Positions 1 through 64,000 of a DNA stretch of 64,000 nucleotides are shown here, in pieces (the stretch's first letter is position 1; every line of letters starts with the position of its first letter). Position numbers and translations under genes: made by a program. Source of the DNA: Octopus sinensis (lineage: Eukaryota); assembly GCF_006345805.1 (NCBI RefSeq), contig NC_042999.1, positions 134,726,001 through 134,790,000 of the forward strand. Reading direction: 5' to 3'. The notes beneath the pieces are model-generated. The model was not told where the DNA came from and made no database searches. It was given only the letters and a program-made list of their open reading frames with translations.

Positions 1-269
1 GTTGGGGGATTTCCTGTTCAAGTGACCATCCATGTCCGTATTCGGAGAAGAGTTTGTGCCAGTTGATGACTTTTCGATCCCAGGCTGGCTCTTCCCTGGG
101 GGACGCGCTTCCAGATTAACCATAGGACAAGCGATTTGGTATACTGATTTAGTTTTCCTTTTAGTTTCCAAAGACATTTTGGTGCTACGATAATGTTATC
201 ATTTTTTAGCTTTGATTGGCTCGTGGGGAGACGGCCATCATTGCCGTTACAATTATAATCGTACCATTA

Positions 270-382
270 TAGCAGCCGTAGTCGGCTTATTATTGTTATT
301 ATCATCACCATTACCATCACTATCATCATTATCACCACCATTACCATCATCATTATCATCATCACCATCACCACCGTCATCA

Positions 383-426
<44 letters not shown>
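270..426. repeat. Compound (ATC)n/(ATT)n microsatellite
   Basis: Direct reading. Confidence 0.95.
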
Positions 427-427
<1 letters not shown>

Positions 428-428
428 T

Positions 429-898
429 ATGTTTGACTTTTACTTTATGTCTGTACAAGTTGGCTCCAAGTCTCACCCAGAGACCTCAAGAGACAACAGG
501 TTGGAAGTTCACGTTGTTGTTATGCCTAGTGTGCCATATATTTGGGGGGGGGGTGTTGTACTAGTGAATGTCTGATAAATAATTTTTTTTAAAAAAAGTT
601 TGTTTTAAACCTTGGGATTACATAGAGAGTATTTTGCGTAGGATATGAGCAGTTCCCATGAGCACTATCTTTTGAATTTCTGCCATTTTGGGGTTTCCTG
701 GTATCTGAGTTAGGTAGCAATCAGCCCCTTTCGCTATCATTCCCAGGGCACCTATGACAACAGGTATTGTTTTAGTCTTCAGCTTCCACATTTTGCTGAT
801 TTCTATTTCAAGATCTTTATATTTGCTCAGTTTTTGGTAGGTCTTGACAGATACGTTTATATCGATTGGGACAGTCATATCAATGAGGAGGCATGTTC

Positions 899-899
<1 letters not shown>
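429..899 (-). mobile_element. R4/Dong-like non-LTR retrotransposon 3' fragment (RLE C-terminus + 3' UTR)
   Basis: ORF 618-878 (-): KLSKYKDLEIEISKMWKLKTKTIPVVIGALG...IQKIVLMGTAHILRKILS, the typical end of restriction-like endonuclease elements; flanked on both sides by (AAT)n. Confidence 0.85.
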
Positions 900-929
<30 letters not shown>

Positions 930-932
<3 letters not shown>

Positions 933-1049
933 TAGTTTTATTTTTATAGCGTGCTTTCACTTCACTACCGAGCGCAGCTCTGTGTGCCTTGGGTATGTGC
1001 TGTGATTTGTTGTGATGCTCTGATGGTTATTGTATGGAAAGTGTTCTGC

Positions 1050-1052
<3 letters not shown>
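930..1052 (-). mobile_element. 123-bp 3' terminus of an R4/Dong-like element
   Basis: Reverse complement matches ~37038-37160 with 2 mismatches by eye; bounded by (ATT)n on both sides. Confidence 0.85.
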
Positions 1053-1101
<49 letters not shown>

Positions 1102-1142
1102 TACTACTACTACTATTATTATTATTATTATTACTATTATTA

Positions 1143-1198
<56 letters not shown>

Positions 1199-1380
1199 TT
1201 ACTTTCTAGTTGTAGTACCCGATAGCAAACCAGATGAAGGTAATTTGAGAAATGTTGAAATTTAACTGGCTGAGATGTATGTATGTATGTATGTATGTAT
1301 GTATGTATGTATGTATGTATGTATGTATGTATATAAATATATGTATATATGAATATATATGTATATATGTATGTATGTAT
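1052..1380. repeat. (ATT)n array (1052-1197) and (TATG)n array (1276-1380)
   Basis: Direct reading. Confidence 0.95.
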
Positions 1381-1389
1381 TCAACTGCT

Positions 1390-2000
1390 TACATGTGTAT
1401 AAATAATATTTCCTCAATATTTCACGTTTGTGTAAATACTTTCTCAACTGTTCACAACCATCTACGCACTTCATCTATTTTGTATATTTATAGGTATTTC
1501 TTCAACCATTTATCTCCATCATTTAACTAAGACATAATATTTTAGCCAATTCTCCAACAATTTCAATCGATTTTACCTTGTACCATCCGCTCTTTCAAAC
1601 AACAGATACTAGATTCTGCCTTTTCCATTTCTCTTATTTTATCATTTACACTCTGAATAATTTGTAACTGATTTTCCGGGTTATTTTCTAAAGACAATTC
1701 TAACGAATTTATCTATGTTATATACAAAACCTCAACGGTTTTTTCTTATTCTCCATTTAGTTGCTTTTATACAAGGCAAAATGAGGTTGTTTTTCAACCA
1801 ACTCCTCATAATTTATCAAAGATTCTGCGAAGACTAACAACACCTTAATTCCATTAATATAATCATTCCAAATGCTCACATAGGGGCAGGAGATTGTGTT
1901 GTGAGAAATTAAAACAGCTCTTATAACAGCTGTGTCTCGAATTTCTCTGACAGAATTTTCCTGCCCAAAAGAGCTAACAAACTCCAATGTCATCATTTAG
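1390..2000 (-). mobile_element. Highly degraded RTE-like LINE 3' fragment
   Basis: Minus strand reads LKERMVQGKID*...LNDGDKWL, resembling the RTE C-terminal 'IMQGKIEGKR..RP...W' region, with many stops. Confidence 0.4.
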
Positions 2001-2011
2001 GTCACTACGGC

Positions 2012-2065
<54 letters not shown>

Positions 2066-2749
2066 TACATTTGGCACATTAACCGATTCTGCCATGAGAA
2101 TGATAACACTACTACTTTACATTTAGACAAGAGATAAATGAATGGACTAATTATTAATTGAATACATAAGGTAGCCAGTTAGCAGAATCGTTATCGATCC
2201 CGAAAAAAAGCTTAACGGCATTTCTTCCGGTTTTACATTCTGGGTTCAAATACCGACAATATCGGCTTTTCATCCTTCAAATAAAATAAGGTACCAGTGA
2301 AGTACTGCGGTCGATGTAATCGACTACCTACAAAATGTCAGGCCTTGTGCTTATAGTAGAAAGCATTATTAATTGGAGACATTCATATGTTGTTATGAGA
2401 TAGAAACGAAGGAAACTTTCCTAAGAAGAAAAACAAGATCTCATATTTAGAAACTAGGGAGATTGTGAGTGTATCATATTCATGCTTTTTCTTTTAAAGA
2501 TGTTAGCGACGATCGTAAAGTAAATATTTAGCAGCAGGAATCGAACTCGATTTTGTTTTGACAATTACACTGTTTGTATTAATTAATTATTTTTTTTTTA
2601 TTTTGAGGCATGTTTAATGTACCTGCTTCTTATTACAGCTTATGTTTCTGGTCTTACAAACATACATACATACATACATACATACATACATACATACATA
2701 CATACATACATACATACATACATGCATACATGCTTCGAAACATACATAC

Positions 2750-3382
2750 ATTATGGCTGCCCCCTCGTTAACGAGTATGGCCTTTGCACGAAGCTTAACT
2801 GTTACTGGTGCTGTGATCGAATGTGACTTTTTAGCCCAGCTAAAGATCTACAATGTCTTGTACATAATTGGCAACTAATACCTTTACCAGTAATAGCCCG
2901 CCCGGCTGTGGTTGTAACTGGGCTTCATGTACCTTTGCATGTCGTTTAAGTCCTCCTGCCGAATTACACTTTCTTCCACATGCCCGACAGATATGATTAG
3001 TATGGTGTGCTACACCACCACCAGTGGCCAGGTTGTCACTCATCTGTCTCGCTTTATGGCTACGAAGATGACTCTTGAGTCCAGCTTTACTGAGGCAGGG
3101 TCTTGCACAGACATTGCATGTCAGCATCAAAGGAAGACTCTTCCCATCTGGAAGTGTAACAGCGATGCCCTTCCTGACATCCCTCCTTACTTTCTCATGT
3201 GCAATTCGAGATTTCTCAAAAGTGGCTGTCCCCTCGTGCACAATCCTCCACCTGCTACGATCAATAGCTTTGCCTTCCCATGTGTCAGGAGAGATGCAAG
3301 GATCCCTTAAGGATGCCTTCAGCAAGTCCTTATACCTCTTTTTTGGTTTATGTGGAGGTCGTTCTCCTTTAGCTAACTCTCC
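2750..3382 (-). mobile_element. RTE-clade LINE 3' fragment with three C2H2 zinc fingers
   Basis: ORF 2840-3469 (-): YGELAKGERPPHKPKKRYKD...W..KAIDRSRWR, then CNVC..SHLRSH and CRAC..RHAKVH; a third finger CQLCTRHCRSLAGLKSHIRSQH* at 2802-2873 after a frameshift. (TACA)n on both sides. Confidence 0.85.
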
Positions 3383-3454
3383 ATACATACATACACATAC
3401 ATACATACATACATACATACATACATACATACATACATACATACATACATACAA

Positions 3455-6400
3455 GCACCATAGCTGCACCCTCGTTAGAATAGAAAAGCCATTGCCAAAA
3501 AGACTTACTGAAATGATACATTATTGATGCCATGTGATGCCCGTATATGACTTTTAAGCCCAGCCAAACTTTTATACATTTTATTACATACTGCACAACT
3601 GTGCTGGCTAGCAGGGGAAACAGGTGCCACGATATGCACTCTCTTACCATGTCTTTTCACATTTTACATATGTTCTGTTGTGAATTTTAATAGCCACATC
3701 ACTGTTTATCATGGGTCGATTCCTGTGAGATTTTTGATGGCTCACCAGGCCTGCATGACTCAAACACCTCCTCCCACAAACCACACACAAAAAAAGCAAC
3801 ACTCTCTCTTTCCACAGGTTTCCCTCTTTCTAATCCCCCTCCTTATTTTCTCATAATTCACTCTCTTCCCCTCAAACCATGAACCACCATCATGCACTAT
3901 CTTCCTCCATCCATCACGGTCTTGTGCCTCTCTCTCCCAATCACCAGCTGCAATTCCTGTCTGTAATAGAGCATTTTTAAGGCAATTCTTAAACCTTAGT
4001 TTAGGCTTATGCGCTGGGGTCCTGCCATCTTCCAGCTCGCCATGCAATAGCTCCTTGGGTAGTCGCGCATTACTCATCCTTACCAAATGTCCCCCAACAC
4101 CTCAAACAACTTTACAAAATCATTGACACTATACTTCCACTGCCACTCCTCTCAAGCACCTCCACATTACTAATGGCCATTTTCCAGTTTATCCCCCAGA
4201 TTTTTCTCAGACAGTATTGATGTTATCGTTCCAATTGCCTTATATGTTTACGGTAAACAACCCATGCCTCACTCCCATATAGCAAAGATGGGAGGATGCA
4301 CGTGTTATATACCTTAACTTAAATTTGTGAAGATATATTATGTTGTTTCCACAGACGCCTATCAAGCATACCAAAAGCACTACTAACCCTGCTGATTCTA
4401 TATGAAATTTCATCATCAAGACCAGCAGTGCTCAAAGTACTTCCTAAATAAATAAATCTAGGCACAGTCTCCAACCTTTGACCGTTATAAAAGGTTCTAC
4501 ATACTTCTTGGAGGGAGCGGGCTGGTACATTATAGCAGTTTTTTTCAGTTTGATCGTTAGACCCAATGCCGCACATGCTGCAGAAATTGCATTCAGCATG
4601 TGCTGCATATCTTTCTGGGAATGTGCCAATAGGTCACAATCATCTGCATACAAGAACTCAACGAGGTGAGAATGCAGAACTTCCGTTTTTGGCGCAGAGT
4701 CTTTTGAAATTGAACAGTTTTCCAGCTGTCCTATATCTTATATAGATCCCTTCAGTGCAATCTTTAAAAGCTATTTGAAGGACTATTGCAAAATACATAG
4801 CAAACAATGTAGGAGCAGGAATATCACCTTGTTTTACACCATTTTCTACAGAAATTGGATCTGATAAGGAACCTCCAACATTAACTCTTACTTCCATCTT
4901 GTCATGAAATTGTCTAAGCATTCTCACAAATTTTTCAGGGCATCCTAGCTTTTTAGGATCTCCCAAAGTGCAATTCTATTGACAGAATCAAACGCTTTTG
5001 TTAGGTCAATAAAAACCTGCTATAAGTTCATATCCTGTTCTATGCACCTCTCTTGCAACTGTCTAGCTGAAAATATATCCATAGTACTCCTACTATCCCC
5101 AAACCCACATTGCGATTCTGGTAGAACACCATCAGCAATGTGCAGAAGTAATCTGTGCAGCATTACCCTACAGAGGACCTTTCCAGCAACAGCTAACAGA
5201 CAGATGCCACAATAATTACCACAGACTTCCTTTCCACCTTTAGATTTATATAGTATCTCCATAATTGCATCATGTCAATCCGGAGGAACCTCTTCACTAT
5301 GCCAAACCCTCTGAATCACATCCGTCAACATTGTTCGGAGATGATCACCACCATATTTATATATCTCTGCACCTAGTCCATCCACACCAGGGCCTTTCCA
5401 TTGTTCAATTTCCTGATTTCTGCTGTTTATTTCAGCGAGGTTTGGAATTTCTGCTATAAGATATATATTGGTCTCTCAGGTATATTATCAAAAAAAGAGA
5501 GTTCAACTTCTTTCCATCTCCAAACAATATCTTTAGGACTTGTTAATAATTCTGTGTCATCTTTGCTCTGAAGCGGCGCAAACTTTGGTGAAACAGGTCC
5601 ATAAACTTTTTCAAGAGAGAGTAAAAAAGTTTGGAATTGTTAGCATTTGAAGCTTCTTAGTTTTCATCGCATTTATCACTTCACCAATTTTCCTGCATCA
5701 TCCTCGGCTTCCTCTGCACTGTTGATTTTACTGCCTTGAAATATGTAACCACTGTCCTGTTTGCTGACATGTCAACATTTTGCAACATATTAAATGCCTT
5801 TCGCTTCTCCTCTGAGATAAGACGAACTTCATTATCGTCAAACTAATCTTGATGTATTTTTACAAAACCAAAAATGTTACTTCAAACCTCGTATACTCTT
5901 TCTTTGAATGACTTCCAGCTTCCATCACAGGACAAATTATTTATCTCACTCACAAATTCATTACGTACTGGCGGAATCTTAAGTTTATCGACATCAATCC
6001 GTTTAGGTAACTTGTCAGTATTTGCTTTAACCTTAGGCTTGACAACAAAATTCACCTTGACACGCAAAAGCCTATGGTCAGTCCAGCACTCTGCACCACA
6101 CATTACTCGTACAATAGCAAAGTCCCTAGTATCTCGTATCCTGGTGAGGGTGTAATCTATGAAATACCATTTCTTAGAACCGGGGTGCATCCATGTCGTT
6201 TTATACTTATTCTTTACTTGAAACATTGTATTCATGGCACACAAATCCATCTCTACGCACATTTGTAACAGCAGAAAACCATTACTGTTGGAACTCCTAA
6301 TCCCGTGCTTTCCTAAGATGCCCCAAGTCTCCCAATCTGCACCAACGCGAGCATTAAAATCACCTAAAATGACAACTTTGTCATCATGGGGCATAGTGCG

Positions 6401-7030
6401 TATAATCTCTGTAAGTGATAGACAGAAGGCAAGTTTCTCATGCTCTGATGAATTCATAGTTGCAGCATATGCACTTATGAGTGTTACATAGTGATCTTTT
6501 CTTAATGGAAGTCTTAGAGATAGCAAACGATCAGAATGACCACATGGTAGTTCCTCAAGTTTTGAAACAAGAATGGCTTTGGTTGCAAATCCCATTCCTG
6601 ATTCTCTCTTATAGGCCCCCTCTCTACCGCTCCAAAAGAAATGATATCCATCAGATTTCGCTATAAAATTCCCCTTTCCATGAATTCTTGTTTCGGCTAG
6701 CGCTACAACATCCATATCATATCGTTGTAACTCTTTTGCAACAAGCGCGGATCATCTCTCCGAATGAGATTTCAGACAATCATTGTCTTATAACTTTCGA
6801 ACATTCCAACATCCTACATTCATAGGCTTGCATCTTAACCTCAGTTTACTCGCAGTTGCAGTATGACGACCGATTCCAGGCTGTGGTGCTGTGGGACACC
6901 TGACAGGCCAGACCACAGAACAAAATGTTCCAGAGCCCCTTTTGCTATTTGCTTCAGTATCAATATCAACTTTCATTGTTTAGTTGTGCCTTTTTAAGTT
7001 TCGGCCAGCCATGTACATACAAGATGTTCG
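3455..7030 (-). mobile_element. Near full-length, frameshifted RTE-clade LINE (APE endonuclease + RT)
   Basis: Minus-strand fragments: NVGCWNVRKL, DVVALAETR, LGDFNARVG, TWMHPGSKKWYFIDY, WTDHRL (endonuclease); ESQCGF, GVKQGDIPAPTLF, YADDCDL, FIYLGS (RT); RLPKELLHGEL..KPKLRFKN (C-terminus). (TACA)n on both ends. Confidence 0.92.
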
Positions 7031-7038
7031 TTTCTTCT

Positions 7039-7070
<32 letters not shown>

Positions 7071-7072
7071 CA

Positions 7073-7106
<34 letters not shown>

Positions 7107-7639
7107 CATACATACATACATCTCAGCCAGTTAAATTTCAAAGGTTCTTAATGTTTTCCCACTCTCTTTGATGATGGCTGAACTCAGTGAAAAGCCCTCT
7201 GACAAGCAGTCTATGCTCTTACTCTTCTTTCTACCCAGTCTTCAATTATCCCTTTGTTAAGTGCTTATTGACATTTACATTTCTATGACACTGCAACATC
7301 CATTTTGCCTTCTTCAAATGAGATGTAGTTTTCAGGTTAGCATTTATCACCGGCGATATTATTCCAGTTAAGCCTGTTTTATACTATATGCAGGAATGTA
7401 ATGAACCTGTGGGTTTTACTCGTTCCACGTGGCAGATTAAAATCGTTTTATCTCGATAAGCCATTTTGTTATTACTTCTAAATTATAAATATTTTTACTA
7501 TGACTTTGTACGTACATGTTTCATATTTTAGCCACGAAATTGGATCTTTATTATTTTTCTTATTCAAGGCTACTACGTGCTGTTACTGCTTTCCACCATT
7601 ACTGAGGGTTTTTTTTATTTCATATGAAAATTGACTACG

Positions 7640-7745
7640 GCGTGACTGTGCGTGGCACCTTGAGCAAGTGTCTTTTACTATAGCCTCGGGCCGATTAAAG
7701 CCTTGTGAGTGGATTTGGTAGACGGAAACTGAAAGAAGTCTGTCT

Positions 7746-7797
<52 letters not shown>

Positions 7798-8015
7798 CGT
7801 GTGTGTGTGTGTCTGTGTGTCTGTCTGTCTGTCTGTCTGTCTTTGTGACTGTATTTGCCCCTCCCATTACCGCTTGATAACCGGTGTTGATGTGTTTATA
7901 TTCCCCTAACTTAGCGGTTCCACAATAGGGAACGATAGAATAAGTACTAGCCTTGAAAAATAAGTCCTGGGGTCGATTTATTCGACTAAAACCCTTCAAG
8001 GCGGTGCTCCAGCAT
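7640..8015 (+). mobile_element. SINE family B (CORE-like head, internal (TA)n(TG)n, shared 3' tail), 5'-truncated
   Basis: gtggcaccttgagcaagtgtc...ggatttggtagacggaaactgaaagaag, microsatellite, then ...ggggtcgatttattcgactaaa...aaggcggtgctccagca; same as the copies at 18997 and 19528. Confidence 0.8.
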
Positions 8016-8717
8016 TCCTCCATTTGAAACTATTTATTGAGTCTATTCACGTGTAGAAGAGAAATTTGGAACGGAAATAGTAAGTATTAAAATAAACTTC
8101 TATGATATGGTGTGATGTATATTAGGATTTGATGAATTGCATGGGCCTTCTATCTCTAAATGACATATTTCCTTATCGAGAATAATTCAATTTATTTGAA
8201 TCCCTGTGACGCCGGAATTTTTATTCCCTAATTAATAAATAAATAAAATAATATAATGCAATAGTCTAACTTTATTGTTTAGCTTCAAACTAAACAATTA
8301 AGTATGGCATACACAGGAAAGATAGTACCCCTGGAGTGGAATTCATCACTGAAAGACATACCTATCCCACCAAAAAAAAAAAAGAATTCAAGATTAAACT
8401 GATTAATAATATAAAGAATTTCATAAATAGACTCAAATGCAGGAATAGTTATAGAATTATAAAAAGTTATGAAGAGTCCTGGTGATTGGGGTTGCAGTTA
8501 AGACATGTTTCTGAAAAAGACTGCGGGTCTCGGGAACGTTAAACGCACCTCATGAAACACGTGTAGAGGAGAAATTTGGAACTGAAATCATCTGTATCAA
8601 TTTTACAAGTGCTTCACCATTAAAAATACTTCTAAGTCTCTGAATTCACCATCAACGTGTAATTTGTCTCATTTTGAATTAAGCTTTGGCATATTTGCTT
8701 GATATCACATACCCACG

Positions 8718-8776
<59 letters not shown>

Positions 8777-9568
8777 ATAATTCTATGAACGGGTTTTGCA
8801 TTTACTCCAGCTGGGTGGTATCTTTTGTATAGAGTTTAATCATCCCTTTATGAAAGAGAGTGTATAGTTTGTCCACATTTGTAACAAAACTGTTTTGTGA
8901 AATTAAAGCCAGATAAAACATTAGTGGCCATAAGGAGACTCGTTGGAAAAATTCCTCTCATGACAATAAGACAGCTGTTTTACTCTACACTTTCTCTTGC
9001 TATATTATTGATTTCCTAATTTTAACGTGATATGGTTAATATATTGAAATCTTTTCTATATCAATTCATAACATTTCTTTCCGACTAACTTCAATAATTG
9101 CTTGACCTAACAATAGCTGTTCTTTACCTCTTCTGACACCGTTAATGTCACTTTCATAAGATACTGTTATTTTCTTGATGAGCTATGTTAGTTGATAAAT
9201 ATGTTATCAGTCGGTAAGCTCGGGCATGTTTGGTATTTTTATTTTAATATCGATATTGGTTTCCATCCCTTTAATCAGTTAGACCTTGACTATAGTCAAT
9301 TCCTTGAATATTATCGCTATACTTTCATATGATGGATTCCAGCGTTATGTAATCACATTTTGAAGTACTCGTACTTTAGTGAATTTATTAACTCAAGCTA
9401 GGGCAAACATTTATTCAACCGATGAATTGAAAGAGATAACATCACCTAATCATACATTTTTGCCAAGCTTTTCAAGGAACCGAAAAAATTCGCTGCTTCC
9501 TGTGGTTTTGTTGTTTGTCATGAAAACAAAAATTGCTTTTACAATATGAAAATAACATCAGTAAATTA

Positions 9569-10688
9569 TCAGGCTGAGTAAAAAGTAAGCAACGTTTTGA
9601 AACATGAAATTCATCATAATATATTTCAACAATGCGGAAATTTTGTTCATCAAAGTGAGCACCATTACAATCAACACATTTTTGTTAACGAGTAACAAGT
9701 CTGTTTATTCCGATAACATAAAAATCTGGAGTTCTGGAGCTGATGAACTCCTTGAAAGCACTTTCGGCATCGGCTTGATTTTTGAACTCCTTCTTTCGCA
9801 GGAAACCATCAAGTTGCTTGAAAAAGTGGTAGTCAGTAGGAGAAAAGTCTGGGGAATAAGCTGGGGTGGGGAGAGAACTTCGTAGCCAAGTTCCCTAAAC
9901 TTCTGGAGCATCATTAGTGAAACGCGTGGTCACCATAACCTTCTTTTTGAAGAGCTCGGGTTTAGGGGAGGTTTTCGGTGCTTCATTCTGGTCCAACAAA
10001 TGCGAAGAATGTTTTTTTATTATTGTACAAAATCCAAACTACGACACCGTCGAGAAATGGATCGGCCTGCTTACGGAGAAGAAGCAACGGGCAAATTCCA
10101 TATCTGCGCATTTTCTGATTTTCATATTTTCATTCAAATCGTATGGTACCCATTTATCGAGCTTTTGTTTTTGATTTTCTCATCGTATACAAATAGTTAC
10201 AGACAGTTTTCTAGCTAACTTGAAGTTCTTTTGCTAGTTCTCGAGTGATTTTACGTGGATCTTTCTCAATGACGGTCTTTAATTGACCATCATCGATGAC
10301 AGATCTTCAAGGCTCAGGTCACGATCTTCAAGGATGCAGTCTCCACTGCGAAATCGTTTAAACCATTTTCGAGCTGGCTATTCACTGGTCATTTCCTCAT
10401 CAAAAGTTTCGTTGATACTGCGATCAGTTTCAGCTGCTTTACGTCCTTTTTGAAGTTGAATAGCAAAATTACTCGAATATCGCGCTTTGACAGTTCCATT
10501 TCAGACGATTGTAACAACGGCGAAACAAATTTTGATAATATCTATTTGCAGACAATTGCATCAGATAATATTTATTTTCAGACAATTACAAAAAAAAAAA
10601 AAAACGTTAAAAAAAATTCAAAACTCTCCAAAAGTCCGGTACAAATTTTTCATGGTTCAACACGTTGCTTACTTTTTACTCAACCTGA
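9569..10688 (-). mobile_element. Defective mariner transposon, cecropia/Hsmar1-like
   Basis: TIRs tcaggctgagtaaaaagtaagcaacgt (from 9569) and acgttgcttactttttactcaacctga (to 10688), 1 mismatch; TA on both sides. Minus strand MELSKRDIRVILLFNFKKGRKAAET...WFKRFRSGD and LQKFRELGYEVL, with stops and frameshifts. Confidence 0.92.
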
Positions 10689-11299
10689 TATTTTATGATT
10701 GATTTTATAGAAGACACTCTAAATAGGCTAAAAAACTGTGAACAAAAAGTTGTTGTTATGTAATCACTTTAACTTGGTTACGTAGTCACTTTTCTAAAGC
10801 TACAAACACGGGTGTACATATGCGAAAAGACAAAAAAGCGGCTTTTGTCCGTTTGATTCATGTCTAGAACTTTCAATAAAAGAACAAAGGAATTTCATGA
10901 TTTTATAGCTAAAATAAACTCTCACTGAAGTAATAGCTTTATACAGAAATGTCAATCCTAGAGAAAATAAGTTTAGTGTTATTACATGAAATACCCGTTT
11001 CATTAAAAAGAGCTGTGTAGAATAAAAGAGATGCGCTTCTGATTGTTTAAATATGTATTTGAAAACTTGATGAATGCTCTTTCCTGTCTGCCAAATGCTG
11101 ATATCCTTAACTTTTTCTCTAATACACTACCACTAATTTCAAGTTTTCCTAAATTTTCCAATTTTTTCTTTTCTTTTCTTTTTTTAGCTTAGAATGACCT
11201 CAGACAAAAAAAATTACTAGAAAGCCCCAAAATAACTTTTTGAAATGTAATTTCACATTTCTAAGAGAAATTGACATCAGAGTTAGTTTTACGGAAAAT

Positions 11300-12110
11300 T
11301 TTGGCACAAGGCCAGCAAATTCGGAAGGAGAGGTTAAGTCGACTAGAGTGCTCAATCAATATTGATTTTATCGATCCCTTAAGGATGAGAGGCAAAGTTT
11401 GCCTCGGTGGAATTTGAACTCAGAGCGTAAGAACGTACGGAATGCCGTTAAGCATTTTCCGGCGCGGTAACGATTCTGCCAGCTCGTGCCGCCTTAGTTT
11501 TACGGACAATACTGATTTTACTGCCAAAGTTGACGGCCAATGGAATTCATGATATTTATTGACTTGGTATTTTAGCCTGAAATTAGGAATTGTGTATTTG
11601 TTTATTAGTTTTTTGAAGCTGCTTGCTGATTAATTTATTTTGATAATTTCATTTATGTTTTTACCGATTCTTCTACATTTCCCTCATTATTTATTTTTTA
11701 TTTTCATTATATTTTTGTTATTATTGTCAAAAAGGCGACAAGCTAGCAGATTATTGGAACATCAAATAAGGTGCTTAACAGTATTGGTTCTGGGTTTTAC
11801 CATCTAAGTTCAAATCCCGCCGAAGTCCACTTTGCCTTTCATTCCCTTGGGGTGATGAAATAGAGTGCCATTCATCTTATTTGATGGGTCCTAGGATTAA
11901 TCGAATGTAAGAGGTTAATCAAAGGTATTGTTTAACCCCCTACTATCGAAATTTCTGGCTTTGTGCCTAAATTAGAAACCGAAGGATCGACTGTGTGTTT
12001 CATCTTTTCGGGGGTCAATAAAATAAAGTACCAGTCAAATGGAGGCGATATAAACGACTGTACACCTCCCCTGAAAACTGATGGCCTTGTATCAAAGTAG
12101 AAAGTTAATA
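11300..12110. mobile_element. SINE family A copies (- at ~11300-11495, + at ~11730-12110)
   Basis: Match to head ggcggcgagctggcagaatcgttagc...gttcaaattccgccgaggtcgactttgcctttcatcc and tail aagtaccag...ggtcgat. Confidence 0.7.
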
Positions 12111-12629
12111 TTGTAGTTAGCGTATTTAGTATATTTTAGTAAGTATATTTTTGTTCGGAATTGATACTTAAAGCGTTATTTCTCCGAGACTTGCATTTTT
12201 TCACCCTTGATCTACTCTTCGTTTGCCTTTTCAATTTTCTTTCTATATTCCTTTTTAAATAATCAACAAGGCAAATTTTATCGTGTTATTTTCCTTCCAC
12301 TGTGAGAGTTCATCCACTAACTATTATTGCGCTTTATTCTTTGTGTTCTAAAACCTAAAGTGTTTCGCGCATGCAACATTCTATTGCTTTGCTTACATTG
12401 GTCTGTGAGAGCTAAATATTTCTCTCTCTCTGATAGTTTCTTTTGTTTTATTTGTAATGAATATTTTTTGAAAGTTGTTCTAATCTAGTTTCTTAGATGT
12501 TTAATGTTTTTATTGTTTGTCATAAAATTCCTTGTACCCGGGTAACTATTTGAGTTTAATCGTTGTTATATAAGATTGTTTCCTTAAAAAAGAGAACTCA
12601 TGTTTCTTTTCTGGACCTAATGTCTGTTT

Positions 12630-14480
12630 AGGTAGAGTTTGGTTCTGATGAGCTAAGTAGCACAATGTCGTCTACAGATATCAGCCGAACCATGCTACTC
12701 ACACCTATGGGGACATCATTTACGCAACAGTCGTGCATATCGCTCCAGTGCAAAATTATTATGAAAAGAAGAGGTGACAGTACATATCGCTACTGAAGTT
12801 CAATATCTACATTGAAAGGTTCCGATTTAACACCATCTGTGCATTCGTACAGAGACTTCATGGCAACCAGAACTTGCCCATTAATCCAAACCTACTGCAA
12901 ACTCTATACAGCATGTCCCGCAGCATGAGGTCCTATGCTTTTTCGAGGTCTATAAAACAAGCGTGCATCTTTTGTCAATGTTCCTACGACTTCTTGAATA
13001 CCTCCCACAGAATGAATATCTTGTCGGTTGTGCTGTAGCCATGATGAAAGCCACACTGGGGTTCAACAGTCTCCCCAAAACTCTTTTCCAGACACCTATC
13101 GCAAACTACCAGGGAAGTTCAACAAGAAGATTCTTCTATAATTAAATCACTCTCTCTTGTCGTTCCTTTTAAAAATTGGGATTATATACAAGTCATCCAG
13201 AGAATGCCCTCTCCATTTAAGGCTCTTACATCTGAGGCCCGAACTTCATCCCCTCCAGTGACCTTGCCACATTTGAGTGCTTTAATCGCTTGTGTTACTT
13301 CAGCCTGTGTTAGATTAGTCTTTGCCACTAGGTACACAACATGTCAACACAAGGATTTTATCGAAACTGGATGTAGGAGATCAGCAAAGTAGTCTCTTTA
13401 TCTCCCAAGGATGCTCTTATCTATAGAGAGAAGAACCCTAGCTAAGTTCTAAACGGCAGGTGTAGAAGAGGGCTTGTTACAAAGCTAGAGGATGGCTAGC
13501 CAGAATGCTTTATTGGCCAATCTAAAGTTAGAGTCCATCTTAACTCCAAAGCACTCCTCTGACGTTGTAACTGTCTTTGCAGCAACTTTTCGCGTCTCAA
13601 TGTAACGCCTGTGCAGAGGAGAAGACTTGTTTCCAAAACAAGCTTTTTTCTCTGCTCGGGAGGCATTTTTAACTTCCTGCTTAAACTAGAGGATTCTTTT
13701 GTCACCTGGCTCCACATCCAGTCACATACGTCCACTGCATTGTACAGCCGAAGAAAAAATCTACCGAACAAAATAATCTCCCCTACGTTTCGACATCTTC
13801 AGTGTGTTCAGGAGGGGCTCTGGATTTGGATGCAATAGCACGCACATATTTGTTTCGGTTCCTTCATCTGCCAGGACTTCTCACTTTATCCAGTTAGTCG
13901 CACAGTTTTGTGAATTCTCCTTGCTGTGAATAGTCAAAGGTTGCAGACAACTAAGTAGAAATCAGCTGATATCTTCGTCCTTCTCTTTACACAAATGTCC
14001 AGCACAGAATCTATCAGTGACCTTCGTCCCAAAGTATCACAGTGCTAGAAGAATGTGTTCATAATGGAGATCTCGTTCTCAGTAAAGGAATCTAGTAAGT
14101 CTTCTTCATTTGTATTAAGTTCAGAGTCACAATCCAATTTCCATTTCCACAATCGCTTCTTTCCACGACAGTGATAGGTGCCAGCATGTGCATTGAAGTC
14201 TCCTTGTCAGGGCAAATGACTTGGTCTTAACTACATCTAAAGCTACAGTAACCTTGTTTGGCATGAATTTCGTTACTAACCGCTCCTAATACCGCAGTTG
14301 CTGGAAACTCAGTGTGCATCACTCCGAGGACAGCAGAAGGACCTGCACATAACCATCTGTCATTTTTCCGGCAAGACTTGAGGTTTTGGTCGAAGTTTTC
14401 CTCATTAAAGAACCGAAGCATGGCATGTCCACCACATCTTTAAACTTGTTAAGTAACTACTTGGCACAGACCAAACGGCT
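12630..14480 (-). mobile_element. Degraded RTE-like LINE (endonuclease to RT), 3'-truncated
   Basis: Minus strand: EPQCGFHHGYSTTDKIFIL...ACFIDLEKA, LSPLLFII, VDDIVL; endonuclease-like region toward 14400. Confidence 0.75.
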
Positions 14481-14956
14481 TTCCCTGTTTCAGAAGTGAA
14501 TTAACCACTCATTTGTACATATGACTCATATAACTTCTCCCCTTGCCCCACAATTCTGATAGCCCACTCCGATGCCCGAAGCTCTTTGGTGATGGCTTTC
14601 ATTTATTTCCAGAATCATTAGTAATGTTTTGAACCCGTTAGATGAATTACGATGTTCCTATGAGAATATCCGAACGTTTAGAATGTTTTTTCACTTTGAT
14701 GCAGTATAAAAATTCCAGAGTTTCCAATCCCATCTGAATTTTGAGTACAAAAGAATTTGCAACATTTAGAAAGTTGACAATTTCTAAATCGCTGTGTTCC
14801 GCGCATATGGCAACAATAACTATTGCATACTTTTTTTTTTTTCTTGAGTTAGCATTTTATCTGCCATGGGGATCGGAAAGATATTAAATACTTTTTATGT
14901 GGTTTGAGAAGAGCATTATTCTGATTATCAAATATCCTCAAATACCCTTCGAACTC

Positions 14957-14957
<1 letters not shown>

Positions 14958-15039
<82 letters not shown>

Positions 15040-15210
15040 GTGTGTATATGTTTGTGTTTGCTTGTATATGTATATATTGACAGATGGATGAATCGATCGA
15101 GCGATCAACCGATCAGTCGAGCGATGTATCTGTGTGAAAGTGTGTGCGTTCTTATGTATGTGTGTGTATGTGTGTGTGTATGTATCTATGTATGTATATA
15201 TGTATGTATG

Positions 15211-15244
<34 letters not shown>

Positions 15245-15257
15245 TGCACGCACATTG

Positions 15258-15314
<57 letters not shown>

Positions 15315-15345
15315 TGTGTGTATATGTGTAATACATGTATTATTA
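14958..15345. repeat. Compound (TG)n/(TATG)n/(TA)n microsatellite block
   Basis: Direct reading. Confidence 0.95.
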
Positions 15346-16997
15346 CTAGGTTAAGAAGTACACACACGGTCACATATGCACACAAACATAAACACACACT
15401 CAAGCTCACGTACAAACATATGTGATTAGTATGTATTTAGCAGCTAGATTGTACTGAGTACCTTCAAATGACACTCCTCTTCTCTTAAAAGAAAATAAAG
15501 GATACATTGACCAATGTAACCCTAATATATGCAAAAAGACCGCCTCGCCATGGCTAGACACCTTTCATCGCAGGTATACACTATCTGGGGGTTGTAAAAC
15601 AAAAACCTGTCCAACATGTTGCAACAGATATTACAATGCATTTCCTGAGTTAAACTGAGAGTTCCGGAATCGGTAGTATTGTAAAATTACAGCACGTGTT
15701 ATATCGAGTGATGCCAACTATTGTAGAAATGAAATTTTAAAAACTGCAGTCAAACAAAGACGTAAAATGTGAATTGTAGGATGGGCAATGTGTGTGGGAG
15801 AGAAGAAATCATATGTAATTAGGAAGACACCTTTAATGTGCTACGATTGGTATTGTATGAGCTAAATTTGACTTACAGTATACGCCCCACCTATCATTTC
15901 AAAATTTTTCTATATATATATATACTTCAGCCAAGAGAATTACATACGACTTTGACCAAGCCAAATCTTCTGGAAGTATACAGAAACAAGCTAAGGTAAG
16001 TGTCTTCCTGTATTATGACATTTCGGTACAGCACTAATACTGAAGATCTGATTTATCAACTGTTTCCCAGTCTCATGTAAAAGACAGAACTTTTGCGACG
16101 TTTGCAATGACACTAATGACTTGATTAGAGAGTTTACACTAAATTCCTCCATTTTTTTTATATATGTATATTCTAGTAATCTTTGGTTATCTTTACTCTA
16201 GGATCGATTACATTGACACCTCTAATATTCTGCGATCGATTCAAACTTTGAAACCAATGCTCTTTATTCTTCTGAAGAGCGCTAGCTTAGAAAATAGAGT
16301 CAGAGAAATTACCTAATTCTCAAGAGCGAATTCAAAAATCGTAAATCGCACCGCAGCAGAGAAAACCTAAGAAAACCTGCTTAATAACTTTGGAACATTG
16401 TTGTAAAGGTATTACCATTTGATAATGCCTATACTGCCAATAAATGCATGAAAGTTACACGATTGTATCTCCTTTCTCCCGCACTGAAAGTCTCCAGAAA
16501 AATTCAAATAAGCTTGACAAGCAAAAATATAATAGTCATACTGAATCACCGTTGAAGTCTGACAGTACGACTGAAAAGCATTTCTTCATAATTAATGTCT
16601 AAGCAGAATATTTTGAAACAATGTTTACAAGGTTAGCCCAATCTTTCACTAGGTAGAATACATATATACGCTATTTTCACCATAGATAAATGAAATGTAA
16701 ATACATAACATAAACATACGTCTCCTGAAAAGCTGTGTTATATTCGTGTCGCTGAATATAAGGTGAAATATTTATGATTAAACTTAGTCATAAGCTTGAG
16801 GACATGAAAAGCATGTATGGAAGAACAATTTTTTTTATTCTTAAATTTTTTTTTTTATTTGTTCCTACATTTGAATTCTTTCCTTGTGTTTATGTGGCAA
16901 CTATCAAATTGATTTGGCCTGAAAAGTAAATAAATTAATGAGTAAATGCATATTTGCAATATATAAAGTAAACTATACAGAGGTGTGTGTGTGTGTG

Positions 16998-16998
<1 letters not shown>

Positions 16999-17095
<97 letters not shown>

Positions 17096-17096
17096 T
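16999..17096. repeat. (TAGA)n microsatellite
   Basis: Direct reading. Confidence 0.95.
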
Positions 17097-17859
17097 TTTT
17101 CTCAAAATAACCACCAAAATTGCCAATACATTTCTGTTTCCTTGCCACAGAATAAAAAATGGACTTTTCGAAGAAATCTCAACCACATTTGCTGAAGAAT
17201 TGCTCTACTAATTGCTTAAGCTCATTTTGATTTTTAAGAATATGTCCTTATAAATATTTCTTAAGATAGAAATATATACTAAATTCGCTCAGAGTGAAAT
17301 AAGGGCTCTAGGATAGATTTCAGAACGTAGCGAAACGAAGAAGCTTAAGTTGTTGAAAAACTGACAGCAGTAGTGTGTATTGTCTTGAAGATGCGAGAAT
17401 AGAATGTTATTTTCCTTCCTGATACTGCCTACCATTTGACTTTATAATCTGATAGATTTGTTAGCAAAATCCCATAAGATTAGGCCAAGGTGCTCTCCAA
17501 AATAAAACTCAGAAAATTCTATTGATCTTTAGTGAATGGTTATATTATTGATCTTCATTGATGGCTTTTGTTCGCTAGATGATATCTTAGTTTCTGAGAA
17601 GCAAAAGTAGACTGGTGCTTTGTCATGTATTTTACCTTTTACTTGTTTCAGTCATTAGACTTCGGTCATGCTGGGAGGTTTTTTTGAAGAAGTTTTTGGC
17701 TGAATAAATTGACCCCAGTACTTAATAATATTTTCTTTTTTTGCTAAGCCTGGTGCTTATTCTACCGGCCTAGTTTGCTGAACCGCTAAGCTACGAGGAT
17801 GTAAATACAGCAACACCGATTGCCAGTGGTGGTACGGGACAAACACAGACACAAAGACA

Positions 17860-17911
<52 letters not shown>

Positions 17912-17929
17912 CATACATATATACATACA

Positions 17930-18034
<105 letters not shown>

Positions 18035-18035
18035 C

Positions 18036-18295
18036 ATATAGTGTACGTTTAAACACATAAGGAATCCACTCGTGGAATTCAACACGCTAGAAAGAACACC
18101 TAGGTTCTATAACCACAAAAATTAGGTATAAAATTCGACAGGAACGAAATGAAACTTGATGGTAAGATGTTTTTATTTTTCATTTCGTTCCTGTCGAATC
18201 TTATCCCTAATTTTGTGGTTATAGAACCTATGTGTTCTTTCTAGCGTGTTGAATTCCACGAGTGGATTCCTTATGTGTTTAAACGTACACTATAT
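18036..18295. mobile_element. Foldback/MITE-like palindrome, ~118-bp arms and 23-bp spacer
   Basis: 18036-18154 is the reverse complement of 18178-18295 with 3 mismatches by eye; TA-rich ends. Confidence 0.8.
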
Positions 18296-18396
18296 ATTAT
18301 GACTAATTCATGGTCTTTTGGGACTAAATTTTTACACGTTAGGCCACTGGAAGTGAAAATTTTAATTAATTTTCCATTTCCCTTTGATATGTTTAA

Positions 18397-18430
<34 letters not shown>

Positions 18431-18639
18431 GACGGGCTTCTTCCGGGTTCCGTCTACCAAATCGTTTTACAAGGCTTTGGTCAGACACTTGGCAAGGTGC
18501 CATGCAATGGGGCTGAACCTGGAACAATGTGGTTCGGAAGCAAGTGTCTTCTACTATAACCTCGGGACGATCAAAGCCTTGTAAGAGGATTTGGTTGACG
18601 GAAACTGAAAGAAGCCTGTCGTATATATATATATGTATA

Positions 18640-18680
<41 letters not shown>

Positions 18681-18996
18681 ATGCCTGTAAGTATGTGTGT
18701 GTGAGTGTGTGTGTTTTTGTGTGTCTTTGTCCTCCACCACCGCTTGACAGCCGGCGTTGGTGTGTTTACGTCCCCGTAACCTAGCGGTTCGGCAGAAAAT
18801 CTTTGGTGCCAGGTTTCAAAAAGTAAGTAGTGGGGTCGATGTCGATTCATTCGACTAAAACTCTTCAAGGCGGTGCCCAGTACGGCAGTAGTCTAATGGT
18901 TGAAACAATTAAAAGATAAAAGTTAAAGATGAAAAATACATACATACATATACATACATACATACATACATACATACATACATACATACATACATA

Positions 18997-19167
18997 GGCG
19001 CAGGAGTGGCTGTGTGGTAAGTAGCTTGCTAACCAACCACATGGTTCCGGGTTCAGTTCCACTGCGTGGCATCTTCGGCAAGTGTCTTCTGCTATAGCCC
19101 CGGGCCGACCAATGCATTGTGAGTGGATTTGGTAGACGGAAACTGAAAGAAGCCTGTCGTATATATG

Positions 19168-19198
<31 letters not shown>

Positions 19199-19443
19199 TT
19201 GTGTGTCTGTGTTTGTCCCCCTAGCATTGCTTGACAACCGATGCTGGTGTGTTTACGTCTCCGTCACTTAGCGGTTCGGCAAAAAGAGACCGATAGAATA
19301 AGTACTGGGCTTACAAAGAATAAGTCCCGGGGTCGATTTGCTCGACTAAAGGCGGTGCTCCAGCATGGCCGCAGTCAAATGACTGAAACAAGTAAAAGAA
19401 AAAGAAAGAAAAGAAAAAGAAAGAAAAATACATACATACATAC

Positions 19444-19475
<32 letters not shown>

Positions 19476-19960
19476 CATACATACATACATACATACATAC
19501 ATACATACATACATACATACATACATAGGCGCAGGAGTGGCTGTGTGGTAAGTAGCTTGCTAACCAACCACATGGTTCCGGGTTCAGTTCCACTGCGTGG
19601 CATCTTCGGCAAGTGTCTTCTGCTATAGCCCCGGGCCGACCAATGCATTGTGAGTGGATTTGGTAGACGGAAACTGAAAGAAGCCTGTCGTATATATGTA
19701 TATATATATATATGTGTGTGTGTGTGTTTGTGTGTCTGTGTTTGTCCCCCTAGCATTGCTTGACAACCGATGCTGGTGTGTTTACGTCTCCGTCACTTAG
19801 CGGTTCGGCAAAAAGAGACCGATAGAATAAGTACTGGGCTTACAAAGAATAAGTCCCGGGGTCGATTTGCTCGACTAAAGGCGGTGCTCCAGCATGGCCG
19901 CAGTCAAATGACTGAAACAAGTAAAAGAAAAAGAAAGAAAAGAAAAGAAAGAAAAATAAA
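18997..19960 (+). mobile_element. Two near-identical full-length SINE family B copies in tandem (period 531 bp)
   Basis: ggcgcaggagtggctgtgtggtaag starts at 18997 and 19528; A/B-box-like tRNA head (ggttcagttcc), CORE-like ggcatcttcggcaagtgtc, internal microsatellite, tail ending gtaaaagaaaaag; each preceded by (CATA)n. Confidence 0.9.
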
Positions 19961-20287
19961 TACATACATACATACATACATACATACATACATACATACA
20001 TACATACATGTCTATGACACTGAAGCCTATTATAAAGTTCATTTATTCCATATTTTATACTGATTCAATTTATTATATTCAAGGTTACTCTATATTATTT
20101 ATCAAGAAGATAGTTTTGTTTCAAAATATCGCAGTTTTGATGTCTAACTCTCTTTTCGCTTATTAATTTAATTTTAAATTTAAAAATGAAAAAATTTTAA
20201 ATGAGGGTGAGAAATTAGATATTAATTTAATTAACATCGATTTCACACCAGTGGTCTAGCATAAAAAAACTGAAGGTTCAGTAAAAT

Positions 20288-20323
<36 letters not shown>

Positions 20324-20980
20324 TGGTTTCCCTCTAATATATATATATAATACAATTTTACTGAACCTTCTCTTTTCGCTTATATACATGTTTATGTATG
20401 TGATTTATGTGAAAAGACATAAATATTCGTCCATCGATAAATCTTCTATCATACTAGATGAACGTAAAACTGCACTTTTGCAAAATTCGTATCATTTAAA
20501 ATAAAATGCTATTTAGATACTAAATAACGAGGATGGTAATGTAATATACTTTATACTTTGAAAGATTACATTCTACATTGAAACTGCCTTTCTTCAAATT
20601 CACTTACGAGGCACATGTATTCAGTCCCATCATACAAGGTGCAAATTTTTACGTGCCTTAAACTGAGTACACGTGATTATCTTTACACACTTGTACACAC
20701 ACATTTATATACACACATTCACATGCAACATATTCACAAATGCACTCATCATGGTAATAGACATAATCTCTTCTTCGGTTAACACAAGCACCACTGATGT
20801 CTTTAGTTGAATAACACTTAGTTGTAAGTAAAGTGTTTCTACCTGTTGAATTTTCTCCCCTCACACTCTCTAACATCTCACTTGATAATCTGAAGATTTG
20901 TGGGTAAATTCCCACAAGATTAAGTCAGAATGATTCCCAAAAGGAAAACCGAGAAACTCTATTGATCTATAGTGAATGGT

Positions 20981-21308
20981 GTGAGGGCGCGTGGCTTAGT
21001 GGTTAGGGCATTCGGCTCATGATCGTAAGGTTGTGAGTTCGATTCCCGGCGACGCGTTGTGTCCTTGAGCAAGACACTTTATTTCACGTTGCTCCAGTCC
21101 ACTCAGCTGGCAAAAATGAGTTGTACTTGTATTTCAAAGGGTCAGCCTTGTCACTCTCTGTGTCACGCTGATTATCCCCAAGAACTACGTTAAGGGTACA
21201 CGTGTCTGTGGAATGCTCAGCCATTTGCACGTTAATTTCACGAGCTGTTCCGTTGATCGTATCAGCTGGGACCCTCGTCGTCGTAACCGGCGGAGTCTTT
21301 AAAAAAAA
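20981..21308 (+). mobile_element. tRNA-derived SINE family C with poly(A) tail and 12-bp TSD
   Basis: A box tggcttagtgg, B box gttcgattcc; TSD atagtgaatggt at 20969-20980 and 21309-21320; A-tail 21301-21308. Confidence 0.92.
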
Positions 21309-22231
21309 ATAGTGAATGGTTACGTTTCTGAGCTTCATCGATGACTTTTCTTCGCTGGATGATCTCAGAATGGTTGGGGTCATGTATCCCTTCTGAACAT
21401 AAATTCTTCACACTTCTACCTAAAAAAAATCATATGTGCTGCTCTTCTTTGTTTAAACCATAAAAAATCGGCAGATCTGTGACTTCTGTCGCTTTGTAGA
21501 TTTTACAAAGGTACAGCATTAAATTTCCAGTTCGCATCATCGAGCGAAATCACATTCACAAACCAGTCCTCACAAACCAATCCTCATAATGAAACAAAAA
21601 TACTCACAATGAAAAGATCCCCTTTCCCCCACCTTACATGTTAGAAATATATACTGCTGCTCATAAGACCTCCATAAAACGTATGATGTATAATTTTCAG
21701 CTGAGTGGAATCACGATATATCTGGAAAAACTCTCCAATAGTATCACTGACTATTCATGTGTCATAGGTTTCATCTATCTTCCACATAACTATTGCAGCT
21801 ATTTTAATAGCGAATCCTTGTCTACAAAGTTCTGTTATCTATTCTTTTCTCCATAATTGTGAGAATTGTAAAGCTAATATTTAACATTTCACTTGTAATT
21901 TTCTTATTTTCATTGTCTTTGGTGCATGTCATTGAAACGATTGAGAAAAAAAGATTGTCGAAAATCGATAGTTATTATCACCGACAGTATTGTGTGTCGG
22001 TGACCCAACCATTGTAATTACATCAACCCCGTACACCTTGACATAATCAGGTAGAGTGAGTATATAATTCACAATGCATTGATGTCGTTAATGATTGTTC
22101 GGTTGCGTGTGCCAAATCTACCATAGCATAACTGAACTTGTTTTATCATTTCTTTTATCCTGATGTATTTTTTTTTTAAATTGTCAACACATGATGTTTT
22201 CCATTTTTTTTTTTTTTGTCATTTTCCAGAA

Positions 22232-22549
22232 ATGAATCGTCTCTACTTTGCTTTCGTCATATTGCTGAGTTTTGTTTATGTGAGTTCATATATTCAAGAA
22301 GACATTGAGAAATGCTATCGTCAACTGGGTACAAACGATGCTGACACCCAGTTGCAGTTCTGTATAGGGCAGGTACAAATGAACTGCTCTTCCTTTAAGT
22401 GGAGCCCAAAGAATGTTGTTTATAAATCACCGAAACAATCAGGAGCAAATAATTTGATTATACCTCGAACGAGGAAGGAATATAGATTGCTTAGTAACCA
22501 AGAAAGATACGATTTCCTTCGTAGCTTATATCTTTTAAAGCAAGATACG
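22232..22549 (+). CDS. Tyrosinase-like gene, coding exon 1 (signal peptide + N-terminal region, 106 codons)
   Basis: Polypyrimidine tract and ttccAG acceptor ending 22229; ATG at 22232; hydrophobic signal peptide MNRLYFAFVILLSFVYVSS; tyrosinase N-terminal motif RKEYRLLSNQERYDFLRSLYLLKQDT; donor acg|GTAAGA at 22550 (phase 0). Confidence 0.9.
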
Positions 22550-22583
22550 GTAAGAATGATTTATTATTTCTATATAAACATAT

Positions 22584-22805
22584 GCGGAGAGCTGGCAGAA
22601 TCGTTAGCACGCCTGGCAAAATGCTTAGCGGCATTTCCTCCGCCATTAGGTTCTGTGTTCAAATTCCACCGTGGTCGACTTTACCTTTCATCATTTCGGA
22701 GTCGATTAAATAAGTACCAGTTACGAACTGGGGTCGATGTAATCGACTAGCTTCCTCCCCCAATATTTCAAGCCTTATGTCTATAGGAGAATGAATTATT
22801 TCTAT
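22584..22805 (+). mobile_element. SINE family A in tyrosinase intron 1
   Basis: gcggagagctggcagaatcgttagc...gttcaaattcc...tggggtcgatgtaatcgact. Confidence 0.8.
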
Positions 22806-23334
22806 ACAAACAACTATCAAGGAGACACTTGTTAATATTATTTCAGATAAACTTATATACTTACACAATACTATTGGTTACAGTGTTTACAACAAGGGTC
22901 ATGAAATTCTTTTTATGATAGCCCACTTTAAGTTTTCTCCACATTTTCACATGGCACCACATATGTATATGACATACATACATAAAAATATGCTCATGAG
23001 TTCCCAACCATATCCATTGCTAGTAATGTTTAAATAAGCAAAAGTTAAAGTAATCGGCAGGCAAAAAGATATCAACCAACTGTTCAATGGTCCACAGAGA
23101 ACATGCCAGGAAACACCTGTGTGTGTGTATACGAGTCTGTGTGTGTGTGTGTGCGTGCGTGTGTGTGTATGTGTTTGAGTGTGTGTGTGTGTGTATGTGT
23201 GTGTGCGTGTGTGTGTGAGTGTGTGTGCGCGCTATGCATATATACATACATTCATTCATACATACATACATACATACATACATACATACATACATACATG
23301 CCTACATGCATACATACATACATACATACATACA

Positions 23335-23365
<31 letters not shown>

Positions 23366-23379
23366 GTCAGGTCACTTAT

Positions 23380-26315
23380 GAGGCTCTCATAAGTGCTACT
23401 GGTAACATGGAATCCAGTACAACCTATTGCATGCAACTAAACTGGCACCTCCACCAGGCTATCTTTGTGAGTGGGGTTGCTAGAAATCCAGCAGGATTAA
23501 AAACAAGACCTCTTGAAAGGTCGGATGAACCTAGTGCAGGCTCAACGGCTATCTAACAATAGCACGGGTACGCAGAAATTCCGGGATGGTGGCCGGCGTG
23601 CTGAAAGACCACTGGGAGTGAGGCACCCCTCAGCTTTTGTTAAAGCATGTCTCTCGGAGAAGGTCACTCTAATATAAAACCAGATATGCAAGGGATGACA
23701 TTGAACATTTTGGGGATCTTTGGTTTGTGCTAGAGATCATGGCGCTCCCACATCCCTGAGCCTGCAACTCATATTGGCACCAGGCATCTTGTTCCGGCTT
23801 GTCTCTGGAGAATGTCAATAAATTTGAGAGGGTATGTGAGGTGACGTGCAAGCCTTATTGCTCAATATGTGTCTTTCCCCCCACCCTCTATATATTTATT
23901 TATGTGGCGATGGGAAGGTGGTGAAGCATGCAGACCTGACGGGCTGGAAGCATGTAGTCAACGACCTGCACGTAGGCGGCCCATGCTAGATATAAAGTCG
24001 TCTCCTTGTAGCCCAAGACAGCGGTAGGATTCGGTTGCTGCATGGGTGTCTGAGCAGCTCCATTTGGAGAGGGCACTGCTCACTCGAAGACCGGGGAGTT
24101 TCTTGAAAAGGTGAACCAAAAAATTGCCTGTCTTTCTATATCTGGTCAGTTTAGCACAAATGATGGATGTCCACCCTGCGCTTGAGAAACAAAGAGACTT
24201 TTATTTACAAAATCTGGATGGAACTTGAACATTTCATGTTAGAATGTGCGCACTCTGTTGGATAACAAAAGTGATTGTAGGCATGAAAGACGCACTACAC
24301 TTGCTTCTCGCGAGTTGAACTGTTATAACATTGATATAGCTGCACCTTCAGAGTCTAATGACTCTAAGATTGCACCTGAAAGGTGAGCGGTTTCCTACTC
24401 TAATAAGTGCCTATGCACCCATTCTGACTAGCTGTGGTGAAGATAAAACTATATTTTATACCCAGCTGAGAGTCATACTTAGGAAAATCCCAAATTCTGA
24501 TAAAGTCATTCTAGTGGGGGATATCAATGCCAGGGTTAGAACAGACTGGCAAACATGGAACTCTCTAAGACGTTTTGGAGTAGGGAAGATGATTAGCAAT
24601 GGTCTAATGCTGCTGGAGCTTTGCGATGAACATGGACTTTACATCGCAAGCACTCATTTTATGCACAAAGGTGACCACACAACAACGTGGATGCATCCAA
24701 GGTCTAAAGTTTGGCACTTGCTGGATTATGTCATCATCTGCAAGCGTGACATCTATGACATTTGTAATGTCAAGTCCTTTCATGGATCAGAATGCTGGAC
24801 AGATCACAGTCTGGTGCGAGCAAAGTTCCGGATGATGATTAAAGTGAAAGAGAGAAGATAGCCAGTCAGCACTCCTCGGTGTCTGAATGTCTACAAGGTA
24901 TATGAGGAAAGAGCTTCAGACTCGCTTGTCCAGCATTGAAAATACTGCAGCATGGGAAGATTTTTCGAGATCAGGTTCTTCAATGTGCTGCTGAAACACT
25001 GGCAAATGCTACTGCCAGACACAGAGACTGTTTTGATGAAAATGATGCTGAAGTTCAGCGACTATTAGCTGTAAAGCGCCATGCCCATAATGTATTGCTA
25101 CACAGAGGACTTTTTGCTGTGCAGCGAAATCTAGCACTTGCCCACTATAGCAGTGTAAAATCACTACCGCAGCGATCTCTCAGGAAGATGCAGAACACCT
25201 GATGGGAGGATCTTGCTCGTGATGTTCAGGCTGCTGCTGATGAAAATGACAGCAAGAAGCTTTACTATCTTATGAAGTAAGTTTATGGGCCTAAGAGCTC
25301 CACATCAGTTCCTTTGCTTTCCAAAGAGTCTTCCACTCTATTTACTAAATCAACAGAAATCACAGGTCGCTGGATAGAATTACTTCTTTGAAATCCCAAA
25401 CCCCGAGCCAGTTGTGGATGAAACAGTGATTGATACTATGCAACAAAGACCTATCATTGGCTCCTTAAATTCGACGCCTTCAATAGATGAAGTAATGACA
25501 TCAATAAGTAAATTGAATCTTGGTAGGGTTACCTGAAAGGATGGAATTTGTGCTGAGGTCTTACGATTTGGTGGTGATTATAACATACAGTCCCTTCATG
25601 AACTTATTAGTGCAGTCTGGAGGGATGGTGCAATGCTTAAGGACTGGAAGGATGCAATTATTCTTCCTCTCTATAAAGGAAAAGGAGCCAGAACAATGTG
25701 TGGTAACTACAGAGGTATTGCTCTACTATCAGCTGCTGGCAAGGCTCGGGCAAATATTCTTCTTACCCGCCTAAATGGGTGTCTCGTAAATAACGTCCTA
25801 TCTGAATCTCAATGTGGCTTCCGATCTGGCAGAGGGACAATGGATATGATTTTCACAGCAAGGCCGATGCAGGAGAAGTGCTATGAGCAGAATATGGATC
25901 TTGTGCAGGTATTCATTGATTTAATGAAGGCCTTTGATACTGTGAATAGGGCCTTGCTATGGAAAACACTTGGCAAACTTAGATGTCCGGATCACTTTGT
26001 ATCTATAATTAAATCATTTCATGATGTGATGGAGGCTTGGGTCAATGTTGGTGGTGGCATGGCGGGATCCATTCCTGTAGAGAATGGTATCAAGTAGAAT
26101 GCCCCAACACTCTTTCTTTGTACTTTTGCTGCTGCTTTTACTCATGCCTTTTCTAAGGTTAGCGCTCTGGGAACATATGTCAAATATCAACTTCTGGCCG
26201 CCTCTTTAATCTGCGCCGATTTGCTGCCAATTCAAAAGTTTTCCAGTCTCTTATTCGTGACGCCCTTTATGCAGATGACTGTGACTTAGTCACTCATACA
26301 GGAAAACACAGCTGT
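23380..26315 (+). mobile_element. RTE-clade LINE in tyrosinase intron 1 (long 5' UTR, endonuclease, RT to YADD), 3'-truncated
   Basis: NVRTLLDN..ERRT; ORF 24358-24861 (TLISAYAP, VGDINARV, TWMHPRSKVWHLLDY, WTDHSL); ORF 25633-26097 (ESQCGFRSGRGTMDMIF, FIDLMKAFDTV); YADDCDL at ~26270. Confidence 0.9.
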
Positions 26316-26734
26316 TGCAATAATAACACTGTACTTCCATGGGCCCACAGCTATGACATCAATATCAACATTAGCTTGTTAAAGGTCATCTATATTACGA
26401 CATCTAATAATATTTAGTGCTAATCTCTGATTATTTTGTCGATATAATTTATCATCTCAAGTTAGAATATACAGACACTGCTCCTCAGACAGTTGTACTC
26501 TTTTAATTCTTTTTGAAGAGCATCTCTTCACCCTGAAGAAGGAGGCTTGATTTTTCCAGTGTTTGTTTTCTTCCATTACTGGTTGCAGATGTTTGAGAAA
26601 CTACATCTGCCAACATTATCAAGGAACTCCGAGCCCCCAGAAACAGATGTTGGACTTGTAACATCATGCCTTCTCCCCTCTAATTCTCTGAGTCTATACT
26701 ATCTAAATACGTTTGCTCTATTAGTATATAAATA

Positions 26735-26940
26735 TATGAAGGCGGTGAGATGGCAGAACTGTTAGCACGCCGAGCAAAATGTATAGCATCATTTCGTCTG
26801 TCTATATGTTCTGAGTTCAAATTCCACTGAGGTCGACTTTGCCTTTCATCCTTTCGGGATCGATAAAATAAATACCAGCTGATGTAATCGACTATACCCC
26901 TCCCCCGAAATTGCTGGCTTTGTGCCAAAATTTGAAACCC
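26735..26940 (+). mobile_element. SINE family A in tyrosinase intron 1
   Basis: aaggcggtgagatggcagaactgttagcacgcc...gagttcaaattcc...gtcgactttgcctttcatcc. Confidence 0.8.
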
Positions 26941-27178
26941 TTTCATAAATATACATATATTTATATTTGAATGTTAATCATCTGAAAATTTTAATTCTTT
27001 GCCTTTTATTTATTTACATGTGTATATATTCAGTATATCAAACTCAAGGAGTTTTATGTGTTTGCATCATTGTCTACATACACAGATATATCCATTCCTC
27101 CATCCATCCATCCATCCATACATACATACATACACATACACATAAATGCATACGTACATACATACATACATACATACA

Positions 27179-27210
<32 letters not shown>

Positions 27211-27477
27211 CGCATGCATAAATACATATATACTAAGAAGGAGAGTAAAAATGTAAGACTGACATATAAAATGGAAATTAATATTTTAAAAGACAACTTT
27301 CACAGAAGAAGGAAAAAAATATATTTGATATGAAAACAAATCTCCTGTTCTTTCCAGAATAATAGAAATCTTTCATCGAAAACAGAAATCAAAATTAAAA
27401 GGCATAACTTCAAATAAAACTTATAAACGTTTGCTGTGTCCTAATCATTATGATTTTTAAAATTATTTCTTTTACAG

Positions 27478-27590
27478 AGACTGTCACCAAATGTATTCGA
27501 TTCTATCGCCTTCCTGCACACTGGTGATACTGCAAGAAACGCCCATGCTGGTCCTACATTTCTTCTCTGGCACAGAATCTATTTGAGAAT
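27478..27590 (+). CDS. Tyrosinase-like gene, coding exon 2 (CuA site)
   Basis: tttacAG acceptor ending 27477, donor at|GTAAGT at 27591. The 113 nt translate RLSPNVFDSIAFLHTGDTARNAHAGPTFLLWHRIYLR, with the three CuA histidines (LH, AH, WH). Phase 0 in, phase 2 out, matching both neighbours. Not in the ORF track. Confidence 0.93.
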
Positions 27591-27810
27591 GTAAGTCATG
27601 CAATCAAGTATTATTCTTCCAGGTTCCTTCTGCTCTTTTCCTGTTTCTTTATCTCTTTCTTTATTGATTTTTTAAACTTTTGCCTCTTTCCCTTCCCATT
27701 TTTCCGTTATCTTTTTGTGTTCTTATTTTCCTCCTCCCCCTCTCCTCCTCCTCCTCCTCCTCATCATCATCATCATATTATTATTATTATTATGATTATT
27801 ATTATTATTA

Positions 27811-28735
27811 TCTTTCGATTCTATTTACATTTCTTGCCGAGTGTCTTTCTGACATCTAGGGCAGGGAAACGTACTGTATACATTGGTAGGCCATTAAAAC
27901 AAACACATCAGACTGTTCATTTACAGAATCATGTGTTAGAGGAAAAGGAAAAAATAAAAAATAGAAAAGTAAACAAATAAAATAAAGGTGTGGTGGGGGA
28001 GAAAATTCAAGCGACAATGCTCTTCTCAATACGTGTGACGTACCGGTTAAGACAATCTTTTGCACTTCCTGCATGTATGGTAAGCCAGGGATCGTTCTTT
28101 AAAAAATTTCAGTTTCGTTTTTTTTATCATTTCAGGATGGTGCTTGTACCATTTGTCAGCAGTTTTGATTTTATAATGCCCACACATTATCCATTGTAGA
28201 TATTGGCCAACTCTGTCATGTCTTGATTTGTACTCTACAGGTGCTAAAACCTTACACCCAGAGATTAGATGGTCAACTGTTTCTATCCCATCGTTGCAGT
28301 ATCGGCACTTTGGGTCTACACCATTTTTCATCACATTGGCTTGATAGTACCAGGTCAATAAGCTCTGATCTTGGGCAACCAAAATAAATCCTGTACTCTC
28401 TGACTTTAGCCCTGAGCTCCGTAGCCACTAAATGGGTATGCTTCTGATCTACATCAGCTTGTTTGCTACGGGCCATATATTTGCCATGCTGAGGTTTTTG
28501 TTCCCACCTATCAGCCAATTGTTCAAGCGCAATTTGCTTTGCTATTGAGTTCAACTTCTTTGCAACTACAGCTGCTACACTTTCCTCATGCTGTTCAACC
28601 TGGATATTATGTATAAACTCACTTGAAAATTTTTTGCTCTCCTTCATAACAGACTGAATCTTCTTACGTCTTTCATGGTTTTTAATTAGCTTTAGCATCC
28701 AGTTGTTAGATGTTTCAAGATATTTTTCCAGTTCA
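27811..28735 (-). mobile_element. R4/Dong-like 3' fragment in tyrosinase intron 2
   Basis: AQDQSL...CRYC..ETVDHLISGC (CCHC knuckle) and QEVQKIVLTGTSHVLRRALS; 3' UTR resembles that at 36530-36626; flanked by (ATT)n/(ATC)n. Confidence 0.85.
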
Positions 28736-28758
28736 GTTGTGGTGGTTATCATCATCAG

Positions 28759-28827
<69 letters not shown>

Positions 28828-28840
28828 TATCGTCGTCGTC

Positions 28841-28881
<41 letters not shown>

Positions 28882-29416
28882 CAACTATGATATTGAATAA
28901 ACACCTATGCTTTAAATATATTAGTATATATAATATGAAGTAAACTACAAGATATTTATAAATTTCCATTTCAGATGCAATTTTTTACATTAAGAATAGC
29001 GTGAAACCCATTTAGACTTCTTAATTTGTTAACATAAATCGAACGCAATAATAGACACCCCATATATCTCATTATTTATAGGAATTGTGAGTCATGTTGC
29101 TCCATCAATTTGTTTTTCAAAGTAAATGATATCTACAGTCGCTGTGCACACACATATTCTGCGATCACTGGGGGCGTACACTCCCATCCGATCTTAAAAG
29201 TCTAAGATAAGTTTATAAATATACACTAACCTTTGCTGGCGAATTCTTGAGATATGCCAGTATACAAAAGATTAAAGCGTCTCTTGTACTAGAACAATTT
29301 GTGCATAATATAATTTTCCCTTGATAAATGAAATTAGTTAATCGATAAAAGTAAATATGTATTGAAATATGTTTTCTACGTATTAAATAGGGTTTACATT
29401 TTTTTTTTCATTTTAG

Positions 29417-31227
29417 CTTGGAAGATGCTCTTCGTGAAAAAGTACCTGGTGTAACAATTCCATTTTGGGATCCAACTCTTGACAGTCATCTTCCTAATCC
29501 TCGAGATTCCACTATGTGGTCAGATGAGTTAATGGGAACTATCAATGGTTTCGTCACTAAAGGGCCGTTTGCTAACTGGAAAACACCAATTGGTTATCTA
29601 GTAAGGAACGGGGGTTTCAGTACAAGGTTACCGACAAGTAGTAACATCGAAGATGTTCTCACTCGAACGAAACTCGAAGAGATCTCTGAACCAAATGCAG
29701 AAGATCGATATAACCTTGAATCCATGCATAATTCTATGCATGTTGCTATTGGAGGTCACATGGCTCGGGTACCATCATCGCCCATGGACCCAGTTTTCTG
29801 GCTACTCCACAGTTACGTAGAACTTGTCCACACGCGTTTCACTGAAAACCAAAGGCGACACAACGTTAATCCCGCAACAGATTATCCTTCGAATTATGGT
29901 TTAAATGTTTACGCTCCCAATCAAAGTATTGGTCTTATGAATTTAACCGTTGCAGAAGCATTAAAAAATACTAGTTCTTACACTCATTTCTACAAATATG
30001 ACTATAGTTACTTGAAAAACTGTACTCTCGATCCAAAGGTATGTAATTCTCCATACCTAACCTGCAATAATGGTAGATGCGAGTCGAAATCTAGAAACTC
30101 AACTCGTTGCAGTACTTTAATTCCCTATCAGAATATGTTTTGTATCAACCGTAGATGCGATGTAGATGAATGGGCATTTATTCCGGTTGAAGTTATTTAC
30201 GAACGACCTTTCGACACGATGAAATTTGGAAATTTTCCTATCAAAAACGGCGTGCCGAATTTGCTGAATGATCTGTATGATGATAATCGACTTCAAAATT
30301 CCTCCGGTAATTCTAACAGAAATAATTGTCAAATAAACAAGTGTTGTGGTCCTGCAGGAAGACTCAATGTTCGAGCTATTGGTTTAAATTATTTTGGAAC
30401 CTATGAAGAGATGGCGGTGATAGATCGCAGATTAGCTGTATCATCGGATATATCTTACTTGGGGATCAGAGACCCGCAGAAAAATAACAGTGTAGTATTT
30501 TTGTCAGCGTCAGAACAATGTGGAAGAATATGTCGTCCTTCTTGTTTAGTGCCGGGTTCAAATCCGCCGAGATACATACAATGTATAGGATTGTTGAACA
30601 TAACACGTTACAACGCTACTTTGTACGGTAAAACACTCGCAGACGCTTACATGAACGTGTGGGATTATGGAAACCAGATACGACCGAAACTGAGACATGA
30701 AAATATTCCAATAGTGTTCCATTGTGATGACAGCCAGTGGCCATTTAACAACAACAATACATCTACAACAACGACGACGACGACGACAACAACAACAACC
30801 ACCACAATACTGCCGACAACAACAACACCACTACCAACAACAAGTACAACATCAACGACGACAACAACAACACCAACTCCAACGACGACAACAACAACAT
30901 CAACGACGACAACCACAACACCACTACCAACAACAACAACCACAACACCAACTCCAACGACGACAACAACAACCACAACACTACTACCAACAACAACTAC
31001 AACATCAACGACGACAACAACAACATCAACGACGACAACAACAACATCAACGACGACAACAACAACAACAACCACAACACTACTACCAACAACACCAACC
31101 ACAACACCACTACCAACAACAACAACCACAACACCAACTCCAACGACGACAACCACAACACCAACTCCAACGACGACAACAACAACACCAACTCCAACGA
31201 CTACAACAGCGACAACTACATATGGAA
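29417..31227 (+). CDS. Tyrosinase-like gene, coding exon 3 (CuB site, Cys-rich C-terminal domain, Thr/Pro-rich stalk)
   Basis: ttttAG acceptor ending 29416; at+c gives WHRIYLRILEDALREKVPGVTIPFWD. CuB motif HNSMH...DPVFWLLH; molluscan tyrosinase-like Cys-rich region (WAFIPVEVIYERP, GLNYFGTY, IPIVFHCD); donor aa|GTAAGT at 31228 (phase 1). Confidence 0.93.
30759..31220 (+). repeat. Coding ACN-rich repeat encoding a ~154-aa Thr/Pro mucin-like stalk
   Basis: In-frame TTTTTPLP / TTTTTPTP / TTTTTTS units built from ACA/ACG/ACC codons within exon 3. Confidence 0.9.
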
Positions 31228-31343
31228 GTAAGTGGCCTTTTTTTATCATATCATATGTTCATATTACATCGTGTTTGTGTAAGAGAAGGCCTAGTAGTCT
31301 GGTGATCGTAGTAGTTTAATGTAGGTGGTGGTAGTCCCAGCTG

Positions 31344-31725
31344 GTGGAGGCGCAATGGCCCAGTGGTTAGGGCAGCGGACTCGCGGTCATAGGATCGCGG
31401 TTTCGATTCCCAGACCGGGCGTTGTGAGTGTTTATTGAGCGAAAACACCTAAAAGCTCCACGAGGCTCCGGCAGGGGATGGTGGTGATCCCTGTACTCTT
31501 TCACTATAACTTTCTCTCACTCTTACTTCCTGTTTCTGTTGTACCTGTATTTCAAGGGGCCGGCCTTGTCACTCTCTGTGTCACGCTGAATATCCCCGAG
31601 AACTACGTTATGGGTGCACGTGTCTGTGGAGTGCTCAGCCACTTACACGTTAATTTCACGAGCAGGCTGTTACGTTGATTCGGATCAACCGGAACCCTCA
31701 TCGTCGTAACCGACGGAGTGCTTCC
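31344..31725 (+). mobile_element. tRNA-derived SINE in tyrosinase intron 3 with 11-bp TSD (different head, same 3' half as family C)
   Basis: A box tggcccagtgg, B box gtttcgattcc; TSD agtcccagctg at 31333-31343 and 31726-31736; 3' ~200 bp shared with 21120-21295. Confidence 0.9.
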
Positions 31726-32234
31726 AGTCCCAGCTGATTTAACTAACTGGAGTGAGGATGGGGATAGCTTTATTAGGATTAAAGTAATCAAAATGTGAGA
31801 CAGTGCAGAGCAACGTAATCTAGGGTAGTAAAGAGTTTTACTGCAGGTAATGTTGAATCTTCTATGCAATGGATTGTCTAAATGGATAGACTTTGATTGT
31901 ATGGATTCTGACTTCATGTTTCGTCACGATTTGCAATACGTCCTTATACGAGGCAAAAAACAATTATATCCATCATAGTTACATAGGAACCAAATGTTAT
32001 TTTACATATGTTATTGTTCAGTACTAATTTCTAAGTTTTGTTGTGTTAAGCTGATTAAAATATATCAATAAAGGTATTTTTTAATTAACGGTGATTTGAA
32101 TTCAGTTAGGCATGTCATTAACATATCGGACAATTCTACATTGCCGCCGCGTAGCAATAGGTTAACTTTATTATATGCACTACCTACTCATCTATATATA
32201 TATGTGTGTGTGTGTGTGCATGTGTGTGTGTGTG

Positions 32235-32290
<56 letters not shown>

Positions 32291-32832
32291 TATGTGTGTG
32301 TGTGTGTATAGATGAAGTGTCTTGTCTACATATTAATTATTGAGAGTGACAATGGACACAAAGCCTCCCTTAATATTATTCAAACTGAAAGCGGCGAGCA
32401 AGCAGAACCGTTACCGCGCCGGGCGAAAGGTTTAGTGGCATTTCGTCTGTCTTTACGTTTTGAGGTTGTCTTTATCTTTCATCGATAAAATAAGTACCAG
32501 AAATAAGTACCAGAAATTTCTGACTTTGTGCCAAAATGTGAAACCGGTATTACTCAAACTGCCAAATTCCATACTGGTTTTCTGGCATATACATTTATCA
32601 AAAAGAGAAAAATGCTAAGAGACAATCAGAACCTTTTAAATTCTTGGTGAACCTGACAACCAATGCAAGTGCCATTTCTTTGTTGTTACATATTAAGGGT
32701 AAGCTCAGCCACATCAAGCTTGCAACTCTCAACTTTACAAACGCCAGGACTATTAGTCTGTAAAGAATTGCAAATACTAGGCATATTACTGAAATTGTAT
32801 TCTTTCTAATGTTTCTCGTTTCTCTTTTGCAG

Positions 32833-33020
32833 ACTGCTACAATCCCAGGAGCTGTACCTCTAAGAAACGATGTCGATGTAAAGATGGAGATAAACAATCT
32901 TGCCGAAAAAGTTGTTCCCATTATGCTATTTGTTACTTTGGTCGTTACTATAAGATGTCTTGTGGCTACGGTCGAAGGTTTGAAAAGTCCATTGGAAAGT
33001 GTGTTTATGGATACTGCTAA
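32833..33020 (+). CDS. Tyrosinase-like gene, terminal exon 4 (chitin-binding type-2 / peritrophin-A domain)
   Basis: tctcttttgcAG acceptor ending 32832. Phase-1 reading gives (N)CYNPRSCTSKKRCRCKDGDKQSCRKSCSHYAICYFGRYYKMSCGYGRRFEKSIGKCVYGYC* with C-x13-C-x5-C-x9-C-x12-C-x4-C spacing and aromatic residues; TAA at 33018-33020. The four exons total 2430 nt, divisible by 3. Confidence 0.85.
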
Positions 33021-33351
33021 TACTAAGCAATATTCCCATTGATGTTACAATTGAAATGTTTCTCAACTACAGACCTTTGCATAGTAATTTGAAGAGGACA
33101 TAACCATCTAACACCCACCGCTGGATTGATTGACTGATGAATGGATGGATGATGAGTAGAATAAATGAATGAATGAATAAATGAATGAATGAAGGAAGGA
33201 ATGTATGAAATGAGAAAATGAATTGTGATATGAAAATCTATATAGAATCCGGTACTAACTTTCAACAAAAAGGTGGATATTTGATTTGGTTAATATTTTT
33301 CAGTTAATTATTTATTCGTCGAAATTCTTATCTAATCTTACTATAAAGCTC

Positions 33352-33357
33352 AATAAA
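33352..33357 (+). terminator. Candidate polyadenylation signal of the tyrosinase-like gene
   Basis: AATAAA ~330 nt after the stop, followed by T-rich sequence; other AATAAA at 33160 and 33177 sit inside a (GAAT)n repeat. Confidence 0.35.
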
Positions 33358-33844
33358 TATATAATTACTTTAGATGTTCTGATGGTTTTTATTTTTTTAC
33401 TCGGAAGTCCCTTGCGAAAATGGTAAACTATTTGGAATTAAATGAAGGGAGGAATGATTTTACCGAATTTGACGTCTAATTTCCTTATAGTGCACACCAC
33501 TCGTTTCGGAAATGATGGAAACAAGTTGATCAGAATCAAAGAGACAACATATTTACTTGTTATAAACATTTGATCGACGTATTGGGTTCTTTCCATCTCG
33601 TTCATACAGATCAATATTTGTATGGTATGATGGCGATGACCTAAGAAAATTGCATAACATCGCATTTAATGCATTGAAGTATTTACTTATGTCCCTCAAT
33701 TATCAAAGTCCCAAACCTGCCAAAATCGATTTTTTTTGTCTTCTTTCCTATTTTTGTTTTTAATAAAATATGAATCAATATTATTTGAGGATCGACAATA
33801 TAACCTGCCTTATGCATAGCGAGAACCTTTCGACATCGTAAAGC

Positions 33845-34080
33845 AGTACCAATAAGAAGAGGAGGAGTGGGATGGAGGAAGATGAAGGAAAGGAGGGGAA
33901 GGAGGAAGTGGTGGAGGAAAAGAAAAACGGAGGAGGAGGAGATGCTCAAGAAGGAGGAAGAGGAAGAGAAGAAGAAGAAGAAGAAGAAGAAGAAGAAGAA
34001 GAAGAAGAAGAAGAAGAAGAAGAAGAAGAAGAAGAAGAAGAAGACAGATAGACAGATAGACAGACAGACAGACAGACACG
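33845..34080. repeat. Purine-rich (GGA)n/(GAA)n/(GACA)n microsatellite
   Basis: Direct reading. Confidence 0.9.
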
Positions 34081-34514
34081 AATGTAGAGGGAAATTTTTT
34101 GTTTCATTGGGAAAAGGCCACAAATTTTGGAGAAAGTCTATTAAGCCACCGCCAACTTTCCACAGGTACAGTCTATCTGACTCGATCCAGTCAAGATTTG
34201 AACTTAAGGCACAAAAGACCATAATTTATGATAAAAGACAATTTACTGCAGTTTTCTGCCATTCTTTTTCTTTCAGGCCTGAGCTTAAATTCGCCCAAGC
34301 CAGTATAGAAGGTACTTGCGCTAGACTATGCCCCTTTAAAACACTGTATATCAATGTTGACGATTTCAAACACCCACTTCTAACTGTTCATATTTTAGCA
34401 TATGACAACGGAAAGAAGCCTTTGTTATTAACGTAGGGGTTGTAGTAAGAATAGTAAGAATAGTAGGAATAGAGAAGTATTAACAAACCTCTCTTCTCCG
34501 TATTTCTCAACCTA

Positions 34515-35606
34515 CGAGGGGTGTTCAATAAGTAATGCCCCTGACCCACTTCCCATAGCAGTAGAGCAACGAAACTTGGCACAGGTATTAGTCTTTTTCT
34601 ACATAGGAACAACCCAGAGGTACGCATTTCTCCCATCGTTTGATGCAGTTCTGGAGACCGTTTTCGTAGAAGACCCCAGCTTGGTCCTCCAACCACGACG
34701 TGACTTCAGAAATCAAGGCTGCATCATCTGGGAAACGCTTTCCTTTCAAAAACAACTTCATGGCTGGAAAGAGATGAAAATCAGAGGGTGCAAGGTCAGG
34801 AGAGTAGGGGGATGGGGGAAGAGTTCATAGCCATACGCCTGTGCTTCTGATCTGGCGACACGCGAGTTGTGGACCGGAGCGTTGTCCTGCAGGAGGAGGA
34901 TGCCTTTGCTGATCTTGCCCCGCCTCTTGGTTTCGATAGCTTCTCTTAATTTCCACAAAAGTGAAACATGATAGGCTCCTGTAATTGTGGTACCCTTTGC
35001 TAGGAAATCTGTCATCACTACTTCGTCCTGGTCCCAGAAGACTGTGAGCATGACCTTGCCAGCGGAGGGCTGCATCCTTGCCTTCATTGGAGGAGGTGAG
35101 TCATGGTGCTTCTACTGCATTGACTGGGCTTTGGTCTCTGGATCATAATGATGGACCCAGGTCTCATCCTGTGTAATCAGTCTTTTGAAAAATTTTAACT
35201 CATCTTCTTGGCACATCCCTAAATTCTCGCTTCTGGAATTCTTGCGTTCTTGCTTCTGGAAAAGTGTGAGCAACCTGGAAGTTCCGACCATGTTTGAATT
35301 CACGATGCCAGCGTTTTACAAGGTCATATGATGGGGCATCATCACCATAAGTTACTTTCATTTCATTAAAAGTCTCCTGTGGTGTGCGTCATTTCAAATA
35401 CAAAAACCGGATCACTGCTCGACACTCAACATGCTCCATTTCCCACTTGACTCATTTCAAACACCTGTAAATCAGAAACCACAATTAGTTCGGAGCTGTA
35501 ATTTGCCACTTAATCTATAGAGATATCAATAATTGCACATGAAAAATTTCAGCTAGATCAAACAAAGGCAAGTGTGTCAGAGACATTACTTATTGAACAC
35601 CCCTCG
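34515..35606 (-). mobile_element. Defective mariner transposon, irritans subfamily-like
   Basis: TIR cgaggggtgttcaataagtaatg at both ends, TA at 34513-34514 and 35607-35608; ITQDETWVHHYDPETKAQS, SAGKVMLTVFWD, LLLQDNAPVH, HPP motifs; frameshifts and internal deletion (1092 bp). Confidence 0.93.
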
Positions 35607-36048
35607 TATAGGCACCAGCAGATGTTCAACATAACTTCGCATCGCATGCAATGCTCGAGTACTATACGAACGCGTGTAGGATGGTTTCATCGGTCCGCAT
35701 GCATCTTCAGTATGCGCTGCTAACAGTACTACCATGTCTGTAGCGTTTATCCCTAACCAGCAATGTCCTTCCTCCAACCATGTAACACTGCCGAGCCAAG
35801 GAATTTTGAAAATTATCCATGCGCCCTGGCCTGAAAGTCCTCTGGAAAAGACCAGTTGATCCTAATCGACGGCCAAAGTTTCTCCAAGGAACGTCGTCGC
35901 ACTTGCCGACCACCAACCTATAGAATGCCATAGTGGAACAACCACCGACCACAATGCCCGATCGGCAGAGCGCCTGACGGCACTCATTGTGTCGGGTACC
36001 CTACGTTAGTTGGGCTACGCTTGATCTAGGACTACAGCTCGGTCAAAT

Positions 36049-36087
<39 letters not shown>

Positions 36088-36109
36088 AATAATAATAATA
36101 ATAATAATA

Positions 36110-36624
36110 AAATGTAACGATTCTGTGGGACTTTCCAGTACATACAGACCGAACCATCAAGGCCAATAAACCAGATATTGTTGTGAAAGACCAAAACAAT
36201 AAAGTTTGCTTATTGATCGACATGAGCATCCCCTGTGATCATAATATCTCACGAAAGAGTTTGACAAGCTCAGAAAATATAAAGACCTACTCATTGAAAT
36301 TGAGAAAAGGTGGCATCTCAAGGCGGTTACAATACCAGTGATCGTAGGAGCACTAGGAATGATCAAGAAGGGAACCGAAAATTATATGAGAATGATCCCT
36401 GGCTTACCATCCCTGAAAGAAGTGCAAAAGATTGTCTTAACTGGTACATCACACATATTGAGAAGAGCATTGTCGATGTGAGAACTGTTGCTGCTCATGT
36501 ATTTTAATTTAACTTAAAAAAAAAAATGAACGAACTATTGAGTTTGGTTTAATGGCCTACCAATGTATACTATGAGTTTCTTTGCCCTAGGAGTCGGGAA
36601 GACACTCGGCAAGAATGGAAGCAA

Positions 36625-36626
<2 letters not shown>
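36110..36626 (+). mobile_element. R4/Dong-like 3' fragment
   Basis: ILWDFPVHTDRTIKANKPDIVVKD (PD-(D/E)xK nuclease), KYKDLLIEI, VIVGALG; (AAT)n on both sides. Confidence 0.85.
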
Positions 36627-36674
<48 letters not shown>

Positions 36675-36687
36675 TAATAATAATAAC

Positions 36688-36779
<92 letters not shown>

Positions 36780-36781
<2 letters not shown>

Positions 36782-37160
36782 TCAGAGATCATGAAGAAAA
36801 AAAATGCTTTCTAATTGATGTATCAATACCGGCTGATGACAACGTGTCTCTAAAAGAAATGGAGAAACTCTCAAAATACAAAGACCTGGAAATAGAGGTA
36901 ACTAGAATGTGGAATCTGAAAACAGAAACAATTCCTATCATAGTAGGTGCATTAGGCATGATAAAAAAATATTCAGACAAATACATAACAAAAACACCAG
37001 GACTTACAAACACATATAACATACAGAAAATTGCACTACTAGGTACTGCACACATCCTACGCAGAACACTTTCCATACAATAACCATCAGAGCATCACAA
37101 CAAATCACAGCACATACCCAAGGCACACAGAGCTGTGCTCGGTAGTGAAGTGAAAGCAAG
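36780..37160 (+). mobile_element. R4/Dong-like 3' fragment
   Basis: ORF 36844-37083 KLSKYKDLEIEV...IIVGALG...IQKIALLGTAHILRRTLS; (AAT)n on both sides. Confidence 0.88.
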
Positions 37161-37193
37161 CTATAAAAATAAAACTACTGAATAATAATAATA

Positions 37194-37245
<52 letters not shown>

Positions 37246-37249
37246 TGTA

Positions 37250-37363
<114 letters not shown>

Positions 37364-38359
37364 GGAGGAGGAAGGGGACTGATAAGTGTGGAAGACTGCG
37401 TGCGTATCGAACTCGAGAGTTTAATGAAATACCTCACCTACAGTAAGGAAACCTTGAAAGTGACAGTTAGGAACGAAGGAGTATTGAGAGTAGAAAAAAG
37501 GGAAAGCAAAGGAAGAAGTACAAAAAGGACATGAAGAAGAATTATGTAAGAAGGGACTACACAATCAATTTCATGTAGCCACAACAGAAGTTGCTAGAAA
37601 AATAGGTGGGATTGGCTGATGAAAGGAACCCTAAAAGGAGAGACCGAGAGCACTATACTGGCAGGGCAGGACCAAGCTCTGGCCACGAACTGGAGGGTCA
37701 ACCTAAAGAATGAGAAAGTGTCGCCGCTGTGCCGCATCTGCAATGGAGTGGATGAAACCATTGCCTATATCACGAACGAATGCCCTAGATTTGCCTAAAA
37801 ACACTACAAGTTGTAGCGACACGACCAGGTAGTGAAAGTGCTACATTGGAAACTGTGCGAAAAGTGGGGGATAGTGAGAAGCAAGACATGGTATGAGAAC
37901 AAACCGCAAAGAGTGACAGAGTCGGAGACTAGCGGAATCCTCTGGGACCTCCCAATCCAAACAGACAAGACCTAATGGTGATGGTCAAGGTGCACCACAT
38001 ATGCTACATAGTTGACGTTGCATGCCCTTTGACCCGCGAATAGTCAAGAAGGAGGGCGAAAAGATAGATACAGCCCTCTTAAGTACGAACTACCCAGGTT
38101 ATGGAAAACGAAGAAGTTGAAGCTAGAACCAATTATTGTTTGGTCCTTAGGAACAGTATCAGAATACATCAAGAGAAATATAAAGGAAATTGGAATAGAA
38201 TGCCCGGTAGAACTGTTACAAAAAGTTTGGCACAGCCAGAATAATCAGGAAAGTGTTAGATAGCTTAAAAGAACGAATAGCATGGTACCGTAGGCTGCTG
38301 GTAATAAGCCCGCTAGGCATGCAACAATCCACGATCTCCAAACGGCCTGTGATAAAGGG
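37364..38359 (+). mobile_element. R4/Dong-like 3' fragment (second subfamily)
   Basis: AGQDQAL, CRICNGVDETIAYITNEC knuckle, RHDQV, ILWD motifs with stops; (AAT)n on both sides. Confidence 0.8.
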
Positions 38360-38598
<239 letters not shown>

Positions 38599-38641
38599 AA
38601 GAAGAGAAGAAGAAGAAGAAGAAGAAAGAAGAAGAAGAAGA

Positions 38642-39321
38642 ATAGACAACACATCAGGAAGTGATAAGTGCAGAATTTCTGGACAAAATGGTGAAACCGT
38701 ATGGCATATCACCCTATTACCTGTCAATGTACGCCACTAGCTCAGAAGGAATATAAAAGACATCAGGACAATATAGCAACGCTTGTCCACTGGAGACTTA
38801 GCAATAAGTATGAACTTGACAGCAAAAATTTGGTACGACCGTAAAACCGAAGGCATCATCGGAAATGATAATGCAAATATCCTGTGGGATTTTATGATTC
38901 AGTGCGACCCTGAGATAGAGAATATGAAGCCGGACATAGTCTTAATTGAGAAAGAAAGCAAACTATGCTGGGTCATACATATAGCATACCCAGCTGACAA
39001 CAAGGTATGCGATAAGGAAGAAAGAAAAGTCAATAGATATGACAGGTTAGTTTGGAAGGTTAAGAAGTTGTAGTCGATGATAAAGGTGGTAATAGGACCA
39101 ATAATTGTCGGAGCCCTGGGAACAGTGACTAAAAATCTTCAGAAGTACATGGAACAAATACGGACTGCAATAAGGGTGGAGCACTTGCAGAAAACAGCAC
39201 TGCTTGGAACCGCACGAATACTCCGGAAGGTGCTCGAAAAATAAGGGGTGTTACCTTAGTTCACTGGTAGTGAACAGCTGACACCGTAGTACATCTTCAG
39301 CGTTAGAAGCTGTGCAAAGGC
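38642..39321 (+). mobile_element. R4/Dong-like 3' fragment (third subfamily)
   Basis: ILWDFMIQCD..ENMKPDIVLIEK; IIVGALGTV; LQKTALLGTARILRKVLE; preceded by (AAT)/(GAT)/(GAA)n and followed by (AAT/AAC)n. Confidence 0.82.
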
Positions 39322-39391
39322 AATAATAATAACAGCAACAACAACAACAACAACAACAGCAACAACAATAATAACAACAACAACAACTACT

Positions 39392-39461
<70 letters not shown>

Positions 39462-39483
39462 CAACAACAACAACAACAACAAC

Positions 39484-39545
<62 letters not shown>

Positions 39546-39566
39546 TAATAATAATAATAATAATAA

Positions 39567-40122
39567 ATGCCCTGATGCAGTACCAGGCAGTGGCTCTCAT
39601 GGTTTCTGATCTTAACTGATTGGAAGTGTTATCATGTACATTGTTTTGTCTTGGTATAAAAGATGGGCTACAGCAAATATTCTGCTCAATACCACAGTTT
39701 TGCTTGTCAGTTGTTTGACCTTAACCAGTTGAGCATGTCCCTTAGTGGCTGACGATATGTGCATCTCTGATCACGAGCAGAAGTAGTGGGGGAGCATCAT
39801 AGCCATGTGTTGAGAGGGATTCTTTGGGGTTTGAATAGTTCACCTCTGGAAACATGGGTGGTTCTTTCAACATCCTTAAACAACCCTTATTCAGGGACCT
39901 TTTGAGCGGGATGGGCTACTCAACCTGAAGAAAATTCTAACTGGGCCCCACCTGCAAGGTCATGTGCTGTTTATCTTGATATGAGATCACCATGTCGCGC
40001 ACATATGGTTGTGATGCATGTGCCTGGTGTACCCTTATCAGACGGGTAGTCATGATGGGTATATTGGGCTTCGTATATTTTACCCCAGTGTCACTTTGAT
40101 GGCATGCACTGCTCTCTCACTC
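39567..40122. mobile_element. ~555-bp non-coding element bounded by (AAT)n; copy 1
   Basis: Same ends (ccctgatgcagtacc ... gctctctcactc) and high similarity to 52777-53325; partial degraded third copy at ~40145-40420. Confidence 0.75.
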
Positions 40123-40699
40123 AATAATAATAATAATAACAATGGTAAAAGTGTTATCGGGTACGTGTTTTGTCTTGGTATAAAAGTTGGGCTATAGTAA
40201 ATATCCTGCCCAATATCACAGATTTGCTTGTCAGTTGTTTGACTTTAATCATTTTAGCATACCTTTTGGTGAATGACAATATGTGCATTTTAGACCATGA
40301 GCAGGAGTAGTGGTGGGGGCATCATAGCCTTCTGTTGAGAGGAATTCACCCTTGGAAACATAAGTGTTTCGTTCATCATCCTTAGACAAACCTTATTCAG
40401 GTATCTTTTGACCTCCAATTTACAGACACATACTCAGAGCAGGCCCACTCCTCACTCGGGTCATGCTCACCTCTCCCACCCACCTTTCAACAAATTGCAT
40501 GAAAGGCAATACTGCCCTCTCCACCCTGATTTTTATCTTCAAATGAAATATGTAAAACTTAATCAGGACTTCGCCAAAAAAGAAAGTGCTAGTCTTGAGC
40601 CTTTTCAAATGCATCCACCACACGACCTATTTCGTCATGACCATCATGCAGATAAAAACTAACTGCCCTTCCCGGTTAAAGAGAAGCGGTGGGGCAGTC

Positions 40700-41130
40700 T
40701 TCATGATGGACTCAGCAGATAGCTGGATCTGACCCACATGCGTCTGTAGATGTTTAACATAAACCCACATTGCTACGGTGAACGAAAAGGAAAAACATGA
40801 TAATTGTCATAGCATGTTCTATTGACAACAGGATCGAAGAAAAAGAGAAGAAAAAGCTAACAACTATGATAAATTGAAGTGAGAAATACGCAGGTTGTTG
40901 GCAGTGAAGCGATCAGACGTGTTACCAATAGTGATTGGCTCGCTTAGAAGTATCGGTTCTCAACTACCAGCGTGGTTCAAAAAGATTGGAACAAATGTAA
41001 AGATAGAACGCCTACAAAAATCATTGCTTGGAACTACAATCGTACTTTGCAAGGTTCTTGAAGCATGGTCAGAAAACAAGTGTCACCTTAGTTAGGTGGC
41101 TTTGGACAGCTGACACTTTCCATCCTGTCC
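40700..41130 (+). mobile_element. Degraded RLE retrotransposon 3' fragment
   Basis: VLPIVIGSLRS...ERLQKSLLGTTIVLCKVLE. Confidence 0.6.
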
Positions 41131-41219
41131 AACAAAATAAGCTGAGAGTTTTCATGAAATAATTATAATAAATATTCTAAAGGCAAATAGCAATATATTA
41201 ATATAACGCAAATAATATC

Positions 41220-43760
41220 AGCTTCAAATTTTGGCTCAAGGACACTAATTTGGGGGAAAGGATAAGTCAATTACATCCACTCGAGTACTAAACTAGTACT
41301 TATTTTATTGACCACGGATGGATGAAAGGTAAAATCAACGTCGGCGGAATTTGAACTCAGAACGTAAAGACAAACGAAATGCTGCTAGACATTTTACCCG
41401 CCGTGCTAACGATTCTGCCAGCTCCCCACCTTTAAAGAATGACAGTATTGCTTTCAAATTTGAGCAGAAGGTCAGCTGTTTCAGGGAAGGGGGCTAAGAC
41501 GATTACATCGTTCCCAGTACTCGACTGGTACTTGTTTTATCGACACCGAAAGGATGAAAGGCAATTTGAACTTCGAATGAAAAGACCGACGAAATGCTGT
41601 TTGGATATTGTGCCCGGCGTGCTAACGGTTCTGCCAGCTCGTTGCCTTTAAACGATAACAGTATCAACATGATGTAAGGCGGCGAGCTGGCTGAATTATA
41701 AGCGCATCGGACAAAATGATTAGCGGCATTTCGTCCGTCTTTGCATTGAGAGAGAGAGAGAGAGAATTTAGGTAAACTTTTTAACTTTCTGGAAGCTGAA
41801 GTTTCTTGCCACCGAAGTGAAGCCAACTATTCAACCAGAATTCAAATCTCAAGTGACATTCCATCATCGTCGCTAATAAGATAATACCACGAGTTGACAA
41901 CATTAGTGTAGTTTTTCGCACATAAATGTGCAAGGAACAAAAACAACAATTATCCAAGGATTTCACAAATAATTGTTTCCCTTGTTGCAGCGCAGTATAA
42001 AAATTTAGATTAGTATGAGGGAGGTGGTCGTAATTAGCATTGATATTCTTTAAAAAAACGTAGCAGGAGCAAATTCTTTCTAATTTTAGCACAAGACCAG
42101 TAATCGATTATATCGAGCCTAGTACTCAACTGGTACTTATTTTATCGATCCCGAAATAATGAAAACAAAGTTAACCTCCACGGAATTTGAACTCTCGGTG
42201 TAAAAAGAAGGAAGTCATGCCACTAAGCATTATGTCCGATATACTAAAGATTCTGCCAGCTCACCGCTTCTAAACAGGAAAAAAATAATGATTTCAATTT
42301 TTGGCAGAAGGCCAGTAGTTTCTGGGGAATGGTAAGTTGATTACCTCGACTCCAATACTCAGTTGATACTTATTTTATCGCCCCCACCCCGAAAAGATGA
42401 AAGACAAAGTCGACATTGGCGGAATTTGAACTCAGAACGTAAAGACAAACGAAATACTGCTAGACATTTTGCCCGGCGGGCTAACGATTCTGCCAGCTCC
42501 CCACCTTTAAAGAATGACAGTATTGCTTTCAAATTTGAGCAGAATGTCAGCTGTTTTAGGGAAGCGGGATAAGACGATTACATCGTTTCCAGTGCTCGAC
42601 TGGTACTTGTTTTAGCGACTCTGAGAGAATGAAAGGCAAAGTCGACCTCAGTGGAATTTGAACTCAGAACGTAAAGACGGACTAAATGCTGTTTGGAATT
42701 TTGCCCGGTGTGCTAACGGTTCTGCCAACTCGGCGCCTTTAAATGTCGACAATATTAACATGAAGTAAGTCGGCGAGCTGGCAGAATCGTTAGCACGCCG
42801 GGCAAAATGCGTAGCCGTATTTCGTCTGCCGTTACGTACTGAGTTTAAATTCATCCGAGGTCGACTTTGCTTTTCATCCCTTTCGGGGCTGATAAATTAG
42901 GTACCAGTTACGCACTGGGGTCGATGTAATCGACTTAATCCGTCTGTCTGTCCTTGTTTGTCTCCTCTGTGTTTAGCCCCTTGTGGGTAGTAAAGAAATA
43001 GGTATTTCGTCTGACGCTACGTTCTGAGTTCGAATTCCACCGAGGTCGACTTTGCCTTTCATCCTTTCGAGGTCGATAAATTAAGTACCAGTTACGCACT
43101 GGGGTCGATGTAATCGACTTAATCCGTTTGTCTGTCCTTGTTTGTCCCCTCTGTGTTTAGCCCCTTGTGGGTAGTAAAGAAATAGGAATTTCGTCTGATG
43201 CGACGTTCTGAGTTCAAATTCCGCCGAGGTCGACTTTGCCTTTCATCCCTTTCGGGGTCGATAAATTAGGTACCAGTTAAGCACTGGGGTCGATATAATC
43301 GACTTAATCTGTTTGTCTGTCCTTGTTTGTCCCCTCTGTGTTTAGCCCCTTGTGGGTAGTAAAGAAATAGGAATTTCGTCTGACGCTACGTTCTGAGTTC
43401 AAATTCCGCCGAGGTCGACTTTGCCTGTCATCCTCTCGGGGTCAATAAATTAATTACCATTTGCGTACTGGGGTCGATGTAATCGACTGGCCCCCTCTTC
43501 CAAAAGTTCGAGCCTTGTGCCTAGAGTAGAAAAGAAGTAAGGCGGCGAGCTGGCTGAATCGTTAGTACTCCGGGCAAAACGTTTAGCAGCATTTCGTCCG
43601 TTCTTACGTTCTGAGTTCAAATTCCACCGAGGTCGACTTTGCTTTTCGTCCTTGCGGGGTCGATAAATTAAGTACCAGTCGAGCATTAGGGTCGATGAAA
43701 TTGATACATCTCCCACCCCAAAATTGCTGGTCTTATGCCTAAATTTGAAATCGACATAAC
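41220..43760. mobile_element. Dense cluster of ~10 SINE family A copies, including a 184-185-bp tandem array (42816-43490)
   Basis: Minus copies at ~41220-41650 and 42100-42735; plus copies from 42770; array junction (g/c)g(t/a)atttcgtc at 42816, 43001, 43185 and 43370. Confidence 0.88.
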
Positions 43761-44749
43761 GTGAAATATAACTTCTCTTGGATTTGTGACTATTACATCA
43801 ACTCACATTTTGTCCAGCGTGCTAACGATTCTGCCAGCTCAGAACTTCTGACAGCAATGGAATAATATTAGAGAATAGGACAAAATAAAATAAATATTAG
43901 AAGAATTGGTATAAAAGCTTGTATAGGCGTCAGTCTAAGGAAACATATTAAATCTTATAGCCAAATATGTTAATTCATCCATGCAAGTAGGGAGTGGGCG
44001 TGTGCATCCTCCCCTGGTTGCATATGTGTGGTGAGTGTGTACTTATATTTCACTTATACCCCCATGGCTCATTCCTCCCATTGTATAGTGCCGTTAGTGA
44101 TCTAAAATTAGGAATCGAAATGAAGTCTTTGGTGAGCAGAGATATGGTCCCGGGCCAAGAACGTCGGAAGTCACAACTGTCACAGGTGAGCGACCGATAC
44201 CTTAATAGTTTGCTTTTCTCAGCCTTATTAGCAACGGAGCCTGGGTTGAGAGCCGACAACACCAAATTTCCACTGGAGAAGCTGTCACAACGTGTGGAAT
44301 CCCAGATGAGGGGCCTACCGCCATGGAATGGGAAAATTGCCCATATTTCAATTATACCCCATATCTCATTCTTTCCATTCTATAGGGTCATTAGCAATCT
44401 ATAAGTAGGAGTCGTTATGAAGTCTTTGCAACGATGCAACAGATTGTAAGGTTCATTCAAATGTATTCTGTGGAATGTATGCAAGTTTTGTGGTTGAGTG
44501 GGAATCTGTATATGGATGGCAGTATTTTACACACAACCTCATCGCTCCCTCCCCATTGTGTCACTTGAGAGGTGTAATGTCAGTGTTTTAGAATACTGAC
44601 GTTTTGAGGAGTTATAAAAAAGCTTAAAGATCCCTCCCGAGCTCATAAAGCCGGTTTCCCTGATTATGTGTCGTATATGCAAACGTGGATGGGCTGCATC
44701 TATTCAAACATGTATTTTGTTTTATTCCATTCTCCTCTCTACTCTTATG

Positions 44750-45103
44750 TTATTACCTCCGCCTTCGCTAACGCGGAGGTATTGTTTTCAGTCGTGTTTG
44801 TTTGTTTGTTTGTCCGTGGACAAGATATCTCAAAAACCGTTGGATGGAGTCGGTTGAAACTTTCAGGGATGTTTGGCTTCATGACCAGATTTTAGGATCG
44901 ATCAGGTACCGGATAAAGATTCTGGATCATTTTTCCGGGATTTTTACTTAATTTTTGAGAAAGGTCGGGTTCATTTTTAGTATTCTCATTTGTGAGAGGA
45001 GTTGAATTTAAGATAGTATCATTTTAAAAATCATATCCAGTTAATCGTTGAGAGGATGTTGATATTCCCTTGACGGAAATTTGCGCTCTCTGAGAGCTCT
45101 TGT
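44750..45103 (+). mobile_element. Non-autonomous Helentron/DINE-1-like (HINE) element
   Basis: 5' ttattacctccgcc with nearby inverted gcggaggta, (GTTT)n microsatellite, 3' hairpin gcgctctctgagagc; the layout of this element class. Confidence 0.65.
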
Positions 45104-45129
45104 GACAGTTATTTTTAAAATTCTCAAAA

Positions 45130-45540
45130 GACCTGGCTGTATAGCTGAGAAGCTTTCTTCCTAACCAAATGATCTTGGATTCATTCCCATTTGGGCAAGC
45201 GCTTTCCACTGTAGCTCCGGGCCGCCGAAAACCTTGTCAGTGAATTTGGTAAGCAGAAACAAAAACAAACAAACCCATCGTATATGAATGTATATGTGTG
45301 TACGTGCGCGCGCGTCTTTTTGTGTCTTTGTGTGTCAATTGTTTTTCTCCCTCACCACTCACTGCTTGACAATCGGTGTTGATTTATTTACCTCCCTGTA
45401 ACTTAACGTTTCGGCAAAAGAAACTGACAGAATAAATACCAGACGGTAAAAAGTACTAGTGGCAATTTGTTTTGGCATAAATCCTTTAAGGCGGTACCCC
45501 AGCATGGCTGCAGTGCAACCATCGAAACAAGTAAAAGATA
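45130..45540 (+). mobile_element. Degraded SINE family B
   Basis: ttgggcaagcgctttcc...gaatttggtaagcagaaac...cttgacaatcggtgttg...aaggcggtaccccagcatggctgcag. Confidence 0.7.
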
Positions 45541-45764
45541 AATATGAAAGTCTGAACCAGTCAATGCTCAACAAACATTAGGTTCATCTAATATGAATCT
45601 ATATACCAATGCTATACTCCACCGCTACTCATTAATGTTCTACTTTTAGAGGACGTTAGAATAAGTACCAGGCTTTAAGAAAATAAGTACTGGGGTCGAT
45701 ACATTTGACTAAAAATTCTTCAAGAATTTTGGTTTAAGCATCCCATATAACCCACCCCCATACT

Positions 45765-46119
45765 TTTTCTATTTTTTGGAATTTTCAGGAAAATGTCTGC
45801 GAATTTGTCTTCTACACATGGAAATTCATAAGATTATGCAAAAACAATTTTTGTGTGTTTCAGGCAATTTAGCCGTTGTTTCCTCGTTTCTTTGTCACTT
45901 TGAGGTATTGATATTGTTCAAGAGTGGAATTTAAGCATAAAGTTCTGAGTGTCTGTATTTTAAACTCTAATTTAAAAAAAAAAGAGAAATGGGAAATTTT
46001 AGTATTTATGGGGTTTAAAAATAATTTTTAATCATTTTTTTTCCTACAACAAACGTATGAATTTCAGTGCATAGAACACATATTCGCAAAAAATTTCTGA
46101 AAACTCCAAAAAATAAAAG
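45765..46119. mobile_element. Old MITE-like element with ~65-bp imperfect inverted repeats
   Basis: 45765-45832 and the reverse complement of 46054-46119 align at roughly three-quarters identity by eye. Confidence 0.5.
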
Positions 46120-46604
46120 CCGTAACTACCTACTACCTTCATTTCTACTCTTTGTTGTATTTTTTAAAATCGGAGTTTAAAATATGGACAGTCCGAATTT
46201 TTAGCTCAAATCCTACCCATGAGTGTATCATCATTCCACTAAATGTGTTTATGGAGAGAAAAATATTGAAAAATATTAATACGTACCAGTGACAAAGACA
46301 CGAAGAAAGTTTCAGGTGGTCGTGAGATGTGCTAAAATAACAGCTAAATCGCCCAAAACATAAAAAAAAGTTATATGCAAACTGATTTAAGTGATGATAA
46401 ATAACACCAATATTATATTTATCAGTAATGGATTAAAATAATTGTAAATTTCTTTTCTTAGAACATATATTAAAATACCAGTTATAGATGATATGAAAAC
46501 TTTCTGACCTTTACCCTAAAAAACTGACTCGGAGATCAGTCTTGCGAAAATATATTGAAATCAACTTCTTGCCAAGAACTGAGATGTTTCTGGTCTGAAT
46601 TCTC

Positions 46605-47075
<471 letters not shown>

Positions 47076-47089
47076 AGTGAAAGGGGTAG

Positions 47090-48900
47090 AGTGGACATGT
47101 CGTGAAGAGTAGAATATCCAACGTTTCGGATCCAATCCTTTGTCAGGAGTAGATAAAAAGAGAAGTTGAATAAAGACAGTTTTTCATCCTCTGGTTGCAA
47201 CTGATAATGGATGCAGAATAACACGAGCTGCTAACGTGAAACAGAAGTTATAGGAGAGGGCGTGCAGAAAGGAAGAGGAAAAGGGTGGTGGAGAGAGTAA
47301 AGGTAAGTAAATACGAGAATGTTGCAGAGAGAGAGAGGGTGGAAGGTGGATTAAAAAGGTAAAAAAAATGAATTAAGAGGAGGTGAAAGGATGAAAGGAA
47401 AAACGTTCATTCACACTTGTCGGGGACATAGAGAAGCGGGGACTGTGGTGCAAGACCATACCACACACTGATAAATCTGTAATAGAATGCTTCACAGCGT
47501 TGAAGTGGATTGCAATAGGTTGGCCTGGCATACATAACATTATGTTTCTGATATGTTCGCGAAAGTGATCCCTAAGGCGTCGCCCTGTTTCTCCAATGTA
47601 AAGAGCACCACAGAGTTTTAATATGATTCGCCGAAGGGCAACAGAAGTGGTGTGTTATGTGATATTGCTTCTTGGGCCCTGTGATGGTGATAATATTGTT
47701 GATGTAGGGGCATGTGTTAAATCGTCGGTGAGAACATTTAAAAGTTCCTGGTTGTGTGGAGCTGGGAGGTGTGAAGCTTCTAACAAGAAGATTTCTAAGA
47801 CTCCTATCTTTTTAAAAGATAGGAGAGGTGGTGCTGGAAAGATAGGGGCAGTTGTTGGGTTAGAAAGAAGAATGCGAAAGTTGCGGGTGTGTGCATTTTA
47901 GAGGGAGGATGGACGGGTGGTAAGTGAGAGATATTGGAACACAGTTGGCAGAAGTGCGTGAAGGCGATAAGAGAGCTGCGGTGCGGTTGATGTCTCGGGC
48001 TCGGTGGAGAGCCGGGTCGACAAATGATGGAAGATACCCTCGATTCAGAGAAAAAACTGTCGCATCATTTTGCAATAGGATTCGAAATCCGAATCGATGC
48101 TGCAAAGTCGTCGAAGGCGAAGAAATTGAGAGGAAGGTATGGTAGATTTAATGTGTTTAAGGTGAGAGGAAGAGTATTGGACATAGGAGTGGGAGTCAGT
48201 AGATTTATAGCAGATAGAGGCGGAGAGGTGGGTATTGTATATTGTGACGGAGATGTCCAGAAAGTAAACAGAAGTATCAGATATTGTGTGGGAGAATTCC
48301 AAGGCTAGGTGAAAGGTACTAACGAAAGAAATAAAATCGTCGAGCTGATGTCTGTTAAGGCTTGTGATGCCAATACAGTCATTGATGTAACAACCATACA
48401 GCTCTGGGATAGGTCCAGAGAAGTGAACAAAAATTTGCTCTTCTACATAACCTACAAAGGGTTTGGCATAATCGGGGCCTATCCTGGTGCCCATAGCAAC
48501 ACCGCTGGACTGCTTATAGAATTCACCAGAGAAGGGAAAATAATTGAGTGTTAAAACGAGCTCGTCTAAGCGGAGGTGTGTAGTAGTGTTGGGTTCAGGT
48601 ACAGAACGACGGTCTAAGAAGTGTTTCAGTGCTAGTAGACCGTCGTTGTGAGGGATGACTGTGTACGAAGATTTAATGTCCATGGTGAAGAGGAGTTTGA
48701 ATTCATCAGGTGGGAAAGAAAATGCATTGAAGAGGTGTAGTGCATTGTTACTATCTTTGATATGCGAAGATAGGGCAGCGATGAGAGGGGATAAAAGTCT
48801 GTCGCGATAAGAAAATAAGAGTTCTGTGAAGCAAGTGAAAGCAGAGACAATAGAGCGGCCTACTCTGATTTATGTTTGTAGTACTATGGTTTTCAATAAA
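47090..48900 (-). mobile_element. Penelope-like element (RT + GIY-YIG endonuclease), degraded
   Basis: ORF 48045-48683 (-): MDIKSSYTVIPH, GVAMGT, YINDC, FLDISV, SQFLRLRRLCS; at ~47580-47640 ALYIGETGRRLRDHFREH (GIY-YIG); hammerhead-like remnant near 47120-47146. Confidence 0.88.
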
Positions 48901-50479
48901 TATTCTCTGGGGAACAGTGAACCGTGTTCTTTGAGACCAATGCTAAGTATGTGTGTGTGCGCGCGCTGTGTGTCTATGTTCGTGATTAAGCCCTTAGCCA
49001 GCTGCTGTCGCTAGCCAATGTGTCTGGGACACTTTTGAAAGAACTGGTGTATGTGTGCGTGTTTGTGTGTGTGTGTGTGTGTGTGTGCACGCGTGTGTGT
49101 GTGTGCGTGTGTATGTGTGTGTGCGCGCGCGCGTGTGTGTGTATTTTTCCATCTTAAACTGAGTGTCAACAATACATTCACTGTGTTGTTTTTGTTTCTA
49201 TTTTTGATTTGCCCAAGGAATCTAATGCTCTTAGTTTAGTTATTTCTTGGGGCTGGCCAGATTGGAGCAATCTTGAGTATAACCAGCAGAAATTGCAAAG
49301 ATAATCTGGAACTCGACTGAGGAAAGAAAACTGCGAATGACCCGTCCTTGTTTTCTTTGTATTGTCTATCTGGATGTTTTGTTGTCTCTTTCTTGTATCA
49401 CCTGGATGTTTTGCGTTCCTGTCCCATTTTGTATTTTTTATATATACATACATATATACATATACTGTGATTACTTTGGGTACCACTGGCCAGCTATGCC
49501 TACCCTGTTCTTTGATACCAAAGCCAAGTATGTGTGTGTATGTGTGTACGTATTCTTATAATTTTATTGCTGCTATTGTTGTTGTCGTTGTTTCTTCTCA
49601 GTATTATTTCTTTCATCTTTCTAGAGAATCAGCAAGGAAATTTTAGGACCAGCTTCACATATATGTTTTGTCTTTTTTATATTATGTTTTCTTTATTCTT
49701 GTTTTGAAAAGTAAAGTAGTAAATAAATTGGTAAAGACAAATTTCTAGCAACATATGCCGGGGTGTTTTTTAAACAAGTTTCTTAGTCTCATATCACCAT
49801 TGTACAGGGTCCGCATTGCAAACTACTGGTCTAAAGCACAATTTTTCATGGCCCCTAAAAAATTATCGTGGAATCCAATTTTCTGCATTTTATCTGTGGG
49901 TCTCCAGAAATTTTGTATGGACCCCAGTTGGGAATCCCTGATGTAAACTATACTGACTAATTTTTACTCCCAACTACGTAACCTATACTGACCAAATTTT
50001 ATTCCCAAAGATGATGAAATAGTACAAAATGAGAGAAAATAATTAATCAGAAATTATTCATTTTGACACAGTTACCAATTTTGCCCCATTTCCATATAGT
50101 AATTCCAAGTGTTTGACAAGATGACGAAAAATATATGAAAAAAATAAGAAAGAAAAAGGTTTGATTTAAGAAAACTTTGAATAGATTATGCAATAATTCG
50201 AAGGCTGAAAAAGCATGCTTTTAGCTGTTGAAAGATGTAATTTTATAATTAAAACTAAATTCAAATGTTTTCTTTATTTGCTTCATAAAATAAGACTAGT
50301 TTTCAAAGTCTCATTGAAATAAGTTTAGAACTAGAAATGTGTGTGTGTGTGTGCCTTTAATCGCTCGCTATTTTTCTATCAATCTCTTTATCTTTATATA
50401 CATTCATACGTTTACGCACACACAAACACACATACATTTACAGATACATGCATACATATATACAGACAGACAGATATGA

Positions 50480-51460
50480 TGACAGTAACATCGATCATCA
50501 AAGCAGTTTATCATGGACGAATAGCCGGATTATTACTTTCCACTTTGAAGAGTATGCATTTACAATCCAGGAACATCAACCTAATGCACAAAATATGCGG
50601 GAAAAGCCGTAAAATGTGACAACCGATGCAAACTTTGTGGAGTTCGCACTGAAGATATCACCCACATCATAAGCAGTTGTCTGAAAATGTCATCACGGTA
50701 TTATCTACCCATGAGACATGACGTTGTAGCTTGGACACTCTATAACGAAATCCGTTGGAAAGATAATCCCGAGGACAAAGAAATAAAAACCCACAATATG
50801 GTAGAAGTCATAGCCACTCATAATGAAAAGGAATACTGGTGGAATGTACCAGTGAAGACCTCAATAAAATGTAAGCACAACAGACCTGATATAATGATTT
50901 GGGATGGAGAAGAGAAACTGTGCACAGTTGTAGAAATTAGTTGCCCAGCGGTTAAAGCTGAAGATCAGGGAAAAAGAGAACACTTATGCTGAACTAATGA
51001 GAAATCTACAGTTACTCTATCCAGATTACAAGTTCAGATTTATACCTGTAATTATTGGGGCCCTGGGATATGTAACACATTGCCTAGATACCAATCTTGA
51101 GAAATTAGGCTTCTAAGAACCAGAAAGGAGAAAGCTAATTCGAAGGCTACAGGTCCAATCCATCACTGGAACTGTAAAAATCTGTGTAAAACTTTCCAGA
51201 AGTTTATCATTTAAATATATATGAGCATGTCTAGATATGTAACTCTATGCATGAGAGTTACAAATCTGCACATACATACATACATACATACATACATACA
51301 TACATACATACATACATACATACATACATACATGCCAAACATACAAAACACCCTGTTGTTGATGTTGAAATTCCAATGAAGGAACCTTGGATCTAGGTTA
51401 GAAACCTGTTCTTTCTCTATTGGCAAGAACTCTTGAAATAAACTGAATAATGACATACAT
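50480..51460 (+). mobile_element. RLE-type non-LTR retrotransposon 3' fragment ending in (CATA)n-containing UTR
   Basis: CKLCGVRTEDITHIISSC knuckle, RHDVVA, HNRPDIMIWD..VVEISCP, FIPVIIGALG. Confidence 0.8.
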
Positions 51461-52085
51461 ACTTACATTTTCAGTAGTGTTCTGTTGTTTCCCTTTTGTT
51501 GTCCCTTGGGAATTGTATAAATGCTTTTTAACTGAATTATTTGGCGTCTCTAAAGCGGCAAAATCTATTTTTATTTATCATAAAAGAGAATCCGTTACAC
51601 TTTTTTTAAAGAAGTCAAGATACCTTTCCATACCTGATTGCAAGGAGGTGGGGGCCTTCATGTATTGAAAGCTACATACCCTTCATAACAAGGGTTCTCC
51701 AATAACTAGATGCCCGGGGCAAATGCCCCCTCTTCCCCCTATAAATCCGGCCCTGTATATATATATATATATATATATATGCATACATACATATATATGT
51801 ATATATAGGTATATGTTTGTTTGTATGCGTGTGTATAATACATCATTAACAGGCTTCTTTCAGTTCCAGTCAAACAAGTCCATTCACAAGGCTTTGGGAA
51901 AACCGAATTGAAACAATTAGTATAGAGAAAATTCGAATCAATGTACAGAGACTTTGATGACACAAAAGAAAGGAACGAACACATTATTGCTTCCGCATGG
52001 ACGAATGAGTAAGATAACTAGAGTTAGCCGTGACGTAAATTTTGACCCAAATATAAAATATTACAAGGTCTTTTGCTAAATACGG

Positions 52086-52413
52086 TGTAGTGTTATGAGC
52101 CAGGCAGTATTGTAGGGAAGGATCGGACGTAAGGGAGTAAGCATGTCCTGTCAGAAGTGGCCCCTGTGGCTCCCACCGGAAGTGCCGCAGTGGACATGCG
52201 GCATTCAATGAAGAACGAGGGTCAGTCAGCGCCGAACAGCACATCAGAGCGGACGTGTGAGATGGTAGAGCAACGGATAGCGCACGTGGACGTGGAGTGA
52301 ACCTTTGAGATCGTGACAGCATGTGGACGTTGAAAGTGACCTTTTCTCCGGACCGACAGGTAAGACTACCGTAATTCTCTCTTCGCTTCAGTCTTTTTTT
52401 CCTTTACATCACA
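52086..52413. mobile_element. Candidate solo LTR (328 bp)
   Basis: TGT...ACA termini; 5-bp flanks tacgg (52081-52085) and tatgg (52414-52418) differ by one CpG-type change; GC-rich interior. Confidence 0.5.
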
Positions 52414-52776
52414 TATGGAATATAAACGAAAAGAGGTATGGCATAGCATCTGCATCTTCGAAGCATTTTCAGTAAACAGGGCATTGAACGTCGACTCAAA
52501 CTTCCAAATTTATGTTTCAAGGCAAAACTACGAATGAAGACGTTAATAATAATAATGATGGACTCTCCCGTCGATGGCGACATATGAGTGCTCAGCTTTT
52601 GCCGAACGACCTGCATAAATGATTTGTTTATAGTTTTCAAATGCATGTGCTGTACACTAACTGCGTCCCACCATCAAATCGCACCACCTTGTCAACATCC
52701 TAACCACTAGGCCTTGTGTCCTAATAATAATAATAACAACAACAACAACAACAACAATAATAATAATAATAATAAT

Positions 52777-53325
52777 CCCTGATGCAGTACCAGACAGTGA
52801 CACTCATGGCTTCTCAACTGATTGAAAGTGTCATCATGTACATCGTTTTGTCTTGGTATAAAAGATGGGCTACAACAAATATTCTGCTCAATACCACAGA
52901 TTTGCTTATCAGTTGTTTGACCTTAACCAGTTGATTATCGCCCTTAGTGGTTGAGGATATGTGCATCTCTGATCATGAACAGAAGTAGGGGGGGAGCATC
53001 ATAGCTATGTACTGAGTGGCATTCTTTAGGGTTTGGATAATTCACCGCTGGAAACATGGGTGTTTCGTTCAACATCCTTAAACAACTCTTATTCATAGAC
53101 CTTTTGAGCGGATCGGGCTACTCAACCTGAAGAAAATTCTAATTGGGCTCCACCTGCAAGGTCATGTGTTGTCTATCTTGATATGATATCACTATGTCAC
53201 GCACATATGGTTGTGATGCATGTACCTGGTGTACCCTTATCAGTTGGGTAGTTTATGATGGGTATACTGGGCTTCGTATATTTTACCCCAGTGTCACTTT
53301 GATGGCATGCACTGCTCTCTCACTC
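52777..53325. mobile_element. ~550-bp non-coding element bounded by (AAT)n; copy 2
   Basis: Collinear with 39567-40122, same termini. Confidence 0.75.
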
Positions 53326-53390
<65 letters not shown>

Positions 53391-53438
53391 TAAATATAAA
53401 AAATAAAAACAATAATATCAGTGATAAGAGTGATGATG

Positions 53439-53474
<36 letters not shown>

Positions 53475-53564
53475 TAATAATAATAATAATAATAAATATA
53501 AATATAAAAAATAAAAACAATAATATCAGTGATAGCAGTGATGATGATGATGATGATGATGATG

Positions 53565-53626
<62 letters not shown>

Positions 53627-53628
<2 letters not shown>

Positions 53629-56200
53629 AAGGAAGCGAGTGGAGTCGCCCCATGTCCTGATTAATGATACATCTATTGATTGTGTCACAATAAAAACACT
53701 GGTAATTACGCAATCTGATAGTCGCTACCTCATATGAGTGACAATAAAAAAACAAAATATTGTGAATAATAGTGGTAATGAAACTAAAGCCATTGATGGT
53801 GACAGTGTTGCATCCGGCAAGCTCAGAGATTCTGCTCCGGTTCCAATCTGTCGATATCCAGAAAGGGATCGCCACACACGGCGTAGATGGAGCAAGCAAA
53901 TTAATTCTGTGGTCATGGACTTTTACTACCTGAGCAACCCGGTAGATGAAAATGATGCTCACGTTCGGGGTTACTAACAACGTATGTATGATTATTGGAG
54001 GGAAAAGGGATTATTTCAACTCACGGTACAGATACTATGTGATCAAGCTAGAGCAATAAGAAAAAGATCGTTGGTTCACAGAAGTAGAGCTCGAAGCTAT
54101 CAAAAGTCTTGGAAAATAGCAGCAGAGATAACGATGAAAATACAGTTCTTATTAATAAAAGTAATCTCATAACACAGGAAAGGAGCAGTGGTAGCTTACT
54201 TGATGAGAGACATAAAGATGATCTAAAAGAAGACGTTAAAACTAATAACGACATGACAGATGAACAAAAGGTAATCTACGACAGAATAAAGGCAAGACTC
54301 CAGGAGAACGGTAGCGACATTATTTGCAACCTGAAAAAGGTTGATCGATAGAAATCGAACCAAGAAACGAAAAATATCAATGAAATTCTGAAATACATTA
54401 GAACAAGAATCACAGAAACAAATAATTTGATCAAGGCAGCAAGTATTGTTGTAGCAGAAAACGTGGGTGTTGATGTCAAGAAAAAGAAATATAATGGGAG
54501 TGACAAAAGAAAAGATCCATGGTGGAAAAGAAGAATACAGGCAGGGTTAGATATGCTCTCGAAGGAAATCTCTGTGTTAGGCCAAAAAGAGAAAGTGGAG
54601 CTTAAAGAGAGAAAAAAATTCAGGGTGCTGAAAAGGGAGTATAATATTGAAAGAAAGGGCCTGAAAGTGGTAATGGAGGAACTGAAACAGCGCTTCCTTG
54701 CAAAGAAAGCAAAGATGGTAAAATACGACTAAAGAATGAAGGGGTTACCATCAGAATAGGTTATTAGAGTAGATCAGAAGAGATTCTATAAAGAAATAAA
54801 TGGAGAGTGTAGAGATGAAGAGTTGATACCAGATAACAATGAAAGTCAAATGTTTTTGAGTGACACCTGGAGCAAAGACAAGGAGCACAAGAAGGATGCT
54901 GAATGATTGCAGGAACTGAAACAAACAGTAGTCTGTCCAAAACAGGCGGAACTAGTAATTTCAGTTTGGGAAGTGAAGGAAATAAGCAAAAACATTAGCA
55001 ACTGGAGGGCCTCGGGACCAAATGGAGTTCAAGGCTACTGGATCAAAAGATTTGGTGAATATCATGCACGAAAAGCTGCGCAACTCAACACCTTGTTAAA
55101 TGCCGACCAAGTAACACGAGAGTGGTTAACATTGGGTAGGACAGTGCTGTGTTTGAAAAACATCGAAAAAGGCAATCGGGTAGACAATTAGAGGCCGATA
55201 TCGTTTTCCCATTTATGTGGAAATTATTGACTAGAATACTGGCAGAGTCAATGTACGAACATCTGGAAAAAATGGAGTCCTGCCACATGAGCAGAAGGGT
55301 TGCAAGCGTAAGTGCAGAGGTACCAAGGATCAACTTCTGATAGATAAAACTGTACTTAGAGAATGCACGATAATTAACAACCAAGTATCAAGACTTATGT
55401 GTAGAAAGAGACCCTGTGAAACCTCTGACAGCAGGCTGCTGACTGTTCTCACAGAATCTACCAGAACAAACAAGGCTGAACATTCTGAGAAGTGAAACAA
55501 CAACAACAATAATAATAATTCTGCAAAAAAAAATGGATTCCTGCCACATGAGCAAGGAGGGCTGCAAGTGTAAGTACAGAAGGTACCAAGGATCAACTCC
55601 TGATAGACAAAAATGTACTTAGATAATGCAATAGGAGGGAAAGTAACTTAGCCATGTCATGGATCGATTATCGTAAGGTGTACGATATGATCCCACATTC
55701 TAGGATTATGGAGTGTATGAACCTATTTGTTATTGCATCGAATGTTGAGCGATTGCTTGGAAAAAGTATGGCGAATTGGAGGACGAACCTGACAGCATAC
55801 GGAAGAAGCTTAGGGACAGTAGATATTAGGAGGAGAGGCATCTTCCAAGGAGACTGCCTGTCCCCACTGATCTTTGTACTGTACTTGATACTTCTAACTC
55901 TAATTCTGAGGAAAGCAAAAGCTGGGTATGTATTCAAAAGCCTCCAACAAAAAGTTAACCATTTGTTATTCATGGATGACCTTAAACTTTATGGTAAAGA
56001 TGAAGCCCAAGTCAGTTCCCTCATTGATATGGTGTATACTTGCAGTGCTGATATCGGAATGGAATTCGGGCTGAGAAAGTGTGGTGTGTTAGTTTTGAAG
56101 AGAGGCAAAATCAAATGTATGGACGGGCTAACGATACCGTCGGCAAGGTTATGAAGCAGATAGAAGAAACAGGCTCTAAGTACTTGGGAATTTTGGAAAT
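53627..56200 (+). mobile_element. R4/Dong-like retrotransposon, 5' end through RT, 3'-truncated and composite
   Basis: Starts directly after (AAT)n; N-terminal RRRWSKQINSVVMDFYY..GY..RMYDYWREKG..DQARAIRK; WKRRI; ASGPNGVQGYWIK; WIDYRKVYDMIPH; GIFQGDCLSPL; HLLFMDDLKLYG; KYLGILE. ~100-bp overlap at 55265-55370 versus 55525-55630 around an (AAC/AAT)n tract. Confidence 0.88.
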
Positions 56201-56207
56201 GTATAAA

Positions 56208-56969
56208 TTTTCCCCAGAAGTTTTGTAATTTTCAGCGCCCTTCACGAAGCAAAGACTTATAACAGTCATAATCGATACTACCCACGAAAAACATCACAAA
56301 AGCTGCAAATGAGCAATTCATCTAAAAATTCGTTGAGAAAATAATGAAACTTGTTAGACGTATGATATGAAAAGAGTACATCTTCCTAACTCTCTCCACA
56401 CACACACACGCACACACACACACGCGCGCGCACACACACACGCGCACTCTCTCCCCTCCCACTCATCCCTTTTCCTCCCCTTCTCTGTCTTTCTCTTTCT
56501 CCCTCATTCTCTTTCTTTCATGCTTTCTCTTTCCTTTGTACACACACACACACACATGTATGTATGTATGTATGTATGTATGTATGTATGTATGTATGTA
56601 TGTATGTATGTATGTATGTATAGTTAATCCAAACAAGAAAGCACAAAAAAACACAGCAACGCGAGGACGTGGAACAAATATAGTATTATTGGACGCTCAG
56701 GAAAGAAGGAAAGAAGGAGGGTTTAACGTTTCGAGCGGAGCTCTTCGTCGGAAACATAGGAGAAGGAAAGATCCAGAGAAGGGAAGACAGAGGAAAAAAA
56801 TCGCCAACGATACACACGAGGTCACATATTGAAAGGATATATATATATATTTGAGTAGTTGATTGAATTATCTTATTAAGGATAATTCGAAAGATAACCG
56901 ATACCCGGGTTACTTGTTAAGATACTTGTTAACCAGTCGTTCAACTCCATTCTTTCATATACTATATAT

Positions 56970-57038
<69 letters not shown>

Positions 57039-57217
57039 GAGGAATACCCACTAAAGTGGACACCTAATATGGTACTACCAAGAAGAATGCGTTCTCAAGA
57101 AAAATCTCAGCAAAACGCCAAAATGTAAGACTATCTTTAATCTTCGGATTTTTTAAATATGCTAAGCCGCTGGTTTTAATTGATTGATATCAATTTCTAC
57201 CCATATTATGTAATTTC

Positions 57218-57257
<40 letters not shown>

Positions 57258-57905
57258 GCACGTGCTTGTGTATGTGTATGTACGTATGTGGTGGATGCAT
57301 GCGCGTCTGTCTGTGTGTATGTGTACGTGTGTAGCTTCGTAGCTTTTTAAATTCAAGGGAAATCACCTACCTTGTCAGTTCATAGAGTGACGTCCCTTGC
57401 AGCACGTTACCTATGCTTATTAATGGACATGTTTGTAATTGCTTAAATTCAAAGTTTGTAACGTGTTAATCTGACAATGGCCATAAAAATGACCCAACAC
57501 TGCCAGAATAAAATAATTTATGAATAATTAATATGGGAATATGAATGTATTTAACTTTTTATATTGTATAATCAGTTCTCTCTTGATTGACTTTTAACTT
57601 GCTTCATTCCTACTTACCATTTGTTATTTATAATACATCCTGTTTAGGTTGAGATATTTTAATAAGACAACAATTTATAGTGTATGGTATTTGATATTCC
57701 TGTATTTGTATATAATAGGTGCTTTGCAGTATCTGTTCCCGTTTGTGTATTCTGACATCAACACATATATTGATATTGGTGCCGAGCTGTATTGGTTTAA
57801 GCCAGCGGCCATTCTTTTATTCTTTCTGAGGTATATATCGATGAATCACACCCAACGAATTATATTACACAATTATCACGAAGGTGCGTGAAATAGTGGT
57901 TAGGG
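56208..57905 (+). repeat. Local duplication, copy A (paralog of 59673-61730)
   Basis: Collinear blocks ttttccccagaag..., ttttaaattcaagggaaatcacc... and ...aaatagtggtta occur in both copies, with different TE insertions in each. Confidence 0.85.
56620..56825 (-). mobile_element. Short Penelope-LTR-like element with a minimal hammerhead-like motif
   Basis: Minus strand 56755-56721: GTTT-CCGACGA-A-GAGC-TCC-GCTC-GAAAC-GTT-AAAC. Confidence 0.6.
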
Positions 57906-58145
57906 TATTCGGCTCATGACCTTCGGGTCGTGAGTTCGATTCTCGACGCCGAGTGTGTCCTTGAACAAAACACTTTATTTCGTACTGCTCCAATTCACTC
58001 AGCTGGCAAAATTGAGTTGTAACTGTAATTCAAACAGGCCAACCTTGTCGCATTCTGTCTCACTCGGAATCTCCCTGAGGACTACGTTAAGCGTACACGT
58101 GTCTGTAGAGTGATCAGCCACCCGCACGTTAATTTCTCGAGCAAC
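57885..58145 (+). mobile_element. SINE family C, partial (another partial copy on - at ~59932-60098)
   Basis: tagtggttagggtattcggctcatgac...gagttcgattc...ctccctgaggactacgttaag...cacgttaatttc. Confidence 0.8.
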
Positions 58146-58363
58146 TTCCCAACCACGAGGTTAGAGGTTGGGAAGGAGGTGGAGATTAGAAGATATATGC
58201 TACCTCTTTGTGCTGAAAAGTTAGGGAAAGTTGTCCCCTCTGTGTACACCTCCATTTGGATCAGTTTTGTTTCTTGCCAAACCACTAAGTTACTGTGACG
58301 TAAACAAGTCAAAACCGGTTGTCAAGCAGTGGTGAGGGACAAACACAAACACAACCACCCCTA

Positions 58364-58402
<39 letters not shown>

Positions 58403-59851
58403 TTTTATCCGTTTCAGTCATTTGACTGTGGCCATGTTGGAGCACCGCCTTTAGTTGAACAAATCTATCTCAGGACACATTCTCTATAAGAAATGTTAAG
58501 TTACCGGGACGTAATCACACCTACATCGCCTGGTGGGGTGAGAAACATAGACACACAAACATATATGAAGGCATGTGTATTGTTTATTTTTGATTTTGTC
58601 TATTACACAGTATAGTAGGGTCAGTTGCGCATTAGACATCTTTTTAAGATATTTAATTTACAATATTCTACAAGATTAAAGGTATGCACGCTATTAAATA
58701 ATCCTATACTCATATTAAAACAACTGACTGTATCTGATCTAATCTATGCTACACTCTAATCAAAGAGATAATTCTTTCCAGGAAATTGCTTCTAAGTTAC
58801 TATCGCTTATCGAGTTATATAATGAAGCAAAATCTAGCAGCTTATTTAATAGCTATTTAGCTATCGATAGGTAAATATTCACGTTCTCGAATTGATTGAA
58901 CCTTAATTTATTACTTCTTACCCTCTTTTAGAGATGATTTCGGATGTGTTACCTCAATTGGGCAAGATTAGTTAACTCTTATTTTTAATTATACATGAAT
59001 GAAAACTCGTGATTATACAGTCGTATAATATAATTAAAGGCAGCAAGCGGCATAATCATTAGCACACTGGACAAAGTGCTTAGCAGTATTTCTGCCGGCT
59101 TTACGTTCTGAGTTCAATTTCCGCCGAGTTCGATTTTGCCTTTCATCCTTTCAGAGTTTGTTATAATTGATTTACCATCCCTCCTCCGACATTTCACGCC
59201 TTGTTCCAATAGTAGAACACATTGTTAAGAATGCTGATCTCAGATTTAGCAGGGCTCTTAAGCTCACATTTGCGATTGAAATGAAATTATTTTCGTCGTT
59301 TTAGAGCACCGCGATCACATTACGCAAATTTATTACTATTCCTTTGTATCTGTGTTTCTGTTAATATGAGCCCTTGTATGATTTTGAATAATGATGTTGT
59401 TTGGGATATGATTATATAATCTGTCATTTAACTTGCAGTGGTTCATAGTTTTAATTCAAAATAACAGAGCTGTTTTATAATGTCTGATTTAAGCTTAACT
59501 TGGAAAGGTTTAGAATATTAGAACTTGAGGCTGAATATCAGATCAGAAAAGTCATAATCTAAGTTTCTAGGTCCTTGACAAATAGTGGAAATCTTCCCTA
59601 TTTTATATCGAAGTGATTCACAATCGAAAGTTGTTGACCGTCTACCATCTCAAACATATATCAAGGCACACTTTTTCCCCAGAAGTTTTGTCATTTTCAG
59701 CACCCTCGACGAAGCAAAGATTTATAATAATCATAATCTAAATAACCCCGAAGAACTTCCCAAAAGCTTCAAATGAGCAATTCATCTAAAAATTCATTGA
59801 GAAAATAATGAAACTTGTTAGACGTATGATAGCTTTCTCTCCACACACGCA

Positions 59852-59904
<53 letters not shown>

Positions 59905-60095
59905 TCGCACGCGCACACAGGCGTGCATGCATGCTGCTCCAGTCCACTCAGGTGGCAAAACTGAGTTGTCCTGTAATTCACAAAGGACAACCTTGTCACA
60001 TTCTGTGTCACTCGGAATCTCCCTGAGGACTACGTTAAGGGTATTGGTGTCTGTGGAGTGCTCAGTAACATGCACGTTAATTTCACGAGCAGGCA

Positions 60096-60165
<70 letters not shown>

Positions 60166-60709
60166 ATACATCCCGTTATTCTACCCTTTCTTCTCTGACT
60201 TTCTCTTTCTCCCCCTTTCTCTCTATTTCATGCTTTCTGTTTCCCTAGTAGACGTGCTTGTGTACACGTGTGTATGTGTGTGCGTGTACGTGTGTACGTG
60301 TGTAACTAGATACCGTTTTTAAATTCAAGGGAAATCACCTACCTTGTCATTTTATAGAGTGACGTCCCTTGCAGCATGTTACTTAAGCTTATTAATAGAC
60401 ATGTTTGTAATTGCTTAAATTCAAAGTTTGTAACGTGTTAATCTGACAATGGCCATAAAAATGACCCAACACTGCCAGAATAAAATAATTTATGAATAAT
60501 TAATATGGGAATATAAATGTATTTAACTTTTTATATTGTATAATTAAAGTATACAAGCTATCTCAACATGGCTAACCACTAAGGGTGGGTGTTACTGTAG
60601 CTTTTAGCCCCAAGAGATCATCGTCTCCAGCTGGCTTTAGGCACACTTTCTGTGCCCTTATGGTATTTGCAAAGGGAGGTCATCCCTCTCTCGTAAACCT
60701 AAGTGTCAC

Positions 60710-60752
60710 GCACGGACTGCAGTTTCTAGGTATTTGCCTGTCTTCGACGTAC
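60710..60752 (-). ncRNA. Second copy of the hammerhead motif (core TCGAAGA)
   Basis: Reverse complement reads GTACG-TCGAAGA-CAGG-CAAATA-CCTA-GAAAC-TGCA-GTC-CGTGC. Confidence 0.6.
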
Positions 60753-61129
60753 GGCAGTCACCAGTTTACGATGAAAGGGAGACCTGTTTGCAAATACTTA
60801 TAGGTTTTTCTAGTAACTTCCGTCACTGATTTCGAAAAACTGTCTGCAAGCAATAATAAATCTCTGAACGAGATGTAAACAGTAACTGCTCGACAACGTA
60901 AAGTATACTAGCCATCTCAATATGGCTAACCACTAAGGGTAGGTGTTACTGTATCTTTTAGCCCCAGGAGATCATCGTCTCTGGCTGGCTTTAGGCACAC
61001 TTTCTGTGCCCTGTTCAGAGATTTATTATTGCTTGCAGACAGTTTTTCGAAATCAGTGACGGAAGTTACTAGAAAAACCTATAAGTATTTGCAAACAGGT
61101 CTCCCTTTCATCGTAAACCGGTGACTGCT

Positions 61130-61172
61130 GTACGCCGAAGACAGGCAAATACCTAGAAACTGCAGTCCGTGC
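61130..61172 (+). ncRNA. Type I hammerhead ribozyme motif (variant core)
   Basis: GTACG-CCGAAGA-CAGG-CAAATA-CCTA-GAAAC-TGCA-GTC-CGTGC: stem I, core with U4C, stem II with loop CAAAUA, palindromic loop 3, GUC cleavage triplet (cut after 61167). Confidence 0.72.
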
Positions 61173-62059
61173 GTGTCACTTGGGTTTACGAGAGAGGGAT
61201 GACCTCCCTTTGCAAATGCCATAAGGGCACAGAAAGTGTGCCTAAAGCCAGCTGGAGACGATGATCTCCTGGGGCTAAAAGCTACAGTAACACCCACCCT
61301 TAGTGGTTAGCCATATTGAGATGGCTAGTATACTTTACGTTGTCGAGCAGTTACTGTTTACATCTCGTTCAGAGATTTATTATTGATTGTATAATTAGTT
61401 CTCTCTTTATTGACTTTTAACATGTTTCATTCCTACTTACCATTTGTTATTTATAATACATCCAGTTTAGGCTGAGAAATTTTAATAAAACAACGATTTA
61501 TATTGTATGATATTTGATATTCCTGTATTTGTATATAATAGGTGCTTTGCAGTATCTGTTCCCGTTTGTGTATTCTGACATCAACACATTTATTGATATT
61601 GGTGCCGAGGTGTATTGGCTCAAGCCAGCGGCCTTTCTTTTCTTCTATCTTGGATAAATATCGATGAAGCACACCCGACGAATTATATTACACAATTATC
61701 ATGAAAGCACGCGAAATAGTGGTTAAGGTCATGAATTTGATTATCAGCGCTGAGTTGCGTCTGCACCAGGGAATTTTGAAAGTTTAAAGGGAAGGAAGTT
61801 GATAGTTGAAAATGTGATGAGAGTTCTAAAGTGAGGAACTGTAAAAGAGAATAAAATTGTGGATAAAAGTTTGTACAGAAGGAATGCAGTACGTTAGGAA
61901 ATGAAAAGACATATCCCGCAAGTTATGCTGGGGGAATTGCCTCAGAAGGGCCATTCAAATAATAGGACAGCATAACAGTGAAGCAAGAGAAGCTTTGCTT
62001 CCAGATCATGAAAATTGATTTTCTCTATCTGCATTGTGTAAAAAGTAAACATCTTTTTT

Positions 62060-62300
62060 TTATTATCTTGCACTGCAGCCATGCTGGAGCACCACCTTGA
62101 GGAAAGTTTAGTCGATTGGATCGACTCAAGTATTTACCCTTTTGCTAAGACTGGTACTTATTCAATCGGTTTCTTTTGCCGAACCGTTAAGTTACGAGGA
62201 CGTAAACACACCAAACACCGATTGTCAAACAGTGGTGCAGGGCAAAACATACACAAAGACACACACACACACCTACATGTTTGTGTGTGTATGTATGTAA

Positions 62301-62364
<64 letters not shown>

Positions 62365-62840
62365 TATATATATTATATATATAAGCAAGCTTCTTAACAT
62401 ACAAAGAGAAAAAGAATCTCTGTAATACAGCTTATGTTACATCGAGCATGTTATATTGAGTATGTATGGTTACTGAAAGGGATCATTGAAAATTACAACT
62501 ATAACCTCAATAACAAAGAGCAATCTATGAGTAGGAAGTGATCATGTTGGGAGGAAATAGCCCTGTTTTCCTTTCTAAAATGAGTAACTGTTTTGGGGGG
62601 TTTTTTTTACCGATAACACTGAAGTCGGCGAGCTAGCAGAATCGTTAGCACGCCGGGTAAAATGCTTAGCGGCATTTTGTCCGTCTTTATGTTCTGAATT
62701 CAAATTCCGCTGAGGTCGACTTTACCTTTCATCCTTTCGAGATCGATAAAATAAGTACCAGTTAAGTACTGGGATCGATGTAATTGACTTTTCCCTCACA
62801 CCAAAATTTTAGGCGTTGTACCTATAGAAGAAAGGATTAA
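62060..62840. mobile_element. SINE family B tail (-, ~62060-62300) and SINE family A (+, ~62620-62840)
   Basis: Motif matches to the families defined above. Confidence 0.75.
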
Positions 62841-63174
62841 TGATAACACAACAATATTGTTACTGTAGCATTAGCACTACCGATATGGTAGTAGTTGTAA
62901 ACCATTTTAATATATTATTTAATTACTCATTATATAAATGTGATTTTAATAACATAAGTGAAAGGCATTTCTATGGTTTATATAGTGTTTGAATTTTAGT
63001 ATAGTATTGTGTTATCTAGAACGGCTAGATGCCTTTCTTCCACAATATTCCTGGATGGTAGATTTAATTTATCATATTGTTTAACACAATCACAGGCTGC
63101 TTGTATATCTGTAGTGAAAGGGGTGAGGATCTACTCTGTTGCAAAATTTTGGACGGTGACAATTCTGTGGCAAC

Positions 63175-63209
<35 letters not shown>

Positions 63210-63839
63210 CCTCTCTCTCTCCCTCTCTCTCTCCCTCTCTCTTTCTCTCTCTCCCTCTCTCTCATTCCCACTCACCCAGTCTTATGATAATTTCATTTTT
63301 TTAAATTTCATAAATAGACATGCCAGGTACGTATGCACAAAACACGTTTCGCAACCAATTAGCGAAAGAAATTAAAACAGATACAAGAAATTAATGTGCA
63401 CAAAAATAGTTATTCAGTACACATACAATTTTCTCATAAGAAACTTTGTCTTTGATATAAGTCTTCAGCACGCATTCGTTGGTCGTGTGTCTCATTGCTT
63501 AAAGAAGACTGTAGTCTTAGCTTCAAGGTCATATAACTTGTTATTTGACTTTAACATAAAAATCTCAAGTTGTTCCCAGCTAGTTTAATAAAGCTAATGT
63601 ATGGACCATGTTATAGAAAAGATTAAGAAGCGATTGCCATTTTAGGGTTAGAAGAAAGGGGTGCACATACATGGCTGGTCTAGAGCACTGAATACTCTGT
63701 TGGCGATCCTGCATCCCACCCAAAACTATATCAGTGAGGAGAGTTTAACTATCACCTGTTCCCCAATATGAAAAAATAAAAAAACACTTGGCTGGGAACC
63801 AGTGTCGCAGTGATGATGACGTCATAGCTGCTATTACTC

Positions 63840-64000
63840 TCTCTATACTTGTTTCAGTCATTTGACTGCGGCCATGCTGAAGCACCGCCTTTAATCGAGC
63901 AAATCGACCCCAGGACTTATTCTTTTGTAAGCCCAGTACTTATTTTATCGGTCTCTTTTGCCGAACCGCTAAGTAACGGGGACATAAACACACCAGCATC
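63840..64000 (-). mobile_element. SINE family B 3' half, running off the window end
   Basis: Reverse complement of the tail at 19240-19400. Confidence 0.85.

Follow-up and report, generated by a model that had tools for sequence, protein, structure and literature searches.

A four-exon octopus tyrosinase gene with a Thr-rich stalk and a C-terminal CBM14-type domain shared among molluscs

The stretch of Octopus sinensis DNA analysed here (64 kb, hereafter the window) contains, on its plus strand, a set of open segments that an earlier note had joined into a secreted tyrosinase with a mucin-like stalk and a terminal chitin-binding domain, and the question raised by this locus is whether such a gene exists as read and, if so, what kind of domain it ends in and what that domain might contribute to the enzyme. 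The first part of the question can be answered firmly: the locus is a real, intact four-exon gene whose product is a copper oxidase of the secreted type (a tyrosinase), with an unbroken coding sequence of 2430 nt that encodes 809 aa and ends with the stop codon at 33018-33020. All three introns have GT donors (3/3) and AG acceptors (3/3), with phases 0, 2, and 1, in agreement with the four phase-compatible exons and the 809-aa product originally proposed.

Coding exon 1 (22232-22549, + strand; aa 1-106) comprises the start codon, a hydrophobic N-terminus, and a variable N-terminal region with three Cys, and closes on the donor ACG/GTAAGA; it matches aa 1-106 of O. sinensis XP_036357241 at 100% identity, and its end is identical in Argonauta hians. 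The N-terminus (MNRLYFAFVILLSFVYVSS), in which a run of 14 hydrophobic residues lies between MNR and SSY, is likely a signal peptide; homologues possess equivalent hydrophobic N-termini that differ in sequence. Intron 1 harbors a LINE fragment (24358-26097, + strand) with endonuclease and reverse transcriptase ORFs, which forms no part of the gene product, and no tRNA genes were found within the 64-kb window. Coding exon 2 (27478-27590, + strand; aa 107-144) carries the CuA site with the motif H-x4-F-L-L-W-H-R-x2-L-x3-E, is again 100% identical to XP_036357241, and is also present in O. vulgaris CAI9720076. Exon 3 (29417-31227, + strand) encodes the remainder of the tyrosinase core including CuB (29417-30020; aa 144-345), a conserved middle domain (30021-30758; aa 346-591), and a Thr/Pro stalk (30759-31227; aa 592-747) that runs to the phase 1 donor GAA/GTAAGT. 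Coding exon 4 (32833-33020, + strand; aa 748-809 plus the stop) follows the acceptor TTTTGCAG/AC and encodes a 10-Cys domain of the CBM14/peritrophin-A type. CAI9720076 shares junctions 1/2 and 2/3 with this model and also splices to the acceptor at 32833, and A. hians P0004 has four matching exons with the intron phases of the octopus gene, including a phase 1 last intron directly before the first Cys codon; the predicted junction 31227/32833 is thereby supported by homology.

The assignment of the core to the tyrosinases is likewise well supported. Over aa 111-286 it is recognised by Pfam Tyrosinase (PF00264) at E 6.7e-32, scoring 112 bits where the cut-off is 22.6, and both copper sites, described at the outset as intact with three histidines each, are complete: H120, H129, and H138 of CuA all lie in exon 2, and H248, H252, and H275 of CuB (DPVFWLLH) lie in exon 3. 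In an alignment of 12 sequences, the three CuB histidines are invariant and H120 is nearly so. Eight residues separate H120 from H129, which agrees with the short spacing of the first two CuA histidines (7-9 residues) given for mollusc type a PPOs (PMC11803259). The PDB sequences matched by the core are hemocyanin functional units and bacterial tyrosinases, and in structure prediction, for which XP_036357241 (P0002) served as a proxy for the spliced 809-aa protein, the AF2 core model matched Bacillus/Priestia megaterium tyrosinase with a TM of 0.74 (target-normalised).

Between the core and the terminal domain lie the two regions that had been described as a Cys-rich domain and some 154 aa of Thr/Pro, and both are present. 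The middle domain (approximately 245 aa with 15 Cys) bears the motifs QNxF..D..WAFIPV, CGRICRPSC, and FHCD..WPF, is conserved across cephalopod, gastropod, and bivalve tyrosinases, and is specific to mollusc tyrosinases; profile searches of Pfam and of PDB sequences with this domain returned no family and no relative. It is beta-rich and of low confidence in the AF2 model of the proxy, for which no fold match outside the tyrosinase core was obtained. The stalk (aa 592-746) is encoded by an imperfect array of ACN-type triplets, and its 155 residues comprise 117 Thr (75%), 20 Pro, and 7 Ser; the stalk of O. vulgaris copy 1 measures about 85 aa.

The terminal domain calls for closer argument, as it scores 20.5 bits on Pfam CBM_14 (PF01607; E 5.5e-4), below the gathering score of 22.1; of the two Pfam families named in the earlier note, then, Tyrosinase was recovered decisively and CBM_14 narrowly missed its threshold. 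The peritrophin-A Cys spacing that had been noticed in the last exon is nonetheless present, as C-x13 (or x19)-C-x5-C-x9-C-x12-C-x4-C, which fits the six-Cys register CX13-20CX5-6CX9-19CX10-14CX4-14C, with four extra Cys upstream; aromatic residues lie between the Cys (Y in HYAIC, YF, YY, and F in RRFE), and all 10 Cys are invariant among octopod homologues. CBM_14 is the best Pfam family for this domain in each of five octopod sequences, and orthologous C-terminal domains from gastropods and bivalves exceed the gathering score in 8/10 cases (22.6-30.4 bits). When a profile of the domain was searched against 1.84 billion proteins, 271 matches were obtained, and Pfam CBM_14 was found in all 10 of the matches sampled, above cut-off in 9/10. 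Against PDB sequences, CBM14-bearing chains ranked on top, led by EHEP (8in3; E 3e-6) and followed by Blo t 12 and two chitinases at E about 0.5, with two unrelated chains next at about 0.8; a word-indexed homologue search with the domain alignment gave no match, the query (61-69 aa) being too short. The AF2 model of the terminal domain has a pLDDT of 87.4, and its top 10 Foldseek matches in the PDB are all CBM14/PAD structures (EHEP, CHIT1, Blo t 12, Der p 23, Avr4, and Der f 23), with tachycitin at rank 16. These 10 have query-normalised TM values of 0.45-0.64, probabilities of 0.6-1.0, and E-values of 0.018-1.7, none of which reaches 0.001, a weakness attributable to a query of 61 aa. On the strength of the predicted fold, the reverse profile search, the scores of 8/10 orthologues, and the last intron shared with Argonauta, we place the domain in the CBM14/peritrophin-A family despite its sub-threshold Pfam score.

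Membership in this family does not guarantee chitin binding, since EHEP and Der p 23 have the CBM14 fold and do not bind chitin (PMC10619976). It is therefore conceivable, albeit unlikely, that the terminal domain binds phenolics, tanned protein, or some other matrix partner, and so recruits substrate or docks the oxidase on a non-chitin matrix: the best profile match (8in3) and the best fold matches (8in6 and 8in3) are all EHEP, which binds tannic acid and phlorotannin, and the residues that contact chitin vary between CBM14 members rather than being conserved (PMC10619976). Most characterised CBM14 domains, however, do bind chitin, and CHIT1, tachycitin, and Avr4, all of which are among the fold matches, are examples; moreover, an enzyme joined to a CBM14 domain through a Ser/Thr linker is the layout of chitin-directed enzymes. 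Chitin is also present in the shell frameworks, beaks, and sucker linings of molluscs. Binding to chitin is the preferred reading of the terminal domain.

The genomic setting bears on whether the gene is functional. The octopod CBM14-type tyrosinase genes form a tandem, gene-converting cluster. The O. vulgaris locus has two tandem copies of the gene, the second of which has a frameshift in the Thr-repeat stalk, and the mosaic of identity between octopod copies suggests gene conversion; a tandem, gene-converting cluster of alpha-type tyrosinases has been described in Argonauta argo, and the expression data found, which are those for the Argonauta cluster, show high levels in arms and mantle (PMC9635652). 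A point against the favored explanation is that tyrosinase went undetected in proteomes of the argonaut eggcase (10.1101/2021.07.10.451900). Identity to the A. hians proteins is 59-62% over a 591-aa query, and the last exon shows only 0-1 differences from O. vulgaris, too few for dN/dS. Exact look-up in the protein collection retrieved none of the 809-aa spliced, 777-aa read-through, and 420-aa cryptic-donor products, nor does the collection contain any protein with the middle domain of this gene, or any annotated protein with the second half of its exon 3 or with its exon 4 in the right frame, which could mean low expression. RefSeq isoform X3 of O. sinensis (XP_036357241), furthermore, joins exons 1-2 to exons 3-4 of a neighboring paralogue on the same strand, outside the 64-kb window. 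These absences, the X3 join, and the frameshift in O. vulgaris copy 2 would suit a young, poorly expressed duplicate or decaying pseudogene that yields no meaningful quantity of the 809-aa product and chiefly lends its exons 1-2 to the downstream paralogue as alternative 5' exons, yet this account is improbable, more so than the non-chitin ligand: the 2430-nt frame is intact, the splice sites are consensus, all copper histidines and the 10 terminal Cys are kept, and over the 1338 nt of the exon 3 core just 1-2 positions distinguish it from the O. vulgaris copies, compared with intron mismatches of about 0.25-0.9% and additional indels. Gene models, moreover, often go wrong where near-identical genes lie in tandem or repeats of low complexity occur.

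The same public models raise the matter of alternative products. As had been pointed out from the ORF track, the frame of exon 3 reads through its donor (ORF 29418-31319, + strand, with a stop codon at 31317-31319 and a tail beginning SKWPFFIISYVH), and a different frame is open across the last exon (ORF 32809-33042). A cryptic in-frame donor, AAG/GTATGT (GT at 30039-30040, + strand), lies inside exon 3, and the public O. vulgaris model splices 30038 to 32833 for each of the two tandem copies, so that CAI9720076 reads exon 4 out of frame (...NCTLDPK/TATIPGAV...). That transcripts use this donor (30038/30039) or read through to 31319, giving products devoid of the chitin-binding-type domain, is very improbable, good though the donor is and open as the read-through frame may be. 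Two genes have plainly been fused in CAI9720076, nothing in any homologue corresponds to the read-through tail, the alternative frame of exon 4 is not conserved and in Argonauta runs into a stop codon after 39 codons, and the middle domain, stalk, and 10-Cys domain stand in frame in every well-annotated relative. A dual-coding last exon with a membrane-anchored isoform (hydrophobic VVPIMLFVTLVVTI) was considered separately and rejected, its frame not being conserved in Argonauta.

The explanation favored here is an intact gene for a secreted alpha-type (type-3 copper) tyrosinase whose CBM14 domain would act as an anchor to a chitin matrix, to which, taken as a whole, we assign a probability of roughly 0.7. 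The copper site would oxidize tyrosine or catechol groups to quinones for cross-linking or pigmentation of the matrix, the stalk is probably O-glycosylated, and the predicted CBM14 domain would hold the enzyme on a chitin-containing extracellular matrix. Ancestrally, this matrix may have been the framework of the shell or periostracum; for octopods, which lack a shell, candidate matrices include the sucker cuticle, beak, radula, stylet, and gut cuticle. A broader proposal, tentative and somewhat short of even odds, is that the layout marks a class of phenoloxidases, anchored to the matrix and conserved throughout the molluscs, that first tanned the chitin framework of shell and periostracum and were kept and duplicated in octopods for sucker cuticle, beak, or radula; in a variant of this proposal, suggested by analogy with EHEP, the peritrophin-A domain would bind phenolic substrates and not chitin.

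The analysis provides a corrected full-length model for a gene that is truncated, fused, or read out of frame in public annotation. The C-terminal CBM14-type module is a conserved trait of one molluscan tyrosinase lineage, and in octopods it escapes routine domain annotation because its score falls just under the Pfam threshold. The earlier description of the domain as hidden holds for the public models of this gene, which are defective (CAI9720076 and isoform X3), but not more widely, given that the domain is shown in the annotated XP_014788111 and XP_029634080, in two A. hians proteins, and in gastropod and bivalve orthologues. Should the module bind chitin, these enzymes could be the ones that tan chitin-protein composites with quinones, among them the periostracum, the framework of the shell, the lining of suckers, the beak, and the radula, and would be of interest to biomineralisation and biomaterials research. 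Literature searches found no description of a fusion of tyrosinase with a chitin-binding domain for cephalopods or other molluscs, and one preprint terms molluscan tyrosinase a 'single domain' enzyme. Nothing is overturned, because an enzyme followed by a linker and CBM14 is a familiar design.

Comparison with known systems places the octopus protein closest to the octopod 'putative tyrosinase-like protein tyr-1' set (O. sinensis XP_029634080, O. bimaculoides XP_014788111, O. vulgaris CAI9720077, and A. hians P0004 and P0005), which corresponds to the tandem cluster known from A. argo (PMC9635652) and with which it shares four exons and the order of N-terminus, core, middle domain, Thr-rich linker, and 10-Cys domain. 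Within its first 591 aa the protein is 60-89% identical to this set, and the terminal domain 38-48%; the stalk is 155 aa here versus about 40-60 aa in the set, exons 1 and 4 are strongly diverged from those of the neighboring paralogue, and the copy described here, unlike the set, has no correct public gene model. For the terminal domain, the closest solved relative by both sequence profile and fold is EHEP of Aplysia kurodai (8in3 and 8in6), a molluscan protein with three peritrophin-A domains and the same x5, x9, and x12 Cys spacing, which nevertheless has no enzyme domain, binds polyphenols and not chitin (PMC10619976), and lacks the four extra N-terminal Cys of the octopus domain. For the overall plan, the parallel is with GH18 chitinases such as human chitotriosidase (5hbf) and those of Ostrinia (3w4r) and a nematode (6g9c), in which a catalytic domain is followed by a flexible, often O-glycosylated Ser/Thr linker and a single C-terminal CBM14 domain; the sequence and fold searches with the octopus terminal domain retrieved CBM14 domains of these enzymes, although the GH18 catalytic domain is an unrelated glycoside hydrolase, so the likeness is an analogy of architecture and not family membership.

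Finally, the survey of molluscan tyrosinases suggested alongside the first reading found the same architecture in gastropods and bivalves as well as octopods, namely in Patella, Littorina, Nucella, Gigantopelta, Physella, Candidula, Solemya, and Mactra; in UniProt, the Patella caerulea protein KAK6178420 is named 'Chitin-binding type-2 domain-containing protein'. These tyrosinases, including that of P. vulgata, share with the octopus protein the core, middle domain, linker, and 10-Cys domain with matching C-terminal Cys spacing, at about 30-40% identity; their linkers are Pro-rich or Gln-rich, in contrast to the Thr-rich linker of the octopus protein, and some have extra C-terminal tails. The repeats of the Patella orthologue resemble the GPPVNP repeats of a limpet shell-matrix tyrosinase (PMC3374290). 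Judged by this common layout, the octopus tyrosinase is a member of an old molluscan group that spans cephalopods, gastropods, and bivalves; as many snail, clam, and octopus tyrosinases share the design, it is well supported, yet not a new kind of protein.

The gene encodes a tyrosinase core of the secreted type in which all copper ligands are present, followed by a long Thr/Pro stalk and a C-terminal domain of the CBM14 (CBM_14/peritrophin-A) type. As the earlier note had proposed, four coding exons on the + strand (22232-22549, 27478-27590, 29417-31227, and 32833-33020), with GT donors after the first three and AG acceptors before the last three, are phase-compatible (intron phases 0, 2, and 1); script-based splicing and translation gave 2430 nt encoding 809 aa plus a stop, uninterrupted. 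A long pyrimidine tract at 22205-22231, with an AG two bases 5' of the start codon (ttttccag/aaATG), makes it probable that an untranslated 5' exon lies farther upstream. The protein begins with MNR, 14 hydrophobic residues, and SSY, a stretch resembling a signal peptide, and homologues carry equivalent hydrophobic N-termini of differing sequence. Pfam assigns aa 111-286 to the tyrosinase domain (112 bits, E 6.7e-32), and the CuA (H120, H129, and H138; exon 2) and CuB (H248, H252, and H275; exon 3) histidines, previously read as intact, are all present; the first two CuA histidines are separated by eight residues, as reported for mollusc 'type a' polyphenol oxidases (PMC11803259). PDB sequence matches of the core comprise mollusc hemocyanin units and bacterial tyrosinases, and the AF2-modeled core of O. 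sinensis XP_036357241, the closest full-length proxy for the window protein (89% identical), aligns with Priestia megaterium tyrosinase at a TM of 0.74.

The terminal exon had been proposed as a peritrophin-A domain on the basis of its Cys spacing, and the register (C-x13/19-C-x5-C-x9-C-x12-C-x4-C, with four more Cys upstream) is indeed compatible; its own Pfam CBM_14 score (20.5 bits, E 5.5e-4, for the exon 4 domain alone), however, lies under the gathering score of 22.1 bits. Despite this shortfall, four independent lines (conservation, sequence profile, predicted fold, and orthologue scores) identify it as a CBM14/peritrophin-A domain. The Octopus and Argonauta terminal domains are 38-48% identical to that of the window, with 10/10 Cys and several Gly/aromatic positions invariant, and CBM_14 is the best Pfam family in all five octopod sequences. 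A profile built from these five retrieved Aplysia EHEP, a protein of peritrophin-A domains, first among PDB sequences (E 3e-6), followed by Blo t 12 and two chitinases (E ~0.5), with two unrelated chains after the CBM14-bearing ones at E ~0.8; against 1.84 billion representative proteins it gave 271 matches at E <=1e-3, and the ten sampled, mostly multi-repeat peritrophin-like proteins, all carried Pfam CBM_14 (nine above cut-off). The AF2 model of the 61-residue domain has a mean pLDDT of 87, and a Foldseek search of the PDB with it returned CBM14/PAD structures in all of the top ten places (EHEP, chitotriosidase, Blo t 12, Der p 23, Avr4, and Der f 23; probability 0.6-1.0, query-normalised TM 0.45-0.64), with tachycitin at rank 16. 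The E-values of these ten (0.018-1.7, none <=0.001) are weak, which is to be expected given the small size of the domain. Lastly, eight of ten gastropod and bivalve tyrosinase C-terminal domains exceed the CBM_14 cut-off (22.6-30.4 bits), and the Patella caerulea orthologue is already labelled 'Chitin-binding type-2 domain-containing protein' in UniProt.

Comparison likewise backs the predicted 31227/32833 junction that brings this domain into frame. The gene of P0004, an Argonauta hians tyrosinase, has the same four exons, with a phase 1 last intron immediately 5' of the terminal domain's first Cys codon; the public O. vulgaris model splices to acceptor 32833, and the exon 3 donor (GAA/GTAAGT) is consensus. 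Both alternatives noticed earlier are present, namely a frame that, without this donor, stays open to a stop at 31317-31319 (ORF 29418-31319) and a 77-aa ORF in another frame that begins at 32809 and spans the last exon. The read-through tail has no conserved counterpart among homologues, and the other frame is not conserved, meeting a stop after 39 codons in Argonauta. Just 5' of the donor, the codon is GGA (Gly) in the window and AGA (Arg) in both tandem O. vulgaris copies of the gene.

Two further regions separate core and terminal domain. The middle domain (aa 346-591; conserved ~215 aa at 30117-30755, + strand) has 15 Cys, and its motifs QNxF..D..WAFIPV, CGRICRPSC, and FHCD..WPF recur across cephalopod, gastropod, and bivalve secreted tyrosinases as QNxF..D..W.FIPV, CGRIC.P.C, and F.CD..WPW. 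Pfam and PDB profile searches returned no family or sequence relative for it, and AF2 renders it as beta-rich at low confidence; it could serve as a shielding or latency domain. An imperfect triplet array encodes the stalk (30759-31227, + strand; aa 592-746), which the earlier note had put at ~154 aa and which measures 155 residues; its composition (Thr, 117; Pro, 20; Ser, 7) suggests O-glycosylation. In O. vulgaris copy 1 the stalk has only ~85 aa, so that stalk length varies in the manner of a mucin VNTR.

Such an O-glycosylated stalk would act as an extended tether, and the CBM14 domain would anchor the enzyme on chitin-containing extracellular matrix, where the copper site would oxidise tyrosyl or catechol groups, and the resulting quinones would cross-link or darken the matrix. 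Chitin is bound by most characterised CBM14 domains; the main rival explanation, however, is that the terminal domain does not bind it. A phenol oxidase equipped with, for example, a phenol-binding module would be interesting in itself. EHEP, the nearest relative of the domain with a solved structure, is a polyphenol binder that does not bind chitin, and the same lack of chitin binding holds for Der p 23 (PMC10619976). As to the site of the proposed chitin-anchored activity, the sole octopod expression data found, namely high expression of the Argonauta tyrosinase cluster in arms and mantle (PMC9635652; 10.1101/2021.07.10.451900), agree no less well with sucker or skin epithelium than with beak or radula.

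The suggested survey of molluscan tyrosinases recovered the same C-terminal domain in cephalopods, gastropods, and bivalves. By local HMM, the 10-Cys domain is present in Octopus, Argonauta, Patella (two species), Littorina, Nucella, Gigantopelta (three genes), Physella, Candidula, a Logan assembly, Solemya, and Mactra, and was not found in the retrieved Mytilus, Saccostrea, Argopecten, Pinctada, and Tegillarca relatives; judging by this pattern, the architecture is old within Mollusca and has been repeatedly lost. The Lottia shell-matrix tyrosinase Lotgi1|166196 contains nine GPPVNP repeats (PMC3374290), and the Patella proteins carry GPINP/GPVSP repeats at the corresponding place, so that the former looks like their limpet orthologue. 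The occurrence of orthologues in shelled molluscs, and of this likely limpet one in shell matrix, suggests that the ancestral role lay in the chitinous framework of shell or periostracum.

The concern that automatic annotation may miss the domain proved justified for the window gene, but not for its family, as XP_029634080, XP_014788111, CAI9720077, and two Argonauta proteins possess the full architecture. Exons 1-2 match the first 144 aa of the O. sinensis RefSeq protein XP_036357241 ('tyr-1 isoform X3') at 100% identity, in keeping with an O. sinensis origin of the window. The remainder of that protein derives from exons 3-4 of another paralogue, which neighbours the gene but lies beyond the window; this isoform is thus a chimeric read-through model across neighbouring genes. 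In O. vulgaris (OX597816.1:140200381-140264499), the gene is present in two tandem copies, with exon 3 beginning at 17334 and 50720 of the locus; the repeated unit corresponds to approximately window 12078-49376 at 97-99% identity. CAI9720076 fuses both copies into one protein, in each joining a cryptic exon 3 donor (window 30038/30039) to acceptor 32833, thereby skipping middle domain and stalk and translating the last exon in a wrong frame. A 15-billion-protein collection lacks all three candidate products of the window gene, and none of its proteins covers the middle domain of this gene at >90% identity. Identity to an octopod paralogue (P0019) is mosaic (exon 1, 33-40%; exons 2-3, 70-97%; last exon, ~46-55%), suggesting gene conversion in the middle of the gene, a process reported in the Argonauta argo tyrosinase cluster (PMC9635652). 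A lesser rival, that the window copy is weakly expressed or decaying, draws on a frameshift within the Thr repeat of the O. vulgaris copy 2 stalk, which could be genuine or stem from misassembly; the window reading frame, however, is intact, and of the 1338 nt of its exon 3 core only 1-2 differ from the O. vulgaris copies, versus ~0.25-0.9% mismatches plus indels in introns. Dominance of other isoforms at the locus is likewise a lesser rival.

Outside this gene, the window (37.6% G+C) contains nothing but LINE fragments and simple repeats, and tblastn detected no second tyrosinase gene therein. LINE-type endonuclease/reverse-transcriptase fragments and a C2H2 zinc-finger-like ORF fragment occur at 5882-6715 (-), 24358-26097 (+), 55654-56154 (+), and 2840-3469 (-), one LINE-type fragment sitting within intron 1, and long simple-sequence tracts are dispersed throughout. 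In intron 3, GGCGCAATGGCCCAGTGGTTAGGGCAGCGGACTCGCGGTCATAGGATCGCGG (31335-31400) resembles tRNA-derived sequence and may be a SINE; ARAGORN called no tRNA genes in the window.

The practical value of this analysis lies in a corrected gene model and in the recognition of a sub-threshold CBM14 module in this tyrosinase lineage. No description of a tyrosinase-CBM14 fusion was found in the literature searched, and one preprint terms tyrosinase a single-domain enzyme; public databases, however, already contain sequences with this architecture as well as one automatic UniProt label. The window protein belongs to the type-3 copper tyrosinases (secreted mollusc type), its gene to the octopod tandem tyrosinase cluster, and its C-terminal module to CBM14. 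The earlier comparison with GH18 chitinases is apt by analogy, as the order of enzyme, linker, and CBM14 is alike, although the catalytic domains are unrelated.
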